A model generated the notes under the pieces. That model was given only the letters and a program-made list of their open reading frames with translations. It was not told the DNA's origin and did no database searches. Made by a program: the position numbers and the translations under genes. Shown here in pieces: positions 1-64,000 of a stretch of DNA of 64,000 bases (the first letter of the stretch is position 1; each line of letters starts with the position of its first letter). Source of the stretch: an uncultured Nitrososphaeraceae archaeon (GTDB lineage Archaea; Thermoproteota; Nitrososphaeria; Nitrososphaerales; Nitrososphaeraceae); the NCBI GenBank assembly GCA_963765895.1, contig CAVXZB010000059.1:19789-83788 (forward strand). Direction: 5' to 3'.

Positions 1-21
1 AAAGTAACATTCAGGAAGATT

Positions 22-285
22 TTGAAAGCTGCCCCGGCTAACGAAATCGTTAAGCTGGCAAGAGATGTAGCTCAAAATAGCTCGAGGATAATTATTCCTG
101 CAAGATACGGGACACTGTCACTCACAAGCGCTTTAGAGTATCTCAACAATCTTGCAGATTACGCCTATTTTGTCGAGCGTAGTGAAGTTGTTTCACCCGG
201 AGGAAAACGAGTAATTACGTTAATCCACAGTTACTGGAAAAGGGGGGTTAATCTTTGTCAAAGCTTACACGAAAGCTCCCTTTGA
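22..285 (+). CDS. hypothetical protein (probably 5'-truncated by window edge), MGE gene cluster
   Basis: Open frame at the window start, tightly followed by other small + strand ORFs leading into MCM. Confidence 0.45.
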   Translation: MKAAPANEIVKLARDVAQNSSRIIIPARYGTLSLTSALEYLNNLADYAYFVERSEVVSPGGKRVITLIHSYWKRGVNLCQSLHESSL

Positions 286-576
286 ACAGATTAATAGGAA
301 ACCGAAATTAAATTCGACAGAATAAGGCATCATCTAAAGGTAGCTGTTCAAACTGCACCCGCTATCAAAGACAAATCGCCGGACTAAAAAGGGCCCTCAT
401 AAAAGCTGACGACAAGAACGTGCGCCACACTATGCAATATGAGGCCACGATAAACCGGTCAAAGGCTGAACACCATTCACAAAAGTCAAAAAGGGCTGGT
501 GTTGGAACAGGTTGGGCAACCCGAGGCCAACACCGCCCGAAGCATATCAACTTCCATGAACTGGTGAAGAACAAGG

Positions 577-1118
577 ATGATGATCGCTAGAGGTACATTA
601 TCAGAAGATGAAAATAAACGTTTTCAAGACAAGGAAACTAATTCTAGCCTTAGTAACAAATCAATTACAAATCAATTACTTAGATTACCAGAAGAAGAAT
701 TCTGTAGGCTAGTTGCAATCCGTCTGAATACGCCACTATCAAAAGCCGATCAAAAAGAGTTTGGAGAGGAACCTAGAGAATATTGGTCATTGAACTATCT
801 AGTAGAGGAGATCTTCCTTAAAATTGCCCAATTGAGGATTTTAGTTACTCATAACGGTAAGCAAGTTAGCATTTACAAATACTATAATCAGGCTCTACGC
901 CTAAAAAGTGGATTCCCATAGCAAAGGCACCAGTTGAATTTGTCATCAACGCATCAGATCTAACTTTAAGGATTTTGGTAGAACTCAAAGCATTAGGTCA
1001 TGAAGAATCACAACAAGTGCTAAAATTAGCGGTCATAAAAATTTTCGAAAATATTGTTGGTCCCAGATATGCTCATGGTAGTATTATTCGAAATCTAAGT
1101 GCGAGGTTGGATAAATAA
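577..1118 (+). CDS. hypothetical protein upstream of MCM (ORF 577-921 plus open frame to 1118; frameshifted single gene or two genes)
   Basis: ORF 577-921; another frame reads IPIAKAPVEFVINASDLTLR...RLDK* to TAA 1118, immediately before ATG 1120. Confidence 0.45.
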
Positions 1119-1119
1119 C

Positions 1120-3335
1120 ATGGCCTCAACAGCCAGTCACATTGTACTCTGTCTCTGAAGCAAAGAAGATTAAGTCTGGGCAGATAACGGTTACTGGAAT
1201 CATAAGCTCACTTTCTACTCAATACTGGGTAATATCTAATTCAAAGTGGGAATGCCCTAATTGTAACCAAGTCGGTAGCCAGAATTATATACCACCTCGT
1301 ATGCTCCCACCAAGACGCCTGGACAATATATCAAGTACCGAATTAAAGTGCTTTGAATGTCACAGCACCGCATTTACTGTTAGCCATGAATACCATACAG
1401 CCAAGACTATTCAAGTCATTGATGCTGATAATAACCATAATGAAAACTATGATTCACTTGAGGTAGTGTTATATGATGAATCATGGAGTCATGCATTTGC
1501 CGGCGAAATTGTAGATATAACAGGTGATCTACATGTCCAGCCAAAGACACAAAGCGTAATCAATAGCAATGGCAAGAAACTTGTCAGTATTTTACATAGT
1601 AGTAGACTTAACTCAAAACATAGAGAAAAGATCATAATCACCCATAAAGATATTGAAATCTTTAAGAGACACAAGGCAATATGTGAAAAGGCTTACCAAA
1701 GTGAACTTGAAACCATAGAGCGTTATCCAGAGATAGCAAAAAAGATCAAACCAATGCGATATATCGATAGAGTTGTTGCAATGGTTGCACCTAATGTAAT
1801 AGGACATAACGACAAAAAATTGGGACTACTAAGATCTATAGTTGGAGCAAGATCAGATCACGGAAATGATAATGGAAGAAGGGGAAGAATAAATACACTG
1901 CTCGTAGGCGAACCAGGGACAGCAAAGAGTACATTAGCAAAAGAGGCTACTCGTTTATTACCTAATTCCAGATATGTAACAGCTCAACATGCTAGTGGCA
2001 AAAGCCTCATTGCTATTGTCGATAAAGAAAATGATAGTCTAGTATGTAGGTATGGAGTAGTTGTACTTGCTAAGGGCGCCGTTTGTGCAATAAATGAGAT
2101 AGGCGCTATGAATCCTACAGATCAACAATTTTTGCTAGATATTGCTGAGGAAGGAAGATGTACCGTAGATAAATACGGCACCCATTTCGAGATCGACGCA
2201 CCCACAACCATCATAGCGACAGCAAATCCACTTAATCAAACTTGGAGCAAGGGCTATAACATATCAAAAGACGAGATACCAATACTCAAACCTCTTCTTG
2301 ATAGATGTGATCAAGTTTATGGATTCATGGATTTTCAATCTGAAAATGAAATCAATGAATTCACAGTACCAGAAAACTAGGGTTAGAAACCGTCCATCAC
2401 ATAACTATAATTTCCTAAGGAAATTACTTGTTTATACTAAAACCCTCGAGCCTGTAGTGACAGACGATGTAGGAGCTAGACTAAACAATTTTTGGGAGAA
2501 GGGTAAAATTCAGGGAGCAGTTACCACTAGGGCATACGATTCAATATTTAGGATCGCAGAAGCGCAAGCAAGACTTAACCTCAGTAACATAGTCACAGAC
2601 GATATCGCAACTCAGACAATGAATTGGATCGGCCTAATGATATCACAATACGGTAAAGTTGTAGTAACAATCCGAAGCCCGCGCGATGCCGCTTATAATG
2701 CATTCGTGGACATCTTAAAACATACTAGTATTGGCATAACTATCACAGAGCTTTGTGCTAGGGTATGCAAGGAAAATAGACATATAGCTGAATACTTGGG
2801 CGAGAAGTGGAATATTGAACATAATCATAAGCTAAGAGCTGTAACTGACATGCTCCTAAACCACGGAAAAATAAAATTAGTAAATGCCAAGCCAATGGTA
2901 CTACAATACATCGATAAGGAAATATCATCTGACAAATCTGACGTATCTGACACAACTATCAAGGCCAGTCAAAATAATGTGGCACTGTCCACAACTGACG
3001 CATCTGACGTATCTGACACGATATCGGTTAACATGAAAAAGTTGCCCGCATTCATGACTGAACAAAATAATCTGCAACCTGACATATCTAATCTATCTGA
3101 CACTGCCCAGACTAACACCAATAAATCGGCCAATGTTATGACTGAACAAAATAATCAGCTATCTGACATATCTGACATATCTGACACATTCGGAGACCAG
3201 CAGATTATCAAGGAACAAGAATCGTGTAATATCTATAGACTCGGACACTCAGATACTTGGGCTTGCGAAAATTGCAGACAAAAAGGAGATGTACATCACA
3301 TGAGAGGACATCTGTGTAGTGGAGATGCAAAATAA
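1120..3335 (+). CDS. mcm: MGE-type MCM helicase with C-terminal wHTH-like region, SDx repeats and Zn-binding tail (frameshifted at ~1140 and ~2365)
   Basis: CPNC..CFEC Zn motif, APNVIGH, Walker A GEPGTAKS, Walker B CAINE, IIATANP, LLDRCD arginine finger, TTRAYDSIFRIAEAQAR sensor-2; ORFs 1142-2380 and 2298-3335 join. Confidence 0.9.
2928..3185 (+). repeat. intragenic iteron-like array: 4 clusters of 3 x 9-bp units (TCTGACNNA)
   Basis: TCTGAC-like hexamers at 2928/2937/2946, 2994/3003/3012, 3078/3087/3096 and 3162/3171/3180. Confidence 0.9.
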
Positions 3336-3560
3336 CCAGTCATGATTCTATCTCCATTTATGAAAAGATTGTTAAATATGGTCCTGTTACCTTACAGTCT
3401 ATTTAAGTAATTTAAAAAAGTATTAATCGTCATCGTACAAAGTATGAAATACGGCTTGCTAGCTTCATGATTATGTACAGTTTTGTATCATTGTTTTCTA
3501 TTTGTATTCGCTCACTAGATTCAATATTCTACAATTGGTTTAAATACTTCAATCGATTAC

Positions 3561-4406
3561 ATGATGGTTCTGATTCCGCAGGAATATCTAGATCACGCTT
3601 GGATTATAATATCGAATCCGATCATAACTGGCATAATTGGAGTCGCTATAGATCATTTTTTATTGAAACCATTTTAGAGAAAAATAGAAATAGGAAAAAA
3701 GCATTATTACAACACTATAAGACATTAAGAGAAGATGTTCTTGATCACTGGCTTCAATATGAAGCGGAACTGTATTCACAACTAAATACGTTTCCTAAAA
3801 CAACCATACCTCTATATACACAAATTTCGGAGAAACTAAGGTCGAAATACTTCAATCGGCTCCGATCACATCTGAAGATATCTTATAAAGAAATCGATGA
3901 TATAATAACTGATATCGAAGAAAGTGAATCAAAGCACAATCAGGAAGTTGCCGATTTTATTAACGGGTTGAAACAAAGAATTAGAAATACAGTTTACATA
4001 GAAAATGACTGTAGGTTAGAAGGCATATCTGAGCATCAATTCGCAACCGATGTTACACCACGCTTCGTTTTAGACCATATCATTCATTACTATATCGAGA
4101 AATTCAGCAGACCTGATTACCAATTAGCGGTACGAAAATTGAACTCACATTATCAACTGTACAGGGCTTCTGACATGAAAGAAATTGGTAGAGGAGATCA
4201 ACAAAGCATGGAATGCCTAAAGAAAAAACTGGACGTCCAAGAACGTGATATAATAAAAGTACTAAAACGAACTTAGTGATGAAGGAAACAGACTAATTAA
4301 ACGCTTTCTAGAGCTCAAATCAAAGGCGACTGACTTAGTCGTACAGATAGATGACGGTTATCTTTATGGTAAATGTGACTTCGAATCAAGACTACGATTC
4401 TTCTGA
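3561..4406 (+). CDS. membrane-anchored hypothetical protein (two apparent frameshifts)
   Basis: ATG 3561 gives a hydrophobic IITGIIGVAI segment; joins ORF 3467-4276; another frame continues ELSDEGNR...YGKCDFESRLRFF*. Confidence 0.55.
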
Positions 4407-4550
4407 TCCATTTTTTTAGTGTTTTGAATCATAGTTACCCATATTTTTTTCATCAACCTTGATTCCACACTTCTCAGTAGGGGTTTTCCTATTTAACCCC
4501 ATATGCATGGCGGTCATAATAATTTGTGAGATTGTATAATTATATCTGAT

Positions 4551-4748
4551 GTCAGATAGGTCAGATAGCTCAGATAGAGGTGGAGAGCTGCATAAGATTA
4601 AGGACTGTCGGCCATACTAATGTCAGATGGGTCAGATACGTCAGATAGTTACAGTTCTAGGTGAATAGAGATTATCCGCTGCTAGGGGGTCAGAAACGTC
4701 ATATATGTCAGATGGGTCAGATACGTCAGATGGGTCAGATACGTCAGA
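4551..4748 (-). repeat. inverted TCTGAC 9-bp-period array (clusters of 3, 3 and 7 units)
   Basis: GTCAGA-like hexamers at 4551/4560/4569, 4622/4631/4640 and every 9 bp from 4689 to 4743. Confidence 0.9.
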
Positions 4749-4902
4749 TAGTGGAGCATGCGCCCTCCTACTCATTTTTCATCAATACTGAGCTTAGAGT
4801 TGTCATTCGATCTAATGATGAAATATAAGCGAGCGATTTTAATAACACATAGAATCACGGTACTATAAAATAAGAAGAGCAATTTTATTAAAGGAATATT
4901 AA

Positions 4903-6303
4903 ATGACAGAGGAAAATTCTTCAAAGCGATCTAAGGACCACAATACTCCTGAAAAACAGAGGGCATTAGTACTCCAAGGAGGGGGAGCATTGGGTGCGTA
5001 TGAAGTAGGTGTATTGAAAGTGCTGTGTAAAAAGCTTCTTGAAAGTGGTGGAAACGACACGGAAAATGGGCCGTTATTTGATATTATTGCAGGCAGTTCC
5101 ATGGGTGCAATGAACGCCGCAGTGCTTGTAAGCAATGTAGTCAACAGACATAAGAGCTGGAAAGAAGCAGTAGGAGTGCTTGAAGATTTTTGGATGGATG
5201 AAAAAAATGGTCTCTCGTCCACTCCAGATATTAACAAATGGTTGGATGACGCAAAAAAACAAAAAAACTTTAATGCTTCATCAGAGGCTGCAAGAAGATA
5301 TTACTCAGTAAAATATTACTTAGCTAAGGGAACACCAAATGTGTGTTTTAAAGATCCAGAACCAGAACGTGATGTGAAATTTGGCGATAGGGATAATAAT
5401 AACAATCCGGTACAATGGACTTGGTATATTAGCGATCCATTACAACATACTATAGAGCGATATTCAAAAGATGAAAATACTGAAAAATTGAAAATAGCTA
5501 CCAGCTGGGAACATAGACAGCCTAGGTTACTTGTCATTAGCGTTGATGTATCTGACGGGAAGACAATAACATTTGATAGTTATCACACAAAAGATGATCT
5601 TGAAAAAGGAGTGTATGAAGGTGATGGTATTACTATAGATCATATTATGGCTAGCGGTACGATACCGCTCTTCTATAAGTTCCGGGTAATAGATGGAAGA
5701 AGTTTCTATGATGGAGGTTTTTTAAATAATACACCATTTAGAGAACTCTTGCAGGCACATAGGGATTATTGGACTAAAGTAGCAGATAATGTCAAAGCTA
5801 AAATTCCCGATCTGGATGTGTATATAGTAAACGTGCATCCTTCTAAAAGAAATATTATTCCTAACGACCATGATGGGGTTAATGATAGATTTAATGATAT
5901 AACATATTCAGACAGGAATTCTGGCTATGATGAAATGGTAACAGATATTGTAACAGACTACAATGATTTGGAAGAAACATTGCTTGGCGCCATACAATTA
6001 ATACATAAACTTACTAATACAAATGAGGGTATGGTATTTCAAAATGGGTTTGAGCAGTTTCTAACGATTGCTGAAGAAAAAAGTAAAACACGAGAAGTTA
6101 GGCGGGAAAAATACAAAGATCTAATAAAAGGCAAATTCACATTAAAACAGGTAATAAGAATAGAACGTGCATCTGACGTAGATGCTATTACCGGTAAGGA
6201 AGCGGATTATTCCAGCAAAGCTACAGACTTTACTCATGATTCCATAAAGATGCTAATTGAACAAGGAGAAAAAGATGCATTGAAGATACTCGAAGGATGT
6301 TAA
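4903..6303 (+). CDS. patatin-like phospholipase/esterase
   Basis: LVLQGGGALGAY, GSSMG nucleophile elbow, FYDGGFLNNTP; intact 466 aa. Confidence 0.92.
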   Translation: MTEENSSKRSKDHNTPEKQRALVLQGGGALGAYEVGVLKVLCKKLLESGGNDTENGPLFDIIAGSSMGAMNAAVLVSNVVNRHKSWKEAVGVLEDFWMDEKNGLSSTPDINKWLDDAKKQKNFNASSEAARRYYSVKYYLAKGTPNVCFKDPEPERDVKFGDRDNNNNPVQWTWYISDPLQHTIERYSKDENTEKLKIATSWEHRQPRLLVISVDVSDGKTITFDSYHTKDDLEKGVYEGDGITIDHIMASGTIPLFYKFRVIDGRSFYDGGFLNNTPFRELLQAHRDYWTKVADNVKAKIPDLDVYIVNVHPSKRNIIPNDHDGVNDRFNDITYSDRNSGYDEMVTDIVTDYNDLEETLLGAIQLIHKLTNTNEGMVFQNGFEQFLTIAEEKSKTREVRREKYKDLIKGKFTLKQVIRIERASDVDAITGKEADYSSKATDFTHDSIKMLIEQGEKDALKILEGC

Positions 6304-6506
6304 TATTATAATCAAGACAAAGGTATCTTTTCTAATACGTTAAACCAGCTCCAACACATCCTGTATAACATGAGTCCGAAAATAAGAGTCAGAGTCAAAT
6401 ATTCAAGCTCTGGCTCGATTCATATCTCAAAAGACTTGTTTCATATCGGAACCTGACTATAATTTCTCTCATAGCCAATCAAAATGAATCCTATTCAGGA
6501 TATGAT

Positions 6507-6688
6507 GTCAGATATGTCAGATATGTCAGATAGGTCGTTGGGCTGGATACAGATAGTTCAATGCGATGCGAGATTAAGGTTGGGGAGGTCAGATAGGTCA
6601 GATAGGTCAGATAGTTGAAATGCAATCAAGGCGGTATGTGGTTCAAGATTCGCAGCTATAAAGTGTCAGATAGGTCAGATAGGTCAGA
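6507..6688 (-). repeat. inverted TCTGAC 9-bp-period array (3 clusters of 3)
   Basis: GTCAGA at 6507/6516/6525, 6588/6597/6606 and 6665/6674/6683. Confidence 0.9.
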
Positions 6689-6788
6689 TGGACCTTAATT
6701 GTATTATAATGACACGAACATTGCCATCATCGCTCAGGTAATAGACACGTCAGCTCGTGTGATCCTCTAATTCATATGTCATGGTAGT

Positions 6789-7104
6789 GATCCTATTGAT
6801 AGGTAAAACTATCAAGACCGGTGATTAACTTAATATCAGTCAACTATTAATTGGTGATACCTATAGATAGTAGCAATTAGTCGATGCGAATCAACATACT
6901 AATTCCGTTAATATGCAATAAGTTCAACACATCGGACAATATCGGATTTTTAACACATCTAGCATAATCATCCCGGAAATAACGTTATAATAAGATAGGA
7001 GCGTGCCAGGTTATAAATATTATCAAAAAATCTGTGTCCTATGTGTAGACTGACGTCCCAGGATGGTGATAAAATTTGTGTATGCTGATATGATGAGGCG
7101 CGCC
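6789..7104 (+). repeat. conserved non-coding element X, copy 1 (longest)
   Basis: Shares GATCCTATTGATAGGTAAAA with 14221; shares CTATAGATAGTAGCA, GGACAATRTCGGATT, GCGTGCCAGRTTATAAATA and GAGGCGCGC with 15645-15928. Confidence 0.8.
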
Positions 7105-8128
7105 AAATATCACGTAAAACTGGGTATCATGGATTTGCAATTTGCTCGCTTTTGTATCAACACCTGGCTGAAAGCCTGTTATTGTGTCTGTCCCAGGTCC
7201 ACAATTAAACTAGTCGCGTCCTGCGCCTCCAGTCAGAATATCGTTACCATCGCCAGCTGGATCTAATAGATATAGTTTTTGAAAAATTGATCCGCAGTAT
7301 AGACGCGGTCATGATGACTAACAGGTATATCAGGAGAAGCAATGACTACTCAGAGTCTTGGCCTATCCCCCTCGTAGATGGGGAGATAAAAGGAATTAGT
7401 AAGACTAAGCAATACCATGACCGCGGTGATAATCAATATAGCGAAGGAAAAAATTTGCAAATTAATGGTCCTAAAATCTAGAGTATGTATAATTAGTTTT
7501 TTATAGGCAAATTTCACCCTCCTGCCCACCTAAGATAGTCAAGTGTGTCGGTTTAGAAATGGTCCCCTTTCATAGTAGGCCTAATACTGTTTTTGGTGAA
7601 AAATAGGTAAAATATAATGAATAAATATTCAGATTTTTCTTACATAATACCTATTTTAAGGCCATTAGTAGTGTATACAAATAATGGACAAAATTAATTT
7701 ACTTGTCAAAACTCTCTTGATAACCACTCCTCTCAGTTCCAATTGTAGCAGTAACAGTAATCAGCAACTCGAATAATTATAAGCAAATGCGTCTACTAAT
7801 ACTACAGAAACACTATCTTCGCTACCATTATCAATTCCATCTCTTCCATCTGCTTCTTTAGTAAATGAAACGGTTACTTCCTCTAATAATAATTCGTTTG
7901 TATATGCAAGTCCAACTGTTTTAAATTTAAGAGTCTTTGGATAGAGTGGATAGGTGGGTTATAAAGTTCCACTATATAATTTGGTACACGTCCTGCTCCC
8001 TTATGCTATGGCCTTCAGCTAAATGAACTCCTAAAGCATCCTATGAACGAAACTCAAAGAGATCAGTTGTTAAAACATTTCTTTTACAAAAAACTTGGTA
8101 TACGCAGCAAACTTTACTAAATATTTTA

Positions 8129-8630
8129 ATGGCAAAAATTAGCACACCAACTGAGACTAAAATCACAGGCCCAACAGGTCCAGGAGTTATTTGCAAATTC
8201 CCCTACCGCTCAGAAACAAACACTACTGCAAATAATTGTAATCCTTCACTATGGAACTTTATGCCACTACCCGGGCCACCAAGGTTAGATAATGCTCAAC
8301 CCATGTGTCACGGTAGCAGGAAATGTATCTGTGGTACAGTTTCCAGCCGATGGAGATGCAGTTATGGCCTTAACATTGGATAAACCATATAGCAATATGG
8401 TTACGGTAGGAGAAATTTCAATGACAAAATGAAAGGAGGGATATGGGTAGAATTAATATATTAGAAAAGCCAATGAATTTAACCACAGTTGAACCCTTCA
8501 AAATAGGATCTTGTAAAGGCTATAATGGACCGGTATTTAATCTTCCTAAAGTGGGAGACCACTTGACGGTAACAGGTAAATACATAATTGATGTGCGCCG
8601 CGAAGGCGGTCATGCTAATCCACCTACCCT
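8129..8630 (+). pseudogene. frameshifted paralog of the secreted protein at 9594-10380
   Basis: Reassembled frames: CNPSLWN..PPRL..PCVTVAG..DGD..LDKPY..PKVGDHLTVTGKYIID. Confidence 0.65.
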
Positions 8631-8762
8631 CGAGGGTAGATATGGATGTCCATCCCCGCATAATCGTGGTGACGTGTGGCGAGCCTTGTAATAGAATTTA
8701 CTTAAAGTCTTAAACCTAACGTTAAGTCAATGCTGACCAGAGAGAATTTGAACCAATAAAAA

Positions 8763-9063
8763 TTATTTTTTCTCCTTTTCGCAACATTTTACATTCGGAC
8801 ACTTTAACAATCAATTCATTTATCATGTTTGCTCCTGCAATACTAAGAGCATGAATAATGATTCTGCTGAATGGGGTTCGCCTTTGGAGCTAACCGTTCT
8901 AATAGTACTTATTTGTCCACATTGAGAGAGCATCTTATTAAATAGAAGTGCATTTTCTTTCCTTAGAGCATCTGTAAAGCCATTCCATGTTTCGATCTCT
9001 TTAGCTAAGATATGGACATTGCCATTTTCATTTTGTTCATCTTTGGGACACTTCCATTATCAT
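8763..9063 (-). pseudogene. small conserved thaumarchaeal helical protein (LxxEIExWxxFxxALR family), frameshifted
   Basis: Minus strand reads HILAKEIETWNGFTDALRKENALLFNKMLSQC..SAESLFMLLVLQEQNMINEL. Confidence 0.55.
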
Positions 9064-9382
9064 CTTGAATAGTTTACATTCTCTTTAATAATAGATCGCA
9101 AGGGGAGAGGCGAATGAGTTTGTATATTCATTGAAATATACTTATGTGCTGCTTTCATGAACGTGATCTCAATTTGGTCAGGCTTAGCACTTAGGTCTAA
9201 CCGAAGAGAAGACGGCGAGGACGCCTTGCTATAGGTAGGCGCAAGTATTAACGTCTAATCATATGTCTTGAATAGTAGCGATCACTGAAGTTGGTTATCA
9301 AGTAATCTTGTTCAGCGATTATTATTTCTAGACTCAATCAACTTTAATACAACCAGATCTGATTAATAATTAACAGGATAAA

Positions 9383-9589
9383 ATGACATACTCCTTACAT
9401 AAGAATACTGAAACTATAATTGAGTTATCTGATGATTTTGTCAATCGTCTGATTAAAGATTTGGAGGAACTAGCAAATAGTAAGAAACTTTCGGATACGC
9501 ATGAAAGAGCAGACAAAATATTATTGGAATTTGCCCCTGATGAAATTAAGGATGCTTGGAAAAAGGTAACAAAAGTGAAGATAGAATAA
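9383..9589 (+). CDS. small hypothetical protein
   Basis: 68-aa ORF with protein-like composition and an upstream TATA-like TTTAATA. Confidence 0.55.
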   Translation: MTYSLHKNTETIIELSDDFVNRLIKDLEELANSKKLSDTHERADKILLEFAPDEIKDAWKKVTKVKIE

Positions 9590-9593
9590 ACCT

Positions 9594-10380
9594 ATGACAA
9601 CCATGAGGGGATGCATAATAATCTCATTTTTGTTTGCCTCTTTAGTCATTGTTCTCGTTGCTATCCCTGACGTTTTATTTCCTCAAAATAGTTGAGGCAA
9701 GATGTCCAAATGGTTATCACAAAAGTCCGAATGGCGATTGTGAACTGGTGGTTTCTCATGAAGGAAAGTGGCCTAGATGTCCAAATGGTTTCCATCGTAG
9801 TCCAGATGGAGATTGTGAGAGAGTCGCCGATAATAATAGTAATGATGGCAACAATAAATAATGAGGACCAACTAAGCGACATTCCTTCCAATAACGGCAA
9901 AGATACAACTAGCAATAGATTCTCATCATCTGGTACCTCAGCCTCTATTCCACTATCACCATCAATTGTAACAGCCTCCGAATCAACACCAGGAAAATGT
10001 GACGACTCACTTTGGAATCATGTATATAATCCAAGCAGGTTGCAGATAGTTGATAAATGCATAACTGTAACTGGTATTATCGACAGTATCAGATCTGAAC
10101 AAGACGGTGATTTGCATATACGATTAAAGCTTGATCCTTCGCATTCTCATCTAGTAAACCAGGCTAATGAGAAAACCAATTTGGAGATCTAGTCCTAGAG
10201 CCTATTTGTATAGGAAAAGTAACCCAAGCGAGTGCAATTTCTGCTTGTCAGAATTTCCATCAAGGCATTGATATTCCACCAGTAGGTAGCCACATTCAAG
10301 TTATTGGATCCTATGTATTAGATAAGGAACATGGTGAATGGGCAGAAATACATCCTATTACAACTATAGCAAAGGAGTAA
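9594..10380 (+). CDS. secreted protein with two RCPNG(Y/F)HxSPxGDCE repeats and a C-terminal putative OB-like domain (about 3 frameshifts)
   Basis: Signal peptide from ATG 9594; ORFs 9649-9861 and 9692-10192; continuation LVLEPIC..PPVGSHIQVIGSYVLDKEHGEWAEIHP to TAA 10380. Confidence 0.7.
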
Positions 10381-10914
10381 CAATTACACTCACAGTCATT
10401 GCCAACAATATCGACGAGCAGTATTGTATCCAAATTATTCCTTTACGTTAGAACAGAAACGAGATAGATCTCAGTGTTTAGACAATATTGGGCGAGCCAT
10501 GTTTTACCATAGTAACTAATGATGCTTATTTCGCATTGGTCTTGGATTAGGTCCCTTCTTTCAACTTCGATAAGGATGTCTCCCCAGCGTCCTCAACTGC
10601 AATCGATTTTTAGCTTCTGGTTAATGCTAGGATTGTATCCAGTTCATCCATCTCTATACGGCGCGATGGACTGCCTTCCCTTCTGGATACCTTTAGTAGG
10701 TAACCGTGAGGATAATTCATAGTCGGTATTCCTCTATCCATCAGAAATGCCTTGGCTTCCTCAGCATTCATTTTTCAGAGGTATCTGGCCGATATCGTTT
10801 AAAACACTATGGACCTGAAAAATTGCCCATTATGTGCATATCCAAAGCGTATGAATTCTCAAGCAATCTCTATATTGTATTCTTTTCTACAATCATCCAG
10901 CCACCATGGAACTA

Positions 10915-11010
10915 GAAATGCCAAGGACGGGATCCTGGTCGATCACTGGGATGTGATTCAAGACGAGGCGAACCAGGAGCCAGTCAAAGAGCGGTCTTCC
11001 CATGTTCGTG
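10915..11010 (+). pseudogene. SnoaL/NTF2-like C-terminal fragment
   Basis: KDGILVDHWDVIQDEA..SKSGLPMF matches a typical NTF2-family C-terminus. Confidence 0.5.
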
Positions 11011-11115
11011 TCATGGACTAGATTTTTTTATCTATATTCAAGATTACCGTAACCATGGATAGAACACATATCGCCGTCATTATGGAATAGCCATTGTTGA
11101 TGTATAGAAAACCAA

Positions 11116-11323
11116 CCCTGACGGATTAGATTTGCTAGTTATTCTCATGGAATTTTCACGCTCAGACCACTAGTAATATTCTATCCGTCAGGGTATCCAT
11201 AGTAACCATCAGTACATATTTCAATTCTATGTAACAAAATTAATTAATTTCTATAAGGAATAGCACGTATTCATAATATGGAAAACCAATATAGTACTAT
11301 GGATACCCTGACATCTCTGACGG
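11116..11323. repeat. alternating inverted CCCTGAC-type repeat structure
   Basis: CCCTGACGGAT (11116-11126) / ATCCGTCAGGG (11183-11193); perfect 18-bp IR 11187-11204 / 11295-11312; 9-bp-spaced CCCTGAC-CTCTGAC at the end. Confidence 0.8.
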
Positions 11324-11466
11324 CCTAATTTTTCGAGTACACCAAAAAGCGTAAAAGAGCCAGCTACTTATCGAAGAATTGGGGGCCACACATAGGAACA
11401 CCTGCCCACAATAAGCCCTCTACTGAAACTTTATGGTCTGATTATAAGTTTTGGGTATTTTCCTTA

Positions 11467-11721
11467 CTAATTTATATAATATTTCTTAAGCAGACTGTCT
11501 AGTAATACCTCAGTATCATCAACATCAAATATCTTCGTGGTTCCTCCCTGACTCATGCATTCCTCAGTGAATTCATAGATATGCCTTGTCAGCGCTTTGA
11601 TTGCCCCTGATACTATAAGCGGCATCATGCTGTAGTGACCAACTGCCCCAGGAGGATGCCCGTTCAGGATTGCTGCCGTTTCTATATCACTCTTCGTTGT
11701 TACTTTGAATGGATATCCCAT
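11467..11721 (-). pseudogene. C-terminal fragment of a hypothetical protein
   Basis: Protein-like 84-aa frame; the broken upstream frame extends toward ~11900. Confidence 0.35.
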
Positions 11722-12008
11722 TTCTACTGAAATATCGTCTGATTCCGATGCTTCCCCCTTTCAAACTTTCATCATCGTTGAGTGTTAGGCTCGGCGGGAC
11801 CATCCACGAGTTCTTCTTAGACATTACTAAGCTGAATTGTACCAATAGTTGAGTAAATGCTCGGAAGTATCAAATATTGAGATACTATTTCCGCAGGTAT
11901 TCCTAAATCTTTGATAAGACGATTGATATCCGTAATATTCAAGCTATTAACAATGCAGTGCCGCTTCCTGACAATAATAAATATACGAGATGATGTGAAT
12001 AGGATTTT

Positions 12009-13543
12009 ATGAATTCCAGTATCAACAGAGCATTAATATTTCAAGGAGGCGGTTCGCTTGGTGCATACGAAGCGGGTGCCTATAAAGCTATTAATGAAGA
12101 ACTTTCAGCATACTTTAGATCAGTAGGCAGAGGAAACGAGCCAATATTTCATATCGTATCCGGAACGTCAATAGGCGCAATAAATGCTCCTTTACTAGTA
12201 AGCTATGTAAAGGAAAATAAAACATGGGAAGGATCAGGCGAAAGGCTTGTCGAGTTTTGGGAATATCTGTCTACTCAGTCGTCTGTTGAAAACATACCAT
12301 ACTTTACAAACTATTGGGATTCTTGGCGTAGATTAGATAGACGAATTGCTTCAGGAGAATCTGCCAGAAGATACTTTAGCACTAAGGAATTTATTTTTAG
12401 AGGAGTTCCCCATGTGTTTATACCAAAGACACCCTTGCCAGACAATAGATTTTTTGATCCTTCAAATACGTGGTATGTCTATGACAATAGACCATTAAAA
12501 GAAAGCTTGGAAAAGTTTGCCAAGTTTCCTATTTCCACAAGCTTCGAGAATAATGAACCAAGACTCTTGCTAGTTGCTGTGGATGTACAAGAGGCTACTC
12601 CTGTGGTTTTCGATAGCTACGAAAAAGAGGATGGAACAAGGAAGTCTGAATATGGCAAATATGGTAGAGTTAAATTTATAGATTCAGCGAAGAATCAGAA
12701 TGAGAATCAGGAGAAAGAGGCATTTGAGCACGTTATAAGATACGATGATGGCATAAAGTCAGATTTCGTTTTGGCCAGCTGTTCAGTTCCAGTTAATTAT
12801 GACTATACTAGGATAAATGTGGAAACCCGAAACCTGGCCTTGGGAGAAGGACGAGACGAGAAAAATGTAGCCATGGAGATTAATAATCGGCCTCATCAAA
12901 TGATGAAAGTAATAGCGACTTACGCATCTTCTGGGACGGTGGACTATTAGCTAATACACCTCTAAGACAGACCTACCTTGCTCACAAGCATTATTGGCAG
13001 CGAGTTAGAAAATTAGAAGATAATATACCAAGTCTCAAATTTGGTATAATAAATCTCCATCCGATTAAACAAGAATATCCTTCTTATGATTATGATGGCG
13101 TTATTGACAGGAAGAACGATATCATATACCATGATAGAACAGAATTTGATGAATATGTTGCAGTTCTTATATCTGATTATGCAACACTCGCAGACCAGCT
13201 AATTAAATTAGCCGAAGGGAATGGTATGAGTAAAGAAGCACTCCAAACAATTTTGAATAGAAAAGCTAAGGCTACTTTTTTAGCCACGGGCAAGCATGGG
13301 AGATATATTGATTTAGTAAAGGGTAGAGTAGATATTGATTTTGTTGCTCGCTTGGAACGAAAGAACGACAGTCATACTATTTCAAATAAGACATTTGACT
13401 TTTCAAAAACTACGGTCCGACAGCTAATTCAAGACGGATATGACGAGAGTAAGGAACAGATGAAAGCAATAGTTGCTAGTTTAAGAGAGGGAATTGTCTG
13501 GCACATAGTCACTTTTCAGAATCTAAAATTCCTGTTTTGTTGA
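12009..13543 (+). CDS. patatin-like phospholipase 2 (frameshift ~12890)
   Basis: FQGGGSLGAY, GTSIG; FWDGGLLANTP appears in the shifted frame, which continues into ORF 13226-13543; paralog of 4903-6303. Confidence 0.88.
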
Positions 13544-13609
13544 TATCCTCTTCTATAACGACCTTATGAGAGGCCTGAGAATAGGGCAAGCCATACCAAG
13601 AGCATTATA

Positions 13610-14217
13610 TTGATAAAGCAAGATGTTCGCAACGGGGAACCGGAAACTATGCCATTAGAAAGTTTCCCGGTGAGTTCCCCGTCTGAAAATGGTCCAATTC
13701 ACGCTCAATTTGAGCACAAACTGGGAACCGGGAAACTCGGGGACTTGCCTTCATCTGTGGCAGGTGAAAATGAAAATGAAGTGGCATCATCTAATGGGCT
13801 AGAAGTACCGGTAAGTTCCCCGACTTTCCAGAGTTCCCGTTCTGGCGAAAATCACGCTCAATTCGCTAGCGATACAAACGGGAACCTGGCGGGGAAGTCG
13901 AGGGGTACGCGAGTTCATGTTCCCCATTACACCACGCTTCGTTATCAAGTACAAACAGCGAGGCAGCCAAAGTCATCTCTGTAACCGACTTCTTTTATGA
14001 TGATCCAACTATGCCTTACGTAGCGCTACCAGACCATGAATTGGACCAGAGCCCATGTTGTCATATTATATCTATAAAGGATGGATACTATTACTGTAGG
14101 TTGCATCCTGAAATAAAGAACGTACATCTGGAATCCATAGAGCACCACATCAAGTACAAAGATCCAGCGACGCATAAATCAGAGTTATTAAAATTGTCCA
14201 AACTTACTCATAACTAG
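13610..14217 (+). pseudogene. orphan 3' end of a putative MGE replication gene (repeat-rich linker plus Cys/His tail)
   Basis: Repeat-encoded low-complexity frame followed by SPCC..YYCRLHP..EHHIKYKDP..HK; no upstream catalytic domain. Confidence 0.5.
13632..13925. repeat. GGGAAC/GTTCCC iteron-like array in alternating orientation
   Basis: Six alternating clusters, e.g. GTTCCCCGA-CTTTCCAGA-GTTCCCG (9-bp period); duplicated AAT(T)CACGCTCAATT spacer motif. Confidence 0.8.
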
Positions 14218-14220
14218 CTG

Positions 14221-14285
14221 GATCCTATTGATAGGTAAAAATATCAGGATTTGATGAACTTAATATCTTCGACTTTCCAAATCGA
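14221..14285 (+). repeat. element X copy 2 (5' part)
   Basis: 20-nt identity GATCCTATTGATAGGTAAAA with 6789-6808, then TATCA..TGAT.AACTTAATATC. Confidence 0.8.
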
Positions 14286-14359
14286 TGGATTAGGGCTAGC
14301 CCTTACAGAAAACCACAATGAGTTCATCTTGTTATACTGTGATGAAAGAGCTCACAATC

Positions 14360-15383
14360 TTATAGCCGACCGATCAATTGCATGAGTCGCGTCTGCTCAT
14401 CATCATCATCACCATCATCATCATCACCATCATCATCATCACCATCATCACCTGCACCTGTTGTGTGCACTAGCGATACCATTAGCTCGTCAAGTCCCGC
14501 CGCCAGAAGTTCGGTAAGCCGAGCAACCACTATTGATTCATTTCCAGAAATAACCAAGCTATCTACAAGAGCATCGGGTACCGCCTGGTCTGATGTCAAT
14601 GAAAAACCTGCATTAGAGAACATGGCAGCATAGAAAGGGATCTTAGCATAAAAGTCAAGCATTTGATGTCCTGCGGCTAGGACAGCATGCCGATCTTCGG
14701 TAACTGCTACCGGTACATATGCCACCAATGGAGGCGGTGATCGTCCAACTGCAGCTGCTGATGTACGTAAAGCTGGAATTCCAGTATTAAGCAGATACGG
14801 AACAGGACATACCCATGTAAGGGCTCCATCGGCAATTTGTCCAGCTAATTGAAATGCTGATTTTCCTAGCGTTGAAATAAGTATGGGAATCTGCGACGTG
14901 CGTGGTAATGTGGCTTTAACGTTATAGAAGTGTCCATGATGATCGACCTTTCCCTGCCAGAGTGCAGGACACGCAGTACCTTTTCAGAATATTCGCGCAG
15001 ATGGGCTAACGGCGTTTTCTGTTGCAGACCATAAATATCTTCTATAATAAAGCGGTGACTGGGGCCTATTCCAAGACGCAATCGACCAGGTGCAAGATCA
15101 TATAAAGCTAGCACCTGCTGAGCCAGGACCAAGGGATGACGTGGATAGGTTGGTGTAATCAAGATTGCCCGGCGTCCCGTAGACGTTTTTGTTGCTGAGG
15201 CTGCAGAACGTCGTTAATACATCTGGCAAAACAGGTGGTTGGGCCATCCATATCTGTCGCACTCCAGCGGGCTTCTTTATAAACAATAGTTTTGACCGCG
15301 ATCGCCACATTAGAGACCATAATGAGTCCAACGCGTTCTCGTATTGGCGGAAGACTTGAAACTTGAAGACTCTGATCCTCCAT
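14360..15383 (-). pseudogene. LLM-class (luciferase-like, probably F420-dependent) oxidoreductase, multiply frameshifted
   Basis: GVRQIWM, PTYPRHPLVLAQQ, GRLRLGIGPSH, DELMV; ORFs 15159-15383, 15098-15331, 14866-15162 and 14360-14728; Asp-rich CAT microsatellite at ~14398-14451. Confidence 0.85.
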
Positions 15384-15644
15384 TATAGATTCACCTCGAA
15401 GTGTAATCGTTTATTCTCTCAGGGTAGGATATCATGCTGAAGTTTCATTCAAAATCTACTATTTCAACTTTTAAACAGTAAAGTCTTGTTTAACTGGTTT
15501 GATAGGTGGCGTAATTTAATGCAACTAGATTTTGGTTCTAACTACGTCAGGACGAATAGATTCCTCTAGTCATCTTAGATGTAGATTGGTATCAACTGTA
15601 CTAATGACCATGAGTAATTTGAAGTCATTGAGGAGCCATGTATC

Positions 15645-15928
15645 ATTAACTATAGCCATATCAACCCATCAAATTGATAATATCTATAGATAGTAGCAGT
15701 TAGCAGATTTGAGTCAGTGTATTAGTTCTGTTGATATCCAAATTATAATAAATTGGACAATGTCGGATTCATATGAAGTACAGCAAAATCATACCGGAAA
15801 AGTTGGCATTCAATACAGATATGCGGCGTGCCAGATTATAAATACTTCTAAAAAAGACGGATCAGATGTATAAATCTGTGCCTCTGGGTCAAGACAAAAA
15901 ATTTATGTACATTTGTCTAGAGGCGCGC
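15645..15928 (+). repeat. element X copy 3
   Basis: Colinear with ~6825-7103; TATCTATAGATA palindrome at 15681-15692. Confidence 0.8.
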
Positions 15929-16420
15929 GCCTACCACACCAAAAAAGAAATAGGAAAGTTAGGATAATAATATAGAGTTTGAGAAGGCGGTAGATTACGA
16001 CGACTTTTGTTACTTCAAAGCCGGTGAAGACGCATATCATTCTATAACAAAAGACGGTTGGTACATTCGTGATAGTCAATATGATAGACCTATAGCGTCG
16101 CTAGAACCATTCAAGTACTATCCCTGGTGCTCGAAGGAGTTAAAGAAGAAATGAGGACGTCGCTCATATTCGGTTTATCGTCTCCTCAAGTGTGCGTCAA
16201 TTAGGACGGTAAAGACTCTACTGAATCGGCATACATGGGGCTTTTACCAATCAGCAGACACCGATTGAGATGATGTTTGAACGTTTCGATCGGCAAGATA
16301 CTACCATTTGTAACTTAGTTGATTGAGATAAAAAATCGCTTGGTCTTGGTATGTGTAAATAATAGTCAATTTTGACAATTAATCGGAATTCTAAATTAGT
16401 TTGTCTGTTCCGGAAATGAT

Positions 16421-16618
16421 TTATCTCTTTCTTCGATGTTCTTCGTCCAATATCATTGCATATATTTGCTGCATGGCTTCTACCTCTGCTAGATTTTCCT
16501 CAACGATTCGCATGTTGAACTTTTCCTGGTCTACCGACTTTTGCTTCTTCTGAATTGCTTTGTATATCATATCTTTAACCTCCTTTACCGTTAGTTCCTT
16601 CTCTTTAGTTTTGGGCAA
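16421..16618 (-). CDS. small charged coiled-coil hypothetical protein
   Basis: 65-aa ORF, K/E-rich and helical. Confidence 0.55.
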   Translation of the reverse strand: MPKTKEKELTVKEVKDMIYKAIQKKQKSVDQEKFNMRIVEENLAEVEAMQQIYAMILDEEHRRKR

Positions 16619-16876
16619 TTGTTACATTCTGTAGGTAGGTAGTGATTTCTATAGGCTGAAGAACTGCAAGTAGAGGGAGTGTCCTTATCATGACAACATT
16701 TCCAGTAGAGCAGTCTAAAAAAACTGTATTGGAAGTTTATGAACGGCTAATCTGCATTAATATTACATGTCAGAAACTGCCCTGCTGCCTATGGTACCAG
16801 TTGCTTGTAGTGAGCCAGGGTGGCTCTAACATCTTGGCGTGTATTCGCATAGATATATGTAGTTGCAGGACTTATT

Positions 16877-17546
16877 TTATCCACCTTCCTTTAACTTGTT
16901 GCGGCGATCAAGTTCGGCCTTGCTTGGTGTTTCTAGCCCAAGTGACCCCGTCTTGACTCCTCCTGAGCGCTCGTAATTGGCGATTATAACTCCGCTTGGC
17001 GAAATCCCGCTTTCAAGAAGTTTGAACCCAGCTGGAATTGTACCTTCTGCAAACAAGCGCTTGCCCGTGCTAAGAGTAACAGGAAATATTTTTAGCCAAA
17101 GCTCCTCGACCAAGTCATACTTTAAGAGTGTCTGAACAAGATTGCTCCTGCCATGAACTTGTATTTCTGGCCCATCCTGCTCCTTTATCCTTTTAATTTC
17201 CTCTGGAACATCACCATTTATCAGTTCTGAATTATTCCAATCAAGCTTTGTCAAGGTCTTTGAAGCTACGTATTTCTTGGCATTATTGAGTCTGGCCGCG
17301 AATGGGTTTTGATCTGCGTTCACGTATGGCCAGTACGCTGCAAAATCTCTGGTACGTTTTTCTGCCAAGCAATAAATCAAAAGGTTTACTCGTCTGCTTG
17401 ATCATCACACTAAGAAGAAAGTCGTCAAAGTATCCAGCTACCCAGCCTTCGTGTTCGAACCCTCCAGTAGGATCTTCTTCAGGCCCACCCGGAGCCTGCA
17501 TCACGTTGTCAAGGGTTATGAAAGACAGGACAATTGTCTTTCTCAT
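16877..17546 (-). CDS. dihydrofolate reductase family / RibD C-terminal domain protein (frameshift ~17350)
   Basis: MRK..SFITLDNVMQAPGGPEED, LLLGRKTY, QVHGRSNLVQTL, LWLKIFPVTLSTGKRLF. Confidence 0.88.
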
Positions 17547-17700
17547 TTATTTCCCCTCTCCTAAAATTTCCCTCGCTATATATCTGATAATCTTTTTCAC
17601 AAGTTCATATGTGATTGGCTTATCCAAAGGAAATCGGACAGAACCTTTTTCTTGTATGTGGTGCCAGTTCTTTTTTGACCGCTTCAATGCCATGGTGGTT
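17547..17700 (-). pseudogene. DUF1801/YdhG-like C-terminal fragment
   Basis: KGSVRFPLDKPITYELVKKII motif directly upstream of the DHFR-like gene. Confidence 0.6.
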
Positions 17701-18457
17701 TTGAACTTTCCTCCGACGCACATATCATTTTCAGTAGCCGACGCTTCCCAGTAATTCGAAGCAAAAGCCAGCCGATGATAGACATTCCAAATGACATTAA
17801 TCGGATCATAAGAAAGCAAGACATTATTATTAATATAGCTCCACGCGCTTAAGTTCTGCAAATATAGTAAGATATTCAGACCATTATCTTCAAGAACAGC
17901 AGCAACATCTGCATTTACTGATGCGATCGTTTACAAGGGGATAATTTTTTCTTTCACCCCCTTCACAGAAAGAAATTTTCCCCCTAGTAGTCAGAAAGTA
18001 AATGAAGTAGAGCAGAACCTAAGCTTTATCCTATCACACCAGAATTCGGCAGTTTCCGATAACTCATTGATCCACATAGAACCGAAGGTCATCTAATCTT
18101 CGGACGCCTATAACCTTATCAACAGATATCTATTGATATGGTCTCACATTGTCCTACACTATCAAACACTGTTCCACATTATAGTTACAGGTCTTGACGA
18201 CGAAATGGCACTTCGTTTCTAATCAACTGCAATTAGAATCTTCTTCTATAAATATTAAGCAGAATGTTCAATAACATCTATCACTACAATTGTGACATGT
18301 GGAGTAAGGCCAAATCAATTATCGTAATGCCAACAGTCATGATGGCAATAGTGCTAAATTCTGTGATTGTAGAGTTAAGAAATTCTGGATATAAGGTCGT
18401 AACGGGTTTCGTGGAGGAATCAAAGAAGGGTTTACCACCAAGGGCTGAAAGTAAATA

Positions 18458-19288
18458 ATGAATAAATTTATTATTTTATTTTTGATTGTTGGCTTGGCAG
18501 CTTCTATGGTTTCGGCCAGTGGTTTTAGTGTGGGTCTGGTCGAGGCTAAGGATTCAGATAGTGGCGGCGACGATAGTAGTGATTCAGGAACCAGCGATAA
18601 TGGTGACAATGGCGGTAGCGACAGCGGTTCAAGCGATAATGGCGGCGGTAGTGATAGCGGTAGTAGTGATTCAGGAACAAGTGATAATGGTGGTCCAGAC
18701 AGTGGTTCAAGTGACAATGGTGATACAGATTCAAGCGATAGTGGTTCAGCCGATACAGGAACTAGTGATAGTGGTTCTACCGATAATACGGCAACACCAG
18801 AATCAGCACCAGTACAAGAAGAAACACCAGCAATAGCAGACACTGCAACGGCAAATGCTAACGCCGCGCAAGTGACAAATACTAACCCTCCTGTAGTAAA
18901 TCCATTAATCCCAGCAAAAACACCTAATACCGATCCAAATCCCAATCCAACAATAAAGATACCAAAACACGTTTCGAATTGTAATGGCACATTTAAAGAC
19001 TGTAGAACCAAGGAAGGCTTTTTCTGTAAGGCAGGTTCTGGAGCTCATGAATGTGAATGTGATAACTTACATAGCAAAGACTGTGGTGGTCCTGGTCGTC
19101 ATCGTCATGGTGGTCATAACACAGTAGTAGTTGTTCACAAGACAAAGACAGTCCATGAGAAAGATTCACATAGTATAACAACAGTATTCGTTCCAGACGT
19201 AGGCTTAGTCCAACCGTTGAACTGTAAGTTAAATCAGAACAATGGAAAGATTGGATGCGAATTTGTAGTAATAAAGGTGATTAACTAA
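18458..19288 (+). CDS. secreted low-complexity (DSGSSDNG repeat) protein with a Cys/His-rich C-terminal domain
   Basis: Signal peptide, Asp/Ser/Gly repeats, Pro/Thr linker, several Cys. Confidence 0.8.
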   Translation: MNKFIILFLIVGLAASMVSASGFSVGLVEAKDSDSGGDDSSDSGTSDNGDNGGSDSGSSDNGGGSDSGSSDSGTSDNGGPDSGSSDNGDTDSSDSGSADTGTSDSGSTDNTATPESAPVQEETPAIADTATANANAAQVTNTNPPVVNPLIPAKTPNTDPNPNPTIKIPKHVSNCNGTFKDCRTKEGFFCKAGSGAHECECDNLHSKDCGGPGRHRHGGHNTVVVVHKTKTVHEKDSHSITTVFVPDVGLVQPLNCKLNQNNGKIGCEFVVIKVIN

Positions 19289-19371
19289 CCACATCTTTAG
19301 TTTACGAATAGACAACTCTTTTTCTCTAAGGTCAGATTTACCTTAAATACTATGCAGCGAGTATATGGTGC

Positions 19372-20421
19372 GTGTCAAGTCACAGACTTGTTAGGAAAGT
19401 TCATCTAGTCCTAATTGCTGTCATATCTATGCTTGTTATCGCAGGTCCTTCAATTAGTAATTATGGTTATTTTGGCATTACTAAAGTAGCGCATGGTCAA
19501 TCAGATCCAAACCAAACGAATTCTAGTGCTACGAATTCGGTAAATACGCACGATATCCCATTAAAAAAAGTCCATGTAGGAGATATTGATGTTGCGTACA
19601 AGATGTTTGGCAAAGGTGACCCTATAATACTTTTCAATGGCGCTTCTGATAGTATGGATGCCTGGGATCCGTCCTTTTTAACTGGTATTTCTTCAAATCA
19701 CACAGTGATTGTGTTTGATCAACGTGGAATTGGAAATTCAACGGCTGGTTCCAAACCATACACACCTCAGCAACTAGCAAACGATACAGCTGGTCTGCTT
19801 GATGCTCTAAAAATACCAAAAGCAGATGTTATGGGATATTCTTTGGGAGGACATATAGCTCAGGCATTTACAATTAGCTATCCAGAAAAGGTTAACAGGC
19901 TAATACTTGTTGCTTCATCATGTGGCGGAAAAGATGGTATACCTAAACCACCTGAATTTAAGAAATTGCAAGCTGATATTGTAAACAAATCTCTACATAA
20001 TATTCCAGTTACTCAGGAATTGAAAGCGCTTAATGTTGCCTCGTTAGGATCAGGATGGATCAAACTGCATCCTGAATCTGCAGTCATTCCAGCCAACACT
20101 ACATCATTACAACAATTGAAGCCTGGTTTGCCCCCTGATATAGCAAATAAGCAGAACAACGTAGGACTTGCTTGGACGGCTCCCAACTGGAGTGGTGCTT
20201 GTGATAAGGAAGGGAAACTGGCAAAACCCACGTTAGTTATAACTGGAACAGACGATAATAGCTACGTGCCGCATGGAAATGCTTTAATTCTTGCAAGCAA
20301 AATTCCAGGAGCCTGGCTTGTACAGATTAAAAATGCGGGTCACGCAATAATGAATCAATATCCGACTGAGATTGGTAAGATAGTAAATACATTTCTATCG
20401 ACTACTACCCCAAACAAGTGA
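19372..20421 (+). CDS. secreted alpha/beta hydrolase
   Basis: FDQRGIGNS, GYSLGG nucleophile, ITGTDD, AGHA; N-terminal signal/TM. Confidence 0.9.
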   Translation: MSSHRLVRKVHLVLIAVISMLVIAGPSISNYGYFGITKVAHGQSDPNQTNSSATNSVNTHDIPLKKVHVGDIDVAYKMFGKGDPIILFNGASDSMDAWDPSFLTGISSNHTVIVFDQRGIGNSTAGSKPYTPQQLANDTAGLLDALKIPKADVMGYSLGGHIAQAFTISYPEKVNRLILVASSCGGKDGIPKPPEFKKLQADIVNKSLHNIPVTQELKALNVASLGSGWIKLHPESAVIPANTTSLQQLKPGLPPDIANKQNNVGLAWTAPNWSGACDKEGKLAKPTLVITGTDDNSYVPHGNALILASKIPGAWLVQIKNAGHAIMNQYPTEIGKIVNTFLSTTTPNK

Positions 20422-20649
20422 ATCATACATTGGATCTAACACTTGATAATGACCACTAACCCGTATCCCCTGCTTCTTGCTTGGGTGTGTTCTACTGAAT
20501 TACTAATAGTGACAATTGTTGGAACTGTACGAGCGCATGCATGGGCACGCCATCATGAGGAATCACGTCTTAACCTAGCATAATCTGATGAAAGGCAGGG
20601 AGGACATAGCATACGCCCATGATTCAGTTACTATCGAACTAACCTGACT

Positions 20650-20811
20650 TGAATCAAATATTATCCTATATGTAAAAACTTGCTATATGAACTGAATGCT
20701 TTGCTTTACATTCTCTAAATTGATACTATCTATAGATACTTTCAATTTGCACCGTTAACATTGTTTCTAAATCCATGCCAAAGTGCTGATGCTTAACATC
20801 TATTGGGCTCA
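20650..20811 (-). repeat. element X copy 4 (inverted, diverged)
   Basis: TACTATCTATAGATACTTTCAATTTG matches the reverse complement of copy 3; TGAATC..ATT.TCC block at matching spacing. Confidence 0.65.
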
Positions 20812-21113
20812 AATGTTTTGCCTCACATTTGTATAGCTGATTTAGTAGGTTACGGAAAAGATCAGCAGGCGCTAGAGTATCCTGGGGTGTAATAAATATT
20901 GACACATTCAACTCACTCTTAACTGGCAGTCAGTCACTGGTACAAATCGTAATTTTGTGCTTCATCATTTCATGTCAGGCAATTAACGGGCCCTTAATTA
21001 GGTCGAATTTGATTTACACACCCTTGCCCATACTGCGTGAAAGTCCCTAGCAATATTTCTGCTAAAGAATACTCGCATTTTTAGGTTTGTTATTTTTTGT
21101 TCACAGCATAACC

Positions 21114-22371
21114 TTACCGCGCGCCTACATCCTGTCTCCTTTCTATCTCCTGTAATCTAGATGATAAAGACACAAGTTGATCGGATAGTTGAGATATAGC
21201 ATCATCCTTTACTTTATCACGCTGTCTTAATGACTGATTTAATTCCTCTAATTCCTCTACCTTTGTCTGTATGTCTGCGCCCTGCCTTTGTAGTTGATGG
21301 ACATTAAGGAATGTTAGATAAGACTCAATTTTACGGAATATTTCAGCTTTTTCTGAATCCTTTTTGCGCCAGTATGTAGAACCAGAATGTCCTATGAAAT
21401 ACTCAGAGTAATCGGCGTAACCAAGATCGGAGATCGTGGTCTTTACAAACCTTCTAAATGAATGAAGAGTAATTTGTCTTCGTCTGTTACCATCCTCTCT
21501 AGCACCTTTGCCCATTCTATCTAAGGTTTTTGCAAAAGATTTAACTAAATCCTGATATAGTGAAAGAGTCTTCGTAATGGCCTTGTTTTGGTAAACCGCA
21601 AACACTAGGTCAGAATCATCTTTGATGGGTGTTCGATATTCTGTTACTGTTTTATTTTTTGATGTTGTATTATGTTGATCATTATAAGATACCCTTCTTG
21701 TTCGATATTTATAGTCTATCCACAACTTTAGTTGGTGTGCCGTTTCGTTAGTTAAAAATGCAGTTCTATCTGTCCTTGTTTTAGTATATTCACCTCTTAC
21801 AGAAAACCTCGTAGGTACTGAACCTTCTAGATCAAAATCCTTGATACGGAGAGATAGAGCCTCCTGTGCTCGCATTCCAGTCGAAGCTAGCGAGCATTAC
21901 ATATGTTTTTAGTCTAATATCTGAGCAGGCGTTTAATATGTCGGTAATATCTTCTTTGGATAGTGCTTCTTTATTTTTTCTAATTGATTTCGGTAGTTTT
22001 ACCTTTAGTTCAAACTTCCTTGGGCTAATATCTACATCGTGATATTCCAGAAAATTTTTGACAGTTATAATGCGCTGTTTCATTGTATCAACTGAAATGC
22101 CAGTATTGCTCAAGTATGAACTATATTCGTTTAAAACATCAAAAACATCCTGATCACCTTCTTTAATTCTTCTAATGAGTTTATCTATGGCTAATGCACC
22201 AAATACAGTTGATAGAAAATTCTCGAAGGACGCTAATCTTCTGCTATAGGCATATGCTGTTGCTTTGCTCATTATACTGACGTTTTTGATGTATTTGGAA
22301 ACTGCATCGCTATTATTGATCAGGAGCCTGATGCTCTGCTGGGTTGGTAACGACGATGAATGGTTGGCCAT
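21114..22371 (-). CDS. tyrosine recombinase/integrase (frameshift ~21880)
   Basis: N-terminal core-binding-like domain; catalytic R (MRAQEALSL), K (YTKT), HSFRR, IGH, STYW; C-terminal coiled coil. Confidence 0.92.
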
Positions 22372-22413
22372 GATTACTAGTACTATCTGAATCTATACTT
22401 TTATACCTTTTGT

Positions 22414-22440
22414 ATTCATAGACTTTAATGCCCTATGAAT
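22414..22440. promoter_or_regulatory. candidate integrase core/att-like inverted repeat beside the integrase promoter
   Basis: ATTCATAGAC-TTTAATG-CCCTATGAAT; extra half-site CATAGAC at ~22450; TATA-like TATAAAAG on the minus strand at ~22398-22405. Confidence 0.45.
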
Positions 22441-22585
22441 TGACCAATCCATAGACTAGTTGGGCAGGCTAGATTGGTACTGATTTAATTGTACACTATG
22501 TTGAACCTTAAATAGCATGCATCTAACGGTTTTTAACAGTAAACCCATGTAGAAAATTAACTGTAGAATTCAGATCCTTTAATGT

Positions 22586-22802
22586 TCATAATAGGGGCTC
22601 AGGCACGAAAAATTTATACCAACTCTTACCATCTCGTATGGCACATAATAAATCTATTGTCGTGATCCTACCAATTACTATGCCATTGTCATCAATTGTG
22701 GGTAGACCGTTAAATACTTCTAATATTATCCTTGTAGCGATCTCTACTGCTGTTACGTCATCTTTTGCAGCTACAATATCTACAGACACATTACGTCATA
22801 TA
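22586..22802 (-). pseudogene. single CBS-domain fragment
   Basis: FNGLPTIDDNGIVIGRITTIDLL. Confidence 0.65.
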
Positions 22803-23031
22803 TATTCATAAATTTATTTACTAAAAATGGTTATTAACACTTTTTAATTTTGCTTATGTATTCATGATTAGAGTATACTGGACACATGTACGTCTTTTTT
22901 TATTCCTGTTGGAGGAGTAGGAGGAGGACAACGATGTATGGTATATGAAAAGGAACAAAATCTATCTATCCAGGTCGATGAGACGAGTTTATGAAACTAT
23001 TATGAAAGTTGTTGTCATATAATAAAGCATT

Positions 23032-23595
23032 ATGGTAGAAAGACAAGCAGAAGATACTATAGAAAATATTGATATAGACTCCTCTACACACAAACCAGCA
23101 TATAATACAAGTGCAATAAACCATGCATTGACAAGAGCTAACAAAGACCAAAAGTTTCTAGACTCTGCAATAAAATTACTTGACAATAAACAACAAATGC
23201 AATTCCCAGCTATTAAAGAAGAAATTTTAGATTATATTTCACGTGTAAGTAATGACACGGATGTAATATCATTATTTCAAAGCTTAGATGGCTATATTAG
23301 ATTCAAAGATATATATCACGTGCGAAAAGCACTTGAAGAAAATAATCATGCAAATAAAACAAAACATCAGATAACAGATAGTACACGCAAGAACCCTGAC
23401 GTTAGGACACGCGACATAACAATTGACAGTAGTACAAAAGAGAAAGAAGCTGTAAATTTAAATGAAGAAAGAAAAGACTATCCTGAAGTTACACCGACTG
23501 CTATGTCTAATTATATTTGTGATATGTGTGGCAAACCCTTTCAAACGAGGGATGATCTAGTACATCATCAGAATTTTGAAAAAGGAAAAGCCTAG
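23032..23595 (+). CDS. DUF2795-like domain plus C-terminal C2H2-type zinc finger protein
   Basis: QFPAIKEEIL..FKDIYHV; YICDMCGKPFQTRDDLVHH. Confidence 0.75.
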   Translation: MVERQAEDTIENIDIDSSTHKPAYNTSAINHALTRANKDQKFLDSAIKLLDNKQQMQFPAIKEEILDYISRVSNDTDVISLFQSLDGYIRFKDIYHVRKALEENNHANKTKHQITDSTRKNPDVRTRDITIDSSTKEKEAVNLNEERKDYPEVTPTAMSNYICDMCGKPFQTRDDLVHHQNFEKGKA

Positions 23596-23936
23596 TATTG
23601 GATTATAAAAAAATAAAATGATATAGAGAGAAGAAAGGACTAGAGTACAATATATTCATTAATGATGGATACAACAAAGCAATAAGAAGAAATAATATAC
23701 CTTGATAATCTCCTATATGAAATTGGAGTCATTTATTTGTTTATTATAGACCCTACTACAAAATTACATCTATTTGATCATGATGATTATGCTGTTAATA
23801 TTTCTATCTAAAAATGGCCATGTATTTTACACATGTAGTTATAGTACGACTTAGCCAGCTAATGCAAGCTTGTAATAAATTTAGGTTTTCATCTATGTAT
23901 GAAACGTTAAAAAGCAATAATGTTGTTTTAAAGATT

Positions 23937-24299
23937 ATGTCTTCTCACTCTAATTCTAGTACTAACGATAGTACCAGTGACACCCAGCCACCGAAAGATC
24001 AAATTCCTACTGAGTATAATGAGGAACAGACGCAAAGAGTTATTCGGAAACAACATCGAATATCCGGTGAAGGAAGAGATAAGACTATTTATGATTTCCC
24101 ATATGCGGCAGCAGTAGCACAAGTTCTAAAGGATTTAGACTTTCCAACAAATAAACAGAACATAATTCAACACATTGAACAGAAGCGGTCAGTCATGCCT
24201 GAGAGTAATGAGGTGCTATCCGTATTACAACAAATAGAAGAAAAGGACTATAATAATGTCGCAGAAGTTACTAAAGCAGCAGGCTTGGTGGACGGATAA
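23937..24299 (+). CDS. DUF2795 family protein
   Basis: AAAVAQVLKDLDFPTNKQNII..YNNVAEV; likely start MSSHS at 23937. Confidence 0.78.
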   Translation: MSSHSNSSTNDSTSDTQPPKDQIPTEYNEEQTQRVIRKQHRISGEGRDKTIYDFPYAAAVAQVLKDLDFPTNKQNIIQHIEQKRSVMPESNEVLSVLQQIEEKDYNNVAEVTKAAGLVDG

Positions 24300-24630
24300 C
24301 GTTCGCCAAGCATATCTGCATAATGCAGAAGGTTCCGGAAAAATCGACCATACAATTTTTAAAAAGGCAAGCCTGAAGTCAGTCAAGTTATGTTGCATTA
24401 GTATTTGATAGAACAAATGTCATTATAGATCATGTTGAGAAAATAGTTGTCTCTTTTTCCTCTTCTAATATTTCATCAGAATCATTCTAATTGTTTAAAT
24501 ATCTATTTGTCCTCGAAAGAGTCCAAATTAATTAACTTCCTCTACTATAGCTTTGGGTTTATTGTCATTTTCATTATTGGTTTTTGACGCCACTTATTTT
24601 CTGATCAGTTTTATCATTCATATGGTCTTA

Positions 24631-25205
24631 CTATATCATGCTGCCAACTGATTTTTCAACGTCTACCATATCATGGTATTCTCTATCTGGAAGACTATTT
24701 AGTATATCCAAAATTTTGTTTGAGTCGCTAGAATTAATTTGAGATAAATTTTTCTTTGTATAATTTTTTAAACTACTTTTGCTCTTTGGAAAGTGTATTC
24801 CTGTTAGAAGCTTTGCAATTGCAACTGCTGATACAGAAGCCGTAGCCGCAGTTCTTCCTCCTTGCTTACTAGGTTGCTATATTGATTCAACTTCGTTTGC
24901 CTCTCTTACATTCTTCACACTTTTTAATTCACCTAGTGTCATTGCAACTTCGGCAGAATCTCTGTATATGCGAGATGGAAGAGATTCTATTAATTCAAAA
25001 AAGATCTTTACTAATAGTTGATGCCTTCCAAGATGAATATTGTACCAAATCCATCTTTAGTTTTTGGATAGTCAATGCCAGCTAATACTTTTTCAACATC
25101 TGCGGCAGAAGGAGCCTGTGGTGGATGTGCAGTATCCATATGTCTTTGTAAACGAGATTTCTGTTCAAATCCGTCTTCACAAACACTGCATGTAAATTGA
25201 GCCAT
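24631..25205 (-). pseudogene. C2H2 zinc finger plus two DUF2795 domains (frameshift and in-frame stop)
   Basis: CSVCEDGFEQKSRLQRHMDTAH; LAGIDYPKTK..LPSRIYRDSAEV; LLTGIHFPKSK..LPDREYHDMVDVEK. Confidence 0.75.
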
Positions 25206-25217
25206 TGGACTTTCCTT

Positions 25218-25246
25218 TTATCTTATCTTATCTTATCTTATCTTAT
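25218..25246. repeat. (TTATC)n microsatellite
   Basis: About 6 tandem 5-mers between two DUF2795 genes. Confidence 0.8.
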
Positions 25247-25446
25247 ACTTCCTAATGCCCCTTTCCACTTCTGCCGTATTGTGGTAAATTCTATCAGGTA
25301 TCTCCTCCAAAGTATCAATCACTTGTTCTGGCCGATCTAACTTTATCTTATTTTGTTTTGCGTACTCTATAACCTTATCTTTATCTTTTGGAAAAACTAT
25401 TTCAGATAGTAATTTAGCTATTGCAGCAGCAGATGGTGCCTTACTT
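25238..25446 (-). pseudogene. DUF2795 domain, 5'-truncated
   Basis: APSAAAIAKLLSEIVFPKDKDKVIEYA..IPDRIYHNTAEVE. Confidence 0.7.
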
Positions 25447-25448
25447 GC

Positions 25449-25660
25449 GGCTATGAACTAGTACAGCAAATAAAAAAAATAAAACCAGAGATTAACATTT
25501 TGCTTATGAGTGCATTTGAATATAAAGATTCTGATTTTCAAAAAGGTTTTTCATCATCAGATATAGCTGGATTTATAGAAAAGCCTGTATCTTTACACAA
25601 ATTAAATGAAATGGTACTGCATCTACATAGCAAAGACTTCGCATTCTTCCAATTTAAGTT
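25449..25660 (+). pseudogene. response-regulator receiver domain, C-terminal half
   Basis: GYELVQQIKKIKPEINILLMSAFE..GFIEKPVSLHKL. Confidence 0.7.
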
Positions 25661-25997
25661 AATATTTGATTGATTAATTAACTAATTACTCGTCAGTGTC
25701 TGTAACATTTGCAAAGACATAGGTATTTGCTAACCTAACATATCTTGATTCTTTCAATATCGGTAGTATATTATACTCCAAAGCTCTAATGGTGTCAATA
25801 TTCTATATATGGTAACCATCATAAAGGTGATTCGTGCCCAGATACGATTTTGATTGTTTTGTCTTTATTTATCAAATATAGAGAAGATATGTACGTCTAA
25901 ATCTTATACATCTTGGAATAACGAATAACTTTTGAAGGATTTTTGATTACAGCCGCAAATTAAAACCTAATATAGATGTTACAAGTATATATATGTA

Positions 25998-26903
25998 ATG
26001 TTAGCAAATGAATTAATATGTAAAACATGTAATAAATTCTCTAATCTAATTACAGATGCAGAGTCTGGCGAAACGATTTGTACTAATTGTGGTATAGTTA
26101 TTAATACTGATAAGTCATCACAACAGATTACCCAAGAGCGGCATGCATTTGATGCTATTCAAAGTAGAGTAGGGATGCCACTAACATTAACACGTCATGA
26201 TAGAGGCCTTTCTACAGTAATTGGAAGTCCAGATAAGGATGCTAGTGGACAAGGACTAGACAATTCAGTACGTTCTATGATGCAAAGATTAAGGACATGG
26301 GATTATAGAATTCAAGCTAGTTCACCAACAGATAGAAATCTTAAAAATGCGTTTCAGAAGCTTGAAAGGTTAAAGGGAAAACTTGGATTGCCAAATAATG
26401 TAATAGAAAAGGCAGCCTATATCTATAGAAAAGTGCAGCAACAAAGAATGGTCAGAGGAAGGACAATAGCTGGAGCACTAGCAGCGTCTATTTATGTTGC
26501 TTCCAGGGAGGCTGGAGTTCCACGAACATTAGCTGAGGTAGCGTCTCTTAGCAATGTATCCTACAAGGAGCTCTCAAGAGCATATAGGCAAATAGTTTTA
26601 AATTTGGAATTAAAAGTCCCACTGGTAGATCCAATAAGATGCATTGCAAAGATTGCAAATAAAATGGAGATAAGTGAAAAAACAAAAAGGCATGCTGTGA
26701 ATTATATGCATGATGTGATAACAAGTGGAATTGCCGCTGGAAAGGATCCTATGGGATTGGCAGGAGCAGTTTTATATCTATCGTGTATCCATGGCAATGA
26801 ACAGAGAACTCAGTTAGATGTTGCCGCTGCCTCTGGAGTAACAGAAGTAACTCTGAGAAACAGGTGTAAAGAACTCAACATAAAGATTCCCCAACTCAAT
26901 TAA
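25998..26903 (+). CDS. tfb: transcription initiation factor IIB (TFB) paralog
   Basis: Zn ribbon CKTC..CTNCG, HDRGLSTVIG, RLRTWD, two cyclin repeats, GKDPMGLAG, GVTEVTLRNR. Confidence 0.95.
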   Translation: MLANELICKTCNKFSNLITDAESGETICTNCGIVINTDKSSQQITQERHAFDAIQSRVGMPLTLTRHDRGLSTVIGSPDKDASGQGLDNSVRSMMQRLRTWDYRIQASSPTDRNLKNAFQKLERLKGKLGLPNNVIEKAAYIYRKVQQQRMVRGRTIAGALAASIYVASREAGVPRTLAEVASLSNVSYKELSRAYRQIVLNLELKVPLVDPIRCIAKIANKMEISEKTKRHAVNYMHDVITSGIAAGKDPMGLAGAVLYLSCIHGNEQRTQLDVAAASGVTEVTLRNRCKELNIKIPQLN

Positions 26904-28005
26904 TACAACAACTGAAGCAAAAAAAATAATGTCACAAGAATATTTTTTATTAATGTAGTATATAACATTCTTGCTGTCGCAGGTTGGAATATCTACATAC
27001 AGTTACGCTGTAGACTAAAGAAATACTCTGTTCCGTTATGTATTATATTTATTTTCCCAGTAGTCTTAGCAAATTTTGTTACCATAGCCAAGGTATTCAG
27101 TACAAAACGCAATCAGAGATAGAATAGCAGCTACTAATTGAGCCATTAGGCACTTTACATATTATTTCCTCTACAATTTGAATCAAATGTTGAGGCCTAA
27201 TCAATCTTAATAGCATCGTTGTGGGCCCATCTTTTAAAGGGTGTAATATTCTCTCTTCTATAGTGTTGCTATTTCTATTAATCAAGATAACAGTTTAAAA
27301 TCATATTCAATTGATGTACTTACACAGATTAGTTAAATTTGATTACTTACATGGATTAGACTTATTTGCTTAGTTCTTGTACATACTGCGAGTGTAATTA
27401 ACCTCTCCAAAGTGTTCATCGTCATTACCTCCAACTTCTTTTTTATAACATCATCCTAGTCTGTTACTAATAGCAGTTCTAACTATTAGATAGATAGATA
27501 ATAATGCCTTATAGTAACTATAGAAATTTCCTGCAGGAGTTAATAAACATTGTACAGAGCGAGATCAGTTCAATTGAACAATGCAAGTTATATTTTATGT
27601 TAATACGTAGGAGATTTCTTGAAGGTGCAAGAGGCATAACACTAATTCAGGTTTGCACCTAGGAGTATGTTCAAATAGTAGGAAATTTTGATTAAAATAG
27701 GGTAGAGCTAATCTTAATGATGAAAATTAGACTATAACTGATTTCAGTTGTAAGAGAGGATACAAATTAATAAATACACTTATGCTAGAATGAATTAATT
27801 TGGCAGAATTTATCAAGTTATAAACGAAGAAGGCCTACTGTTAATAATATTACAAAAGATAAAAGATAAAAGAAAATTAAAGAACTTTTAGCACCTAGAA
27901 CACTGTCTACGTACTAATAGGACAAAAAATGAAATTTTTTTGGTTAGCTCAACAAACACTACTCATGGTGATTTCATTAAGTTCTATGATTTATTTTAAT
28001 ATATT

Positions 28006-28140
28006 TTACGCCATTGTATGCTCTTTACGATTATGTTCTGCAAGCTCTTGAGTAGTATCAAAAGTCATATTGCATTGTCCACATGTTAATGATTTGCTTG
28101 TGCTTGTACTGTCTGGGCCAGGTGGAGATTTTGACGACAT
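28006..28140 (-). CDS. 44-aa C2H2 zinc-finger microprotein
   Basis: MSSKSPPGPDSTSTSKSLTCGQCNMTFDTTQELAEHNRKEHTMA*; below the ORF-track cutoff. Confidence 0.75.
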   Translation of the reverse strand: MSSKSPPGPDSTSTSKSLTCGQCNMTFDTTQELAEHNRKEHTMA

Positions 28141-28199
28141 ACTGTTATAGCTTGCATAATATATTATTTATAAATTCAACATAATTTTACAACCGTATA

Positions 28200-28458
28200 T
28201 TCCAGGCAATAGACTCGTAGACCGCAGAGAGTATGAGTAACATTATTATATTTGCACTTTTGATCTGCTGGAACCTGATCAAGGCTAGATAATATTTTAC
28301 AATGTCCTTTTCTTGTATTTTTAGAACACTTTTCAATAGCAGCATGTTTATCGGTATAAGTTTGATGGTTTTGTATGATATATCTTCAGTTCTTGCATCA
28401 ATATCGTGTTCTAATGCATCGCAGGCATACGGTAAAGAAGGCAATTCATATTTTTCAT
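28200..28458 (-). pseudogene. sod: Fe/Mn superoxide dismutase N-terminal relic
   Basis: KYELPSLPYACDALEHDIDART then degenerates. Confidence 0.65.
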
Positions 28459-28621
28459 ATTATGTTTATTTATATTAAAGAAATTAATGTTATAACTTCT
28501 TAAGTCGATTATGTCGCTCGTCTGATTACAGGAATTTCAGTATTACTTGAAATCAAGCTGGATAGTCGATAATTGATTTTAATTCAGTTAATTCGGATTT
28601 AGTAAAGGAGAATTTTATCAA

Positions 28622-29521
28622 TCAATTTTTTAGTCCCGCAAGCATGCGAGTAACCTGATATGTGCTAATCCAGTCTTTTTTTCCCAAGTTGTTTGCAATT
28701 GATGTAATAAACTTATTTCTGACGGAATCAGCAAATGAAAGAGGAGCATAAATATCTGAGGATGTTTGAAGTATAAGTTGAATATCTTTAAAGGCAGACG
28801 ATAGATCAAATCCCACATTATCAAAATCTCTTGTGCGAATTCTGTTTGCATATTGTTTTAATCCAGGATAATCAAAAATCATTTCCAGCAATTCATTCAT
28901 AAGTTGTAAATCCACATTACTTTTCTCTCCCAGAACATATACTTGACCAATTACATCAAGAAGTACTAACATAACATAGTTTGCAGCCAATTTTAAGCTA
29001 TTAGATTTGGCGTGTTCTTTTCCAGTGTTGATAATCCTTTGACAATAACTATTAAATAATCGATCGCATAACCTGATACTTTTCTGATCGCCGGCTACGA
29101 ACGTAATGAGCTTGGCTGCTTTAGCAGCTATAGGATTTCCTAATACGGGAGCGGATAAGTATAAAGAACCGTGTTCATTGTGAATTTTAGCTAATTGGGT
29201 AGAAAGAGATGGAGAAATAGTAGACGTACCAATGTGGATTTTATTTGGTTTCAAGCCAGATAATATTCCTTCTTCGTTTGTAACTACATCTAGTAATGCA
29301 TGATCATCACTTAGGCTAGTCAATATAACGTCTGATTTTGCTGCGGCTTCTTTTGGACTAGCTACGCTATTGGCCTCTGCTTCAACTAAGGTATAAGTTT
29401 TCTCTATTGTTCTATTATAAACCACAAGGTTAAATCGTGATTTTAAAATATTTTTTGCTATGGCAGTTCCCATTCGACCAAGACCAATAATGCCGATATT
29501 TTGAATAGATTCTGCTGGCAT
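28622..29521 (-). CDS. NAD(P)-dependent oxidoreductase, 3-hydroxyisobutyrate/6-phosphogluconate dehydrogenase family
   Basis: IGIIGLGRMG, YNRT, STISP, SAPVLG, LKLAAN, AFKDI. Confidence 0.9.
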   Translation of the reverse strand: MPAESIQNIGIIGLGRMGTAIAKNILKSRFNLVVYNRTIEKTYTLVEAEANSVASPKEAAAKSDVILTSLSDDHALLDVVTNEEGILSGLKPNKIHIGTSTISPSLSTQLAKIHNEHGSLYLSAPVLGNPIAAKAAKLITFVAGDQKSIRLCDRLFNSYCQRIINTGKEHAKSNSLKLAANYVMLVLLDVIGQVYVLGEKSNVDLQLMNELLEMIFDYPGLKQYANRIRTRDFDNVGFDLSSAFKDIQLILQTSSDIYAPLSFADSVRNKFITSIANNLGKKDWISTYQVTRMLAGLKN

Positions 29522-29891
29522 TTACTTTATTCATAATTTACTATTCTCTATTTCTAATAATACTTTGCAGCCTTATTAAGGCCAGAAGTCTTTATTAAGA
29601 TTTGGAATTAGAAGAATTTTTGTCAGAGTGGATAATTTTTCCTTATGATAGCAACGTGCAAATAGATTTAACCATTTTAATATTTGCTTTAATTTGCAAT
29701 TTTTTCTTTCTAATGAAAAATACTCGACAACTAAATTCTATCCGTTATGTACTATATCGTTATTTCTATGACAATGCGAGTAGGCTAGATCAATAAAGCC
29801 TGATACGGTCTTTTTCATTTTCATATTTTACCATATTTTCATATAACCTTTCAAAACTTCGACATTTTTAATTTTTCTCTGGTGGACGGAG

Positions 29892-30915
29892 TCAAAAATA
29901 AGTCAGCACTTTTTTACTGAATTCCTGAATAAATTTGATTTCATTGGGGCTACTACTAGGGATATATATCCTTGTAAATCCCATCTTAAAATATTCTTCT
30001 ATTGGTTTAATTGTGTCTTTAATTGAAGTAATAATCTGTATATATTCCTTAAGCTTTTCATCTGGAACTTCTTCCTTTGCTCTTTGTTCTAATTCCCTTG
30101 GATCATTTATATCTAAATTGAAAGCATCTTCTATTGCTGTCGCTTGCCAAAATTTTGTGGACTCAAAAGCTTCATCATAGTCCTCTGAAAATGACACTTT
30201 GTACTCGGCTATCTTTTCTAAAGATCCCAGTTCCCTTTTATTTTCTTTAGCTTCTTTATCAAATACATCAAATATTTCTGCTGCCTTATCTGGTTTTACA
30301 ACTGTAATTATGTCATCACTATACTTTGCAGCAGTTTTTTATAGATTCTTCTCCAACAGCAGCCATGTATAGAGGTATATTTTGAGATGGAGGAGAGTAC
30401 AATTTTGCGTTTCTAATTTTAAAGTATTTGCCAATGAAGTTCACGAAACCATCACTGCCAAAGCCCTTATTATTGTCTTCTCCATCTTTTTTCCACAATT
30501 TTCTTATGATTTGTATTGCTTCAGTGGTTCTATCTAATCTCACTTTGGCATCAGGCCATTCAAAGCCAAGAGAAACTTCATTCATGGCCTCTCCTGTGCC
30601 TATACCAAGACCTATTCTTTTAGGGTAAAGTATATCAAGCGATGCAAATGCCTGAGCTATTACTGCTGGATTATAGCGATAAACTGCAGCAGTTACTCCT
30701 GTTACGAACTGTATTTTTTGTTCTCTCGGCTGCAGCAGCTATCCAAATCCAAGTAAAATTTCCATAACCATTATCATGCCATCATGGATGAAAGTGATCA
30801 CTAGTCATCGCAGTAGTGAACCCGCATCTTTCTGCTTCCTTTACAATTCAAATAAATTAGCCATAGAATATTGTTCTTGGGCAACCCAGTAGCCAAGTGT
30901 GTTGTTACGCGTCAT
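29892..30915 (-). pseudogene. F420-dependent LLM oxidoreductase (G6PDH-like), multiple frameshifts
   Basis: AQEQY, TSDHFHP, RYNPAVIAQAFASL, GLGIGTGEAMNE, PLYMAAVG. Confidence 0.85.
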
Positions 30916-31516
30916 ATTCTTGCCTCTTACCTAAATTCATAACTTACTATTTTGTTGCCCGTCTCATCTGTTTTAGATATATCCTCATGCAAAAGCTTTC
31001 TTATTGATGAAAACATTTCATAACGTCAGTATACCATAAATTATTTAATAATTACATGGAGTATTATAATTATTATGTTCCTGTAATTAGTGACTTTAAG
31101 AGCTCTATTCTGATTATATTCCAGCAGTATAAGTTATAATGTCTCAAATTAGTAAAATGTCACTACATGGTAGCAAAGAAAAAGTTGAACAAAAACTATG
31201 TGAGTCCATTGCTTTAGAAATGTCTGTACAAAAATCAGTCCAAGAATTATTCGAGGCTATTAGGTGAACTAAATGGAGTAGCTAGGTTACCTATGCTTAA
31301 TGGAGTAATATTGATCTGGCCTTGGAGATGTAGTATTTGCTATTTATCAATGTTATTTAGACTCGTTATTTAGCCCTTGGTATTGTAAGTACCTGCAAAG
31401 AAAATACCTGGTTAACACAAGAATCTATCTTAAATTGTACACACATCGTAGATGAATTCATGATTCATTTTATAATATCATGTTGTAAACGCATCTGAAA
31501 TTATAGATGTATTCTG

Positions 31517-31568
31517 ACATTATTACTAACATTATTACTAACATTATTACTAACATTATTACTAACAT
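31517..31568. repeat. tandem repeat (ACATTATTACTA)x4.3
   Basis: Exact intergenic 12-bp tandem repeat. Confidence 0.9.
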
Positions 31569-31828
31569 ACAATATTAGGTAGTCATTGGTTGGTGAAAAT
31601 TAATTTAAGTTGAGTTAGCATCTTTATTCCGGTTTCCATCTTATAACGAACTTCATTTGAACAGATATTTTATTAAATTCGATTATTATAACTACAATAT
31701 ACAATAAAACGATGATTAATAATAATTACATAAATTGTAGATGATTACATGAGATTCTGGGTTATAGTTACTTTTTTAGGTATGTATCTTTTCCCTACTG
31801 TTATATATTAGAAGAGGGAAAAATATGC

Positions 31829-32254
31829 ATGGATATATCGAAAAAGGATTCTCATTCAGATCAAGAGTTAATGAAAATATATGATTTGAGAAATATTGCA
31901 GTCGTTGGAATGTCCAATAAAGAAGGAAAACCTGGTTACTTTGTACCTAAATACCTAATTGAACGTGGATATAATGTGATTCCAGTAAATCCTACTTTAA
32001 AGGAAGTACTTGGAAAAACATCATATCCAGACATTGCCTCTATACCAACTAAAATAGACATCATTGATATATTTAGGAAATCCGAAGATGTACCTCCAGT
32101 CGTAGAGGATGCTTTGAAGAAAAAAGGCGTGAAAATCATATGGATGCAAGAAGGCATATACAACGAAGATGCCGAAAAAATGGCTAAGGAAAATGGGTTG
32201 GACGTTTTATTTAATAGATGTATGATGGCAGAACATAGGAGACTATTTAAATGA
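31829..32254 (+). CDS. CoA-binding protein (YccU-like)
   Basis: IAVVGMS, GYNVIPVNP, IDIFRKSE, IWMQEGI, NRCMM. Confidence 0.92.
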   Translation: MDISKKDSHSDQELMKIYDLRNIAVVGMSNKEGKPGYFVPKYLIERGYNVIPVNPTLKEVLGKTSYPDIASIPTKIDIIDIFRKSEDVPPVVEDALKKKGVKIIWMQEGIYNEDAEKMAKENGLDVLFNRCMMAEHRRLFK

Positions 32255-32890
32255 ATAAATTATGGTGTAATTATTTTTATAATAACAAACTGCGGCATCA
32301 TCTTACCTCCAATACGTTAACCTATTATATTACGATATTGTCAATAGTATCATTAAAAGTAGTTTGATTCATGTGATAGATATGTATTTCTGAGTTTAAA
32401 AGTAATTAAACATTGTAACAAATAAATACCTTTCCACAGCAATTACACTTACATAGGTTTAAGGTAGTTTTAACATTAACTCAAGATTAATGCTCAGATT
32501 ATCACAATTCTCCAAATAATTGGAGTTATTGCGAATGTAGTTCTTTACCTTCATCAACTGTTGTAGTATCTGTATGTCTATGCACCTATATGTCTATCCT
32601 GTGTATACACCAGTCTATAAAATTGTCATCCCATCGAGGCACCACACAGATACCCGTTGATAACACAGAAGAAGAAATGTGACTACGTTTAGATCACGAC
32701 TGTCATTTCACACATAATCTAACACTTATTCTGATACCTAGAATCCAATGAATGTAGTCCAAATATAATATTTGTCTACTATCTCATTTGCATGATCAGA
32801 TTAGGAGGAATTTCCATATTTATGATGAGTTAACATAGTTAAACCAGTTTTATTAACCATTGATGAAAATCTATTGTAGCACGTAATAAG

Positions 32891-33241
32891 ATGCCTTCTC
32901 TACCAGGCCTTGGAACGAAACCTATAAACCATCTATCAACATCACATTGTTATAGGGATAGAATTTATATTATTAAGGACGTCATTCTATCTTTAGTAGA
33001 ATATGGACATCTTAACCAAACATCTTTGATTCGTTTCTGTGGTTTAAATCTAAAAAAGCACAGATCAATATTAGATGAGCTAGAATCAAATGCATTCATT
33101 AGCAGAAGTGAATACTTAATAGGGCATAGAACTATGACAATTTATAAGCCAACACAAAAAGGAATCGTATTTTGCAATAAGATAATTGTTCCATATGAAA
33201 AAGTGTTTCCAAGGGATAAAAAGCAGCTCTCTGAGATCTAA
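32891..33241 (+). CDS. winged-helix DNA-binding protein (archaeal HTH_45-like)
   Basis: YRDRIYIIKDVIL..LNQTSLIRFCGLN..YKPTQKG. Confidence 0.8.
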   Translation: MPSLPGLGTKPINHLSTSHCYRDRIYIIKDVILSLVEYGHLNQTSLIRFCGLNLKKHRSILDELESNAFISRSEYLIGHRTMTIYKPTQKGIVFCNKIIVPYEKVFPRDKKQLSEI

Positions 33242-33501
33242 GGGAACCGTGGAATCAGGAGATGGTCAAGTCAGAGAGAACAAAAATAAAAGTCATAGGA
33301 TTATCACTACGATCTCATAGGAACAACAAAGTATTGGTCACATTAATAGACCGTAGAGTATCTTGTCTTCCAGAGGACAAATCAGATATAGATTATAGTT
33401 ATAAAAGATTAATTTAGTGTAGATTATATTTTAGTAACGCTATATACAGAGAATAGAGCCGATTAGCAACTTCAACAACTAATACTATAAAATTATATTG
33501 G

Positions 33502-33945
33502 TTATGTCTCGATACCATATTCTTCTGCGATTTTTCTATCTGCTTCTTCCCTCTCTCTTTGAAATTCTCTATACCCTTTAGTCCATTTTACTACTATTGA
33601 ACGGCATTGCCTTATCCCTGCAATAATCATTGTAATAGAAATAACGATTAGCAGAACCAATAGTATTCCAAGTACGACACCAAATTCATTCTCAATTTCA
33701 AGAACTGCGAAAAATGTCGGGTGTGATATTAAAAAGAGCGAAAGGCCTATTGCAAGTGGGGCAAGAATTAGTGCAGAAACAGAAATATAAAGTAACGTTC
33801 TTCTTATCTTTAGAATTTGGAACATAACATCATCCATTGATGTGACGATATCTAATCTAGACTGCTCTGTTCTAGTTATAGCAGAGTTAGAAATAGAGAC
33901 ACTATCCTTATTATCGTGGTCATCTTGATCTTTAGCAGGATTCAT
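33502..33945 (-). CDS. two-TM membrane protein
   Basis: Two long hydrophobic helices and a charged C-terminus. Confidence 0.75.
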   Translation of the reverse strand: MNPAKDQDDHDNKDSVSISNSAITRTEQSRLDIVTSMDDVMFQILKIRRTLLYISVSALILAPLAIGLSLFLISHPTFFAVLEIENEFGVVLGILLVLLIVISITMIIAGIRQCRSIVVKWTKGYREFQREREEADRKIAEEYGIET

Positions 33946-34086
33946 CTATCTAAGTACAATGAATAAATAAGATTCATTATTTATTTGATGATTAACTTTG
34001 TTAACCTATTAAATATGAGCATTAAGTAACAATGTGAATTTACATAGATTAGCATACTTTAAGACCGTATTCGTAATATTATTGAT

Positions 34087-34338
34087 ATGAGGGAAAAGAA
34101 AGGTAATGCGATATGGCATTTCCCTGGTATTAATGCCAATTTTATTGATTCTGGACTGATCATGAAGGACACAATGGTACTTGAACATGACTTTACACAT
34201 ACGAATCTTATAGTAACGGCAAGTTGGATAATTCAGTGCATAACCTGTAAAATCTATTTCTGTAAATTATGCGGCATAGTATTAAATAATTTTCATGATT
34301 TTAAAAATCATGTATGTAGGGTCGGCTATATATCATGA
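34087..34338 (+). CDS. small Cys/His Zn-binding protein
   Basis: HDF..CITCKIYFCKLCG..HVC. Confidence 0.55.
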   Translation: MREKKGNAIWHFPGINANFIDSGLIMKDTMVLEHDFTHTNLIVTASWIIQCITCKIYFCKLCGIVLNNFHDFKNHVCRVGYIS

Positions 34339-34636
34339 TTTTTCTTCTCTGATGAATGGATATTATGTAATATCCTAGAATAATATTAATTAAGAGAATT
34401 ATATTATGACCATCCTTCTATACTTAACACTAGTATATTACCAAATTTGGATAAATAATTTAGAAATATCCATTTGTTTGTTATATAAAATATCATCCTA
34501 ACAAATGTGCACACAAATGCTTTCATCGCCGTTGAGACTCATCTAATCTAACTAACCTAGAATTGCTCGTTTTGAGTTAGCGGCGATGCTTTAAGTTGAC
34601 TGGGCTGAGATTGACTGATAGTGGGACATCTTAATT

Positions 34637-34804
34637 CTATGTTTTCTCATCTTTAAGTAACTTGTAAATTCTCTCAATAAATAAATCAAACTCGGTATTG
34701 TCTTCACGATTTGTATGCCTTCTTTCTGACAAATACCAACTTAAGCTAGCATAAATCCACTCTAATTCTTTCTTTGAGACTTGGATGCTAATCATTCTTT
34801 TCAT
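34637..34804 (-). pseudogene. small hypothetical protein (frameshifted)
   Basis: MKRMISIQVSKKELEWIYASLK/WYLSEK..FDLFIERIYKLLKDEKT*. Confidence 0.45.
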
Positions 34805-35217
34805 AGCACACTCCTATCACTAGTAGTTGTACCTATCATATAGATCTGCTTAAAGGATTAGTAACGAAGTTCAATGTCGCTATCCCCAAATGAGACTGCA
34901 ATTCCCAGTATAATTGGGCTCTAGTAATGTTTTGTTCATCTTAAAATGAGGTATTATTCATATATAAAATAACTTCTTAGTATTATTTCTAGAAGAGTTT
35001 TCTACACTATTTTTTTTGAAACAGGTTTTTATCTCATTCTAGATGAGAATAAAAATAAAGTCAATGGTATGATTTTTTCTTTTCATCACTTTACAGAAAG
35101 AAAGAAATTTTCATCAAAGGATGGTTAAAGTATTGTTGAGATCCATTCCGTAAGTAACTAAGTTTACCGCCCTATAAAGATCAGATTACAAGAATGGCAA
35201 ATATTTATAAGAAAATC

Positions 35218-35400
35218 TACATTCAGTTTGCTCGTAAGATAGGTATGAACGTCATTACTATCACGCAAGGAAATGATAGACAGGGTTAGCAAAAGAACTT
35301 GGTGCCAGGTTTTACTTTGATAGTCAGCCCAGAATGCTGTTAAAGAACTTGGTAATCTGGGGGGCCCTAAGGTTATTCTTGCAAATCTGCTGGGGAAAAG
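35218..35400 (+). pseudogene. Zn-dependent alcohol dehydrogenase internal fragment
   Basis: IQFARKIGMNVITITQGNDR..LAKELGARFYFDSQ..ELGNLGGPKVILA. Confidence 0.6.
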
Positions 35401-35535
35401 CAACGAGTACCATGTAATTGTTAGGTTTGGTATAAGTGATAAACTCATCAAATAATGCTTCGGATGAACTTCTTGAGATATCTCAAACTTACAAACAGAT
35501 CAATCAGAGTAAAAATATTATATGAAAGAAGTTTA

Positions 35536-37089
35536 TTACTTATTGACTGGAACTATTCTGTATATTGTTCCTTGTTTTTCGTCAAACGTTAATACATATA
35601 GGTAGCCATCATAAGGGCTTACCTTAAGATCTGTAATACCACCAAAGCCTTTTCCAAATATTATTTGATCAAAAGAATCAGAACTGTTTGCAACCCCATC
35701 TGCAAGTTGACCGGTCGGGAGTAGTAATCGTTTCCTTTGGAGGTCTAGTTTGAAGTGATAAATATTTCCATTTTTCGCATCAGCAACAAACATATCATTT
35801 TCATATAGATTTCCCATCTTGTTAGAATTAAGGAATGTAATCCCGGTCGGAACGACTTTCCGAAACCAAGTAAATTGGGGTGGATGATATTTTCCTTTCC
35901 CACCAAAATTGACCAAGTCATTTGGATGAAGAGATGCAACATGCTGCTTTTCAGTTTGATCTATATTAAATCCATGTAGCCATATGCCATCAATACGATT
36001 GTAGCCACTGTTAAATCCAGGGAAAACCAAATTGATTTCATCACCAAATGGTAAACCAATTTGTGTATCCCAGAGAATTCTTGTTATAGGATCGAAAGCA
36101 AGTCCAAAACTATTCCATATCCCGTAGGAATAGTAAAGATTTAATGGAAATTTATTTCCTAAAATGCCAGGTAATATTGGCTGACCATTTTGAGTAACTC
36201 TGAGTATCCCGCTAGTTCCATCAGGTTCACTTCCATTTTGGATATTCTGTGCTTTAGTATTATGTCCATTAATTCCAACGTCACCTATGGTAACATATAC
36301 ATTATTATCAGGCCCGATAATCACCTTACCGCCATCACCGATAGCCCCCGGAGTTGCTGGAAGATCTAACAATAATTTTGGATTTACTAACTTATTACCG
36401 ATCAATTCATATCTATATAGTCGGTTACCCAATGGCTGTTTTCCTTCGGTAATATCATCACTGGTATGAATCTGGCCTTGAGTATAGTATAGGAAAACAT
36501 TAGCTATAGTAGTAGTCTTATTATGATGACTATTAGGATCTCTGGGGGCTGTAGTGATAGAAGAATGAGGAGCAATTGTGATACCTAACATACCTCTATG
36601 ACCATACGTGGCAACACTTACATTAAGTAAAGGTTGTTGCAGTTCGGTACCATCTACAATTCTTCTTACTATGCCTTCATCTTTCTCTGTGACTAAAATA
36701 TCGTTAGGGCCTAAAAAGGCCATGCTGGTTGGATATCCTAATCCTCTGAAAACCACTTGTGTCTTTAGCTTGGGATTAAGTATTGTTGGTCCTTTAGGAA
36801 ATGGGAGAGCAACTTCGGGATATTTTGATGCTATTGGTTTGGCAAAAGCACTATGATTAATTTGTAGTATAAACTGTAGAAATTTATTTGATGTAGATGT
36901 AGATGTAGAAGTCAGAATGATTAAGATTGTAACCAAAATTATACTCGCTACGCATAACGACAATAGCGACATGAAATGTGGCATTATGAACTCATAGAAT
37001 ATACCAAGGTAGTTTCCTATATCTATTGAGTTGGCAATATGTATAGAAAGTAGGACCTTGGAGTGCCGCAACACCGTCTTCTCCACCAT
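35536..37089 (-). CDS. secreted PQQ-dependent sugar (glucose/sorbosone) dehydrogenase; true start probably ~36986
   Basis: PTSMAFLGPNDILV, RGMLGI, GGKVIIGPD, YGIWNSFGLAFDP, DEINLV, GGITDLKVSP. Confidence 0.9.
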   Translation of the reverse strand: MVEKTVLRHSKVLLSIHIANSIDIGNYLGIFYEFIMPHFMSLLSLCVASIILVTILIILTSTSTSTSNKFLQFILQINHSAFAKPIASKYPEVALPFPKGPTILNPKLKTQVVFRGLGYPTSMAFLGPNDILVTEKDEGIVRRIVDGTELQQPLLNVSVATYGHRGMLGITIAPHSSITTAPRDPNSHHNKTTTIANVFLYYTQGQIHTSDDITEGKQPLGNRLYRYELIGNKLVNPKLLLDLPATPGAIGDGGKVIIGPDNNVYVTIGDVGINGHNTKAQNIQNGSEPDGTSGILRVTQNGQPILPGILGNKFPLNLYYSYGIWNSFGLAFDPITRILWDTQIGLPFGDEINLVFPGFNSGYNRIDGIWLHGFNIDQTEKQHVASLHPNDLVNFGGKGKYHPPQFTWFRKVVPTGITFLNSNKMGNLYENDMFVADAKNGNIYHFKLDLQRKRLLLPTGQLADGVANSSDSFDQIIFGKGFGGITDLKVSPYDGYLYVLTFDEKQGTIYRIVPVNK

Positions 37090-37964
37090 TGATGCCCTTG
37101 GTATTTTATAGCATTATTTAATAGGTTGGAAATAACTCGCGTGAATCCTTCTCTATCTACCCCTCAACTATAATATCTTCCTTGTTATTGTCATATATCT
37201 ATATCCATAACAATTGGCTGTTGTAACATCCACTATAGAACGAGCTATAAGAATTGTATGTCCTTGTTGCGAATCAAAGTCTGAATAAAGCCGACTTATC
37301 AAAACATATAGATAGAATACACCTAGGAGGTGGACTTCTTGGTTGAGATATGGGAGAGTAGTAACAGCTTTATTATGAGAATTAAGAATAATGAGTTTTT
37401 TATTATCTCCCACAGTGGTCAGATAAATGTACTATTGTTAATGTCCATGTGTCTATATTTATGCTAAATGTGTAACTGAAGTCTCATTTGTTACTAGTAG
37501 ATGGTTACTTGTAATCTATGAGATATTCATGTGACATAGAATGATCGAAGTGTTACCGAATGTAATATAATTAAATAACTTTTTCAGGCAATATTAATGT
37601 ATTAAAGCAAGGAGATCAAGTTACTTTCACAACTTATCTAACTCCTTTCATAAATACCATGATATTCAGTTGTGTGCACCTGATGGCATTAAACATGAGA
37701 CCTGAAACTGTGCTTAGCATAACTAGCAAAGGGAAGAATTTATTTAAGTCCAGGACATTATGGAATCACATATTCTAGACCTTTTAAAAATATTATTATT
37801 ATTATAATATACATTGAAGCGCTACTGATACAACAAAATAGTTTCGAGTAATAATACAATTTGAGGTAGCTTGCTAATATAAAATAACATATAATAAGCG
37901 TAAGAAGTACAAGCCAATTCAAAGATCACATTGGGACCTATGATAGAATTATGGTTTACTCAAA

Positions 37965-40568
37965 ATGGCTAATACAGTAATATATCTTGTACCACATACG
38001 CATTATGACGCAATATGGGTATTCAATAAGGAAGACTACTACTATATCAATATAGAATTTATTCTAAAGCAGGCTGTGCAGCTAATGAAGACCACAGATT
38101 ACAAGTTCCTGATCGAACAAACTTTTCTTTTAGAGCACATCGAAAATGAGTATCCAGAACTCTTTACTGACATAAAGACTTTAGCAAGAGAAAACAAAAT
38201 TGAGGTGGCTGGTGGGCAGTACCTATTATCAGATGTAATGCTGCCTGATGGAGAGGTGTTGATAAAAGAGATAGTAGAGGGGAAAAAATATGTCAAGGAA
38301 AAACTGCATCAAGATGTTCTTGTTGCGTGGGGATCTGATGAATTTGGATTTAATGCACAATGGCCACAGATTCTGCGGGGTTGTGGATACAAATATTTTG
38401 CGTTTAGGAGAGGTCTGGATAAACCCAAACCATCAGAATTTTTGTGGGAAGGGTTAGACGGATCCAGCATTATTTGCCATTGGATGCCTTTGGGATATAG
38501 AGCAGGCCTTGATCTAACAACATTGGATAAATCTTATAATGAATTAAGAAAGTTTGCAGCATCTAATCAGATTTTAATGCCTTCTGGTAGCGGAGTGATG
38601 GGCCCACAGCCAGAAACCTCGGCTGTGGTAAAGAAATGGAATGAACATGATCATCAAGATAACGCGAGGATGATTATCGCAACACCACTAGAATTTTTCA
38701 AATCTTTAGAAAAGGAGAAAGTTGACTTCCAGATAAGAAAGGGCGAAATGTATTCAGGCAGACTGTCTGAAGTGTTTCCTGATAGTACCTCATCAAGGAT
38801 GTGGATTAAACAACGTACAAAAAAATATGAAAGCTCTCTACTCACATTAGAAAGGTTGGATACTATTTGTAATTTGGAAGGATGTGCTAGTATTCTAACA
38901 CCAGATCAGCTTAAGGAATATTGGAAAAAGATTCTTTTTATAGCCATGCACGATGCATTACCAGGCACAGGAATTGACGAAGTATATGAAGAAATCAGAA
39001 ATATATTTGATGATGTAGAGAATACATTAAGCAAAACTATTTTGGCTCATGTTAGTGAACTGGGTAAGAGCGTAAAGGGTGAACCTGATCTGATTATATT
39101 TAACCCACTTTCATGGGAGGTCAGAAATTGGTGCGAGTCTGATTTAGAATTTGATGAAGGTATAGTCAAAGGGATTGTAGGCTTGAATTCGGTAAAAGAT
39201 GATGCTGAGAATAGTGGAGAAACATTTGATCTGGAGACTCTAGATCATACTCTTCATCCGGATGGAAGTATTAAGACGATAAGAATAGGTTTTATTCCTA
39301 CAGTACCTGCTTTAGGATTCTCCACATATAAAATAATTAAAGGTGGAAATTGGTCTAGGAGTGATTCTAGTACTATTCATTCTTCCAACGAGATAGGTTT
39401 TAAGCAGAAGATTATTGATGGTTTTGAAATACAAGTAGATCCTGATAATGGGGTTGTTACTGTGTTTAAGAATGATATAATGTATTTTAAGGGAAATGAA
39501 CTAAGTGTAGAGGAAGAATTAGGTGATCTATATTATCATAGGGGAAATCTAGGATTACTTAAGTCTGAAACTGGAAAAGGAGTCAAATATGGTGCCTTTA
39601 AAGCAGACAATTTTAGAACATCAAAAGGCAAATTAAGGTCCCATATTACATTGGATAGTAATTATTATGCACTGCGTTGGCCATATAGATTGACCGATAA
39701 ATTAAAGCCAGTATTGTTTAGACATAAATACATAGAGATAAAGAAAGAAATAATTATATACAATGAATTGTCGCGTATCGATTTTATAACACACATACAT
39801 GACCGACATCCCCATTCTCGAATTAGAGTGGGATTTGAAACTCCAATAAACTCTAAAAGCTACTGGTCAGGAACGCAGTTTGGTGCGATAAGAAGAAAGA
39901 CAAATCAATTTTATTCTAGCCAAAAGAATACGAAAATGAGTGAAAAGCCAACAGGAGTCTTTCCTTCACTTGAATGGATTGATTATTCAAACGATAACCA
40001 TGGAGTAAGCGTCTTACACCAAGGGATTCCGTCTCATGAAATTAGAGATCATTCAATTTATTTAACATTATTACGAAGTGTAGTCGTACTCTCCTCAGAT
40101 GGGATAATGGGACCATGCGTACCAACTCTTGATGCAGCTGAAATAAGACCATACACATTCAGATATTCGGTACTACCTCATGATGGTGATTGGAAAAAGG
40201 CAGCAAGTTACCGATATGGAATGGAGATTAATATGCCATTAGTTTCAATACAAATCACGAAGAAGATCGGAGATACTAAACGTAAGAATAGATATCTTGG
40301 TAGATTCTCTTTTTTGGAAATCAGACCTAAAAACATTCTCCTTAGTGCACTTAGGATGAGTGAAGATAACAAGTCAGTTATCGTTAGACTTTTTGAGACA
40401 GAAGGAAAAAGAGCTGTTGCCAGTCTAAAATTTAGCAAAATTATAAAATCAGTAGTCATTACAGACTTAGTCGAAAATGAGATTAAAAAGCTTAAACAAT
40501 TTAAAAATGATACCTTACAAATAGAAGTCGAACCATATAAAATTGTCACCTTAAAGTTGGAATTTTAG
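37965..40568 (+). CDS. GH38 alpha-mannosidase
   Basis: HTHYDAIW, WGSDEFG, HDALPGT, IFNPL, TLLRS, IVRLFET; intact 867 aa. Confidence 0.92.
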   Translation: MANTVIYLVPHTHYDAIWVFNKEDYYYINIEFILKQAVQLMKTTDYKFLIEQTFLLEHIENEYPELFTDIKTLARENKIEVAGGQYLLSDVMLPDGEVLIKEIVEGKKYVKEKLHQDVLVAWGSDEFGFNAQWPQILRGCGYKYFAFRRGLDKPKPSEFLWEGLDGSSIICHWMPLGYRAGLDLTTLDKSYNELRKFAASNQILMPSGSGVMGPQPETSAVVKKWNEHDHQDNARMIIATPLEFFKSLEKEKVDFQIRKGEMYSGRLSEVFPDSTSSRMWIKQRTKKYESSLLTLERLDTICNLEGCASILTPDQLKEYWKKILFIAMHDALPGTGIDEVYEEIRNIFDDVENTLSKTILAHVSELGKSVKGEPDLIIFNPLSWEVRNWCESDLEFDEGIVKGIVGLNSVKDDAENSGETFDLETLDHTLHPDGSIKTIRIGFIPTVPALGFSTYKIIKGGNWSRSDSSTIHSSNEIGFKQKIIDGFEIQVDPDNGVVTVFKNDIMYFKGNELSVEEELGDLYYHRGNLGLLKSETGKGVKYGAFKADNFRTSKGKLRSHITLDSNYYALRWPYRLTDKLKPVLFRHKYIEIKKEIIIYNELSRIDFITHIHDRHPHSRIRVGFETPINSKSYWSGTQFGAIRRKTNQFYSSQKNTKMSEKPTGVFPSLEWIDYSNDNHGVSVLHQGIPSHEIRDHSIYLTLLRSVVVLSSDGIMGPCVPTLDAAEIRPYTFRYSVLPHDGDWKKAASYRYGMEINMPLVSIQITKKIGDTKRKNRYLGRFSFLEIRPKNILLSALRMSEDNKSVIVRLFETEGKRAVASLKFSKIIKSVVITDLVENEIKKLKQFKNDTLQIEVEPYKIVTLKLEF

Positions 40569-41255
40569 TACTTCTTCTTTCCTTTTTTTGGCTTCCACGA
40601 TAACATGGCCATTTGGATTGACTATAATACTACCACCGATACTCACTAACCCATTATGCATACCTACAGCATCGGCCTTGGCGACATATATCTTATTTTC
40701 TAATGCTCTAACTATGGGAAATGATTTGTTTTTTCTCTCTTTTTTTAATGCTTCTTCTTTACTATAATAATGCGATGATAAATAGAATAAGATTTTAACA
40801 TGTCTGTATTTCATTGCTAGCATAGGGTTATTTTGATCTCTACATATAAGGACACCACACTTGATTCCGTTTATATCAAATACAAGTGTAGTTTTGCCTA
40901 TAGCGAAATATTTCTTGTCGTATTCTGTCAAGTTGTTCTTATAGTATGTTAATAAAGATGTATTTGGTCTAATGACTAAAGCACTATTATAGATTCTACT
41001 ATTCGAATACCATGATGAACCAACCACGAGAGAAATGCCGTATGAATTTGATGCTTGCTGCAACTTTTCTATCCCATTTCTTATTTGTTCCCATTTCATT
41101 TTGTGATGGTCAACTATGTAACCGGAGAGAGCACATTCAGGAAAACATAAAAGGTCCAATTTACTTTTATGGGCATCGCGAATATGGCTTAGGATCTTTA
41201 ACACGTTCTTGTTTATTTCTGATGTTAATCGCATTTGTATGATTCCGATTCGCAT
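40551..41255 (-). CDS. carbon-nitrogen hydrolase (nitrilase family)
   Basis: CFPECALSGY, YYK, GVLICRD catalytic E-K-C triad; RALEN; likely start MRIGIIQM. Confidence 0.88.
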   Translation of the reverse strand: MRIGIIQMRLTSEINKNVLKILSHIRDAHKSKLDLLCFPECALSGYIVDHHKMKWEQIRNGIEKLQQASNSYGISLVVGSSWYSNSRIYNSALVIRPNTSLLTYYKNNLTEYDKKYFAIGKTTLVFDINGIKCGVLICRDQNNPMLAMKYRHVKILFYLSSHYYSKEEALKKERKNKSFPIVRALENKIYVAKADAVGMHNGLVSIGGSIIVNPNGHVIVEAKKRKEEVLKFQL

Positions 41256-42053
41256 ATTACTATCTACTGTTAATAATTCAGAAAACCTATCTAAAAACTT
41301 AAGCATATTGCACAGTGTTGAAGAATTCACTCTATAGATATCGTGTCAATTATAGATCTTGAATTGCACTCAACATCATCAATTTCATCCTTGATACTGA
41401 TATAATCCATTGTCTTGTTCGTTCATCGTCAGGAAATTCCTGCCATGAATGTGTACCTACACTACTCTGTGCATATAGTGAATTGTCCTTGATTGTTATT
41501 GCCGTATGGTTTTGCGCATAACTCATAGACAAGTATTGTCTCGAGCTTTTGCTTTTGCTGCTTCTTCTGCTTTTCAGTTATAATCACAACTCTATAAGCT
41601 AGCGCAAATGTTATTCATTACTGATCACCGTGCTGCAAGACTGCGACAACTATGCTCATATTAATACTTTATCTGTACAAAAATTTGATCACTTTAGGCG
41701 CATTTAGTTAATTCTTTTGAACCAAGTATAATCAATCCATATGCCATATAGGGGTATCATGATATACTCAACCCACAGCTAATACGCCGCCTGTTGTAGA
41801 CACCAATAACACTAACAATAACAATGCCAGGACTACAACCACAACAATATCAAGAGTAACCCAACTGGTCAACGGGCTAACCAATTGATGAGCCATCGGC
41901 TACAACTATTGTAAAACTACAAGCAGATGGTAACGAGTATATTAGTATGGGAAAAACAAAGCTAAATGTAAAGATACTATCTACTATTATGTAATGTTTT
42001 TTAGAACTGTGACCCTACAATTTTTATTGTTGAAATACTATAGTTAAATTTTT

Positions 42054-44036
42054 TTGCAAAAAGACAAAAGTTATATCGATAGTAATATTACTAACAATAT
42101 ATTAACAATTTACAATTACCCTCTAAAAGTAAGTAAAATTGTATTATTTGCAAGAAGATATCCTATACCAGTTTTTGCAGTTTTGGGATTACTCTTAGGT
42201 GCCATCTATTATGTATCAGATCAATCTGTTGCGGGACAATGGATTTGGTTTTCGACATTAATTATTGGAGGAATTCCTGTTGTGTGGGGTACTATAAAGG
42301 GAATGATCCATCGTCATTTTGCTTCTGATATAGTAGCAATGCTGGCAATTATTGCAGCTATCTTAACAAATGAAGCTTCACCGGGAGTAGTTATTGTCAT
42401 AATGCAAACTGGTGGTAAAGCACTAGAGGATTATGCATTTAGAAGAGCTTCATCTTCGCTGGATGAATTAATGGCTAGATCTCCACGCATTGCATATAGA
42501 AAAATGAGGAAAGTAAATAATAACAACAATAGTACTAATTATGACGGTATTGAAGATCAAAGATTAGAAGAAATAAAAGTAACCGATGTTCGAATCGGTG
42601 ATTTACTTGTAGTACGATCGGGCGATCTTATTCCTGTCGATGGAATGATAATCTCCGGTCGAGCACAAATTGATGAATCCGCACTTACTGGAGAACCTTT
42701 ACCAAAAAACAAAGGCGTTAGTGATGAGGTCTTTAGTGGCACTATTAATGCAGGAGGAAATGCCTTTGAAATTCAAGCCAGTAAAGTTAGCGAGGATAGT
42801 CAGTATGCTAAAATAGTGCAGCTAGTGCGGAAAGCCCAAGAAGAGAAAGCCCCAATACAACGGCTTGCAGATAGATATGCATTATGGTTTACTCCAATAA
42901 CACTAGCAATAAGTGGATTTGGTTGGCTCATAACACAAAATCCACAGACTATCTTATCTGTCCTTGTTGTTGCTACTCCATGTTCACTTATATTTGCAAC
43001 TCCTGTAGCTATTATGAGTGGAATAAATAGATGTGCAAAGATAGGAATTATAATAAAGACTGGAGCTGCAATTGAACAGATAGGTAAATCACAAGCAGTT
43101 GTATTTGATAAAACAGGCACTATTACTTACGGATCTCCTGTTGTAGAGGACATTGTTGTTTTAACAAAAGGTGGCAAAATAATACAAGAAGAGGTCGATA
43201 ATAATAGTATTAATAACAATAATAACAATACTGTCATTACTAACAACAATAACAATGCTTCAGATGATCTATTACTCAAAGCTGCTGGAATAGAGCAAAT
43301 GTCTTCTCATCCAGCAGCTCGTGTAATTGTCCAAAAAGCCAAAGAAAAGTTTGGTAGTATTTTATTGGCTATTCCAAGAAATTTTCATGAAATAGCTGGG
43401 GCTGGGGTAGAAGGTGATATTAATGGTGAACACATTATAGTTGGTTCACAAAGACTTTTTGAAAATAATGACAACAATAAATATCATCATCAGGAACAGC
43501 AACAGCAGCAATTAGAATTTGATAAGAAATTACTACTAAATACTATAAAGAAACGAGGTGAAGGAAAGATGATTGCATTCATAGGTATCGACAGTCTTTT
43601 TGTAGGAGCTATAGTACTTGGTGATAAGATAAGGTCAGGAGTTGATGTGATGATGCAACGTCTTCAAAAGCTTGGAGTAAAAGAAACAGTTATGCTTACA
43701 GGAGATAGCTTTGACAGCGCAAAGGTTATTGCCAAACAAGCAGCCGTCACTAATTTTGAATTTAACCTTTTGCCGGAGCAGAAGGTATTGGCAATAAAGA
43801 AATTGAAGGAACAGTATGAGAATATTGTCATGGTTGGTGATGGAATTAACGATGCTCCTGCATTGGCAGCCGCTACAGTAGGTGTTGCCATGGGAGCTAA
43901 AGGAACAGCAATATCAGCTGAGGCCGCGGATATGGTGTTGCTAGTAGATGATGTCACGAAAGTTGCTGATGTATTAGAAATAGGTCAGAGAACAATACAA
44001 ATAGCAAAGCAGAGTATTTACGTTGGGTTAGGAGTC
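42054..44036 (+). pseudogene. heavy-metal P1B-type ATPase, C-terminally truncated by IS
   Basis: DESALTGE, ATPCSL, FDKTGT, SSHP, MLTGD, GDGINDAP; ends at GLGV where the IS begins. Confidence 0.9.
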
Positions 44037-44984
44037 GGCTATGTAGAAAACATCATCAATATTACAAGATTAGTCAGTCTATGCATATTGTAGGTGATAC
44101 ATCTAAATGATAACTCTCTGTTCTGCATTCTAGTCAATCTAGACATAAGATGCTCTCCAAATAGTCGTTTTATGACTGATATTATGGTTTCATCTTTGTT
44201 TCGTTGATTGTACAGCAATTTGGAGTAACCACGCTTCATCTGCTTTCTGTACTTACCATGTGTTCTCCACATCGGTACATGTTCATATCGAGCAGGAATA
44301 ATACTGAATGCATGTAAGTCCTCTCTTACGAGAAGGTGATTATCTTCACTATCGTAACCCTTATCAGCTGTAACTACAGATAATGGAAGAATATTTGATG
44401 TCCTTGTTATAATTGGCCTGAAATCTACATTATCATGCCTTGTTGGAGCTCGTCTTATCTTAATTGTACATATGATTTGTTGTAATACATCTACTCCAAT
44501 AGATAATTTCGCATATTTTCTTCTCAATTCTGTTCGATCAGTATAATATTGTGATGCATGAGTTATCTTAAATCCTGTTGAATCTATTCCTGCAAAGATA
44601 TGCTTGGTACAGCTAATTACAATGAATGACGAAATTATCTTTTCAAGCAATGAATTATTAATTCTATCTGTAAACTTTTGCAATGTTGTAAAATGAGGAA
44701 TACGTGACAACCGTAGAAATGACCTTAGGTAATAGGCTTCAATTAACCACTCGACAAACATTCTATAACTCTTACCTTCATACTGTCGTATAGCAACTAG
44801 AACTATGTGTTGCCATATTGTAAATATGTGATTACTTTTCCTGTTAGAAAATAGAGGAATCCTTGCATGCTTCAAAACACGGAACATAGTACCTGCAAGT
44901 CTGACGTACATTGATTCTTTCAATAGACTATTGGTATTATACTCTTACAAAGCTTTGACTGTATGAGATGGTTTCTACACAGCC
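44037..44984 (-). mobile_element. IS5-like insertion sequence, copy 1 (948 bp, no TSD)
   Basis: Imperfect TIRs GGCTATGTAGAAAACATC / GATGGTTTCTACACAGCC. Confidence 0.93.
44039..44923 (-). CDS. IS5-family (DDE_Tnp_1) transposase
   Basis: GIDSTG, ADKGYDSE, YNQRNKDETIISVIKR. Confidence 0.93.
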   Translation of the reverse strand: MKESMYVRLAGTMFRVLKHARIPLFSNRKSNHIFTIWQHIVLVAIRQYEGKSYRMFVEWLIEAYYLRSFLRLSRIPHFTTLQKFTDRINNSLLEKIISSFIVISCTKHIFAGIDSTGFKITHASQYYTDRTELRRKYAKLSIGVDVLQQIICTIKIRRAPTRHDNVDFRPIITRTSNILPLSVVTADKGYDSEDNHLLVREDLHAFSIIPARYEHVPMWRTHGKYRKQMKRGYSKLLYNQRNKDETIISVIKRLFGEHLMSRLTRMQNRELSFRCITYNMHRLTNLVILMMFST

Positions 44985-45964
44985 GAATGACAGAGAATCT
45001 CTATCGTATTATTGAAACATTTCACGCGTATATAAGGGCTACTCATTTATAACACATCATGCCTGTCAATGGCTGGCACACAAAAATGAGCCCTCAAGTT
45101 AACTAAATCTGGATAAGAATACTTCTTTATCAATAGAATACTAATCGTCAATACACTTCAACATCTTACTCTTAGCCTGCTGCTATTAGTTATCTTATAT
45201 AATCATCAGTTACATTTCACTAATTCAATCCGTGTATATGATGCTGGATACACGGTAATGGACAAATATGAAATAAACAACATAATAATAAATAATAATC
45301 TGAATAATCCATATGCTATTCATGACGTTTTTCTACTCGCTACAAGATAGAGTGTAGCTCGCTCTTCATATTCTTCTTTTATCCAGAGTGTTTCAAAACC
45401 TCCTTGTCTTGCCAATATTGTATCTCTTTTTCCATAAAAATCGGATTTGAAAGCTGTTTATATTATGTATTCCTTTGTCTACCTCCATATCTTTATCATA
45501 CGATTTATCGTTGTGATTTCCAACAGAAAAGAAGTTCAAACCTTGGTTTCAGGTACTCTTCTTATTTCTGAAAACATGAAATGAATCTTATCTATCGAAA
45601 ACTTCATGTTAAGAAGCATGTGTGTGAATATATAGCATCAAAATAGGCATCCGAAATGGAAGCTAATTTATTAACATCAAGGATTATGACTTTTGGCAGT
45701 CTTTTTTTCCTTTGCTACCTTATCGAGTAATTGAACTGCAATTACGGAATACTTCATTGCCATTTGATGCAAAAAAAGTTGTATCTCTACAATGGCCAGA
45801 TCCCAATTCCAACAATTTTATCTCACGGTTAATTTTCATATGATCAAAACAAAGTAAAGCAAAGTTACTGGACTCGTCTCCAAAGAAAGTGCTGTCTCAG
45901 TGCATACATGGTTAATAAATGGAACTGCAGATATTAAAATATTACATCCTAGAAATTCAAATTG

Positions 45965-46402
45965 ATGATGTTATCAAAGATTCTCGCAGCTGTGGATGGA
46001 TCAGAAGCATCAGAAAGGGCCTTTGAGTATGCATCATTTTTAGCTGAAAAATGCAATACATCTCTGTTTCTTGTAAATATAGCAGATATATTTGAAAGAG
46101 TTGGAAGCGAGCAGTAAAAAGCTGGAAGAAATTGCCAAAAAGATTGAGGAAGGAGAAATTGATGATAAAGCAATGCTTAGGAAATTTGAATCGCAAGCAA
46201 AAGAGTATGGAATAAAAGGTGTACGTATAATAAAAAAAGAGGGAATGTTGCTGAAGAAATATTAAAGATAGCAGATAAAGAAAAGGTAGATATGATAGTA
46301 CTTGGTAGCAGAGGACTTAGTACAGCTAAAGAATTTCTTCTAGGTGGTGTCTCTCATAAGGTTGTACATCATGCCAGGTGTCCAGTAACTGTTGTAAGAT
46401 AG
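45965..46402 (+). pseudogene. universal stress protein (frameshifted)
   Basis: SKILAAVDGSEASERA..DMIVLGSRG..LGGVSHKVVHHARCPVTVVR*. Confidence 0.85.
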
Positions 46403-46440
46403 ATATAGAGATAACAGATGGAAAGAATGAAAGAGAAGAT

Positions 46441-46675
46441 TTAACCCTTGTAAATTCTATATAGACTATTAGTAGTAATCTGCCTTCCCATAGAACTTCT
46501 ACCAATGCCTACAAAAAGAGGAGAGTTCGGATTATTACGGCTTGGATGGTTTGATATCCATTCCTTAATGTAAGGTATCGACTGGATCAATGTATATGTC
46601 TTGACCCTGTTTTACTATTGACCAAAACTTCTGCATACTGTTTCCCACCATCTACAGTTTTAAACACAAATATGT
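46441..46675 (-). pseudogene. tyrosine integrase internal relic
   Basis: VFKTVDGGKQYAEVLVNSKTGSRHI..QSIPYIKEWISNHPSRNNPNSPLF. Confidence 0.6.
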
Positions 46676-47292
46676 ACAATCCATGATATATTATTGATGA
46701 GATTGTAAGACCTAATTTGATCTCAATTTAAAAACTTCTAATTGCATCTGATGTATTACATTATGCACATTGTCCTGTGATATAGTAAAATAAATCATGT
46801 ACAAATCATTACACATCAATATTCTTATTCTCGTCTTACATTGATTGCGACAGATTTTAGATAGTGTTTACCTTTGATGTCCTCGATAAAATTCGAGATT
46901 TTGTTTGAATTTTTGTTCACAATCACATTCACTATTCAATTTCAATTTTTCTCCAGCATACACCACTAGTTTTTAAGAATGCCTTTTATTTGATACTAAT
47001 TATTACATAATATACAAAATTTAGGATTATTATTATGATGCATCAAGCCTACTACTCCAGCCAATTTTGAATGAGTTATAGATAATCACTCGTTTTAGGT
47101 TTCCCATCAGAAGAGGATGGATAAAATAATTTATAGATAGTCTTCAATAGAAAACTGGCATCATAATGAGATTAATATACAAGCTATATACGGAGCTATC
47201 AATAGGCATCACATATAAGAGTGGAATACAACAAAGGCATCAAGATAAAATATGTGAATGATATGCTATTTGTTAGGATGATCAAATGAACA

Positions 47293-47808
47293 ATGTATAA
47301 GAAACTCGTGGTACCAGTTGATGGTTCCAAACCTGCAGATAAAGCGTTAGATCATGCCATACGTCTTGCAAAGTCTATTTCAGCTAATAGTAGTTTTGGT
47401 AAGATCGAAATTATAATAATATCTGTTATTCCAGACCTTCCTGCTACACTTGGTTTTGAATCTCCTAGGAAGTCTTTTAGAACTGGAGAAGTAATTTCAT
47501 ATTCAGAATATATTATTGAGATGTACGAATTGAAGAGATCAAATACTATTAACCTCCTATCTGCAAGAAAGAAGAAATATGAGTCCCATCGAACTAGAGA
47601 CAATAATTTTACAATAAGAGTGGAAGTTCTTGTTAGCCATGGCAATTCCATTACCGATACAATAATCAAATTTGCTAACAAGGAGAACGCAAATTTGATA
47701 GCGGTAGGCAATATTGGGTTAAGTGGGATATCAAAGCTCAAGACATTAGGAAGTGTATCTAGATCTATTGCAGAGAAGTCTAGTTGTCCGGTTTTAATTG
47801 TACATTAG
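47293..47808 (+). CDS. universal stress protein
   Basis: YKKLVVPVDGSK..LIAVGNIG..LGSVSRSIAEKSSCPVLIVH. Confidence 0.92.
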   Translation: MYKKLVVPVDGSKPADKALDHAIRLAKSISANSSFGKIEIIIISVIPDLPATLGFESPRKSFRTGEVISYSEYIIEMYELKRSNTINLLSARKKKYESHRTRDNNFTIRVEVLVSHGNSITDTIIKFANKENANLIAVGNIGLSGISKLKTLGSVSRSIAEKSSCPVLIVH

Positions 47809-47947
47809 AGTAATACCTAGGATTACGTAGCAATAATAAGAAACAGATGAAAAATGAAATCCCACCAATCTATATAGGCGCGTTGTAACTGAATTTCTTG
47901 TACAATAAAATGAAACAGTATAGTATAGTATAGTTCTTCATCTATTA

Positions 47948-48412
47948 TTATTTTTCTGATATTACTATTATCTCACCTTTAAGTGATGGATCTTCTATAG
48001 AGTGGAACGGATACCTTCCAGGATTAAGATTTGATGCTACAAACTCGGCATATCCTTTTGCTCTGATAATTCCAGTATCAAACAATTTTCCAGAAAGTGG
48101 ATCATTGGAAGATATGCCATTTGTAACGCTATGGGGAGATGTGTCATTATTACCTATAAATACTTCTTCTCCAGGTTTTATTGTTAGAGTTTGTGGTTTA
48201 AAAATGAGATTTCCTTTGTCATTTTTAGTTATGACTATAACACCAGCAACAGACGAACTATTTGGGCTTGATGTTGTATTTGGGGCAGTGGTTGTTATCG
48301 AGTATACTCGTGGTAAAATCTCATTTTGGTTTGAGATAATAAGAACAAACAATATCCAGGCTATACAATGTAAAAAGAAAAACCGTTTCCAATTGTAGTT
48401 GGTTGCCATCAT
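47948..48412 (-). CDS. membrane-anchored cupredoxin-fold protein with a degenerate Cu site
   Basis: FKPQTLTIKPGEEV..NNDTSPHSVT..FDTGII..PGRYPFHS..LKGEIIV. Confidence 0.75.
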   Translation of the reverse strand: MMATNYNWKRFFFLHCIAWILFVLIISNQNEILPRVYSITTTAPNTTSSPNSSSVAGVIVITKNDKGNLIFKPQTLTIKPGEEVFIGNNDTSPHSVTNGISSNDPLSGKLFDTGIIRAKGYAEFVASNLNPGRYPFHSIEDPSLKGEIIVISEK

Positions 48413-48437
48413 TTTGGTCTTTAAATGGCATTCTAAT

Positions 48438-48995
48438 TTATTTGTAACTAGAAAAGTCTGATTCTTTGTTTCTCCTTTGATTTTTGTCCACTGCTTGTGA
48501 CTGTCTTTCCTCATATTCTAATATCTGTACTGATGTCTTCCTCTTTGTTAGTGACACAAGTATGTATACAGATAGAGCAACAATTGCTGCTTGCATAACC
48601 TTCGCGAGTACATCTGTCACACCTATATCATCTTGTATTCCTATCGATGGAATATTTATTGTTCTGGTCGATATATAAAATAGTATAAGAGCCAATGAAC
48701 CTACTATGGCCATTATATACGGTATTTTATTACGATATGTATTCTCTAATGTATAAATCCCGACAGCAATGTATCCTAAGCCTATTATAATAAAAAATAT
48801 CATTTCATTTGTTGTCGCCATTATATCTTGTGCACTCTTGGCCCCAGTAGACAGGTGCGCTGACTGAGAAATATAGGCGTAATCCTGAGATGCAACATAA
48901 AAGTATATAGCTCCTGTTAGAAGCATTAGTGCAGCAGTAATATATACAATCGTTGTCTTAGGATGCGCAGTTAACGTCGTCGTAGTTTCTCTCAT
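48438..48995 (-). CDS. four-TM membrane protein
   Basis: Four hydrophobic helices. Confidence 0.75.
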   Translation of the reverse strand: MRETTTTLTAHPKTTIVYITAALMLLTGAIYFYVASQDYAYISQSAHLSTGAKSAQDIMATTNEMIFFIIIGLGYIAVGIYTLENTYRNKIPYIMAIVGSLALILFYISTRTINIPSIGIQDDIGVTDVLAKVMQAAIVALSVYILVSLTKRKTSVQILEYEERQSQAVDKNQRRNKESDFSSYK

Positions 48996-49116
48996 AAACC
49001 AATAACTTTTGTAAATATTATAAAACTACTGTAAGAACTTTAGTGGAGTACCTGAGAACTAAGTTCTTCTATCATTTAAATACAAGAAAAAAGAAGATTT
49101 TACTATATGATTTTCT

Positions 49117-50007
49117 ATGACCGAATCCACTTCTGGTAATAATGACAAAAGAATTCAAATTGAGAGAGATGACGAAAATTCACAAACACCAGAAATAGAT
49201 GAGAACCCACAATCATTTACTTCTCCAATCTTAGCAACTAGGTACGCCCACGAGTCTTCCAAACTAGTATATTCAATCGAAAAGAATTTTTACTTGATCA
49301 TATGTATAATTTCTTCGTTATTTGTCTTATCGTTATTAGATTTTCTCGAAGTTCAGGGCATCTTTCCAGTATCAATTGATTTTGTAATTACAATCTTCTC
49401 TGCTATTTCTATTGCTATCTTATCATACACAATTCCTAATATTGTAAAATCTAAGCGAATACTCAGATCATGGGCAGATATGTTTGAGAGGAACAGTATA
49501 AGGGCCGGACTAAGTATATCTATGGTTAATAAGGATAAAGAAGAAGCTATTCACGCTATCGCTGAGACGATAGAAGAAGTGGGTGAACCATTGCGAAAAT
49601 ATATTTCATCTAAAGACAATTTCAATGAATTTCTAAATGTATCTTATCCATCCGGTGACAAAGCTGATGCCAACAAAATTTTATTTGACGTCCTAATTGA
49701 CTCAGAACGCATAGTAAGTATAAAGAATAACGATACTGAAGATATTAGCATTAGACTTCGAGATACACTTAAAGATTATGGGGCAATAGTAGCTAAAATT
49801 ATTGATGGTAATATAACAAACGATATCGTCAAATCATTTTCTAATGACATAAATTTATACAAATTAGCTTCAGGAAATAAGATTCATTTAGCGATAATAA
49901 TAGGTGAGGATGTGTCAGAAGATTCATATGCATTAGCTATAAAATTAGAACGAAATGGAATTAGATATTTTGTACTTGCCGAGAAACCCTCTCTATTGCA
50001 TACATAG
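49117..50007 (+). CDS. two-TM protein with a soluble alpha/beta C-terminal domain
   Basis: 296-aa ORF with hydrophobic segments at aa ~58-108. Confidence 0.75.
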   Translation: MTESTSGNNDKRIQIERDDENSQTPEIDENPQSFTSPILATRYAHESSKLVYSIEKNFYLIICIISSLFVLSLLDFLEVQGIFPVSIDFVITIFSAISIAILSYTIPNIVKSKRILRSWADMFERNSIRAGLSISMVNKDKEEAIHAIAETIEEVGEPLRKYISSKDNFNEFLNVSYPSGDKADANKILFDVLIDSERIVSIKNNDTEDISIRLRDTLKDYGAIVAKIIDGNITNDIVKSFSNDINLYKLASGNKIHLAIIIGEDVSEDSYALAIKLERNGIRYFVLAEKPSLLHT

Positions 50008-50788
50008 CAATCTGTGTAGTATTCCCATAACTAATATACGACCATAAATTAGCAACATTTTGATTGGAAATGTGGATATAGAGTCTGTAAATATTAATCT
50101 CAAAAACAAATAATATTACAAAATATGGAAGTAGGTATATCATAGTAATTGTACAATAGTCGCAATTTTCAGTAGGTTTTTCAATTATGTGCAATATTAG
50201 TTGGCTTTGTTAAAATATTTAATTCCATATTAGATATAAATTAATTCTGATCTAACTTAACTAGGTTAATGCAAGTTTATTAGGAATGTGTCGGACATCG
50301 TGCTAATGTCATTTAAGAATAGGAAAAAGAGTTTTTGTACAATAAGAGATAAACTGTTTAATCATAGTAATATTACACATTCTATTATCATATCTTTTGA
50401 TACTTAAGAAAAGTAAAGAGGATACTAAAAATCGTAATAAGATATGCCTATTTGGTATTATATTGCTATACAAGAATCCAGAATGCACTAGTAAGCCTAT
50501 GTAATTGTAAACTAAAGAGAGATGCAAAGCCTATCTTTGTCATTCGCAATCGTCTTGACTCACATTATAATAAACTACGTTCTATAGACGTAACCAAAAT
50601 TCAAAATTACTCAACAAAAGTTTATAATAAGACAGTAAAAAAGTGATATCTTACTTATGGATTCGACTGAATCTAATGTCTTTCTCTACCCACCCGAAAT
50701 TTGCATTGAATATTATGATACAATAGTTGATAGCAAAAGAAATGAAATGGCATGAAAAAATTTGGCAAGTGTTACCACGCTTTTGAGT

Positions 50789-50828
50789 TTTTATATTATT
50801 TTATATTATTTTATATTATTTTATATTA
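50789..50828. repeat. tandem repeat (TTTTATATTA)x4
   Basis: Exact 10-bp tandem repeat upstream of the wHTH gene. Confidence 0.85.
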
Positions 50829-50975
50829 TATCGGGAAGACATTTAGCTGCGAACATATGATCCCATTTATCAGCAACTTGATTCAAATACATCCTACTTC
50901 ATAAACCTCCTAATGAATTAATTTAATATTTGATTTGATTTTATTTGACACAAAAAAGTTCAAGGTTTTTGTTAA

Positions 50976-51356
50976 TTGACTCAAACTAAAAAATCCAAGA
51001 AAAATAAGCTTCGTTTTTCTTCAGAGTATACCATGCTCTCCATCCTTGAATATCTTTGTATTAATTCTTTGAATGGACCGATCAGCAAATATCATGTTCT
51101 CACCAAGGTACCTGGAATTAAACGGCAAAGACAGGACAGAGTATCTGAAATTATGAACATACTAGAAGAAAATGGTCTTATTGAATCGATTAAAACTTCT
51201 TCTGAATCCACATTCTATCACGTTACTAACAAGGGAGTCAATGCATACTCAAAATGGGTTAAGGACTTTTTAGATTTTACTAGATTCACTCATAATAAAC
51301 TAGACGAGAACAAAGAAAAGGGTACATATCCTAATAATTGTTTATTGCTACTATGA
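50976..51356 (+). CDS. winged-helix DNA-binding protein
   Basis: SILEYL..ISKYHVL..RVSEIMNILEENGLIE..YHVTNKG. Confidence 0.8.
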   Translation: MTQTKKSKKNKLRFSSEYTMLSILEYLCINSLNGPISKYHVLTKVPGIKRQRQDRVSEIMNILEENGLIESIKTSSESTFYHVTNKGVNAYSKWVKDFLDFTRFTHNKLDENKEKGTYPNNCLLLL

Positions 51357-51916
51357 TCATTGTAGTCGAATATTACCATATATAGAACTATGAACAATAC
51401 AACTGTTAAAAAGTGTTGTTTGTAAATGTCTACGACTGCAACTAATACAGAATTCAACTTATATTTTGTTATGTCTTTTAATATATAGAAGAGTGTAAAT
51501 ACACCAACTAATTTAGTATACGGCCATAATATTTTGCCACATCTGAAAAAAACTAATTAATGCAACTGTAGACATACACCAGCTTTACATTGTTTTAACA
51601 TTTTATTTCTTCACCAAACTATTAGCCATCATCATCCATAGTAATGATATTCATTTCCATTTAATATAAGCATCAGCGCCAATGATAACTCATGGAAAAT
51701 GGCTAGTTGTCTACCGCATCATGAGCGAGAGATCTGGGAGGTAAGAAGGCAGCACATGCGGCCTCCACCATGCCGGACTGCAAACTAAACTTGGAGATAA
51801 ATATCAAGATGCAGCTGCAATTTTTTAAATAAGTAATACAATGCATTTGTCTAAAATTCAAATGTATTTTAAAAGCTTTAGAGATTCTGAAAAGGGAGTA
51901 GTAAAATTATCCTAAA

Positions 51917-52570
51917 CTAATAATTCTCACAATCATTGGTCTTTGTATCTCCTTCTGAAGGATGATAATCTCTTACAGTATCATTTCCAAGACCACAGTC
52001 GAAATAGTCTGCACCCGGTCCACCAATAAGAATATCATTCCCCGGTCCACCAAATAATCTATCGTACCCAGCATCACCATATATAATGTTGTTACCTGAT
52101 CTGCCTACAAGTATGTCGTTCCCAGGTCCTCCACATATTACATTATCATTAGTATGATCATCGCTACCACCTAATATCGATACAATATTATTGCTGTGAT
52201 CCTCTCCTGAGCCGCTAGAAGCCATACTCTCAAGAGCATTAGAACTACTACTTGGTACTATGCTATTAGCAGAACCACTCCCGATCCCTGATATTATATA
52301 TCTACTACTATTTCCATTGTCATTTTGGCTCTGATCTGTGACAGTAGAAGATATTCCTATATTATTGCAGGAAGATGTTGTTATTCTATATCTAACCTTT
52401 CCTATAAAATCGTCAACAGTACCATTGATTTGATTTCCTAGACTATTTTTATTATTACTTGCGATGACGGCTGTCATATGCAATCCGTATAAATTCATCA
52501 TAATAACTATTAATAAAATCAAAGTAAATATACCGAGAATTGCATTTCTCGGCCGACTCGGATTAGGCAT
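51917..52570 (-). CDS. secreted protein with RTX/hemolysin-type Ca-binding repeats
   Basis: GGPGNDILVG, GDAGYDRLFG, GGPGNDILIGGPGADYFDCG; signal peptide. Confidence 0.85.
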   Translation of the reverse strand: MPNPSRPRNAILGIFTLILLIVIMMNLYGLHMTAVIASNNKNSLGNQINGTVDDFIGKVRYRITTSSCNNIGISSTVTDQSQNDNGNSSRYIISGIGSGSANSIVPSSSSNALESMASSGSGEDHSNNIVSILGGSDDHTNDNVICGGPGNDILVGRSGNNIIYGDAGYDRLFGGPGNDILIGGPGADYFDCGLGNDTVRDYHPSEGDTKTNDCENY

Positions 52571-53169
52571 ACATTATTCTTCTATTAATAAATTATATAA
52601 CTCTCTCATATTTTAATCTATGAGATTTATAGCTATACAATTGTTTACTCATGCATATATGCTCAAGTTGAGAGAAAGCTAGGTCCAGTTGTGACTATAA
52701 TTGGCATGTAAAAATATTAAAAGAAACACATTGAATGTTACCGGCAATTACAAATACATTTAATAGTACACTTGACACGAGTTATCATATACAATTTCAC
52801 ATACTAAATGACAATGCGAAAAATATGACAACTTGAGAGTAGTAGCTAAGAATAGGTAATAACTAATAATACGAGTCAACTGCCCATGATAATTCTCTTT
52901 GATACAAGATTTTAGAATACATCTACATTCGTTATCACAAGATTAGCTCGAAAAAGAATCGGCTTAGATTAATGATTTGGTCATTATTGTATTATATAGA
53001 TGAATACTATATAAATTCGACATTCCAATTTAACAAAATTTATTTCTTAAAGCAGGCTAATCAGGTAATTTTATTCAAAGTCATTTAGTGATTGTAAGCT
53101 ATGCAAACAATTGGCATTCTTATGCAGTACAGACAAATATTAAAAGAATTATGAAAAAATATAGTGAAT

Positions 53170-54116
53170 GGCTATGTAGAAAACATCATCAATATTACAA
53201 GATTAGTCAGTCTATGCATATTGTAGGTGATACATCTAAATGATAACTCTCTGTTCTGCATTCTAGTCAATCTAGACATAAGATGCTCTCCAAATAGTCG
53301 TTTTATAACTGATATTATGGTTTCATCTTTGTTTCGTTGATTGTACAGCAATTTGGAGTAACCACGCTTCATCTGCTTTCTGTACTTACCATGTGTTCTC
53401 CACATCGGTACATGTTCATATCGAGCAGGAATAATACTGAATGCATGTAAGTCCTCTCTTACGAGAAGGTGATTATCTTCACTATCGTAACCCTTATCAG
53501 CTGTAACTACAGATAATGGAAGAATATTTGATGTCCTTGTTATAATTGGCCTGAAATCTACATTATCATGCCTTGTTGGAGCTCGTCTTATCTTAATTGT
53601 ACATATGATTTGTTGTAATACATCTACTCCAATAGATAATTTCGCATATTTTCTTCTCAATTCTGTTCGATCAGTATAATATTGTGATGCATGAGTTATC
53701 TTAAATCCTGTTGAATCTATTCCTGCAAAGATATGCTTGGTACCACTAATTACAATGAATGACGAAATTATCTTTTCAAGCAATGAATTATTGATTCTAT
53801 CTGTAAACTTTTGCAATGTTGTAAAATGAGGAATACGTGACAACCGTAGAAATGACCTTAGGTAATAGGCTTCAATTAACCACTCGACAAACATTCTATA
53901 ACTCTTACCTTCATACTGTCGTATAGCAACTAGAACTATGTGCTCCATATTGTAAATATGTGATTACTTTTCCTGTTAGAAAATAGAGGAATCCTTGCAT
54001 GCTTCAAAACACGGAACATAGTACCTGCAAGTCTGACGTACATTGATTCTTTCAATAGACTATTGGTATTATACTCTTACAAAGCTTTGACTGTATGAGA
54101 TGGTTTCTACACAGCC
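53170..54116 (-). mobile_element. IS5-like insertion sequence, copy 2 (947 bp) with 8-bp TSD TAGTGAAT
   Basis: Same TIRs as copy 1; TAGTGAAT at 53162-53169 and 54117-54124; a 1-bp deletion near 53945 shifts the transposase frame. Confidence 0.95.
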
Positions 54117-54235
54117 TAGTGAATATATCTTCAATATGTTTTAATGTATTTACAAGGTAAACTAGATCAAATCACATTATATAGTAATCATGAAAAATTG
54201 TTATCTATTTATGTCTAGCCTAGAGAGAGTTTTAA

Positions 54236-55126
54236 TTATATGTAAACATTCTCCCATACTAATTCTCCAAGCTTGTTAAGAGCCTGCTTCAATGGCTGAT
54301 TTGTACTATAAACTATAAGTGTATGATCTCCTGTTTTCTGGTCAGGCCAAAAACCTCCAGGACAATATTTACATGTAGCATAATGAAAATTAAAGGTATC
54401 CAGTATTTTAAATCCATTTTTTGGAAATTGTTCTTTGTAATATCCAAGCCATCCAGGGTGTATTCCACCATCATTATCTTTGTTATTTGCTACCTGATTA
54501 GTAGGAGTGTAAAAGCCACCCATTATTAGATTTCCAACTGATTTTTGAGGATTAGAAACAACAGATAGGTTTCCTTTCATCCAAGGATATTTTGGATCTT
54601 GTATTGTATATTGTCCTACTGACAAGACTTTCGCTGTCGAACTATTTGTGTAATCTAATTTACCTGTGGTATAGACAATATTGTTGGAGCTATCCATGAT
54701 GTTTATTGTGTGAGGATGCGGTGTGTCCCATGGAGCATCAGCATCAAGAAAAGATATAGCTGTTCCTTGCTGTATTACCATGTTCATTGGGAGATAGATA
54801 GGATTATGATCACTAATGTATTTGTGCCTCTCATTAACGGCATCTTCATGTGCTTCGTCTACTATATACCAGATAAATGTTCCAACTGATTGTGGCACTG
54901 TCATTGATTGTGATTGATACACTGATTGGGCAGTAGTAGAAGTAGTAGGAATTTTATCTGTAGTATTTGTACCAATTGTTATTTTTTTCATCACGGTATT
55001 CTTTTCTTGTTTTACAATTGCTATAATATTTGACTGTAATGTGTTTGTTATTGTTACGACAAGTATGGATGAGAAGATTACAAATAATATAACATACGAA
55101 GTTGACACCCTAAACAAGTTTTTCAT
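54236..55126 (-). CDS. secreted protein with a cupredoxin-like segment
   Basis: Signal anchor; YLPMNMVIQQGTAISF..HPHTI..GQYT..PWMKGNLSV. Confidence 0.7.
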   Translation of the reverse strand: MKNLFRVSTSYVILFVIFSSILVVTITNTLQSNIIAIVKQEKNTVMKKITIGTNTTDKIPTTSTTAQSVYQSQSMTVPQSVGTFIWYIVDEAHEDAVNERHKYISDHNPIYLPMNMVIQQGTAISFLDADAPWDTPHPHTINIMDSSNNIVYTTGKLDYTNSSTAKVLSVGQYTIQDPKYPWMKGNLSVVSNPQKSVGNLIMGGFYTPTNQVANNKDNDGGIHPGWLGYYKEQFPKNGFKILDTFNFHYATCKYCPGGFWPDQKTGDHTLIVYSTNQPLKQALNKLGELVWENVYI

Positions 55127-55880
55127 GGATCATTTATTTTCTAGGTATTAAAATATTTTTGGGTATAAATATCAATTGTGTTAAGTTAATATTCCTTTTC
55201 ACTTGTTATTAAGGACTTGATAATATTTATTTAAAGTCGTCGTTTTTGATAAATTATACAAAAAATTATGAAGAATATCAGCTGAGGGTGAACATCAGAG
55301 ATTGCAACAACGACAATCAACTCCCTTCTTCCGATCCAATAATAATAGTCATGATGAGATTCAGTGTTTAAGCATATAATCAACCTATGTCAACTAGGAC
55401 ATCAAGAGACTTTGGCATCTCATTTCAGAGTTGTACTATGCATTTATTGATTTTTGATAGTACATAACACAATTATTAGAGTTAGGACTGTAATTTTATA
55501 CCAATTCTTTTTTGTGGCCCGCACATTCAACACAAACAATAATTCTGTTAGTGCTCCTGTTGCCCTTTACTTGATAACCGATAACTCTATGACAACCATA
55601 AGATTGCAATGTAGTTACATATGATTTATGAAATGTCTTGCCATCAGCTTCCTCTGTAACTAATTAACTAAATCTCGTTGTCTTGCCTACGCAAGGATCC
55701 GATAGACACTCTAGCAAGGATTGCCTAAGATGGCAAGACAGAATACCAGATAGGATGGGATAATTTATCCTGATGTATGACATTGTCTTTATTGAACGAA
55801 TTAAAGTATGCTGGTTCAAGTATATATCAAGCAATGAAAAATACAGTGCACAATCTAATGAGCGTAAAGAAATACAATAA

Positions 55881-56327
55881 ATGAGCACAAGAACACAAGT
55901 CGAATGATGAAGAGCCAACGTGTAAGAGATGATAAGTAAAGGCAATTCCCAAACTAAAATAGCAGGAATTCTTCATGTGGATCTGTCTACAATTAGTAAG
56001 GATGTTTCCTACCTAAGGCAGCAAGCAAAACAAAATATCAAAAAATACATAGATGAACGATTACATGAGGAATAAGAAAAATGTCTTGTTGGATTACATG
56101 CAATAACAAAGGAAGCATGGAATATAGCTCAGAATAGAGAGGATAAAAGAAAAAAGATATAGGCATTATCATTGGCTAAAGACTGTTATTCAATGAAATT
56201 AGACTTGCTTACTAACGCAACAGTAGTTGATGATGCTATTAGGTTTGTGTCTGAGAAATCCAAGGAGAAACCAAGATCGTCTTCTATCAATATCAACAAA
56301 GAGGATGAGTCAAAGAAGAATCTATAA
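55881..56327 (+). pseudogene. HTH-domain protein relic (thaumarchaeal MGE-associated family) with in-frame stops
   Basis: SKGNSQTKIAGILHVDLSTISKDVSYLRQQAKQNIKKYIDERL..ALSLAKDCYSMKLDLLTNATVVDDAIRFV. Confidence 0.7.
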
Positions 56328-56497
56328 TAACTAGTATATATAGGAAGAGCAGGACGGCTTATGCTGGTCCTTGTCTCTTTCTTACCACAAAAATTTATTG
56401 CAGACCTTTAATACTTTAATTATATGAATAGTAATAAGAAAAACGACGATGTATTTAACGGAGTAATACGCAGGTACTAAATACAGTATATAATGCC

Positions 56498-57013
56498 ATG
56501 CAAAGTCATCCAGAAATGGCAAAAGCAACATTTTCTGTAAAATCAGAATGGAATGGCGGCTTTAGTGTTACATCTAGCTCCAAAGGCTTCCGTGTTGGCA
56601 GCCAAAATGTAGAAAGAGATACGGAATATAAAATGCAATATGACTTTCCAAATCAATTCTCAGGGGAAGGAAGAGGCCTTACTGTATGTGAGTATTGTAT
56701 GGGTAGCTTAGCAGCATGTTTAACACAAACCATTGTAGCTCATGCTACATCAAGAAGCATCCAAATTGATAGCATTGATATTGATGTAGAAGGTGATATC
56801 GACTTGCGTGGTTTTACTGGTATATCCAGTGATGTAAGGCCTGGTGCTCAGCAATTTAGAGTAAATACGAATATCAAAAGTAGTAATGCCTCAAAAGAGC
56901 AAATAAATGAGCTGCATGAAACTGGAAAAAAATTTTCGTCTGCATTTGATACCTTGACTAATGGAACTGATGATTTTGCTGTCAAGACTAAATCTCTATC
57001 CGTCCATCCCTGA
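56498..57013 (+). CDS. OsmC-family protein
   Basis: GSLAACLTQT, IDSIDIDVEGDIDLRGFTG, SSAFDTL. Confidence 0.85.
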   Translation: MQSHPEMAKATFSVKSEWNGGFSVTSSSKGFRVGSQNVERDTEYKMQYDFPNQFSGEGRGLTVCEYCMGSLAACLTQTIVAHATSRSIQIDSIDIDVEGDIDLRGFTGISSDVRPGAQQFRVNTNIKSSNASKEQINELHETGKKFSSAFDTLTNGTDDFAVKTKSLSVHP

Positions 57014-57134
57014 ACAGATAAAGCTAAAAATCTGATCACCATAATTTACGAAGAAAAAATCTGACATTTGAGCACAAAATCTGATGTCGATCTCCATCCA
57101 AGAGCATGCGGGCTTACTTTTAAGACATACATTA

Positions 57135-57816
57135 TCATTTAGTCATTGTTATCATTCTCGCTGTTTTGAAGACATCAATCCACATATTCCATGTTAGCTT
57201 TCCTGTACTAGTATTTCGTCTACTTGGATGATAAGAAGCCAGCAAAATCTTTTGGCCTTTTACACTGTAGTATGCACCATGGCTAAATGTCAACCACTTA
57301 ATTTTAAATAGTTTACAATATGCATCAAAGGCAAACTTTCCAAGGGTCAGAATAACTTTTGTAGTATCTTCTAATGCTCTCATTTCTGCCAAGAGGTATT
57401 GTGAACAGTTCAATTCTTCAAGTGAAGTGGTTTATTTTGCGGAGGAGCACATTTTACAGCGGCAGTCATATATGCCCCATTTAGTACAAGTGCATCATTC
57501 TTATGCAGACTAGTTGACTTGTTTGCAAAGCCTGTTTCGAACAAGGCTCTCGCTACCCAATCTCCAGAGCTGTCTCCTGTAAATATCCTACCAGTTCTGT
57601 TCCCACCGTGAGCGGCAGGTGCCAATCCAATTATAAACAACCGTGCTTTAGGATCTCCAAAACCAGGAAGAGGCTTGCCCAATAGTCTTGAGCTATAAAT
57701 CTTCTTACTTTGGTCTTTCCTACTTGATTAATATATGAATGTAAACGTGGACGCAAACTACAACAAATTACTTTTTCGCTTATCTCCTTTAATTCGAGAT
57801 CAACCATATCTATCAC
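57135..57816 (-). CDS. udgB: uracil-DNA glycosylase family 5 (UdgB-like), two frameshifts
   Basis: GLAPAAHGGNRTGRIFTGDSSG, AVKCAPPQNKP, LLASYHPS. Confidence 0.88.
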
Positions 57817-58015
57817 TCAAGTTTAGATCTTTGTTATTATGTCGTGTATTATTAATGAAATTGAAGTGATATAAATACATGCAAGTAGATAAAGGGGTTC
57901 CTAGAAAACAATTTTTTATTTGACTCGATATTGCTTAAACATGGGGATATGAAGAATGTCGTGTCAAAATACTTTTTATACATAATAGAACTATTTACCT
58001 CAGGCGTATTTACTA

Positions 58016-58375
58016 TTGATAAGGGTTCAAAGAATATACAATAATCCTAAAGGAAATAATAACAATGGTTTTAGAATTTTAGTAGATAGGCTGTGGCCTC
58101 GTGGTTTAAGCAAAGATGGGATAAAAATAGACCTATGGCAAAAAGATATAGCGCCAAGTACTTCTTTAAGGAAATGGTTTAGCCATGATGAGAAGAAATG
58201 GAATGAATTTAAACATCGATATTTTAAAGAATTAGATAATAATAGCGATTCAATTAATATTATACTTGACAAAACAAAGGATGGATCAATAACGCTACTT
58301 TATAGTGCTAAGGACGAGAGATTTAACAATGCAATAGTATTGAAGGAATATCTTGAAATGAAAATTAAAGAATAA
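58016..58375 (+). CDS. DUF488 (YeaO-like) protein
   Basis: RILVDRLWPRGLSK, IAPSTSLRKWF, ITLLYSAKD. Confidence 0.92.
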   Translation: MIRVQRIYNNPKGNNNNGFRILVDRLWPRGLSKDGIKIDLWQKDIAPSTSLRKWFSHDEKKWNEFKHRYFKELDNNSDSINIILDKTKDGSITLLYSAKDERFNNAIVLKEYLEMKIKE

Positions 58376-58649
58376 ACAGAAAAAAGATCGTATTCTACAT
58401 TCCTATGTTGTTATAGTTTCTAAATTTCTAGTTCCACATCTTGTTGTCATCTTGCAATTATTTATGTATGTTTATTCAGAATAATTAGTACAACTAAGGT
58501 CTGATACCAGTTTTTACAAATTTTTAAAAGGAGTCTTGTCAGCGGTAAAAGACCCCATAGTATGAAGAGCAAATTAAAAGGGCACAACTCAAGCGATACG
58601 ACCTATACCAAAAAATTATAGAGGAATACATTTACAGAGGCAATCATTT

Positions 58650-58925
58650 AGTAGCTTTGAATCTGTTGGTGCGAATGGAAGGTTGGTGACATTTGGAGGA
58701 CTAACGGGTGCAGATGTTAAGTTAAACGTTCAATCATTATATTCAAGACAAGTCAAGTTGATAGGATCTACTGGCGGAACTAGAAGTGATTTCAGGGAAA
58801 TCATAGATATGTCTGAAGAACTGAAGATCAGAGTATGGAAAAAGTTCAGGCTAGATGAAACAAAAGAGGCATTGCAGGCATTGTTTGCTAAAGAAAGAGA
58901 TGGTAGAATTATGTTAGAAATCTGA
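58650..58925 (+). pseudogene. Zn-binding dehydrogenase C-terminal fragment
   Basis: GRLVTFGGLTG..LIGSTGG..RDGRIML; N-terminus absent. Confidence 0.7.
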
Positions 58926-59074
58926 AACTAGTAAACTTTCGTATGTATAAACCGAAGTTGTTAGATGCATAGTGACATAGATTTCTACTGTTACTGCTTG
59001 ACTACTTCATTCCTAAACTCTATTTTAGAAGTCTGATAGACTAGTTTGTTTTGTGTTACTGTGTTACTAGATAC

Positions 59075-59329
59075 TCATTCTTCGGTTTGAGGCACTTTAA
59101 TGTCATTCCATGTCACTTCGGACAAATCCAACATTTTCCTAAAAGTATTAGCAGTTCCAGGACCAAAGCCAGCATAATGATTGTTTGCTGAAACAATTGC
59201 TAGGTTTAGTCTATCCCTTTGTTCCTCATCTCTGGCCCTCTTCAGAAATCTAGCCCATTTTTTCATTTCCGAGATCCTATCTTCTTGTATCTTGCCAAAA
59301 ATCTTTTTCTTGTATTGTCCTATCTCCAA
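59075..59329 (-). pseudogene. DUF72 family C-terminal fragment
   Basis: KIQEDRISEMKKW..ANNHYAGFGPGTAN. Confidence 0.7.
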
Positions 59330-60215
59330 TGAATCTAATATACAGAAAATCTGTTGTAACTATTGGAGGTGTTCTTATATCTGCTAGTTGACTCCATACT
59401 ATGCACATATTGTTACTTGCAAAAAAAACAATATGCCAAATCCTGAAACCATGAACTGTTTCTAACTACCTTTAGACACTATCGAGCTCAAAAATTTAGT
59501 TAGTCAATAAGAGCTACCCACTGTTCACTAGAGAGCCTCATTAAATTTTGCAACTTTGCCGGTGCTCGGATCCACGATTACGTCAAAGAATTGATTATTG
59601 TTTCTCACTATATCTCATACACTGATTTCCCGTATTCTAAGTTTCGTGTTACAGATTGAATATCTGTCGAGCCACCGTGAGCAATAAGCTGAGTGCCACT
59701 AGGGCTGATGTCGACACTCCAATTATTAATAACATATATAATTTATTCATTTGATAGGATCCTCACTGGCAGAGGTATCAGATTTGCATATTTAATGATT
59801 ATGAATAGCTTTTATCAACAATCTCCTCATCAAATAACATATATCTTCATATTTAGATAGACATACCACAAATAATAAAAATAATAACTGTTACTAACAC
59901 TTTTCCTCGACTATAATTTGTGAGATGAGCAGTTATCTGAGGAGGATAGTAGCTTTTGCAATCTTGAAAAAATATTTAATATTTAGAGTTTGTGCAAAAA
60001 ACAAAGATGACCAAAATATCATATATGAAGACATAGCGAATCCCAGATGCTGAGTTGCCTATAATACCGTATCAATTTCTGATAGGTCGGCAATTAATTA
60101 ATAAATGGTTCGCAGTTACTCTTTCATGATCTTTATTATCTTATTATTAATATATTCTGTGGAATGATTCAAAATTTAAAATCAATTGAAAATTATAGTG
60201 AAAATCGCTACAGAA

Positions 60216-60920
60216 TTAACAGCTATTGCATTCTTTGAGATTATAATCTTGGTTTGTTATACAATTACCGGTGCAGTATATTACGGCCCTGGTCCTACGC
60301 CTCTGCCTTTCAACTGTTACTACAGTATTATATATTGCAGTAATATTATGATTAGGGTAATAAAAGTAAACATATAGAAGATAATATCCTGGACTTGCTG
60401 TGTGTGGTATGACAAAGGTTCCGGAATTGCCTGTATAACTTCCTATCGTGATTGGTTTCCCAAGCGAGATATCATTTTTAGGATCAACCTCTTCAACACG
60501 CATATTACTTGGAGGAAAAGAAGAAGTTATTGGAATCAATTTCATAGTCGCTGACGTGTACATTATGTCTGAGTCAGCACTTGAATTTATGTTAAAATTC
60601 TCTCCGGGCATAAGTGTTAAAATGGGAGTAGATAGACCATAATCAGGATTAGATATCGCAAGATTCTGTTGATTAATTGTTCTTAGGAGTATAAATTCTT
60701 CATCCAGCGATGAATTCTTATGATTGGTAGATACTCGACTTACGCCATCTGGAAGGCCGAGAATGTTATTGGGACCGAGCCGCTGTTGCCTGGATACATT
60801 AGTATTGTCTTGAATCAGTTGAGCATGTAAGAACCTGTCTTTTAAAAGAAGTAAGCTTGATCCCACAACTAAGAGTAATATTATACAGAATGGCATAGAT
60901 ATGATGAATTCTCTTTTCAT
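60216..60920 (-). CDS. secreted hypothetical protein (Ig-like beta-rich C-terminus possible)
   Basis: Signal peptide; GTFVIP..PGYYLLYV. Confidence 0.6.
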   Translation of the reverse strand: MKREFIISMPFCIILLLVVGSSLLLLKDRFLHAQLIQDNTNVSRQQRLGPNNILGLPDGVSRVSTNHKNSSLDEEFILLRTINQQNLAISNPDYGLSTPILTLMPGENFNINSSADSDIMYTSATMKLIPITSSFPPSNMRVEEVDPKNDISLGKPITIGSYTGNSGTFVIPHTASPGYYLLYVYFYYPNHNITAIYNTVVTVERQRRRTRAVIYCTGNCITNQDYNLKECNSC

Positions 60921-61099
60921 AGGAAATAGTCGAATCTACTAGTGATATTAATATGACCTAACAACGTTAGGTCGAACTTTTAACCGGTACTAGTGGAGCC
61001 TTTTTTCAGCATCTTGACAATAAAACTATGACACTACAGTTAGATTTCTTAGCCAAAAATATTAGAGGTATATACAATAGGAACGAAAACCATGAATCT

Positions 61100-62641
61100 A
61101 AATTATTTGCCAGTAGAGCCGCTTACACATTGATATGTCTGATAAGATATCACACCAGCCCGTATCGACCCAGTTGGAAGAGATCTGATTGGCAGGTTAT
61201 TGATACTATTTTTGTCAGTGTAATTATTCTTGAAAGACGGGGCAGAATGTGTGAGTATTACCACCAATAAAACCGAAGATATAGATATTGCCAAACGCAG
61301 GCTGGTTACTGACGGCCATATCGTCCGCATACTGATCTGGCGAATAATACCGATCTTCGTTTTCCTTAATCTCATCATAGTAGTCAGTTTATTGATATTC
61401 AAGGTTCAAACATGTTATCTGTGAAGGTCTGCAATTCAGTTCGTCGTCATTAATCCTCTCTTACCCTGTACTCCAAGCAGGTCTGTTGCACAAGCCCGCA
61501 AAACGAGTTCGTCGTCGTCAGGATACCGCTTCCACATATGCGTACCGACATAGCTCATCTCACATACTCCTTTCTCCTCAAACGGACCCCAAATTCTTGC
61601 GCACATCTCACATGCCACTAGAACGGTAGGTCTGATCCTCCCCATGCTAGGCCTCATCCTTACCTCTAATGTGTGAATAGTAAGTCTTCACTCTGCCAAC
61701 ACATCTCTCGATATGTCACAGTTCCGAGGGTTATCATACAAATACTGCACATAGCAAAGCTTTCGCCTACTGGTCTGTCACAGTCTGTACATCTCCATTA
61801 TTTGCTATCCTCATCCTCTCTATTTAGTCTCGTTTCCTCTAGACTAACCTTCTGCATTCTCTCGTATAGTAGCTAACCGTGCCGTATCTTGTCCAAAAAC
61901 CTTCGGTTGACGGTATGGAATACCCCACTGTTTGCGCTTAAAAATCTCGTTCTCCAGCGCTGTCAGTATCCAGTCTCGTCTTCCTCAGAGAAAGTGAAAG
62001 AAAGCTGAGTCGTGGCAGTTCTTGTGATGATGATGGTGATGACATAGCAGTACCTACTGGCCCCCCTCTAACGGCTCTTCCAGCTCTGTTGTCCTTGCTC
62101 TTTTTTGCGATGAAATTTCTCGGAGTGTACCAGTAGCGCTTTCGCGTCGTGGTCGATTGGTCTACCACATTCGACACACCTTGTTTTTCTCATTATCGCT
62201 TGGTGCCGCCCTCCTTTCTCTTTATCTTCAACTTATCATATCACTTCTGCAACTTTTTCGTTCCTTGTTTGAAAGACTTACTCAGGCTGTATGAGGCCGA
62301 CTCAGTACGCTTAAAAATCTCATTGTCTAAAGCTATCAATAACCAGTCTCGTTCTCTCTCTGTAACGGTAAAAGAATATGTACTGAACATCAGCAGCTAT
62401 TCACCCTTCCCCTTTTGTTCTTGCTCTTGCCTTTGCTGCTGCGCTTTTCAAGCTCTTCAGAGTACAAGTCTGCGGCCCTGGAGTGAACCCACCCTAACAG
62501 CTTATCTATTATCTTTTTGAGATCTCCGATCTCTTTTTCCAGTGTCATTATAGTCGTAGATAACCTCCCCATTTTTCCTCTACTCCAGTAGATACATGGT
62601 ATGGACCAAATATTATACACTAGGCTTACAGTGTCATTCAA
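61100..62641 (-). mobile_element. decayed virus/plasmid-like cluster of tightly packed small ORFs
   Basis: Overlapping stop/start junctions, Zn-finger microproteins, two paralogous small genes, visibly higher GC than the flanks. Confidence 0.5.
62068..62193 (-). CDS. 41-aa C2H2-like Zn microprotein
   Basis: MRKTRCVECGRPIDHDAKALLVHSEKFHRKKEQGQQSWKSR*. Confidence 0.6.
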   Translation of the reverse strand: MRKTRCVECGRPIDHDAKALLVHSEKFHRKKEQGQQSWKSR

Positions 62642-62909
62642 TGTAATTCAGTGTAGTTTATTGTTGTCTATCTGCCATGCCTCCCTTCCATCCACCAAAT
62701 CATTGTCAAGCCAGTAGCTAAGGCACGCCTGTCTAAACGAGATGATTTTCTAACAAATAATCCAAAGTATATTGTCGATATCTCTACAATCATGATAAAA
62801 TAAGACTCTGAACTGGAGCAAAATCTAGTAGGTTAGAAAAAAAATAAAAATGATGAATCGCAAGATTATTTGTCTCGAATCTGCGACCTATCTATTTAAT
62901 TAATTTAGG

Positions 62910-63431
62910 TTATTTTATTTCAACCTTAATAGTTTCTTCGGTGTGTTTAGTGGGCGTAGTTTTTGGAAGATCCACGAGTAATATACCATTGTTCATTTTA
63001 GCAGTAACCTTTGAAGGAACTATTTCTGTTGGGATAGGAATTCTTCGACTAAACGATCTATATGATCGCTCGTTATACACATAATTCTTGCCTTTATCTT
63101 CAGTCTTCTCGGATTGTTCCCCAGTGATTTGAAGAGAATTCTTTGTTGTCTTAACATTTACTTTTTCCTTTTCAATCCCTGGCACTTCTAGTTGAATTTC
63201 ATATTTATCTCCCTTTGTCTACCATATCACATAAAGGCACACGCTCATCTCCCAGGTATTTCTAGTCCAATCGGAATGCGCCAGTCCATTTAAGGAATAA
63301 GGTAATAGTGGAGAAAACATGCTTTCCATTTCTCTCCTAAAGTTCTCGAATATATCGTCCATCTTTGGCTTCGTTATTAGAGCCCGACTTCTTTCTGTTT
63401 TGATACTACCTGGTTTTTCAGACATTGACAA
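62910..63431 (-). CDS. hsp20: Hsp20/alpha-crystallin small heat-shock protein (frameshift ~63245)
   Basis: DMVDKGDKYEIQLEVPGIEKEKV..ERSYRSFSRRIPIP..AKMNNGILLVDLPK. Confidence 0.9.
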
Positions 63432-64000
63432 ATTTGATATAATCTATGAATCGTTCCTATTTGAGGAGTGTGATTGCATTGCCCTGCAATGACATTCTAC
63501 ATAGGTTTAATCTTGTTTAATCTTTAAAGAATTCCAGCCAATAAACTTAGGCATATTGGTCAGAAATAGAGATCCAAACGAATTTTCAACTGCTCTTGAA
63601 ATGGTTTGAACTATGGTCATAATGCTTGATATTCGGATCGATTAAGCATTAATCGGATGATACGATGACCAGTACATTAAATTTAGGATTGTAATGCATG
63701 ACCAGTATATAATATCACATCTATATCGTGGTCTAATCTGCAATATATTAAAATTTTTGACTATCAAAATCAATAAAGAATTAGAATGGGAAATGTATTC
63801 AAATGCGCTCAAAATATGAAGATAGTAGATAGGATTCATCGCAAAGCTACAGCAAGTTTAAGGGGCTTTTGCCATTTTCCTACCATGAAATAAAATCATC
63901 TGCAAAGGAGCCTGAGCTAGCTGATATAACCAGTGTTAGATGATTTATGAGGCATACTTGACTGTTGATATTCCAAACTCTCTCTAGACATTTATTGTTG

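What the first reader, a model, noticed from the sequence alone, without database searches (positions are those of the whole stretch)
2928..6688. 9-bp-period TCTGAC triplet arrays inside the MCM gene recur inverted on both sides of a patatin gene
Seen: the MCM 3' end holds four clusters of three TCTGAC hexamers at exact 9-bp spacing, with cluster starts 66, 84 and 84 bp apart. These encode the odd SDxSDxSDT peptides. The same motif recurs on the opposite strand in non-coding DNA at 4551-4748 (3, 3 and 7 units) and 6507-6688 (3, 3, 3 units). Clusters are separated by mostly unrelated ~45-60-nt spacers, and the two arrays bracket the patatin gene. Three of the four external cluster spacings (71, 67, 77; the other is 81) are not multiples of 3, so the repeats persist without a continuous reading frame. 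Inference: these are iterons of an origin recognised by the wHTH-like segment just upstream in MCM. That would make this a combined initiator-helicase with an intragenic origin, plus orphan origins flanking cargo.
Basis: partly seen in the sequence, partly recalled or inferred. Interest (0 to 1): 0.78.

Follow-up and report, generated by a model that had tools for sequence, protein, structure and literature searches.

The report
Iteron arrays of archaeal MCM elements
The 9-base-spaced TCTGAC triplets are most likely DNA docking sites (iterons) for the winged-helix domain of a mobile-element MCM helicase, which suggests that these archaeal elements start their own replication much as staphylococcal pathogenicity islands do.

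Summary
In detail: 13 (TCTGACN3)x3 matches against 0 expected. All 24 such arrays in the 4.9-Mb genome lie in six loci that hold MCM or patatin paralogs.

The repeats are DNA-level elements, not a protein repeat. In 55 related MCM loci, 45 carry period-9 triplets in the 560 nt after the winged-helix (wH) domain. An equal control stretch inside the gene has 0 of 55, and other periods give 0-2 loci.

The arrays lie in coding DNA in either orientation (read as SDx, CDx, PTD, SHS, QKC) or after the stop codon. The 7-bp core differs between MCM lineages (ATCTGAC, ATCTGAT, ATGTGAT/ATCACAT, ATATGAC and others). The usual layout is a convergent inverted pair 56-378 nt apart.

One wH residue tracks core base 3, but phylogenetically independent contrasts are too few for significance.

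The closest known system is the SaPI Rep-ori self-loading helicase. It has a C-terminal wH, iterons just downstream of rep, and 7-bp iterons with 2-bp gaps bound by adjacent subunits.

Binding and origin function are inferred, not shown. The "orphan origins" reading is not supported: the first downstream array looks like the displaced inverted half.

The parts
1142..2380 (+). MCM helicase, N-terminal part (OB fold and AAA+ P-loop domain). It ends at a stop codon after a frame break.
   Evidence: Pfam: MCM 7.3e-36 and MCM_OB 6e-05, the latter just under its curated cutoff (23.2 vs 24.8 bits). ORF list.
2298..3335 (+). MCM helicase, C-terminal part in the other frame: lid, winged helix, array-encoding linker and a small Cys/His domain. 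Homology switches frame near 2355-2362.
   Evidence: Pfam MCM_lid 5.8e-08. tblastn to paralogs on C25 and C26. AF2 model.
2679..2909 (+). Winged-helix domain (model residues 104-180). The recognition helix is at 2826-2858, the wing hairpin at 2871-2909, and residue X1 (Glu150) at 2817-2819.
   Evidence: AF2 block-mean pLDDT 88-95 here. Foldseek matches the lid plus WHD of Mcm4/6/7 (E 2e-4) and a cullin WHB domain. X1 co-varies with the core.
2927..2951 (+). Iteron cluster 1: ATCTGAC x3 at a 9-bp period, read as SDK SDV SD. It starts 6 codons after the wing.
2993..3017 (+). Iteron cluster 2: AACTGAC, ATCTGAC, ATCTGAC.
3077..3101 (+). Iteron cluster 3, degenerate: ACCTGAC, ATCTAAT, ATCTGAC.
3161..3185 (+). 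Iteron cluster 4: ATCTGAC x3. Clusters 3 and 4 with their spacers form an 84-bp duplication.
3222..3323 (+). Small C-terminal Cys/His-rich domain of the MCM (model residues 285-318). It is optional in the family.
   Evidence: AF2 pLDDT about 85, with two strands and a helix. The domain is absent from the G181 and G023 homologs, which still have arrays.
3467..4276 (+). orf269, function unknown. It lies between the sense arrays and the inverted arrays and is probably an insertion into the array pair.
   Evidence: No significant Pfam or PHROG match (only a sub-cutoff HAAS hit). Present only in the C26 copy. Relatives have 56-378 nt here.
4551..4749 (-). Inverted iteron block in non-coding DNA: clusters at 4551-4575 (3 units), 4622-4646 (3) and 4689-4749 (7). 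It is the likely inverted half of the array pair.
4903..6303 (+). Patatin-like phospholipase gene, cargo bracketed by arrays.
   Evidence: Pfam Patatin 3.8e-26. The block 4544-6940 recurs at 88% identity on contig C27 without an MCM.
6440..6689 (-). Second non-coding iteron block. It has a conserved 60-nt lead-in and clusters at 6507-6531, 6588-6612 and 6665-6689 (9 of 9 exact units).

Best explanation
The ATCTGAC triplets are iterons: sequence-specific docking sites, each with a 7-bp core and 2 free bases, three in a row at a 9-bp pitch. They belong to a family of MCM-helicase replication modules carried by mobile elements of this archaeal family.

The most likely reader is the MCM's own C-terminal winged-helix domain, with neighbouring subunits of one hexamer each taking one unit. 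Two oppositely oriented sets would then form the element's replication origin, where the helicase loads itself without Orc1/Cdc6.

Because the sets begin within a few codons of the wH domain, they often lie inside the MCM's disordered C-terminal tail. There they are translated into whatever peptide the core dictates.

In this window the sense half has four clusters (2927-3185). The inverted half (4551-4749) has been pushed 1.4 kb away by an inserted gene. A further set follows the patatin gene.

Shown: the arrays are DNA-level elements, they are tied to the MCM, their geometry is fixed, and their cores are lineage-specific. Inferred: wH binding and origin function.
For: 1. Not chance and not scattered. 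There are 13 matches against 0 expected. In the 4.9-Mb genome, 24 of 24 relaxed arrays lie in six MCM/patatin loci. The motif read backwards gives 0 hits in 238 genomes.

2. Tied to the MCM across genera. In the 20 loci fetched around TCTGAC triplets in other genomes, 12 hold an MCM homolog of 26-56% identity next to the array. Neighbours in six examined loci are PriX-type primase-like genes (3 loci) and PolB genes (2 loci).

3. Fixed geometry. In the 560 nt starting 60 nt before the wH end, 45 of 55 loci have period-9 triplets (72 arrays). A 560-nt control inside the gene has 0 of 55. Periods 7, 10 and 11 give 0 loci, period 8 gives 2 and period 12 gives 1. The whole-genome background for exact period-9 triplets is 62 per 4.9 Mb, including these families.

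4. DNA level, not protein level.
- Arrays occur sense or antisense within coding DNA and are read as SDx, CDx, PTD, SHS or QKC.
- Arrays also lie wholly after the stop codon (both arrays in L197 and L210; the second or only array in L181, L192, L205 and L189).
- In the window's linker 11 of 12 Asp codons are GAC, and all 10 TCT among the 15 Ser codons lie in array units. Elsewhere in the gene GAC is 8 of 30. In the genome's long ORFs GAC is 27.6% and TCT 24.1%.
- The variable positions are codon positions 1-2 of 'x', while three synonymous third positions are fixed.

5. Cores differ between lineages but the architecture is the same (ATCTGAC, ATCTGAT, ATGTGAT/ATCACAT, ATGTGAC, ATATGAC, AACTGACC and others).

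6. Convergent inverted pairs were detected in 24 of 55 loci, one of them doubtful. For 21 of them the spacer is 56-378 nt.

7. The segment just before the arrays is a winged helix. Residue X1, two residues before the N-cap of its recognition helix, tracks core base 3.
- C-core: 17 of 22 are Asp/Glu and none is Arg or Asn.
- G-core: 0 of 14 are Asp/Glu; 6 are Arg and 7 Asn.
- X1 is the best of 171 lid+wH columns, with mutual information 0.89 of 0.94 bit against 0.66 for the next column.
- In 109 representatives from a library clustered at 50% identity, the peptide CDx goes with Arg 10, Asp/Glu 0, other 7. SDx goes with Arg 3, Asp/Glu 14, other 15. Fisher p = 3e-5, uncorrected for kinship.

8. 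Homologs that end right after array 1 and lack the Cys/His domain still have arrays.

9. Published analogue, from passages read. SaPI Rep helicases bind iterons with a C-terminal WH. The iterons lie immediately downstream of rep in two opposed sets. In SaPI5, three 7-bp iterons separated by 2 bp are bound by the CTDs of adjacent subunits.
Against: - No binding, melting or replication data exist for this system.
- The co-variation fails a conservative test. Only 2 and 6 well-supported independent contrasts exist. In the second set the result is 2.7 the same way, 0.2 the opposite way and 3.1 with no difference, sign test p about 0.25. I spotted X1 by eye before testing it.
- S-D can also be encoded by AGTGAC, so the peptide proxy used is imperfect.
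- The spacer between convergent arrays is not AT-rich (0.669 against a locus mean of 0.661; higher in 12 of 22). This differs from SaPI origins.
- In the window the inverted half is 1.4 kb away with a gene between, and a third set flanks a cargo gene. The block array-patatin-array also exists without an MCM on C27, which a plain origin does not explain.
- The window's MCM has a frame break, so this copy may be dead.
- 10 of 55 MCM loci show no array.
- In PriRep5 the wing, not the helix, reads the bases. The position of X1 is therefore not the expected reader by that analogy, although a wing residue (column 159) is the second-best column.
Confidence: 0.55

Rival explanations
1. The arrays are operator sites. 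The MCM wH, or another regulator, binds them only to control transcription: autoregulation of the MCM or control of downstream genes such as the primase, PolB or patatin genes. They would not be an origin.
For: - In 4 of 54 loci a triplet lies within 41-126 nt upstream of the inferred MCM start, as in auto-repressed rep genes.
- In the window the arrays bracket a cargo gene.
- No AT-rich centre lies between the inverted sets.
Against: - The constant position is the 3' end of the MCM gene, not a promoter: 45 of 55 loci against 4 of 54 upstream.
- Many arrays lie deep inside coding DNA.
- Convergent inverted sets next to a helicase gene match known origins (passages).
- In the window the array at 4689-4749 ends 154 nt upstream of the patatin start codon. 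I read the TATA-like promoter box much closer to the ATG by eye, so the array does not overlap it.
Confidence: 0.15
2. The arrays are bound by a different element-encoded protein and serve partition (a centromere-like site), copy control or handcuffing. The MCM linkage would be only physical.
For: - Short direct-repeat arrays flanking genes are typical of plasmid centromeres (recalled, not searched).
- Small unknown ORFs accompany the MCM: orf114 upstream in C59, C25 and C26, and an ORF that by my own reading of the sequence printed looks HTH-like after the arrays in L179.
- Arrays occur without an MCM on C27, C22 and several loci of the genus.
Against: - No ParA/ParB/ParM-type or other partition family was found among the neighbours scanned.
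- No other gene is constant across the 55 loci except the MCM itself.
- The best-tracking residue lies in the MCM wH.
Confidence: 0.12
3. The arrays are recombination or transposition sites, either subterminal binding sites at element ends or repeats that mediate cassette capture. That would explain why they bracket variable cargo.
For: - The block array-patatin-array moved or duplicated as a unit. Its homology to C27 starts 7 nt outside the first array.
- Different genes lie between the array sets in C59, C25, C61 and G001.
- A conserved 60-nt lead-in precedes the distal block in several genomes.
Against: - No transposase or integrase is consistently adjacent.
- The two patatin-flanking blocks are in direct, not inverted, orientation.
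- The family-wide pattern is a tight inverted pair at the MCM 3' end with no cargo between.
Confidence: 0.08
4. This is only a protein-level repeat: an acidic Ser-Asp linker of the MCM. The non-coding copies would be decayed fragments of MCM 3' ends.
For: - The (S/C/T)-D-x triplet stands at a fixed place after the wH in most homologs.
- The linker is predicted disordered.
Against: - All three units switch together between Ser, Cys, Thr, Tyr and other residues among lineages, and other frames are used (QKC, SHS).
- Arrays occur after stop codons and upstream of start codons.
- Synonymous positions are fixed while amino-acid-changing positions vary.
- The external blocks have no open frame and no MCM-like flanks.
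Confidence: 0.03

Closest known systems
SaPI Rep-ori: self-loading initiator-helicases of Staphylococcus aureus pathogenicity islands (Rep1 and PriRep5 are SF3; Rep2/SaPIbov1 Rep is SF6, MCM-like)
   Same: - A hexameric helicase with a C-terminal winged helix.
- Short iterons placed right at or after the 3' end of the helicase gene.
- Two sets pointing in opposite directions.
- Island-specific iteron sequences.
- In SaPI5, 7-bp iterons separated by 2 bp (a 9-bp pitch, three in a row) are bound by the CTDs of adjacent subunits.
- A primase gene lies beside the helicase gene.

Source: passages of PMC9371898 and of bioRxiv 10.64898/2026.10.17.759575. The preprint's supplementary figures were not seen.
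   Different: - The hosts here are archaea, and the helicase is a true MCM with OB fold, MCM P-loop and MCM lid.
- The arrays commonly lie inside the coding tail and are translated.
- The clusters are strict triplets.
- No AT-rich centre was found.
- In PriRep5 the wing reads the bases, whereas the best-tracking residue here precedes the recognition helix.
- No biochemistry exists for this system.
Iteron plasmids of bacteria (P1, F, R6K, pPS10 type; Rep proteins with WH domains)
   Same: - Direct repeats are bound by the replicon's own initiator through winged helices.
- Iteron sets lie on both sides of the rep gene, with a set at the promoter for autoregulation. This is seen here in 4 of 54 loci.
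- Sequence-specific incompatibility-like diversity of repeats.

   Basis: recalled. Only the search listing of the review PMC4980987 was seen.
   Different: In those plasmids the initiator is not a helicase and the iterons are 17-22 bp. They also depend on host DnaA/DnaB. Here the period is 9 bp and the initiator would be the helicase itself.
Phage lambda ori inside gene O (recalled, not searched)
   Same: The origin repeats lie inside the initiator's own reading frame, in the linker between two domains.
   Different: Lambda O is not a helicase and its iterons are about 19 bp with dyad symmetry. Here the intragenic position is facultative, since relatives place the arrays after the stop codon.
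SV40 large T antigen and papillomavirus E1 (recalled)
   Same: An initiator and replicative helicase in one protein. Short repeated recognition sites lie in inverted arrangement, and two hexamers assemble at the origin.
   Different: Those are SF3 helicases with a separate origin-binding domain that lies N-terminal to the helicase, and they are eukaryotic viruses.
Cellular archaeal MCM with Orc1/Cdc6 and ORB origins; MCM genes of archaeal mobile elements
   Same: The same helicase family and domain order (OB, AAA+, lid, C-terminal WH). MCM-encoding cryptic integrated elements are already listed for Thaumarchaeota (PMC6563490, passages).
   Different: - Cellular MCM is loaded by Orc1/Cdc6 at ORB elements.
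- The WH of Sulfolobus and Methanothermobacter MCM is described as truncated, without wings (PMC4357721, start of the abstract in the listing). The model here has a beta-hairpin wing.
- The 2019 survey assumes that MGE MCMs 'recruit the cellular replisome' and describes no repeats.

Membership tests
Self-loading initiator-helicase with iteron origin (SaPI Rep-ori type) | A hexameric replicative-type helicase gene on a mobile element | tested here: met
   Pfam MCM P-loop 7.3e-36, MCM_lid and MCM_OB, the last just under its curated cutoff. The locus is multi-copy and patchy among genomes: 37 of 238 at E<=1e-30. One frame break is present in this copy.
Self-loading initiator-helicase with iteron origin (SaPI Rep-ori type) | A C-terminal winged-helix domain | tested here: met
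   AF2 model residues 104-180 with block-mean pLDDT 88-95. Foldseek matches MCM WHDs and a cullin WHB domain.
Self-loading initiator-helicase with iteron origin (SaPI Rep-ori type) | Short iterons at or just after the 3' end of the helicase gene | tested here: met
   The first unit starts 6 codons after the wing. 45 of 55 related loci have them, against 0 of 55 in the control.
Self-loading initiator-helicase with iteron origin (SaPI Rep-ori type) | Two iteron sets in opposite orientation around an AT-rich centre | tested here: inconclusive
   Opposed sets were detected in 24 of 55 loci, one of them doubtful. In the window they are 1.4 kb apart with a gene between. The spacer is not AT-enriched (0.669 vs 0.661).
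Self-loading initiator-helicase with iteron origin (SaPI Rep-ori type) | Cognate specificity between helicase and iterons | tested here: inconclusive
   Cores differ by lineage and X1 tracks core base 3. The independent contrasts are underpowered.
Self-loading initiator-helicase with iteron origin (SaPI Rep-ori type) | The WH binds the iterons, and the helicase melts and loads without a loader | not testable with these tools
   This needs EMSA or footprinting, melting assays and replication assays.
Bacterial iteron plasmid replicon (RepA/pi/TrfA type) | A dedicated non-helicase Rep initiator with WH1-WH2 domains, and iterons of 17-22 bp | tested here: not met
   No Rep family was found among the neighbours. 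The repeat period is 9 bp. The definition of the family is recalled.
CRISPR array | Direct repeats of about 24-48 bp, unique spacers of similar size, and cas genes or a leader | tested here: not met
   The units are 9 bp, grouped in threes, and occur in both orientations. The spacers are conserved between copies. No Cas family was found among the neighbours scanned.
Protein-coding tandem repeat (Ser-Asp repeat linker) | The repeat is kept at the amino-acid level, with codons free to drift and copies only in coding DNA | tested here: not met
   Non-coding and antisense copies exist, the residue switches in all units together, and synonymous positions are fixed.
Plasmid partition centromere (parC/parS-like repeat arrays) | An adjacent partition NTPase and a centromere-binding protein gene | tested here: not met
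   No such Pfam family was found in the ORFs scanned around the window or around the related loci examined. Small unknown ORFs remain unassigned.

The most novel reading that the evidence does not exclude
A whole family of archaeal mobile-element MCMs are self-loading initiator-helicases. Three neighbouring winged helices of a hexamer would read three 7-bp iterons at a 9-bp pitch, and two opposed triplets would set up the two hexamers.

A single residue at the start of the recognition helix (Asp/Glu, Arg or Asn) would set which base stands at core position 3. Replicon specificity could then switch by one protein change plus concerted change of the repeats.

If true, origin-specific MCM loading occurs without Orc1/Cdc6. 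The same geometry as in the SF3 helicase PriRep5 would point to a shared or convergent solution. The modules would also be ready-made orthogonal replicons for ammonia-oxidising archaea.
Probability: 0.35. Interest if true: 0.85.

Novelty: new variant of a known kind. Interest (0 to 1): 0.72.

Why it matters
How MCM helicases of archaeal viruses, plasmids and integrated elements find their DNA is open. The survey of thaumarchaeal elements only presumes that they recruit the host replisome (PMC6563490, passage). My four searches of the held library found no paper that describes repeats tied to such MCMs.

Here a simple, countable DNA signature marks the likely origin in 45 of 55 loci. It comes with natural specificity variants and a candidate specificity residue, which makes the question directly testable with a small domain and 27-bp oligonucleotides.

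It would be the archaeal, true-MCM counterpart of the SaPI self-loading helicases. It would give a minimal system for studying origin-specific MCM loading. It could also supply replicon parts for soil ammonia oxidisers; that these organisms lack genetic tools is my recollection, not something I searched.

The finding also shows how a DNA element can shape a protein tail. The SDx, CDx and PTD tails are by-products of the iterons.

Tried and rejected
- **Pattern scan of all prokaryote genome contigs.** It was unspecific. It was not used for counts.
- **Viral contigs.** Whether the elements are viruses stays open.
- **Core-versus-spacer conservation among the genome's own copies.** The copies are 88-92% identical and the spacers are conserved too, so the comparison is uninformative.
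- **Public runs.** They hold only fragmentary low-depth soil and plant metagenome contigs, with a best word share of 0.27. The frame-break bins 2328-2531 have no cover, so I cannot say whether the break is real. One joint, 4877 to 6868, appears in one run. Its side is only 42 nt, 9 letters lie between, and the far side sits in a multi-copy repeat. It is not interpretable and gives no evidence for or against circular forms.
- **Rfam on window 1-9000.** No match.
- **AT-rich centre between opposed arrays.** Not found. The window has AT-rich minima at 3350-3500 and 4800-4900, but these are ordinary intergenic stretches.
- **Upstream-of-start arrays as a general feature.** Present in only 4 of 54 loci.
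- **Long TCTGACCAT/TCTGACTAT tandems in another genus, which inflate the 29 of 238.** They lie in a conserved ORF of about 650 aa on the other strand and are read as (NGQ)n or (NSQ)n. No MCM is nearby, so they are unrelated.
- **The 793-aa ORF that carries TGCGACA triplets.** It is not an MCM by profile comparison.
- **PHROGs for orf114, orf94, orf269 and the primase-like ORFs.** Nothing found.
- **Class-level sample.** This MCM clade was found in 14 of 78 sampled genomes of the family, in 0 of 223 of the largest sister family and in 1 of 10 of another family. That single locus has no array.
- **Correction to my notebook.** It says 20 of 30. The correct count is 18 of 30 loci with exact period-9 triplets.

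Full report
**Observation.** The window holds 13 matches to (TCTGACN3)x3 with at most one mismatch, against 0.00 expected from shuffles.
- They lie on the + strand at 2928, 2994 and 3162, inside the 3' end of an MCM gene. A fourth, degenerate cluster at 3078 is visible in the sequence.
- They lie on the - strand at 4551, 4622, 4689-4748, 6507, 6588 and 6665, on both sides of a patatin gene.
- The conserved unit is 7 bp (ATCTGAC) followed by 2 free bases.
- The MCM reading frame is broken once (ORFs 1142-2380 and 2298-3335). A paralog on contig C25 has a break at a different place. I could not tell whether these breaks are real, because public runs do not cover the site.

**Distribution in the genome.** The window is contig C59:19789-83788 of a 4.9-Mb, 88-contig assembly with 36.8% G+C.
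- All 24 arrays (three or more units, at least two exact) lie in six loci: C59, C26, C27, C25, C22 and C61.
- Each of these loci holds an MCM and/or patatin paralog of the window's genes.
- C26 is a 92% copy of window 320-12000 with many frame breaks.
- C27 carries only the block array-patatin-array (window 4544-6940, 88% identity). Its homology begins 7 nt outside the first array.
- Orientation is constant: TCTGAC stands on the MCM sense strand and GTCAGA on the patatin sense strand.

**Relatives.** In 238 genomes of the same family, 29 have the exact triplet and none has the motif read backwards.
- At least 9 of these genomes carry only long TCTGACCAT/TCTGACTAT tandems. Nine of the ten such loci I examined lie in a large ORF (219-819 aa, about 650 aa where complete) on the other strand, read as (NGQ)n or (NSQ)n; the tenth, a TCTGACTTA tandem, lies in a 247-aa frame. 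No MCM is nearby.
- I fetched 20 loci around the triplet-type hits. In 12 of them an MCM homolog of 26-56% identity adjoins the array.
- In six of those loci examined, 3 have a PriX-type primase-like gene and 2 a family B DNA polymerase beside the MCM. They are therefore replication modules.

**The pattern is general, and its core varies.** Other MCM paralogs in this same genome (C1, C3, C33; 27-33% identity) have the same architecture with the core ATCACAT/ATGTGAT.
- Among the 30 best MCM loci of the family, 18 have an exact 6-mer repeated three times at a 9-bp period. One has a low-complexity period-8 repeat. Periods 6, 7 and 10-15 gave nothing.
- I then located the wH domain with a profile in 55 distinct loci. 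In the 560 nt starting 60 nt before its end, 45 loci have period-9 triplets (72 arrays).
- A 560-nt control inside the gene has 0 of 55. Periods 7, 10 and 11 give 0 loci, period 8 gives 2 and period 12 gives 1.
- The cores seen are ATCTGAC, ATCTGAT, ATGTGAT/ATCACAT, ATGTGAC, ATATGAC, ATATGAT, AACTGACC, AGTGACC, GGTGAC and a few others.
- The usual layout is one set within -7 to +60 nt of the wH end and a second, inverted set further on. A strict detector found such pairs in 24 of 55 loci, one of them doubtful because its core is partly palindromic.
- Spacers are 56-378 nt in 21 of these pairs. They are 609 nt in the G001 relative and 1597 nt in the window.
- A set just upstream of the MCM start is rare (4 of 54 loci).

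**DNA element or protein repeat?** The arrays are translated in some loci and not in others.
- Sense sets are read as SDx, CDx, PTD, YDx or SHS according to the core.
- Inverted sets are read as SDx (TCA GAT), SHx or QKC.
- In L197 and L210 both sets lie after the stop codon. In L181, L192, L205 and L189 the second or only set does.
- All three units of a set carry the same residue, and that residue differs between lineages.
- In the window's linker 11 of 12 Asp codons are GAC, and all 10 TCT among the 15 Ser codons lie in array units. Elsewhere in the gene GAC is 8 of 30. In long ORFs of the genome GAC is 27.6% and TCT 24.1%.
- The positions that vary are the first two of the 'x' codon, which change the amino acid. 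Its third base and the third bases of the Ser and Asp codons are fixed.
- This is the reverse of what protein-level selection gives. The SDxSDxSD peptide is a by-product.

**Who reads them?** The AF2 model of the window's C-terminal part (321 aa with a 25-row alignment) shows four regions.
- A lid (residues 1-92).
- A winged helix (104-180; helix 153-163, then a beta hairpin; block-mean pLDDT 88-95).
- A disordered stretch (186-284) that is exactly the array-coding DNA.
- A small Cys/His domain (285-318).

Foldseek matches the lid plus WHD of Mcm4/6/7 and a cullin WHB domain. The Cys/His domain is absent from the G181 and G023 homologs, which end just after the first set and still have both sets. 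The wH is therefore the only constant candidate within the MCM.

While reading the alignment I noticed that the residue two positions before the N-cap Asn of the recognition helix (X1, Glu150 here) goes with core base 3.
- With C at that base, X1 is Asp/Glu in 17 of 22 loci (3 Gln, 1 Ser, 1 Val).
- With G, it is Asp/Glu in 0 of 14 (6 Arg, all with ATGTGAY cores; 7 Asn; 1 Ser).
- An unbiased scan of all 171 lid+wH columns ranks this column first, with 0.89 of 0.94 bit. Only 2 of 39 rows carry a residue seen in both classes. The next column (0.66 bit) lies in the wing.
- I also tested a wider set: 150 representatives from a protein library clustered at 50% identity, of which 109 reach the end of the wH. 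The peptide after the wH served as a proxy for the core. C-D-x goes with Arg 10, Asp/Glu 0, other 7. S-D-x goes with Arg 3, Asp/Glu 14, other 15. Fisher p = 3e-5, not corrected for kinship.
- On trees built from the AAA+ region alone, the core class changes at least 6 and 12 times. Only 2 and 6 contrasts rest on well-supported branches.
- In the larger set X1=Arg goes the same way in 2.7 contrasts, the opposite way in 0.2, and does not differ in 3.1. The sign test gives p of about 0.25.
- The co-variation is therefore consistent in direction but unproven. The proxy is also imperfect, because AGTGAC encodes S-D as well.

**Comparison with what is known.** The passages I read in PMC9371898 state the following about SaPI Rep proteins.
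- They are helicases that also act as initiators through a C-terminal WHD that recognises 5-6-nt iterons.
- Six to twelve iterons lie immediately downstream of the rep ORF.
- Half lie on each side of an AT-rich region, with iterons pointing in opposite directions.
- One Rep type belongs to the MCM superfamily.

The preprint 10.64898/2026.10.17.759575 (passages; supplements closed) reports two further points.
- In SaPI5 the 7-bp iterons L2-L4 are separated by the dinucleotide AA. They are bound by the CTDs of three adjacent subunits, and a fourth CTD binds an inverted iteron nearby.
- The wing reads the bases in the major groove.

The 7+2 bp pitch, the run of three, the opposed sets, the place at the 3' end of the helicase gene and the adjacent primase are all matched here. 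There are also differences.
- The helicase here is a bona fide archaeal MCM.
- The arrays are often translated.
- No AT-rich centre was found (0.669 against 0.661).
- No biochemistry exists for this system.

The survey of integrated elements in Thaumarchaeota lists MCM-encoding cryptic elements, presumes that they recruit the host replisome, and mentions no repeats (PMC6563490, passages). The searches, and the passages of PMC2194725 and PMC12934983, gave no archaeal precedent. The held library is not the whole literature.

**The window's own layout.** Four sense clusters lie in the MCM tail. orf269, which is unknown and found only here and in C26, follows. Three inverted clusters (3, 3 and 7 units) come next, then the patatin gene, then three more inverted clusters.
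- In the closest lineage the inverted partner is also far away: +1249 nt in C25, and +660 and +1060 nt in a G001 locus, with different genes between.
- I therefore read 4551-4749 as the displaced inverted half, not as an orphan origin.
- The third block, 6440-6689, has a conserved lead-in and conserved spacers shared with other genomes of the genus. It travels with the patatin gene to C27 and C22. Its role is open: copy control by titration, a second origin, or a recombination site.
- Within arrays the commonest variant unit is ATATGAC. That is again a change at core base 3.

**Verdict.** The reading as iterons of an initiator-helicase is the best supported, at a confidence of about 0.55 for the full chain of wH binding plus origin function. 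That the arrays are DNA-level sites functionally tied to the MCM module is, in my estimate, about 0.9 likely. The finding is a new variant of a known kind: the archaeal, true-MCM counterpart of the SaPI self-loading helicase origin.

Noticed in passing
window 6785-7250, 8700-9240, 11100-11330: Dispersed multi-copy repeats, MITE-like, with dozens of copies at 70-90% identity on many contigs. The first begins about 100 nt after the last iteron cluster.
   Followed up: partly
window 12009-12950 and 13226-13543; genome-wide: A second patatin-like gene lies in the window, split in two ORFs (Patatin and DUF3734). tblastn finds patatin paralogs on more than 20 contigs of this genome, an unusual expansion.
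   Followed up: no
G000 contig C22:24934-25369 (locus L235:3435-3871): A different 9-bp triplet family, TGCGACA (two direct sets and one inverted). It lies in the 3' end of a 793-aa ORF with no Pfam or PHROG match that is not an MCM by hhalign. A PriX-like ORF follows. This may be the same kind of origin for another helicase-like protein.
   Followed up: partly
G000 C27:44118 and 45660, C48:28522, C83:11309 (loci L236, L237, L240): Yet another 9-bp triplet family, (A/G)ATGACA, beside ORFs of unknown function. On C27 it lies 1.3 kb from the ATCTGAC-flanked patatin block and about 3.5 kb from a tyrosine-integrase-like gene.
   Followed up: partly
loci L135-L139, L141, L145, L146, L148, L035, L076 (another genus of the family and a Nitrosopumilus record): Long tandems of TCTGACCAT or TCTGACTAT (4-13 units). 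They lie in a conserved ORF of about 650 aa on the opposite strand and are read as (NGQ)n or (NSQ)n with a variable copy number. This is a protein low-complexity repeat unrelated to the MCM arrays.
   Followed up: yes
locus L165 (G025:C6), arrays at 8091 and 8168: ATCTGAC triplets with the genus-typical spacers lie about 800 nt downstream of an ORF with a DUF5906 domain. As I recall, this domain is typical of SF3 primase-helicases. There is no MCM in that locus.
   Followed up: no
MCM tails in window 3222-3323 and loci L188, L193, L194, L202, L206: Many of these MCMs end in a small Cys/His domain after the arrays. By eye, some look like a C2H2-type finger and others carry an HSDxWxCExC...H..C motif. 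The function is unknown, and the domain is absent in G181 and G023.
   Followed up: partly
loci L211, L212, L214, L216, L218, L222, L225 and others: A sub-clade has open frames of 1045-1205 aa. A long unexplored N-terminal extension precedes the MCM part. Its cores are AATGTGATG/CATCACATT, and Asn or Ser stands at X1.
   Followed up: no
G000 contig C26 versus window 320-12000: A 92% identical second copy of the whole region carries many frame breaks in the MCM, orf269 and patatin genes. Other genes near the window are also split (GSDH at L001:17788-18882). The assembly may hold strain duplicates or indel errors, so pseudogene calls are unsafe.
   Followed up: partly
arrays on C25, C26, C27 and loci L161, L162, L166, L182: Within ATCTGAC arrays the recurrent variant unit is ATATGAC, a change at core base 3. 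That is the same base that differs between MCM lineages.
   Followed up: no
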